From an uncultured archaeon (lineage in GTDB: Archaea > Asgardarchaeota > Thorarchaeia > Thorarchaeales > Thorarchaeaceae), in the NCBI GenBank assembly GCA_964648855.1, contig CAZYLT010000002.1:1-32000 (forward strand): a DNA stretch of 32,000 nucleotides, written 5' to 3'. Positions 1 through 32,000 of this stretch are shown in pieces. Under the pieces are notes generated by a model. That model ran no database searches. It had not been told where the DNA came from and saw nothing but the letters and a program-made list of their open reading frames with translations. The translations under genes and the position numbers were made by a program. Position 1 is the first letter of the stretch. Every line of letters begins with the position of its first letter.

Positions 1-185
1 CCCGCCGTGGTAAAGACTGTGGAAAGCCTCCCTGTGGCTGAGAGTGATGCCTCAGCAACCACACAGGAGGAGGAAGCCAGGACCGTGGGAGGGATACCAT
101 CCCGATGAGCACGGACAAAGCCCCTGCTGACTCAGCGACCTCCGGGTATGCTGGGAGCGGTGACGCTGGCAGGGGACGGGTGGAA
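1..185 (+). ncRNA. 3' part of an unidentified GC-rich structured RNA (truncated at window start), containing a K-turn
   Basis: Stems: CCTGTG 31-36/CACAGG 62-67, GCTGAG 37-42/CTCAGC 51-56, CCGTG 83-87/CACGG 110-114, GGGAT 91-95/ATCCC 99-103, CCCCTGC 121-127/GCAGGGG 169-175, CAGCG 133-137/CGCTG 164-168. Purine-rich linkers and G-U pairs point to the + strand. Family not identified. Confidence 0.55.
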
Positions 186-243
186 CACAGAAGTTTCAGA
201 CACGTTGAGTTCACTCAATCTGTCAGAAATAGTTTATCCGGAA

Positions 244-555
244 CTAGGGGGTCCATCTGCCCTCGATATGCGGCTTTAAGCCCACGGATTCGCGTTTTTC
301 TGCAGTATCTTCAATAGATCGACCGACTACCTCTATAGCTGATTTTGGTTCCATAAAGTCGACTACATCTAAAAATCGATTCTTGTAGTTCTCACACTCA
401 TCAATTTCCTCACTAAAGGCTAGGTCTAAGAACTTGTGAAACTCATCTGGATGGTTATTGATATACTCCGCAGTTTCTCGCCAAGTGGTTTCATCAGGTC
501 TTTGTAGCACATTCTCAAGCACTATATCCACAAGCTCTATTTCATTACTAAACAT
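244..555 (-). CDS. hypothetical protein (103 aa, acidic, helical)
   Basis: Protein-like composition; lies 28 nt downstream of the SIS gene on the same strand. Confidence 0.6.
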   Translation of the reverse strand: MFSNEIELVDIVLENVLQRPDETTWRETAEYINNHPDEFHKFLDLAFSEEIDECENYKNRFLDVVDFMEPKSAIEVVGRSIEDTAEKRESVGLKPHIEGRWTP

Positions 556-583
556 GTCAATCTTATTGAAGTCGCATGAACTC

Positions 584-1621
584 CTAGTAAATCTTGAATG
601 CTTTTGCGTTTGGCATTTTGAACCATTCCATATCTGGTTTGTGTTTCGATACTACATAATATGCCGCCATCTGAAGTGCAATCGTGTTAGCTATTGCCTG
701 ACCCAAAGGAGACCGCAGATTACATTCCTCTGATGTAAAGAGGTGATAGGACGGGACATCGAGAGTATCACGAAGCACACCAATATACCTCTCATCATTC
801 TCCGTGCATGGACTATCAGATATCAAGACAGCTCTATTTCCCTCTTCAAGAGAGAGATTGTAGTGGTGCTGGAATTCTTCTCTGAGAGAAACCACAGTTC
901 TTTGAAGTGAGAACTCGTTGAACTTCATCATTCCAATGTGAGCTGCCACGTGATTTGGCCCCTCTGATATTAGATAGAGGGCCTGATTTATGTCTATGAA
1001 ATCTGACAATCCTTTCCCCTCAGTTTCTGCCCATTTGACAATCTTTGACATATTTCTCTCCATGATTTCAAAATCATTGTATATTCCTTTACTCGGAAGG
1101 GAAACGATTAGGCCTGCAGTTTTGAGTAGAAATGCCATAGCAGCTGTTGTTGGTGCAGCTGGGGCTATATCGAAGGTTTCTACTCCTGATTCTGTGACCC
1201 ATTGGAAATCAGCCGATTCAAGAAACTCGCTATGTACATTATCTGTAAGGATAAGAGTGTCTGCTCCTGCGCCCTTAGCATGTCCTAATGCCTTTACAGT
1301 GGACAGACTGCGACCTGACGCCGATATTCCGACAACCAGACAGTCCTGGTCCAAAGTGTACCTTTCAATTTCTGGGGGCGATACTGCCAGTGCAACCTTT
1401 CTTGCATGTGTGAGGGCCCACTGACCATATTCCGCAGCTGCATAGGAATCACCGGCTCCTGTAAGCAAAATCATTCGCCTATCTAGAAGGGGAACAATAC
1501 TTTCATGTGAAACCAATCTCAATGTATCTGGTATTCCGGTCTTCTGCAGATGAATACCCTCATAATATTTCTGAAGAAACTCTGACATTTTATCAATCGT
1601 CCAATCAAAGCATATTGACAT
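584..1621 (-). CDS. SIS-domain (GlmS/AgaS-like) sugar isomerase family protein
   Basis: Motifs LTGAGDSYAAA, VVGISASGRS and a second SIS-like half (GPNHVAAHIGMMKFNE...EEFQH). Confidence 0.8.
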   Translation of the reverse strand: MSICFDWTIDKMSEFLQKYYEGIHLQKTGIPDTLRLVSHESIVPLLDRRMILLTGAGDSYAAAEYGQWALTHARKVALAVSPPEIERYTLDQDCLVVGISASGRSLSTVKALGHAKGAGADTLILTDNVHSEFLESADFQWVTESGVETFDIAPAAPTTAAMAFLLKTAGLIVSLPSKGIYNDFEIMERNMSKIVKWAETEGKGLSDFIDINQALYLISEGPNHVAAHIGMMKFNEFSLQRTVVSLREEFQHHYNLSLEEGNRAVLISDSPCTENDERYIGVLRDTLDVPSYHLFTSEECNLRSPLGQAIANTIALQMAAYYVVSKHKPDMEWFKMPNAKAFKIY

Positions 1622-2069
1622 TGGGAGGTTTGTATCCCAGTTGTCTAAGCAAACCCACTAACAGACCGCGGTGATGAATCTCGTGAGTTGCCATATGAAT
1701 CAATGCTTTGGCTACTGTAAAACTAACTGTCTCTTCTCCCCATGTCATACTCTCAACATGACTCAAACTCGTATCAGTGAGATCTTTGACTAACTCACGA
1801 GTATCTTTCCCAGCTCTCTTCCATTCGTCGGATATAGTATCAAGACCAGGACACTCCTCGATTGTAAGAAAATCCCGTTCTTCCCCTTTCAAAATCCCAA
1901 CCCAGTATCTCTCCGTATTGACAAGATGCAGAAGAATACTCCTGATTGAGCCTCTCCCAACACCCCAATCCCTTGTAAATTCCTCATTCGAGAGTTTTCC
2001 ACATTCATCTAGAAGAGGCTCCCGACACATGAAGTTATGTTCCAAGAGGGTCTCGACACAATATCTCAT
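1605..2069 (-). CDS. DinB family protein
   Basis: Metal-binding His pattern SIRSILLHLVNTERYW ... HMATHEIHHRG...LLRQLGYKPP. Confidence 0.85.
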   Translation of the reverse strand: MRYCVETLLEHNFMCREPLLDECGKLSNEEFTRDWGVGRGSIRSILLHLVNTERYWVGILKGEERDFLTIEECPGLDTISDEWKRAGKDTRELVKDLTDTSLSHVESMTWGEETVSFTVAKALIHMATHEIHHRGLLVGLLRQLGYKPPNVNML

Positions 2070-2176
2070 AACAACAATAGTATCGAAGCCTTCCCTTAAG
2101 TCAACATTGATGCGGTGCTCGTCAAAATACCATGGTTTGATTTATCAGCTAAGTGGAAACATCAATTAGAATAGAA

Positions 2177-2283
2177 TGGCGCCCCCGCCGGGATTTGAAC
2201 CCGGATCCCAAGAGCTCTGCATCGAGACGCAACGCGTATCACCTTGACAGTCTTGGATGCTGGCCGGGCTACACTACAGGGGC
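2177..2283 (-). tRNA. tRNA-Asp(GTC) with encoded CCA and a 30-nt intron at 37/38 (intron 2215-2244)
   Basis: Reverse complement GCCCCTG...CGGGGGC-G-CCA. Anticodon stem CAAGA/TCTTG, T-arm CCGGG TTCAAAT CCCGG. BHB central helix CTGT/GCAG with bulges CA|A and AG|C. Confidence 0.95.
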
Positions 2284-2307
2284 CCAAGGCGAGGACACAG
2301 TCAAACG

Positions 2308-2316
2308 AATTTAAAG
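2308..2316 (-). promoter_or_regulatory. probable TATA box of tRNA-Asp
   Basis: CTTTAAATT on the minus strand about 25-30 nt upstream of the tRNA 5' end. Confidence 0.45.
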
Positions 2317-2645
2317 ATGTCGAAGGGTAAGCTGCTCTCCCACTCTAGTACCATCGATAGCATGACTTTTCTTGACGATCAGCAATCCACGCCTCTGTAT
2401 CACTATCTACAAAATGCTTTTTACTAACAAAGGTACATACTATATTGCTCGAAGCCACGTAGCAGCCCTAGTTGATGTGCCATCTCCTTGTTCTAAAGAA
2501 AACCTTTTATGTCCACAGAATTGCTGGCAGGTGCTCAGGCAGCGCAGCTTCCCATTCATGCATGACCATATGTAATGCTCTGTACAAGCCATTATACTGT
2601 ATGACAATTCGTACGGAGCGTCTTATGCGTCAAAATCTATGTACG

Positions 2646-2752
2646 GGGCTCGTGGCGCAGATAGGTAGCGCAGCAGGCTTTTAACCTGATGGCCGCGGGT
2701 TCAAAAAACTCCTTGGTTCTCAAGGGGTGTGAAACTCCCGCCGAGCCCGCCA
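2646..2752 (+). tRNA. tRNA-Lys(TTT) with encoded CCA and a 30-nt non-canonical intron at 59/60 (intron 2706-2735)
   Basis: Acceptor GGGCTCG/CGAGCCC-G-CCA; anticodon arm CAGG CTTTTAA CCTG. T-loop TTCAAA|T is interrupted. BHB helix TTCA/TGAA, bulges AA|A and AC|T, intron stem ACTCCTTG/CAAGGGGT. Confidence 0.93.
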
Positions 2753-2801
2753 CGAGCCTTTACAGAGTTTGGATGGGATGAGGTCAGACTGAGTAAACAC
2801 A

Positions 2802-2885
2802 ACGGGGCGGCTATTACGGCAAACGAGCAACTCGGATTCTCTGGGTTATGCTATGGGAAGTGCTTTGCAGTGGTAGTTCCCCCGT
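2802..2885 (+). promoter_or_regulatory. long imperfect hairpin in the rpoB leader (candidate cis-regulatory RNA or ncRNA)
   Basis: ACGGGGCGGCTATTACGGCAAA pairs with TTTGCAGTGGTAGTTCCCCCGT (about 22 positions, 2 mismatches, several G-U). Inner stem AGCA-ACTCGGA/TCTGGGT-TA-TGCT. Confidence 0.5.
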
Positions 2886-2909
2886 CCTAATCACCAGGTG
2901 TAGCTCCAC

Positions 2910-5900
2910 ATGTCAGATATAGAAGAGAGGCAAAAATTCTGGCCGGTTATCGAGGCATACTTCGATGAGAAGGGCCTTGTAGGTCAGCATTTAGACTCAT
3001 TCAATCGATTCGTCGAAGAAGAATTACAAGAAGTAGTAGATAGTATCGGCCAGCTTAATCCAAAGGTCGAGGGCTATCACGTTGATTTGGGAAAGATTGA
3101 GGTTCGTCCCCCCTCCATTCGAGAGGCAGATGGAAGCGAACATGACCTATATCCCAATGAGGCACGAATTCGAAACCTCACATATGCCAGTAAGCTGTTT
3201 CTTGAAATGACTCCAGTCCGTCAAGAAGGCACTGTCACAACTCGAATGGAGACCATGTCAATCTATGTCGGTAATTTGCCCATCATGCTTCGGAGCAAGT
3301 ATTGCCTTCTTCATGATCTATCTGATGAAGAACTGATTGAGCGTGGAGAAGACCCAAAAGACCCTGGTGGCTATTTCATTATTAATGGTTCAGAACGAGT
3401 ATTAGTCACTCAAGAAGACTTGGCGCCAAATAGAATCTTGATTGAGGAAGCAAGTAAGAGTTCCAGTTACACCCACGTCGGGAAAGTCTTCTCGACGTCA
3501 CGTGGCTTTCGTGCGCCTGTTACAATCGAAAGAAAGCGAACTGGAGAGATTCGTGCATCCTTCCCGTCAGTGCCTGGCAAGATACCATTGGCAATCCTGA
3601 TGAAGGCTCTTGGGTTGGAATCTGACAGAGAAATTGCTGAAGTCATCTCTGATGACGAAGAGGTTAGAAACGAACTGATTGTCACTATTGAACAGGCTGC
3701 CCCAATCAATGTTACTCAGGGTCAGGAAGGAAGAAAGAAACGGAAGAAGGGCGACGAAGACGAAGACGAAACTGATGAAGAGGGCGAACAGGAACCTACT
3801 AGCACCAAAGAGAATGCACTTGATTTCATTGGAAAGCGAGTAGCAGTGGGTCAAACACGAGAATACAGACTTGCCCGGGCAGAGAAAGTTCTTGACAGAT
3901 ACCTCTTGCCTCATGTTGGCACTGAAGAAGAACATCGGCTGAAAAAGGCCTATTATCTTGGACAGATGGTCGAGAGACTTCTGGAACTAGTATTGAGTAA
4001 GCGAACCGCTGATGACAAAGACCACTACGCTAACAAACGTTTGAAGCTCTCCGGTGACCTTCTTATGTCGCTCTTCAGAGTGGCACTTTACTCTCTGACG
4101 AGGGATATTAAGTATCAACTTGAACGAACTGCAGTCCGTGGCAGGAAGCCCAATATTCGCACAGCGGTAAGGGCCGATGTCATTACACAACGACTGAAAC
4201 ACGCTCTTGCAACTGGAAATTGGGTGGGTGGCAAGGCTGGAGTATCACAGCTACTGGACCGTACAAATTACATTTCATCATTATCCCACCTTAGACGTGT
4301 TGTTTCTCCATTATCCCGTTCACAACCACACTTTGAAGCAAGAGACCTTCATTCCACTCACTGGGGCAAAATATGTCCCAACGAAACGCCTGAGGGCCCC
4401 AACTGTGGTCTTGTAAAAAACATCGCCATGATGGCCTACATTTCGGTTGGCACTAACGAAGATGCCGTTGAAAGGGCTATTCTGAAGGCAGAAGTAGAGC
4501 CAATTGAGAAGTTAGAAGGCAAACGAGGGAAGAAATGGGCTGATGTATTTCTAAATGGACGACTTCTCGGAGTACATCCTGCACCACAAGTACTGGCAAA
4601 AACCATTCGCCAAAAGCGTCGTGCAGGCGAATTGGACCCAGAAACTAATGTCGCCTATTATCCAGGAACGAATGAAGTTCAGGTAAATTGCGATGCAGGT
4701 CGAGTTAGACGTCCTCTAATCATAGTGGAAAATGGGAAGAGCCGCCTTACAGATGAGCATCTTAGAATGGTCAATGATGGTGAGTGGGGTTTTGCTGACC
4801 TAATGCGGAATGGGATTACTGAGTTCCTTGATGCAGAAGAAGAAGAAAATGCCTTAATTGCCATGGGCCCTGAGGAAATTGGCCCAAGGACCACCCATAT
4901 GGAGATTGTCCCCGCTACTGTACTTGGAATTAGTGCAGCTCTTATTCCGTTCCCAGAGAGAAATCAGTCACCAAGGAACGTTTACATGGCTGGAATGGCT
5001 AAACAGTCCGTTGGTGTTCCTGCCTCCAACTTCAAGTATCGAGCAGACACGCGATCTCATTTCTTCCACTATCCACAAATACCCCTTGTCAAGACAAGAG
5101 CAATGGATTCTATCGGTTACGAGAAGCGACCTGCCGGGCAGAACTTTGTTGTAGCTATCCTCTCTTTTGAGGGCTATAACATAGAAGACGCACTGATTAT
5201 GAACAAAGCCTCCATAGAGCGAGGTCTTGCTCGAAGTACATTCGCCCGAGTCTACGAGAGCGAGGAACGAAAATACCCTGGTGGTCAGGAAGATCGATTT
5301 GAGATTCCTGATCGCAGTGTACGAGGGTACCGTGCATCCGAGTCCTACCGAAATCTCGGCGAAGATGGTATCATAGAAAGCGAGGTAGAGGTTCAAGGTG
5401 GAGATGTTCTCATTGGCAGAACTTCACCCCCACGATTCCTCGAGGAATATTCTGAATTCGAAATCGCATCACCAAACCGTCGGGAAACTTCTGTGGCGGT
5501 TCGACATGGAGAGTCCGGTGTTGTTGACAGTGTTATTCTCACAGAAACTATTGACGGTAACCGTCTTGTCAAAGTGAAGGTACGCGATCTAAGAATCCCT
5601 GAGCTTGGTGATAAATACGCATCTCGCCATGGTCAGAAGGGAGTCATTGGATACATCGTACCACAACAGGACTGTCCCTTTACTGAAGATGGTGTCGTAC
5701 CTGACCTAATCATTAATCCACACGCGATTCCGAGCCGGATGACCATTGGCCAGATATTGGAGATGATTGCAGGCAAGGCATCAGGTGTATCTGGGATGCA
5801 GCAAGACGCAACACCCTTCTCCGGTGTGACGGAAGATGAGTTATTCAATCTTCTCAAGAAACACGGTTTCAAGTATAACGGTCGTGAAACCATGTATTCT

Positions 5901-6344
5901 GGAATAACTGGAGAGAAGCTCAAGACTGACGTCTTTGTTGGCGTTATTTACTACCAGAAGCTTCACCACATGGTGGCAGACAAGATACACGCCCGTGCTC
6001 GTGGACCCGTGCAAATTCTCACTCGCCAACCTACTGAAGGCCGAGCTCGCGAAGGAGGTCTTCGTTTTGGAGAGATGGAACGTGACGTGCTCATCGGACA
6101 CGGAGCAGCAATTCTGCTGAAAGGACGGCTGTTAGACGAGTCTGACAAGAGCAGCATGCTGGTCTGTGAAGAGTGCGGATTGATTGGCGTATATGACAGA
6201 AACAAGGACCAATACTATTGTCCTATTTGTGGCACTGGCGCCAAGATTAGCAACATAACAGTGTCTTATGCATTCAAATTGCTTATTCAAGAGATGATGT
6301 CGCTTGGTCTGGCTGCCAGACTACGACTCAAGGAGATGATCTAA
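2910..6344 (+). CDS. rpoB: DNA-directed RNA polymerase subunit B (Rpo2, undivided)
   Basis: GGYFIINGSERV, CPNETPEGPNCGL, GDKYASRHGQKG, GGLRFGEMERD, C-terminal CxxC...CxxC zinc site; SD AGGTG upstream. Confidence 0.99.
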   Translation: MSDIEERQKFWPVIEAYFDEKGLVGQHLDSFNRFVEEELQEVVDSIGQLNPKVEGYHVDLGKIEVRPPSIREADGSEHDLYPNEARIRNLTYASKLFLEMTPVRQEGTVTTRMETMSIYVGNLPIMLRSKYCLLHDLSDEELIERGEDPKDPGGYFIINGSERVLVTQEDLAPNRILIEEASKSSSYTHVGKVFSTSRGFRAPVTIERKRTGEIRASFPSVPGKIPLAILMKALGLESDREIAEVISDDEEVRNELIVTIEQAAPINVTQGQEGRKKRKKGDEDEDETDEEGEQEPTSTKENALDFIGKRVAVGQTREYRLARAEKVLDRYLLPHVGTEEEHRLKKAYYLGQMVERLLELVLSKRTADDKDHYANKRLKLSGDLLMSLFRVALYSLTRDIKYQLERTAVRGRKPNIRTAVRADVITQRLKHALATGNWVGGKAGVSQLLDRTNYISSLSHLRRVVSPLSRSQPHFEARDLHSTHWGKICPNETPEGPNCGLVKNIAMMAYISVGTNEDAVERAILKAEVEPIEKLEGKRGKKWADVFLNGRLLGVHPAPQVLAKTIRQKRRAGELDPETNVAYYPGTNEVQVNCDAGRVRRPLIIVENGKSRLTDEHLRMVNDGEWGFADLMRNGITEFLDAEEEENALIAMGPEEIGPRTTHMEIVPATVLGISAALIPFPERNQSPRNVYMAGMAKQSVGVPASNFKYRADTRSHFFHYPQIPLVKTRAMDSIGYEKRPAGQNFVVAILSFEGYNIEDALIMNKASIERGLARSTFARVYESEERKYPGGQEDRFEIPDRSVRGYRASESYRNLGEDGIIESEVEVQGGDVLIGRTSPPRFLEEYSEFEIASPNRRETSVAVRHGESGVVDSVILTETIDGNRLVKVKVRDLRIPELGDKYASRHGQKGVIGYIVPQQDCPFTEDGVVPDLIINPHAIPSRMTIGQILEMIAGKASGVSGMQQDATPFSGVTEDELFNLLKKHGFKYNGRETMYSGITGEKLKTDVFVGVIYYQKLHHMVADKIHARARGPVQILTRQPTEGRAREGGLRFGEMERDVLIGHGAAILLKGRLLDESDKSSMLVCEECGLIGVYDRNKDQYYCPICGTGAKISNITVSYAFKLLIQEMMSLGLAARLRLKEMI

Positions 6345-6345
6345 A

Positions 6346-15745
<9,400 letters not shown>

Positions 15746-15842
15746 GATACTACGACGGAAGGGTTAAAATGGCAATAAAAGAGGTCCCAAGTGGCTTTTG
15801 GCACACCACGAGCCCACTAATAATCGAAACGAGGTCACGAAT

Positions 15843-16136
15843 TTGAGCCTGAATCAATCTATTGAAAGTGCAGTGAGTACAGGAAAATGTAAGCTGGGTG
15901 CAGCATCATCTATCAAGGCTGTCACAGATGGTGAGGCAAAACTAGTTGTGGTCGCAGCCAACTGTCCGGAAGAACAACTAGCAGACATCGAACGGTATTC
16001 AGAACTTGCCAATATTCCTATCCAAGTCTTTCCAGGGACGTCCTGGGACTTGGGAGAGACAGTGAATAAACCGTTCATGGTTTCAGCCATTGCTGTAATC
16101 GAACCCGGTGACTCAAACATTCTAGAGTCACTCTGA
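15843..16136 (+). CDS. rpl30e: 50S ribosomal protein L30e (start probably TTG 15843 rather than 15798)
   Basis: AVSTGKCKLGA...AKLVVVAANCP...GTSWDLGETVNKPFMVSAIAVIEPGDSNIL; SD GAGGT at 15831; conserved position after rpoA2. Confidence 0.95.
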   Translation: MSLNQSIESAVSTGKCKLGAASSIKAVTDGEAKLVVVAANCPEEQLADIERYSELANIPIQVFPGTSWDLGETVNKPFMVSAIAVIEPGDSNILESL

Positions 16137-16146
16137 GGCGACTATT

Positions 16147-16581
16147 GTGAGCAAAGTCAAGATCTCCATGGAAGATATGAAGCTCATTGCATCATTTGAG
16201 CGTATCACTGGAGCCTCAGCTATTGATGTTGTAAAGGATGAAGATAGCGAACGGATCATTTTTGTCGTGCCGAGCAAACAACTAGGAAGAGCCATCGGTA
16301 AGGGCGGTAGTAATGTGAAAGCTGCTGCCAAGCAATTTGGGCAACCGGTAGATATTGTAGAGATGGCTGATACCCCCAAGGAGTTCATCTCCAGTGCACT
16401 TGCCCCTGCGCGGGTCAAGGAAGTGAACATCTCCGAACACAAGAATGGCGACAAGATAGCCCATGTCAGTGTCGAAGAAGATGACAGAGGCATTGCTATT
16501 GGCAAAGATGGCAAGAATGTTGCACGAGCACGTATCCTAGTTAGACGCCATTTTGACGTAGATAACGTCGTTATCGAGTAA
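16147..16581 (+). CDS. nusA: archaeal NusA (two KH domains)
   Basis: GRAIGKGGSNV and GIAIGKDGKNV KH motifs; position between rpl30e and rps12. Confidence 0.95.
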   Translation: MSKVKISMEDMKLIASFERITGASAIDVVKDEDSERIIFVVPSKQLGRAIGKGGSNVKAAAKQFGQPVDIVEMADTPKEFISSALAPARVKEVNISEHKNGDKIAHVSVEEDDRGIAIGKDGKNVARARILVRRHFDVDNVVIE

Positions 16582-16704
16582 CTAGAACCGCTCCGTTTCA
16601 TAACGCTTTTAAGCATACAAGAGCCGCGGAGCCTGAATACGTGCAGAGCTAACACCACATGGTGAGCTCCGCATTATTTCACCCAAATCACGAGGAAGAT
16701 TAAG

Positions 16705-17148
16705 TTGACCGGTTCGAAAAGCCCACTTGGCGAATTTGCAGGACGCGACCTTAAGCGCAAGCGCCAGAAGTTCCGCTGGAAGAAAGCCAGCTACAAACGT
16801 CAAGTCCTCAAACTCCGAAAAAAGACCGACCCCATCGAGGGAGCTCCACAGGCGAGAGGCATAATTTTAGAGGTTGTGGGAATAGAGTCTAAACAGCCTA
16901 ATTCAGCCATTCGCAAGTGTGTAAGGATTCAGTTGTCCAAAAACGGCAAGCAGGTGACTGCTTTTATCCCAGGAGATGGCGGCCTCAAATACATTGACGA
17001 ACACGATGAGGTCATCATCGAGGGAATCGGTGGAGCCACAGGCGGGGCTATGGGTGACTTGCCCGGTGTTCGATTCAAAGTGGTGAAGGTGAACGGCGTC
17101 GGCCTTGAGTCTCTGATTTACGGTAAGGCCGAGAAGCCAATCAGATAA
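16705..17148 (+). CDS. rps12: 30S ribosomal protein S12 (uS12), full length
   Basis: [40 protein letters not shown]; TTG start. Confidence 0.98.
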
Positions 17149-17187
17149 AAGCCTCAATCTCTACACAACAGACTGGTCCTAGCAGTT

Positions 17188-17274
17188 TGTATGAGCTTAA
17201 ATTCTGCTGTCCGACTATCAGTGTATGAAACAGTTTCTTGACTGCTTGATAATAGGAGAGTCTCTCTCGCTTCA
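17188..17274 (+). repeat. 87-bp conserved element, copy 1
   Basis: Matches 30520-30606 with 3 mismatches; starts 40 nt after the rps12 stop. Confidence 0.9.
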
Positions 17275-17320
17275 CAAAAAAGGCAAAGGTATTATCCGCT
17301 TGTTTGTAAGATAACCTGGG

Positions 17321-17626
17321 ATGAGCAACATGAACGTCGAAGAATCGATTGACGGTAAGGAGTATACAACCTGGGAAGAGATCCGTGAGGCGGTCAAGCG
17401 CGTTGAACAAATGAATGCGAATGGCGAAAACGTGGTAGTTGAGCTGAGGGAGAGTAGTAGCAAGAGGACAGTCAACATTGGTCTATTCAATGAGGAGGAG
17501 CTGGAAGACTACCTGTCGTGTGTACCAAGACGTTCGATGATGTACCAGCATCCAGATTCAGAAGAACCCCTGCCAACCACTGTACGGGCAATCATCATCG
17601 ATGCAACCGATTATGACGAACTATGA
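17321..17626 (+). CDS. small acidic hypothetical protein (101 aa), island-associated family, copy 1
   Basis: Clear paralog of 23802-24107 (MSNMNVEE.IDGKEYTTWEE...SSKR...NEE.LE.YL...RRSMM...TTV.A.I). Confidence 0.85.
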   Translation: MSNMNVEESIDGKEYTTWEEIREAVKRVEQMNANGENVVVELRESSSKRTVNIGLFNEEELEDYLSCVPRRSMMYQHPDSEEPLPTTVRAIIIDATDYDEL

Positions 17627-18621
17627 CTTCTACGATATGAAACAACGCGACCTTGATTCCAGAAACCGAAGAGAAGATGTTAGGCAGCTAAGAATGGGGT
17701 AGCTGGTTTCACTTTGTGTGCTAGAGCAGAGGGTTAGCTATGGAGGATAGTACATGTACAAACTTGATTCTAAAGAACTCCTCTCAGAAGATGGCCTTTC
17801 TGTGTCACATCAGCATAGGCCTGATGATGATGAGTTATTCCAAATAACCAGCTGGCTTATTAGAAGTTTCACAGGTAGAAACTGCAACGTGTTAGGAACA
17901 CGCTTGGCTAATGGTAGGGTGTAATGTTCAAAGATGCCCCTTGTTGATCCACTCGTGCCTAGGTCAACCCGCTGTCCGCCCACTCTATGCTATTAGAAAT
18001 ATGCATTAGCAGGCTTTTGTGACCCTCATTTTAGGGAGATTTATATCGCAATATATTGAACAGGCACACACCCCGCTAACACTTGAGAAAATTATGATAT
18101 AGCTGTTCATCTGCTGTGCTAGCAGAGTGATACTAAGTCAATGTGGAAAGGAATACAATTCCTGTAGGTGCGGTCATTAAGATGGCTGAACCGGCACATG
18201 GGAGCCCAGCACTTTTGATATTAGGGTTGAAGTCTATTAAGAACGTAAGACAGCTGGCACATGAGAACCATCCACAAACAGAGAGTTCATGGGTGCTCTT
18301 CAGCCTTTTCGCTTTCATTATCTTATAAATGGGTTCTAGTAGAAGACTATGAATTGACCAACTTGGGGATACACCTAGATTATCCATTGTGGATGGACTT
18401 CAGGATGAAAATTACGATAACGAAGGCAGGATTCTGACCATACAGTCATGCATTATTGAACGAACTCTGATTCGATCTGTGGTTTCTTTCAGTACCCTGG
18501 GGCATGTAGTATACCCATCAACTCCAGAAACCCTCACATTGTACAGAAATCAGTTTTGGCTTCCTTTGTGGTGCTTAAATATCTTCTAAGTGACTAAACA
18601 TTAGGAAAAGTAGGTGGTCGT

Positions 18622-20478
18622 ATGAGAAGGAAACGAAAAACAGTTCTTATCTTCATAGCAATATTCTTGGTTACGCTCCTTCCTGTCGGAGCACTTGCGG
18701 CTCCAGATGGACAAGGGGAAGTAGAATGGATGCAGGCATCCTATCTTCATGGGATTGGTTACAAGGGAAACGGCGTGACTGTAGCCATAATTGACTCTGG
18801 TGCAATCAATCATGAGCTATTCAATTCATCTACTCTACAGGAGTACTATGAAATCTATGATGATGGAAACAATCTATCTGTGCGAGGCACAGAATACTGG
18901 TATAGCCCCTATATTAGCGACTCGTCAGGTCATGGTACTGCCATGGTGGGCGCCATAAAGAGAATGGCGCCAAGTATAACGCTGCTGATTTATGAAGCCA
19001 ATGCAGTCGGACAGTATCAAAACAGTGAAGCACACGCTAAGGCTTTCGAGCATTTAGCGGCAAATCATGAAAGTGACGGTGTTGATATTCTAAGCTACAG
19101 CTACGGCACGTTGAATCCCGAGGGACAGCCAGATGGAGTTAAGAGCTCAATTGAGAGGTCTATCAACACCTTGGTGAACGAAGGAGTTGCTATCTTCATC
19201 TCGGTAGGGAACGAAGAAACAACTGAGGTATCTTGGCCAGCAAGTCTTGCATCTAGCTACGAGGGAGTTATGAGTATAACGGCAGTCTACGATGCAGAGA
19301 GTGCTACAGATAACAACAAAGATGAAGGGGAGTGGTGGGCAAAATCACAATACGAAACGGGCAAAGTTGAGCTCGCAGCTGTAGGAGTGGATTTCTACAC
19401 ATCCAATTTCACGAGTGGTTCCGCATATTCGAGCGAAAGCGGAACAAGCATTGCAACCGCATCTGCAGCAGGATTAACAGCATGTTTGATTGAGCACTAT
19501 AAATCAGTTCCTGAGGATCAGAGAACTACCATCTCTCCATCATTTATTGAAGGTCAGCTAGAGGATAATGCCAACGATTTTCAGCAACCACCCGAGAAGG
19601 TTGGCTCAGGTACTATCAGAGCTAAATTGAGTATGGTTAATTGGTACGATCATTCAGATACCAAGACTGCAACCTATGGCACAGTGACGGGCGGTATTCC
19701 TGGAGATGGTTCTGCAACCTTTAGTGAGTCCGCTTACAACACTTACACCTCATGGAATACTGAAGGGTTCTACAATGTTCCCCCAAATGGTTGGTCAGCA
19801 GACTGGGGATGGTCCTGTCAGAGCTATGGAGGACAATCAGGTTCATGGGCGAAATTTGAATATGATCTATGGAATACTGGGGATTTGGTTTCGGATGATT
19901 ATGATACCAATCATGCCAATAAAGTCTATTTGGAATTCTATTACAAAATGGCGTCATCAGGCGGCTCCTTGAAGGTATATGCGTATGATGGTTATAATTG
20001 GGACTTGGTTATGACCTGTACAAGTAGAAACTATTGGTACAAAGCCACATGGTCGTCAACAAGCCAGCAATATCAACTGAATACATTCAAAATCAAGTAT
20101 GAAGCAACAGCCACAGGAACACAGTTTGTAGGTGTTGATACACACAGAGTGAGGACAAGATACTATTGTCAGAAGTTCAAGCATAGTTTCTCCTTCACTG
20201 GATTGGACTACAACGCCTATGACGATGCTCAGCTACAACTTAAGCTGAGCTCTCGCAGTGGAACCGAGGACCTCATCATGAAGATTGGAACCCAGACATG
20301 GACACTTCCAGTGGGTTCTGAACAAGCGGTCGACGTCGGCGACTACATCACTTCTGTCACATTCACGATAGTGATTTACGCCTCCAAAGAGTCTGCTGAC
20401 TATAGTTCGGATTCATGGACTTTGAGCTATATCCGAATCCGAGTTCTAACATCGGACTGTGATTTCTACTCTCCGTAG
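18622..20478 (+). CDS. secreted subtilisin-like serine protease (S8) with C-terminal beta-rich domains
   Basis: Signal peptide; catalytic triad motifs VTVAIIDSG, GHGTAMVG, SGTSIATA; oxyanion Asn in SVGN. Confidence 0.9.
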   Translation: MRRKRKTVLIFIAIFLVTLLPVGALAAPDGQGEVEWMQASYLHGIGYKGNGVTVAIIDSGAINHELFNSSTLQEYYEIYDDGNNLSVRGTEYWYSPYISDSSGHGTAMVGAIKRMAPSITLLIYEANAVGQYQNSEAHAKAFEHLAANHESDGVDILSYSYGTLNPEGQPDGVKSSIERSINTLVNEGVAIFISVGNEETTEVSWPASLASSYEGVMSITAVYDAESATDNNKDEGEWWAKSQYETGKVELAAVGVDFYTSNFTSGSAYSSESGTSIATASAAGLTACLIEHYKSVPEDQRTTISPSFIEGQLEDNANDFQQPPEKVGSGTIRAKLSMVNWYDHSDTKTATYGTVTGGIPGDGSATFSESAYNTYTSWNTEGFYNVPPNGWSADWGWSCQSYGGQSGSWAKFEYDLWNTGDLVSDDYDTNHANKVYLEFYYKMASSGGSLKVYAYDGYNWDLVMTCTSRNYWYKATWSSTSQQYQLNTFKIKYEATATGTQFVGVDTHRVRTRYYCQKFKHSFSFTGLDYNAYDDAQLQLKLSSRSGTEDLIMKIGTQTWTLPVGSEQAVDVGDYITSVTFTIVIYASKESADYSSDSWTLSYIRIRVLTSDCDFYSP

Positions 20479-20602
20479 CGTATTACATCGTGAATCCTGT
20501 GCTTACAAGACTCAAGCAGAAAAGAGCATTATATGCTCTTTTCTATCCATTGTATTCAATAGGATAGATGTGGATATTCCATCGTACTGAAATAATTTAC
20601 AA

Positions 20603-23329
20603 ATGGGGCCTAGCAAGAAGATGATGTCTTCAACAAGTAGCAAGCCAATGAAGTGTTTCAGCTTAGTTCTAGGTATCATTCTACTTCTATCAACCAATCT
20701 ACCTAGCTTCAATGTAGAAGATAGTACCATGTTTCCAGAGGTTTCAGGCAGAAAAGGCACAAACTCGACATTGATTCCCTTCCCTTCCGCTGACCTTGGC
20801 TTGATGTATGGACGAATCTATGAAAACAGGGGTCAAGTTTCCAATTCCGAGGTACTTTTCTATGGTCATACTTCTAGGGGATTCATTGGGTTTGGAGAGA
20901 GCAAGGTCTTGTTTGAACCGCTCAGAGATAGAGGAATCCAAAAATCCATCGAAATTCCTGGTGATATAGTGCCCAACGGGCTAGATGAGATTAACGGCCC
21001 AACGAATTTCTTCCTGGGCCATGATCGTATATTTAGAAATGTGAGAACTTTTCAATCACTGGTTTTCGAAGATAAGAATCATGGATGGGTTCTTCATTTC
21101 CGAGCCTCCAAGCATGGCGTGATTAGTCCTTCCCTATTCGAATCTAAGGAACGCACCCCTATGTTGCAAGATAGTGATGAAGTCACTGAGATGAAGCAAA
21201 TACTCGTTTCTTTGAGGTCGATGCTAATCTCTAATTCCAGTTTCTCATCAAGACACACGGAGGACATAGACCGGACCGAGCCCACAAACAATCCGCACTT
21301 CTACTCAACTTATCTTGGAGGAACCGATGATGACATAGTCAGTGATATTGTTGTAGATGCGAATGGAAGTATCTATCTGACCGGTGAAACGAAGTCCCCC
21401 GACTTCCCAACTGAAAATGCTCTCGACTCACAACAATCCACAACGGATGTATTTGTTACGAAACTAAATGCCACCGGAAATGGAATTATCTACTCAACTT
21501 TCATCGGTGGTGAAAACACTGACCGGGGGACCTGCATAGATGTTGATGATGAAGGAAATGCCTTCGTTGGAGGAGAGACCTATTCGGAGAACTTTCCCAA
21601 TTGGACTCAACCTGACATAGGTGATTTTTCCAGCAACATTTTTCTCCTGAAACTGAACAGCTCTGGAAATGGCTTAGAGTTCTCCACGGTCTTGGGTGGA
21701 GATAGCACATTTGACGATATGACTGACCTTACTGTGGGGCAAGATGGACATGTGTTTGGAGTGGGTTATACTACTGGTGGTTTTCCCCTTCTCAATGCAT
21801 CCGATGCATCAGCTGGGGGCGGCTCGGAAGGCTTTCTCTTCAAGTATAATCCAACAGATGAAGGACTGCTATTCTCTACATACATTGGGGGAGAAGGGGT
21901 GGATTACCCCTACGGTGTTTGCGTGGATTCCAGTGATAATATCTATGTCACGGGCTCTACAAGTTCAGAAGATTTTCCCATGACTGCTGTCATTGATTAT
22001 ACCACAAATGGTGCGTTGTCCTGTTTCATCACAAAGTTCAATGCCTCCGGGGGATTGATTTCGTCTGTGCTCACGGGAGGGTCCGACGACGATTTTGGAC
22101 GGGCAGTGGCAATCGATTCAAGTGGTTCCATCGTTATTTCCGGATATACAGAGTCTGAAGACTTTCCCCTAGAGAATCCATCGGATGCTCAGTTTGCAGG
22201 TAAAAGTGAAGGGTTTGTTCTGAGAATAGATGCGTCATTTGACAGTCTTGCTCTCTCTACATTTTTTGGTGGGTCTGGGACGGATGAGATACTAGATCTT
22301 GTCATAGACGCTGAGAACAACATCTATCTGACAGGATTCACCAACTCCTCGGATATTCTTGTTGTGTCTCCTTACGATGAGAGCTATAATGGCAATGTCA
22401 CAGATGCTTTTCTTTGCAAGCTGACTGCGGACGGTCAAATTGCCTTCTCGACCTATATCGGAGGCACTGGAGAGGATGTGGCCGTGGCACTGGAGCTGGG
22501 ACACAATGGCAGTGTTTTTCTTGCTGGATGGACTAATTCTGCAGATTTCCCAACAAGCGTTTCCTTGCAGGACACCTACCATATCGGAGCCGAAGATGGA
22601 TTTGTTCTCAAGATACATGACTTGACAGACGGGGATAATGACGGCATGCAGGACTGGTGGGAGGAGAAATTTGGGCTGAGTCTTGGCATCAATGATAGTC
22701 TTGACGATGCAGATGGAGATGCATTGACCAATCTGAGGGAGTTTCAGAATGGTACTGACCCAACCAAGTGCGATACTGATGAGGACGGCATGCCCGATGG
22801 CTGGGAGGTGAGTTATAGTCTGAACCCTCTCATCAATGATGCTTCCGATGATCCTGATGATGACTTCCTCACCAATGTGCTGGAGTATCAGCATGAACTG
22901 AATCCCAGAAACAATGACACAGACAGTGATTTCATCCCTGACGGGTGGGAGGTAATATACGGACTGAATCCTCTAGTAGATGATGCAGCCGGTGACTTAG
23001 ACAGTGATGGTCTATCCAATGTCGAAGAGTTTGTGCGTGGCACACTTCCAAACATATCAGACACAGACTTAGACGGTATACCGGATGGCTGGGAGGTTCA
23101 ATTTGGATTTGACCCGCTTGATGATAACATTCCTCTGCTTGAATACTTCCTCTTCTATGTTGTTAGTCCTCAAGTTCTCATAGTAGCTGTCTTAGGCGGT
23201 CTTTCGGCCCTTGCGTTTGGAATCAAGTATGAAAAACATAGGAGAAGGAGAATTACTGAAACAAAGGCTGATGAACGTGAAACTGTTATCGAAGAACTGA
23301 AGAATGACAGCACCACCTCGGAGTTCTAG
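20603..23329 (+). CDS. membrane-anchored surface protein with SBBP-type beta-propeller repeats and Ca-binding DxDxDG repeats
   Basis: Repeated YSTYLGG..DD...I.VD..G.IY.TG.T.S.DFP units, then DTDxDGxPDGWE repeats, a C-terminal TM helix and a charged tail. Confidence 0.85.
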   Translation: MGPSKKMMSSTSSKPMKCFSLVLGIILLLSTNLPSFNVEDSTMFPEVSGRKGTNSTLIPFPSADLGLMYGRIYENRGQVSNSEVLFYGHTSRGFIGFGESKVLFEPLRDRGIQKSIEIPGDIVPNGLDEINGPTNFFLGHDRIFRNVRTFQSLVFEDKNHGWVLHFRASKHGVISPSLFESKERTPMLQDSDEVTEMKQILVSLRSMLISNSSFSSRHTEDIDRTEPTNNPHFYSTYLGGTDDDIVSDIVVDANGSIYLTGETKSPDFPTENALDSQQSTTDVFVTKLNATGNGIIYSTFIGGENTDRGTCIDVDDEGNAFVGGETYSENFPNWTQPDIGDFSSNIFLLKLNSSGNGLEFSTVLGGDSTFDDMTDLTVGQDGHVFGVGYTTGGFPLLNASDASAGGGSEGFLFKYNPTDEGLLFSTYIGGEGVDYPYGVCVDSSDNIYVTGSTSSEDFPMTAVIDYTTNGALSCFITKFNASGGLISSVLTGGSDDDFGRAVAIDSSGSIVISGYTESEDFPLENPSDAQFAGKSEGFVLRIDASFDSLALSTFFGGSGTDEILDLVIDAENNIYLTGFTNSSDILVVSPYDESYNGNVTDAFLCKLTADGQIAFSTYIGGTGEDVAVALELGHNGSVFLAGWTNSADFPTSVSLQDTYHIGAEDGFVLKIHDLTDGDNDGMQDWWEEKFGLSLGINDSLDDADGDALTNLREFQNGTDPTKCDTDEDGMPDGWEVSYSLNPLINDASDDPDDDFLTNVLEYQHELNPRNNDTDSDFIPDGWEVIYGLNPLVDDAAGDLDSDGLSNVEEFVRGTLPNISDTDLDGIPDGWEVQFGFDPLDDNIPLLEYFLFYVVSPQVLIVAVLGGLSALAFGIKYEKHRRRRITETKADERETVIEELKNDSTTSEF

Positions 23330-23536
23330 ATTCTTGTGAATCGAACCTTGGATTCTATCGAGCTTCTGTCATGACACACTTGCATAATAGGAAACAAAAA
23401 CATGAGAATTTGATGCATGAGTGTAAGGATGGACGAATCAGAGAACGTAATCCGTCCCATTTAGTTGAGCTACTTGGGAGTAATTATTGTACAACATACC
23501 AATTTACCACGATATTCTTAGCACCCCCTCGAATTG

Positions 23537-23794
23537 AAACCGCCTAATTCTGCCATTCGCAAGTGTGTAAGGATTCAGTTACCGAAAAACGGCAAGCAGG
23601 TGACTGCTTTCATCCCAGGGGACGGTGGGTTGAAATATATCGACGAACACGACGAAGTCATCATTGAAGGAATCGGGGGAGCCACAGGCGGAGCCATGGG
23701 TGATCTTCCGGGCGTGCGTTTCAAAGTGGTGAAGGTGAACGGCGTCGGTCTTGACTCTCTGATCTATGGGCGGGCTGAAAAGCCAATTAGGTAG
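23537..23794 (+). pseudogene. rps12: 3' fragment of rps12 (from K-P-P-N-S-A-I-R-K to stop), copy 2
   Basis: Colinear with 16891-17148; lacks the N-terminal ~62 codons; differences mostly synonymous. Confidence 0.92.
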
Positions 23795-23801
23795 AAGAAG
23801 A

Positions 23802-24107
23802 CTAAAGGCCAAGGTAATACTCAGCACTGACTATTGTTGCCGTCACTGTAGTGGTTAGGCGCTCTTTCTCTTCAGCGTCTGCAAACATCATCGATCGTCT
23901 GCTCAAAGAATTCAAATATTTCTCCAATCCCTCCTCATTGAGAAGTGCGATGCTGAGTGCTCGCTTGGAACTCACCTCAACCAATCTAAGTATGACATCT
24001 TCTCCATTCTGACGCCTCTCCTCGACCCGCGAGAGAGCTGCTCGAACCTCTTCCCATGTTGTATACTCTTTACCATCAATCGCCTCTTCCACGTTCATGT
24101 TGCTCAC
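23802..24107 (-). CDS. small acidic hypothetical protein (101 aa), island-associated family, copy 2 (inverted)
   Basis: Paralog of 17321-17626 with the same length and homologous upstream sequence. Confidence 0.85.
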   Translation of the reverse strand: MSNMNVEEAIDGKEYTTWEEVRAALSRVEERRQNGEDVILRLVEVSSKRALSIALLNEEGLEKYLNSLSRRSMMFADAEEKERLTTTVTATIVSAEYYLGL

Positions 24108-24194
24108 CCTGTAATATCTGCAAATAAGTGAATAATCTTTTTGCCATCTCTCTTTTTTCTAGCTAAGAAATCAACCCATGCTGTTATGAACTCC
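24083..24194. repeat. 112-bp direct repeat, copy 1 (5' end and upstream region of the small ORF)
   Basis: Near-identical to 26851-26962 (CCTCTTCCA.GTTCATGTTGCTCACCCTGTAA...CTAGCTAAGAAATCAACCCATG.TGTTATGAACTCC). Confidence 0.9.
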
Positions 24195-24267
24195 CACTCT
24201 TTTCTATTAAAAATTAACAGAAAAATTTATTATATAAATAATGTATTCGATTGTGAGGGCATCTAGT

Positions 24268-24568
24268 TTGAAGCAAAATCGAATAAAACAACTAAGTCTG
24301 TGTATTCTAACGGTCCTCGTTCTTTCAACGAGTGTTCCTGGAGTGATAACCACTCTGGATGCTGTAGATATGAACGAAGCAGAGTGCCGTAATTGGTTTC
24401 GATGAGGCTATAAATGTGGCTGATGGTGTTTCCTTCACAGAAGCATTTTGGGATGCTCTTGATGATGGCGATACGGTTGCCCAAGCCTTCAGTGATGCAG
24501 ATACTGAAAAGCCGGATATTGGAGATGCAACTGTTATTCTAGGTAGTACAAGTGTCACACTGACCTAA
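24268..24568 (+). pseudogene. internally deleted secreted-protein gene: signal peptide joined out of frame to a C-terminal fragment resembling CHAT/C25 (caspase-like) peptidase ends
   Basis: TTG 24268 gives MKQNRIKQLSLCILTVLVLSTSVPGV. A different frame gives SAVIGFDEAINVADGVSFTEAFWDALDDGDTVAQAFSDA...VILGSTSVTLT-stop (24568). Confidence 0.55.
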
Positions 24569-24631
24569 GTTCAGTTTAGAACATAGAAACTTGAATAAGA
24601 AGGCGTCCATCATATCACACAAGTGGTGTAG

Positions 24632-26659
24632 GTGATGTTTGGAATATTCAAACCAAGAAACCATGTGTTAATTGTCATCGCAATCGTGATGATTATTAGC
24701 ACTTCTCCTCCTTCTTCATCCTTAGATTATCTACCAGATAACACCATCTTTGGTGAGAGAGATCACTTTTCATCATCTTATGAAATAGGTAGTCCAATTT
24801 TCCATTCATCGTCTATTGGGGGTTCTGATCGAGATAAACTTGTAGATATTTCTGTAGGAGAAGATGGATTATATTATGCTTTAGGCATGACATGGTCGGA
24901 CGATTTTCCAGGGATGGAAAGTGGGGGCTATCAGAATAATGGTGCATCTGACTGCATTATAATCAAACTATTCAAGAATGGAACTCAATCGAGTGTAGTA
25001 TCTATGGTAGGAGGTAATGATACCGATGTGCCAATTGCATTAGATATCGATAGTGATGGAAATATATTCATCACTGGATATAGTTTCTCACATGATTTTC
25101 CAATCGTAAACGCAACAGAAACAACAGTATATGGGCAAAAGGCAGATTGTTTTCTCACTGTCATATCGTCTAATGGTACAATCCTATATTCAACAGTGTT
25201 TGGAGGAATATCTTCTGACAGTCCAAATGACATCATAATACTTCCAAATAGTACAGTAGTTGTCTCTGGTACAACATCATCTCATGATTTTCCAACAATT
25301 CCGAGTGTTGCCAATAGTCATCAAGGAAGTTCTGATATCTTTATCACGGTTATTGATTGGCAGAATGACTCGATAGAACATTCTAGTCTTGTTGGTGGTT
25401 CAGGAACTGACCAATGCCGTGATTCCTTAATCGAACCTGATGGAGGTCTTCTCATATGCGGGGTTTCATCCTCATCTGACCTACCTCTTCAATCAGTAAG
25501 CATTGGTCCTAGAGGTTCCTTTGATAGTATCATTATGGATTTCAACCTTGATTTTGACCTCCAATCCACACTCACAATAGGAGGACAAGGAGATGACATT
25601 CCCTCTAAGGCTGTTCTTACTGATACAGAATTAATCATCGGAGGGTCTACAACATCTCAAGATTTCCCAATTACCCTTGATGGTATATTTCAGGAATTGA
25701 ATGGTACTTCAGATGGTTTTCTAACAAGACTTAGTCTGGAAAATTATAGTGTGATATATTCTTCCTATTTTGGTGCTGAGGGTGAAGATAGTATTGTATC
25801 CCTGTCAGTCGACTCAGCAAATGAGATATACCTCATAGGCAATACGGATTCAACATCATTCCCAACCTCAGGTTATCTTAACTCATCTCACTCAGGTCAA
25901 GAAGATATCTTCGCATCCAAAATTAGTGTGACAGGAACAATTCTATTCTCCAATCTGATAGGTGGGTCAAATATCGAAATACCAAACTGTTTGGTTCAGG
26001 ACAATAATGGTACAGTAACGATAGGTGGAATCACAACTTCGAACGATTTTCCTTCAGTTAACGGACAAAACTCTATTGGAGGATATTCTGATGGTTTCAT
26101 TTACATCCTTGGAGATTGCGGTGATTCAGATGGAGATGCTCTTCCAGATTTTATGGAGAATTTCTTAGGAACTGATAGATACCTAATAGATTCTGACAAT
26201 GACAATCTTACAGATTACGACGAGGTCCATCTCTATGATACAGATCCAACAAACCCAGACACGGACTCTGATCAGTTGCCTGACGGCTGGGAAATTCAAT
26301 ACGGATTCAACCCGAATCTAAGCGATTCCTATTTGGACCCGGATGAGGATGGACTTTCAAACCTACTCGAATACAATATTGGAACAAATCCTTTAGACTC
26401 AGACTCAGATCGGGATGGATTCCCTGATGGATGGGAATATGAACAAGGATGGAATCCCCTTGATTCCAACGTTCCATTTCTTGAATATATTGACTATTAT
26501 TCCCTATGGATTATAGGGGGTTCGCTAGTTATTATTGGAACTGTTTCAATCCTTTACCTTCGTGATAAATACATTCTGAGGAGTTTAGATATTCAAGAAG
26601 ATAACAATAAAGATGATATTTCTCATATCATGAAGGCATTAGTTGAGGAGTCTGATTGA
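24632..26659 (+). CDS. membrane-anchored SBBP-repeat surface protein with Ca-binding DxDxDG repeats (paralog of 20603-23329)
   Basis: Signal peptide, GG...D...TG.T.S.DFP repeats, DSDxDGxPDGWE repeats, shared PLD.N.P.LEY motif before the TM helix. Confidence 0.85.
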   Translation: MMFGIFKPRNHVLIVIAIVMIISTSPPSSSLDYLPDNTIFGERDHFSSSYEIGSPIFHSSSIGGSDRDKLVDISVGEDGLYYALGMTWSDDFPGMESGGYQNNGASDCIIIKLFKNGTQSSVVSMVGGNDTDVPIALDIDSDGNIFITGYSFSHDFPIVNATETTVYGQKADCFLTVISSNGTILYSTVFGGISSDSPNDIIILPNSTVVVSGTTSSHDFPTIPSVANSHQGSSDIFITVIDWQNDSIEHSSLVGGSGTDQCRDSLIEPDGGLLICGVSSSSDLPLQSVSIGPRGSFDSIIMDFNLDFDLQSTLTIGGQGDDIPSKAVLTDTELIIGGSTTSQDFPITLDGIFQELNGTSDGFLTRLSLENYSVIYSSYFGAEGEDSIVSLSVDSANEIYLIGNTDSTSFPTSGYLNSSHSGQEDIFASKISVTGTILFSNLIGGSNIEIPNCLVQDNNGTVTIGGITTSNDFPSVNGQNSIGGYSDGFIYILGDCGDSDGDALPDFMENFLGTDRYLIDSDNDNLTDYDEVHLYDTDPTNPDTDSDQLPDGWEIQYGFNPNLSDSYLDPDEDGLSNLLEYNIGTNPLDSDSDRDGFPDGWEYEQGWNPLDSNVPFLEYIDYYSLWIIGGSLVIIGTVSILYLRDKYILRSLDIQEDNNKDDISHIMKALVEESD

Positions 26660-26850
26660 TTATTCAGATTACGATATCCAATACAGCAAGCAAAGACCAC
26701 ATTCTTGAATAATTTCTGGAATATGATAGCTCTTCATTAGCTGTGCGAAATTTGATCTATTTAGCTTCACGTCCAAAGCTCACACCAGTCATTTTCAACT
26801 CCTGAAATATTACTCCTTTATCAGGAATATCAGGTAGACAACTTAATCCA

Positions 26851-26962
26851 CCTCTTCCATGTTCATGTTGCTCACCCTGTAACATTTACAGATGAGTGAA
26901 TAATCTTTTTTCCATCTCTCTTTTTTCTAGCTAAGAAATCAACCCATGTTGTTATGAACTCC
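26851..26962. repeat. 112-bp direct repeat, copy 2, with a truncated third copy of the small ORF (MSNMNMEE)
   Basis: Matches 24083-24194; on the minus strand the ORF homology stops after about 9 codons. Confidence 0.9.
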
Positions 26963-27099
26963 AATGATGTCAAGAGAGTTTTAGCCAAACGTATGGTTTC
27001 GACTTTGGCGCAATACAAGCAAGATTGCAGGCTGAATAGGGAATTGATGACTGGTAGTGAATTTGAAAAGTCAGGAGGTCTGATTTCGAACCAGCTCCT

Positions 27100-27606
27100 T
27101 CACGACCTGTCAGCTCTTTGTGTGTGTATAACCCTTAGACCAAGTAGGTAGAGAACTCCCGGGCTCATCATAACTACTCCTGGAACCCATAGTATTGGCC
27201 TAGGATATGGGGGACTAACCATCCAGTGGATTCGGATTTGTGATTCATTAGATTGAGTGATGAGAATAGTGTACAGTCCAGGAGAGGGTATTACCACCAT
27301 TCCGTCCCACTCAGTTATGTTCTCTAATCTTAAGGTGGGACTTATGGTCCGTAACGATCCCTGTTCAAAAACATTCAAAGTATCGTTGTAATCAAGGATA
27401 TACAAGGAGTAGTGCTCTCCATTGTCAGAGTTTGTCCAGAAGTAGAAACTCTCCTGAACAACGAATGACTCAATCTCCCATTCTCCATCGTCAACAAGTC
27501 TGCCATCTATGTCCCCACCAAGAAGCAGGAAAGAGAGGGCAATGAATGTGACTCCAATAAGAATAAGCGCCTTAAGGGGTCGTTCAATAGCACCTTTCAA
27601 CCTCAA
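27100..27606 (-). CDS. membrane protein (N- and C-terminal TM helices, extracellular domain) associated with an ABC-2 transporter
   Basis: Overlaps the permease stop; homologous to 30654-31145 (P.L..EN.T.....I..P..Y....T). Confidence 0.75.
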   Translation of the reverse strand: MRLKGAIERPLKALILIGVTFIALSFLLLGGDIDGRLVDDGEWEIESFVVQESFYFWTNSDNGEHYSLYILDYNDTLNVFEQGSLRTISPTLRLENITEWDGMVVIPSPGLYTILITQSNESQIRIHWMVSPPYPRPILWVPGVVMMSPGVLYLLGLRVIHTQRADRS

Positions 27607-28412
27607 ACCTCCTTTTGTTTGAACAAAACAATAATGAAGATCAGAGCAATCACGATAAGAAACGCTGCTGTCCCGAGTGAGAAGAGCACATCACTATACT
27701 GCAATGCGTCATCAAGACCCATAACAAAATCGTAGCTTGTCTGCATAGGATTAAGAATCCTTGCAAAGTCAATTTGAAAGAGAGGGTTTGTTGCCAATAG
27801 TAATAGTATATTCCAGAGAGCAATCCCGCCCACTGCTGTAACAGCACTTCGACCTGATATGACAGCGATGAGCATCACTGATGAAGTGATAAGTGCCAAG
27901 GAGGTCCAGAAGGAAACAGTTAGAAGCAGTACTGACCACCCTATTGGGAAGAATGGCACGAAGACTGCCATGGCACCAAGCGCAGCTAGGAATCCTCCTC
28001 CACCGATGACCATGATTGCCAGTAGAAATTGGGCAATCATATAGGCACCCCTTCTTATGGGATACGAAAGAAATACTCGTAATGTGCCATCCTCAAAGGC
28101 TTTTGCAGTTGTAAAGCCTATCAAGAGAGGGATTAAGGAGTAAAAGAGGATGTTTAACTGATTCAGTATGTTTCCATAGACGGTGGGTGCTATTGCGGTT
28201 CGTATATCACTCAGCCAGGCCACCCACTCCGTTCCATCCCACCCCTCACCAGGATAGAGATTGATATGCCATTGCTGAGCAAGAAGACTATTGGTTGTCC
28301 ATAGAGATAACACGAGGAAGAAGATTAGGATTGTCTCAATGATCGGAAACCAATAGGAATTTGCATATTCAAGTCGCATTGTAGCAAGCAACTCCCTGCC
28401 CTCTTCCCTCAC
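27603..28412 (-). CDS. ABC-2 type transporter permease
   Basis: Multiple TM segments; FEDGTLRVFLSYPIRR motif; overlaps the ATPase stop. Confidence 0.88.
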   Translation of the reverse strand: MREEGRELLATMRLEYANSYWFPIIETILIFFLVLSLWTTNSLLAQQWHINLYPGEGWDGTEWVAWLSDIRTAIAPTVYGNILNQLNILFYSLIPLLIGFTTAKAFEDGTLRVFLSYPIRRGAYMIAQFLLAIMVIGGGGFLAALGAMAVFVPFFPIGWSVLLLTVSFWTSLALITSSVMLIAVISGRSAVTAVGGIALWNILLLLATNPLFQIDFARILNPMQTSYDFVMGLDDALQYSDVLFSLGTAAFLIVIALIFIIVLFKQKEV

Positions 28413-29338
28413 TGCATGACCTCCCTATACGCATCCTCCAACGTGCTGGCTTGGTTAACAGCATAGATTTCGATATTCAGTCCCTTCGCCACGGCTTTAA
28501 CATCAGATTCAACCTTCTCTCTATTGCCTTGTTGAATTTCCACTGTTATTGTATTAGTGCCACTTAGCACGCAATTGTGTACGCCCCTCATATTCCGCAC
28601 CTCATTCAATAGCGAACGAGGATCAGAGGCGACTATTCGATATGAGTGTGCAGTACGTTTCCTGACGATGTCCAACATTTTACCCTTTTCAATCACCCTC
28701 CCCTCTTTAATGAAGGCCACATCATGACAGGCACGTTCAAGCTCAGAGAGAATATGCGATGAGATGAAGAATGATATTCCCCTCTGATGATTCAACTCCA
28801 TCACTAGTTTTAGAATCTCACTTCGTCCTGCTACATCCAAGTTTGAGGTTGGTTCATCGAGAAACACCAGTTCGGGATTGCCAATGAGAGCTTGGGCAAT
28901 GCCCAAACGTTGATGCATGCCAGCCGAAAGCGCCCCGATTTTTCTGTTTCCTTCTTGATCCAAGCCAACTGCTGCAAGAAGGTCCTCGGGAGCTTGGGGG
29001 TTCTTAAACAGTCTCTTGATATGATACAAGAACCCAAGAGCGGTCATATGTTTCGGGAATGATGGGTTCTCATGTAATATGCCTATTCTTCGTCGAATTT
29101 CAATGCTGTCCTCAGATACGTCCAATCCGAAAATTTCAGCAGTTCCAGAATCAGCTCTAAGGAGACCCAAAAGGATTCGTAGGAATGTCGTCTTCCCTGC
29201 TCCATTTGGACCCACGAGCCCAAAGATGCCCGGATTCACTTCAATGCTAAACCCCTCAAGAGCTAGAGTTCCATTGAATTCTTTATTCAAACTCTCGGCC
29301 ATAACTAATGGCAGTCCCATCTCTCTGAAATCTCCCAT
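28409..29338 (-). CDS. ABC transporter ATP-binding protein (exporter type)
   Basis: Walker A GPNGAGKTT, signature LSAGMHQR, Walker B VFLDEPT, H-loop SSHIL. Confidence 0.96.
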   Translation of the reverse strand: MGDFREMGLPLVMAESLNKEFNGTLALEGFSIEVNPGIFGLVGPNGAGKTTFLRILLGLLRADSGTAEIFGLDVSEDSIEIRRRIGILHENPSFPKHMTALGFLYHIKRLFKNPQAPEDLLAAVGLDQEGNRKIGALSAGMHQRLGIAQALIGNPELVFLDEPTSNLDVAGRSEILKLVMELNHQRGISFFISSHILSELERACHDVAFIKEGRVIEKGKMLDIVRKRTAHSYRIVASDPRSLLNEVRNMRGVHNCVLSGTNTITVEIQQGNREKVESDVKAVAKGLNIEIYAVNQASTLEDAYREVMQ

Positions 29339-29417
29339 TAATGTACACCATAATTGTCGTGTTTTAATTCTTTTCTCGCATAAAAGGAATAAATGGAGGT
29401 ATCACCTCCATTTTATA

Positions 29418-29936
29418 CTACTCATAATACACCCAAAGTACCGGCTCATTTCCAAAATACCATGTATGATCGCTATCAAATATTCCTCGGCCACAATCAA
29501 TAAAATGTACTTGGAATATTGAGGAAGTTGGATCACTTAAATCTTCCATCCAATCACCTTTCTGATAGTCGCAATATGCCACAAATGTCCAACTACCACT
29601 TGATCCCCACCGATATTCGATTAGCAGACTTTCATGGTACGGCCAACCAGGATTGCATCCATCGTAGTCAATGTGCAGTTTATAGGAATCACCATCTTGC
29701 GGAATGCTGGTCATCTCAAAGATGAGATCACATCCATAGGTCGTACCTATGTCGGCCTCATTAGCTCGTTCGTTATAACTATCCCACGACCCATATGTTT
29801 CTGATGGGTTGCTGTCCTGATAGCTCTCTGAATCTGACCATGCAACTACTGGCATAACAAACATACTCACTACAAGGAGAAAGGCACCCAGTACCACCAT
29901 GCGTTGTCTTATACGATTCACCCCCTTCAAAGACAT
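29418..29936 (-). CDS. secreted hypothetical protein (172 aa, Trp/Tyr/Cys-rich, probably beta-sandwich)
   Basis: Signal peptide ending VVA-W; first gene of the ABC module; TATA-like TTTATA upstream. Confidence 0.8.
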   Translation of the reverse strand: MSLKGVNRIRQRMVVLGAFLLVVSMFVMPVVAWSDSESYQDSNPSETYGSWDSYNERANEADIGTTYGCDLIFEMTSIPQDGDSYKLHIDYDGCNPGWPYHESLLIEYRWGSSGSWTFVAYCDYQKGDWMEDLSDPTSSIFQVHFIDCGRGIFDSDHTWYFGNEPVLWVYYE

Positions 29937-30234
29937 ATACCCTATTTATCGCCTATCTCTATAAATACTCCGAGGAAAAACGAACGAAAATATAAGCACA
30001 ATCAATTGGTCGATGAGAATAGGAAAACAACAAAGCTTCTACTGTGATGCATGTACTCTGGTAAACTCAACATGTTCCTGATGATATTGCAGAGGTTGCA
30101 TAATTATCTGGCACACCTGTTTCTATAAGAAAACCCTCATTCACAGGAGCTACCCACTCAGCCTGCGGTTGACATGTTGACCCTTTTTATGCCCGTCCTA
30201 ATGGACAAACTGCCGGTTTCATTAAGAATGCGGT

Positions 30235-30480
30235 TCCTCTATCTGCACATGCGTCAGAATCCAGCTATCCAAAAACGGCAAGCAGGTGACCGCTTTTATC
30301 CCAGGCGACGGCGGCCTCAAGTATATTGACGAACACGACGAGGTCATCATCGAGGGAATCGGTGGAGCCACAGGCGGAGCAATGGGTGATCTGCCGGGTG
30401 TCCGGTTCAAAGTGGTGAAGGTAAACGGTGTGGGCTTAGACTCGCTCATCTACGGACGGGCTGAAAAGCCAATCAGGTAG
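30235..30480 (+). pseudogene. rps12: 3' fragment of rps12, copy 3 (degenerate SSICT, then [11 protein letters not shown] to stop)
   Basis: Colinear with the 3' part of 16705-17148; no start codon or N-terminus. Confidence 0.92.
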
Positions 30481-30519
30481 CCTGGTTATCAATTCAAGTA
30501 TTTCATGGCCAGAACAATA

Positions 30520-30606
30520 TGTATGAGCATAAATTCTGTTGTCCGACTATCAGTGTATGAAAAAGTTTCTTGACTGCTTGATAATAGGAGAGTCTCTCTC
30601 GCTTCA
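30520..30606 (+). repeat. 87-bp conserved element, copy 2
   Basis: Matches 17188-17274; again 40 nt after an rps12 stop. Confidence 0.9.
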
Positions 30607-30653
30607 ATATACGAGGAAGTTTAGTTCCCTTAGTAGTTGACATGCATTTGATT

Positions 30654-31145
30654 TTAACGAGATGTGATGCGTTCTATGATTTTGTGCCCATGGAGTATCA
30701 AGCCTAGAAGCGATAGAATACCCCCTGCTATAGTTAAACGGGTATTGAAACCAGTCTTGTCTATTACAATATCCAGCTCGAGATAGTCATCGGTCTTGGC
30801 TGTAAAAACAAATGCATAGATATCGGGGGCAGAAATGTCTATCACCTCATTGAAGGATGTCAAATTCTCCTGGACAAGAATCGGTTCAATGATGGAGAGG
30901 GACTGGTTCTGCCCCACCGTCTTGTTTGCATCTTCGCCGTAAACAAAGTACAGTGTAAAGCTACCATTTCCGCGCCCGATCTCAAGCTTCACATGAATAT
31001 CCCTATCTGTTGCAAAAATGACTCCGGCCGGGTTTCCCTCTTCCACATGCAGAGTTCTGCTCTCTATGTTCCTTCCGGCAACAATAGATGACAAAAGCGC
31101 AACCAGTCCAATGGTGAGGAGTATTTTTCCAAGTCTTGTGGACAC
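30654..31145 (-). CDS. membrane protein associated with an ABC-2 transporter (likely start GTG 31145), paralog of 27100-27606
   Basis: Two terminal TM helices; SD GAGGTG upstream; shared extracellular motif with the paralog. Confidence 0.75.
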   Translation of the reverse strand: MSTRLGKILLTIGLVALLSSIVAGRNIESRTLHVEEGNPAGVIFATDRDIHVKLEIGRGNGSFTLYFVYGEDANKTVGQNQSLSIIEPILVQENLTSFNEVIDISAPDIYAFVFTAKTDDYLELDIVIDKTGFNTRLTIAGGILSLLGLILHGHKIIERITSR

Positions 31146-31149
31146 CCTT

Positions 31150-31929
31150 TCACACCTCCGCTCTTTTGAAGAGATACAGGCTTGCAATGAACAGAGATAT
31201 TGAGAACCCTAATGCTGTAACCAGCCCCAGAAATACATCTCCTGAAGATGCTGCGCCAGGCAGATCCCGGAGGTGTTCTGTCGCCGCCCGTAGTGGATTC
31301 ATAACTGAGAGTAATAGCGGTGACACATCTGGGCTCCCGAGAAAGAGATTCACTATCAACCAAAAACCGATGCCAAAGAGAGATGCAATCGAGAGGCGTT
31401 TGAAGAAGACAGCTATTACTGCACATACTGCCGCCTGAAGTGCAACCGTCACCCACAGGGAAACAAGTGTAAGACTCAACTCGTAAACAGAAGGAAATCC
31501 GGGATATACGGAAACCACGGCAAACAGAAATGCACCTGAGAGCGTCCCAGCTGGTATTAGAATCGCAAACAAAGTTTTGTTCAATAATACTGACGTTCGT
31601 CTGATAGGATAGGTGATTAATGACCTCATGTATCCGTCTTCGAAGGGTTTTGCAATGGAGAGAGCAGCTAGTAAGGGCACTAAGATTGCCAGCCATGATG
31701 AAAAGACTCCCACCCCATAGAAGATTCTACTAGGAATCAATCCATCCAAGATGATGTTGATTCTGTCAATTTGTCCAACCCCAAATGGCATTGCGGTCCA
31801 ACCACCCGTTGTGTTCCAAACGATTACAAAGAAGAAGATGGCAACAAGTCCCTCAAGCATGGGAAACCGATAGGTGATATTGAGTTCAATGCGTGCCAGA
31901 CGAATGACGTTACTCAGTCTGTTCTTCAT
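31150..31929 (-). CDS. ABC-2 type transporter permease (paralog of 27603-28412)
   Basis: FEDGYMRSLITYPIRR motif; multiple TM segments. Confidence 0.88.
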   Translation of the reverse strand: MKNRLSNVIRLARIELNITYRFPMLEGLVAIFFFVIVWNTTGGWTAMPFGVGQIDRINIILDGLIPSRIFYGVGVFSSWLAILVPLLAALSIAKPFEDGYMRSLITYPIRRTSVLLNKTLFAILIPAGTLSGAFLFAVVSVYPGFPSVYELSLTLVSLWVTVALQAAVCAVIAVFFKRLSIASLFGIGFWLIVNLFLGSPDVSPLLLSVMNPLRAATEHLRDLPGAASSGDVFLGLVTALGFSISLFIASLYLFKRAEV

Positions 31930-32000
31930 GTGATCACATCCCAGAAGGCGTCCTCCAGAGTTGCAGCCCGCTCCATGCTGTATAATTCTACGCTCAACGA
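31926..32000 (-). CDS. C-terminal end of an ABC transporter ATP-binding protein (partial, extends beyond window)
   Basis: Reads SLSVELYSMERAATLEDAFWDVIT-stop, matching IEIYAVNQASTLEDAYREVMQ of 28409-29338; ATGA overlap with the permease. Confidence 0.8.
   Translation of the reverse strand, partial: SLSVELYSMERAATLEDAFWDVIT

Follow-up and report, generated by a model that had tools for sequence, protein, structure and literature searches.

In an Asgard archaeon (Thorarchaeota), the ribosomal protein gene rps12 (uS12) is followed by several blocks of cargo genes, each closed by a displaced rps12 3' end. How could such an array have been founded, and by what means does it grow? A preliminary description had proposed serial insertion with replacement of the 3' end, which our results support, and had left open whether the blocks were mobilised in trans or by homologous recombination, between which the evidence leans to the latter. 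The window analysed (the whole stretch of 32,000 nucleotides) was the first 32 kb of contig C2 from a MAG (G000; genome, 3.1 Mb; 94.6% complete), and the contig was also followed beyond it.

Structure and rarity of the locus

The archaeal operon rpoB-rpoA'-rpoA''-L30e-nusA-rps12 lies in the window, and the contig continues in the order rps12, cargo 1, 3' copy, cargo 2, 3' copy, cargo 3, 3' copy, two genes, and a decayed 3' remnant abutting rps7 (Table 1). The full gene and the first two copies lie where they had originally been placed, and extension of the contig past the window revealed the last 3' fragment that had been predicted next to rps7, in the form of the decayed remnant. The presence of this remnant in a congener (G001) and in a JGI genome as well marks it as the oldest event, and it was probably retained for carrying the rps7 start region.

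Table 1. Features of the rps12 array and of the nearby EF-1alpha locus (window positions; C2, contig positions)
Feature	Position	Strand	Remark
Full rps12 (uS12/S23), 147 aa	16705..17148	+	Pfam PF00164
20-nt block identical in all copies, codons 79-85	16939..16958	+	decayed/fresh boundary in fragments
o101 upstream region	17174..17274	.	repeated at 30506-30606 (91%), there without the gene
o101, 101-aa protein	17321..17626	+	inverted here relative to other copies
Cargo 1: secreted subtilase (S8), 618 aa	18622..20478	+	
Cargo 1: SBBP/TSP3 beta-propeller surface protein, 908 aa	20603..23329	+	hydrophobic segments N- and C-terminal
rps12 3' fragment 1, codons 63-147	23537..23794	+	sequence comparison
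o101 paralog (57% aa)	23802..24107	-	sequence comparison
Cargo 2 block	24380..29372	.	common to G001 (98-99% nt) and three other assemblies
Cargo 2: SBBP/TSP3 surface protein, 675 aa	24632..26659	+	
o101 stub: upstream region and first 9 codons	26851..26962	-	93% to 24083-24194; deletion-variant endpoint
Cargo 2: secreted 172-aa protein, ABC ATPase, ABC-2-like permease, 168-aa membrane protein	27100..29936	-	
rps12 3' fragment 2, codons ~67-147	~30235..30480	+	older diverged arm before codon 79, reading frame intact after
Cargo 3 start: paralogous ABC operon	30654..32000	-	runs on to contig position 34182
rps12 3' fragment 3	C2 34847-35046		beyond window; 12-nt deletion and three missense codons
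Decayed rps12 remnant (last codons)	C2 ~36200-36274		touches rps7 start; rps7 at 36275
EF-1alpha	C2 40767-42083		3' copies at 44563-44660 and 45161-45571, with o101 paralog

Similarity to the full gene was 85% over 261 nt for fragment 1 and 80%, over the same frame, for fragment 2. Their near identity at the protein level held in every detail described (LES/LDS, YGK/YGR, Q64P, and S78P), as did the likeness of the full gene and fragment 1 at the 5' boundary (nt 193 to 230 shared, one mismatch). Both fragments had been taken to start at the motif KQPNSAIRK, but fragment 1 alone keeps it; in fragment 2 the motif is destroyed (stop plus missense, codons 63 to 66 and 68 to 71), clean homology runs from codon 72, and codons 72 to 78 are an older, silently diverged version. 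Whole-gene paralogs and tandem duplication were ruled out, the copies being 3' halves only and the spacers unrelated genes.

Among 400 genomes screened in the phylum (375 with a match), G000 alone had four matches to the rps12 3' half. Double matches in two genomes did not represent the 3'-copy pattern: one was two full genes on two contigs (G041), the other one split gene (G379). Within the family, rps7 directly follows rps12 in about 72 of the 76 other genomes in which both could be placed. The exceptions are the congener G001; G075, with a methyltransferase and a glycosyltransferase after rps12 and then codons ~125 to 147 (75% identity) abutting rps7; G002, with a TPR gene and then a 29-nt rps12 remnant; and G054, with one gene and no remnant. 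Insertion at this junction is therefore recurrent, with boundaries differing by genus, and two other genera hold independent, shorter rps12 cases.

Cargo and o101

The cargo, described earlier as secreted and surface genes, was confirmed as such and also includes ABC-transporter genes; overall it comprises a subtilase, two SBBP/TSP3 beta-propeller proteins that each have hydrophobic segments at the termini, a pair of paralogous ABC-2 operons, and some small secreted proteins. GC content is 42 to 45% in the cargo versus 47.5% in the rpo genes. Fragment 3 is followed by an o101 paralog, a 143-aa gene, the decayed remnant, and rps7.

Every long rps12 end is followed by the genus-restricted o101 gene or its upstream region, with o101 paralogs after fragments 1 and 3 and beside the EF-1alpha fragment. 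The o101 product matched no known family or fold, and its candidacy as a recombinase or nuclease was dropped, no fold match exceeding Z 4.5. Weak relatives in another genus lie mostly beside TFB genes, with no duplication there. Neither metagenomes nor viral contigs, scanned for o101 and for the core pattern, gave a match, which is not evidence of absence, and a scan for sigma-70 promoters and terminators, using models unsuited to archaea, stayed at chance level.

Divergence between the copies

Over codon 80 to the stop, identity between copies was 83 to 86%, with 22 to 30 silent and 0 to 3 missense codon differences per pair. The silent divergence first noticed among them thus stands from codon 80 on, with missense decay upstream of codon 79. 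Missense changes made up 2/3 upstream of codon 80 versus 0/9 downstream in fragment 1 (p = 0.045), and 4/11 versus 0/29 in fragment 2 (p = 0.004). The 3' half of the resident full rps12 is an allele different from that of the congener: identity to the working 3' half of G001 was 84.5% for the resident gene and 95% for fragment 1 (codon 80 on; 9 silent, 0 missense). Because fragment 1 is the closer of the two to the G001 tail, the working gene received a new tail, and its older one was displaced. Not long ago the fragments were still working alleles.

At codon 78/79, each of the three fragments passes from decayed to fresh sequence. The 20-mer AAAAACGGCAAGCAGGTGAC occurs at 16939, 23585, 30271, and contig position 34849 and at no other site in the genome, and the invariant block is present in all seven alleles compared. 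The claim of a sequence invariant in all three copies therefore survives as to invariance but not as to a special att core; six invariant codons in a run among 69 fall within chance (p = 0.084, shuffling), and the 20-mer was rejected as proof of such a core. Also rejected was AACGGNAAG as a motif common to the rps12 and EF-1alpha boundaries, its position varying among EF-1alpha alleles. One sharp boundary common to the copies, as originally envisaged, was not supported. Identical blocks of 26 to 41 nt lie at several places in the rps12 copies, and alleles and fragments are mosaic, with ancestry switches near nt 261 to 270, 363 to 396, and 420 to 435 (109 triplets, of which two passed Bonferroni and most failed correction).

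Strain variation and transfer between species

Related strains differ in which cargo blocks they carry, lack, or have lost by deletion, and blocks have passed from one species to another. As anticipated in the preliminary description, related assemblies and public runs showed both alleles with an empty site and cargo that varies by strain. A 655-kb JGI contig reads rps12-o101-143aa-rps7, the state without cargos 1 to 3; the congener has one full rps12, o101, cargo 2, the remnant, and rps7; and an ENA contig (95% backbone identity) has a full rps12 and then cargo 2 (97%), ending exactly at the start of fragment 2. Cargo 2 has three different left joints among the loci compared. Public runs contained joints for the empty site (17148 to 35087), for the arrangement of G001 (29348 to 36112; seen in two studies), and for two deletion variants (23784 to 35087 and 26869 to 35554; a later source-study sample), all called at 85% likeness, so that related organisms can produce them. 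The joints of the deletion variants coincide with repeats of the rps12 fragments and of o101. The contigs of public runs, which drop rare forms, also contained one joint that ran backward around the 675-aa gene, as excision of a circle might produce.

Between G000 and G001, silent codon differences numbered 2/676 in the 675-aa gene and 256/886 in rpoA', indicating recent transfer across species. Divergence is graded along cargo 2 (2/676, 2/169, 11/270, and 19/310 silent codons), a pattern not expected had a single block been inserted in one step.

Recombinase search

The cargo holds no recombinase, as first described; the one thought possible further along the contig was found neither there nor in the genome. 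No match to tyrosine, serine, or IS110 recombinases (PF00589, PF07508, PF00239, or PF01548) was obtained in G000, a 94.6% complete MAG, and none to PF00589 in the congener. No integrase-bearing ICE or IME was seen at the same site in G000, G001, or the other rps12 loci (incomplete MAG, few strains), and viral contigs yielded no carrier of rps12 islands. Tyrosine recombinases were detected in 29 of the 86 family genomes, the remaining 57 having no match. RadA is present in G000; DprA had no match. The right ends of the cargo share no arm motif before the three fragments, and an internal stretch of an ABC ATPase gene, 45 nt long, runs straight into fragment 3. With no known integrase found, the tail of rps12 itself seems to be the landing pad.

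Related events at EF-1alpha and rpoA''

In this genus, the pattern at EF-1alpha is as at rps12. Among 86 family genomes, EF-1alpha 3' copies are confined to this genus; three genomes have the copy beginning at codon 305, with a palindrome adjacent to the boundary, and the island cargo differs between G000 and G001. A genome-wide screen of 2,882 ORFs returned few other partial duplicates, and the pattern is therefore concentrated in this operon.

The rpoA'' gene has received a new 5' end and a 30-nt hairpin intron from a separate element. The 1,418-aa protein there had no fold or atlas match, its model being poor (pLDDT 45).

How the array may have grown

On balance, we think it probable that the array is an additive, strain-variable island growing and shrinking by homologous recombination through the rps12 3' half. 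In a founding insertion, one end would have crossed over in rps12 and the other joined inside the gene without long homology; the gene would have been restored with the donor tail, and the resident tail pushed downstream. A donor with gene, cargo, and fragment could then, through RadA and with no integrase, add cargo to any recipient, one crossover falling in or before rps12 and the second between the donor fragment and the recipient working gene; alternatively, a circle that had looped out between gene and fragment might be added by a single crossover. Crossovers would fall in the 26- to 41-nt identical blocks, so that the 5' tip of a fragment would rarely be refreshed and would decay, and recombination between fragments or o101 modules would remove cargo.

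We count in favor of recombination the mosaic switch points, the identical blocks at several places, the chance-level length of the invariant block, the upstream missense bias, the lack of shared arms, the fragment 3 fusion, the graded divergence of cargo 2 and its three left joints, the lack of a recombinase match, the presence of RadA, the deletion joints at repeats, and the form of the ENA contig. Against it we count the common switch at codon 78/79, also expected from a fixed crossover site; the EF-1alpha fragment start at codon 305 in three genomes; the ~85% identity of the copies, low for recombination; the incompleteness of the MAG (94.6%), together with tyrosine recombinases in 29/86 family genomes; and the lack of a DprA match. 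Because a boundary once founded is inherited under homologous recombination, shared boundaries need no integrase.

It is conceivable, if rather doubtful, that the copies are instead relics of site-specific (CIME-like) integrative elements, in which an integrase, in trans or since lost, would act at the codon 78 to 85 block, the elements would carry a long replacement 3' end, and homologous recombination would remodel the array later. The common switch and the block invariant in all seven alleles would suit a fixed site, but the length of that block is within chance, no arm sequence is shared, and fragment 3 adjoins a broken ABC gene. The fixed EF-1alpha boundary with its adjacent palindrome, and the genus-restricted o101 marking both rps12 and EF-1alpha islands, also point toward such elements, whereas boundaries in other genera differ (codon ~125). 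CIMEs in tandem have been documented at ribosomal protein genes (PMC7563491), and a third of family genomes have integrases, yet no recombinase was found in G000 or, for the tyrosine kind, in its congener, and no carrier turned up among viral contigs.

It is improbable that part of the array is a chimera in which assembly joined variants of coexisting strains at repeats common to them. Depth across it is uneven in the later sample of the same study (24 to 29 versus 6 to 10), where no single contig spans it, but that sample also has contigs running from cargo 1 into fragment 1 and from cargo 2 into fragment 2, the copies differ at ~15% of sites, and the rps7-side remnant and EF-1alpha fragment recur in independent genomes. 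Least likely is nuclease-driven homing, in which an unrecognised nuclease would cut rps12 alleles without the donor's silent changes and repair would copy donor tail and cargo: the silent recoding of the tail and the neighbouring rpoA'' insertion, with its homing-like anatomy and conserved 1,418-aa orphan protein, are in keeping with it, but the rps12 cargo has no nuclease-like gene, o101 has no clear fold match, the 1,418-aa family is seen at rpoA'' only, and cargo 2 moves without o101.

If homologous recombination through the rps12 tail is indeed the means, genes would be gained additively without a mobile-element enzyme, the displaced half of an essential gene being a reusable landing pad, in a family where 57/86 genomes have no tyrosine recombinase match; this would explain how surface-protein blocks cross a 10 to 13% species gap almost unchanged in Asgard archaea. 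It would also make rps12 and EF-1alpha mosaic, which matters because both are phylogenetic markers. We suggest only tentatively, and with more doubt than belief, that the genus has, within the core operon for transcription and translation, a cassette system that propagates itself and needs no integrase, in which half-gene tails of rps12 and EF-1alpha would be portable homology arms for adding, swapping, and deleting surface-protein cargo between species, and the orphan o101 a dedicated helper.

Comparison with known systems

Tandem accretion at a ribosomal protein gene is as such already known from bacteria, ICEs, IMEs, and CIMEs having stacked at the 3' ends of rpsI, rpmG, rplL, and fda in Streptococcus (PMC7563491). 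Like those CIMEs, the rps12 island consists of cargo elements piled up behind the 3' end of a ribosomal protein gene, has members devoid of recombinases, and varies in cargo by strain, each element being closed by a target copy and lacking recombination genes of its own. Streptococcus CIMEs, however, keep att sites beside an integrase-bearing element, whereas the rps12 repeats are 200 to 260 nt (half the gene), ~85% identical, and mosaic, in a genome where no recombinase was found; the common switch at codon 78/79 resembles an att with a fixed crossover, yet the block is non-significant, arms are not shared, and other switch points exist.

Prochlorococcus tycheposons target tRNA genes, with att of ~40 nt and an element-borne tyrosine recombinase (bioRxiv 10.1101/2020.12.28.424599). 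There, as here, newer elements displace older ones from the intact target, with partial target copies between and the oldest distal; here, though, the target is rps12 rather than a tRNA or tmRNA, and no tyrosine recombinase was found. The rps12 island works much as CIME accretion and tycheposon islands do, but with no integrase found and mixed att evidence, it is not filed as a member of either. It differs also from an integron cassette array, no integron integrase (tyrosine recombinase) match being present in G000.

The Escherichia coli prophages e14 and phage 21 insert in icd, each as a single insertion with its own integrase. They share with the rps12 island a long, silently diverged 3' replacement and a displaced 3' piece left behind; the rps12 island differs in being an array of host-type cargo with no integrase found.

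Integrated elements of Asgard archaea are described with 11-bp att motifs and tyrosine integrases in passages of PMC11529989, the text of which does not contain the terms "ribosomal protein," "elongation factor," or "homologous recombination"; the likeness lies in strain-variable integrated DNA in Asgard chromosomes. In Alteromonas flexible genomic islands, additive change is ascribed to site-directed recombination and replacement to double crossover (PMC5217437). The rps12 island resembles the additive kind, with cassettes gained and lost at one site and near-identical cassettes in distant lineages, and differs in that it is additive yet looks driven by homologous recombination.

The gene for rpoA'' holds an element (window 9018-14840) that is separate from the rps12 island. 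A 30-nt hairpin insert interrupts rpoA'', and the residues R-T-F-H are restored once it is removed. All four homologs of the orphan open reading frame in this element precede a split rpoA'' with the same insert, and across these four loci the stem co-varies while the loop, ACATTTCGT, is invariant; the insert was absent from the seven intact relatives in the rpoA'' comparison. The insert is a candidate bulge-helix-bulge mRNA intron, which may shield the restored rpoA''.

Locations of the features described (window and C2 numbering are the same; L numbers denote extracted stretches)
Feature	Window or contig C2	Extracted stretch
Stranded native 5' piece of rpoA''	9018-9284	
Orphan ORF of the rpoA'' element (1,418 aa)	10050-14306	
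New 5' copy of rpoA''	14534-14797	
Stretch before rps12 fragment 3	34630-34846	L001 4630-4846
EF-1alpha, two 3' copies downstream, and o101 paralog	40767-45571	L001 10767-15571
Island-end stretches, G075/G054		L071 1-260, L072 1-90, L073 1700-1830

No match to a tyrosine recombinase, Xer type included, was found in the whole genome of the window (G000) or in 57 of the 86 family genomes, a single-contig genome among them.

Together with its upstream region, o101 (a 101-aa, genus-restricted gene) runs at window 17186-17616 in the opposite orientation to that in the congener G001 and in the other copies. A JGI contig (L065, 1-10459) opens with the same pair oriented as in cargo 1, but its cargo is a different one (subtilase, nucleotidyltransferase, and a transposase piece); it is probably another island variant. 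At EF-1alpha, the 3' copy boundary lies at codon 305, likewise in G001 and the JGI genome. A palindrome (AGATAA-N7-TTATCT) comes before this boundary and may be either the promoter of the o101 paralog or a binding site.

Two further displaced 3' gene pieces lie in nested order on another G000 contig (C1, 412118-423033), ∼7 to 10 kb downstream of their respective full genes, which by reading of the sequence appear amidinotransferase-like and TauE-like, respectively.

Two other family genomes, G075 and G054, have in common an island end of 75 nt with a TATA-like box and an ATG. The rps12 remnant of G075 is readable as a 28-codon leader ORF, the end of which is the rps7 start.

Within cargo 2, a contig from one sequencing run goes backward from 26910 to 24380 (L059 7780-10310, window 24380-26910), a joint that may mean that the module of the 675-aa surface protein forms a circle or is repeated in tandem. 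The stretch before rps12 fragment 3 comprises a piece similar to decayed repeats of contigs C11 and C21 (possibly IS remnants), followed by 45 nt that come from a gene for an ABC ATPase.
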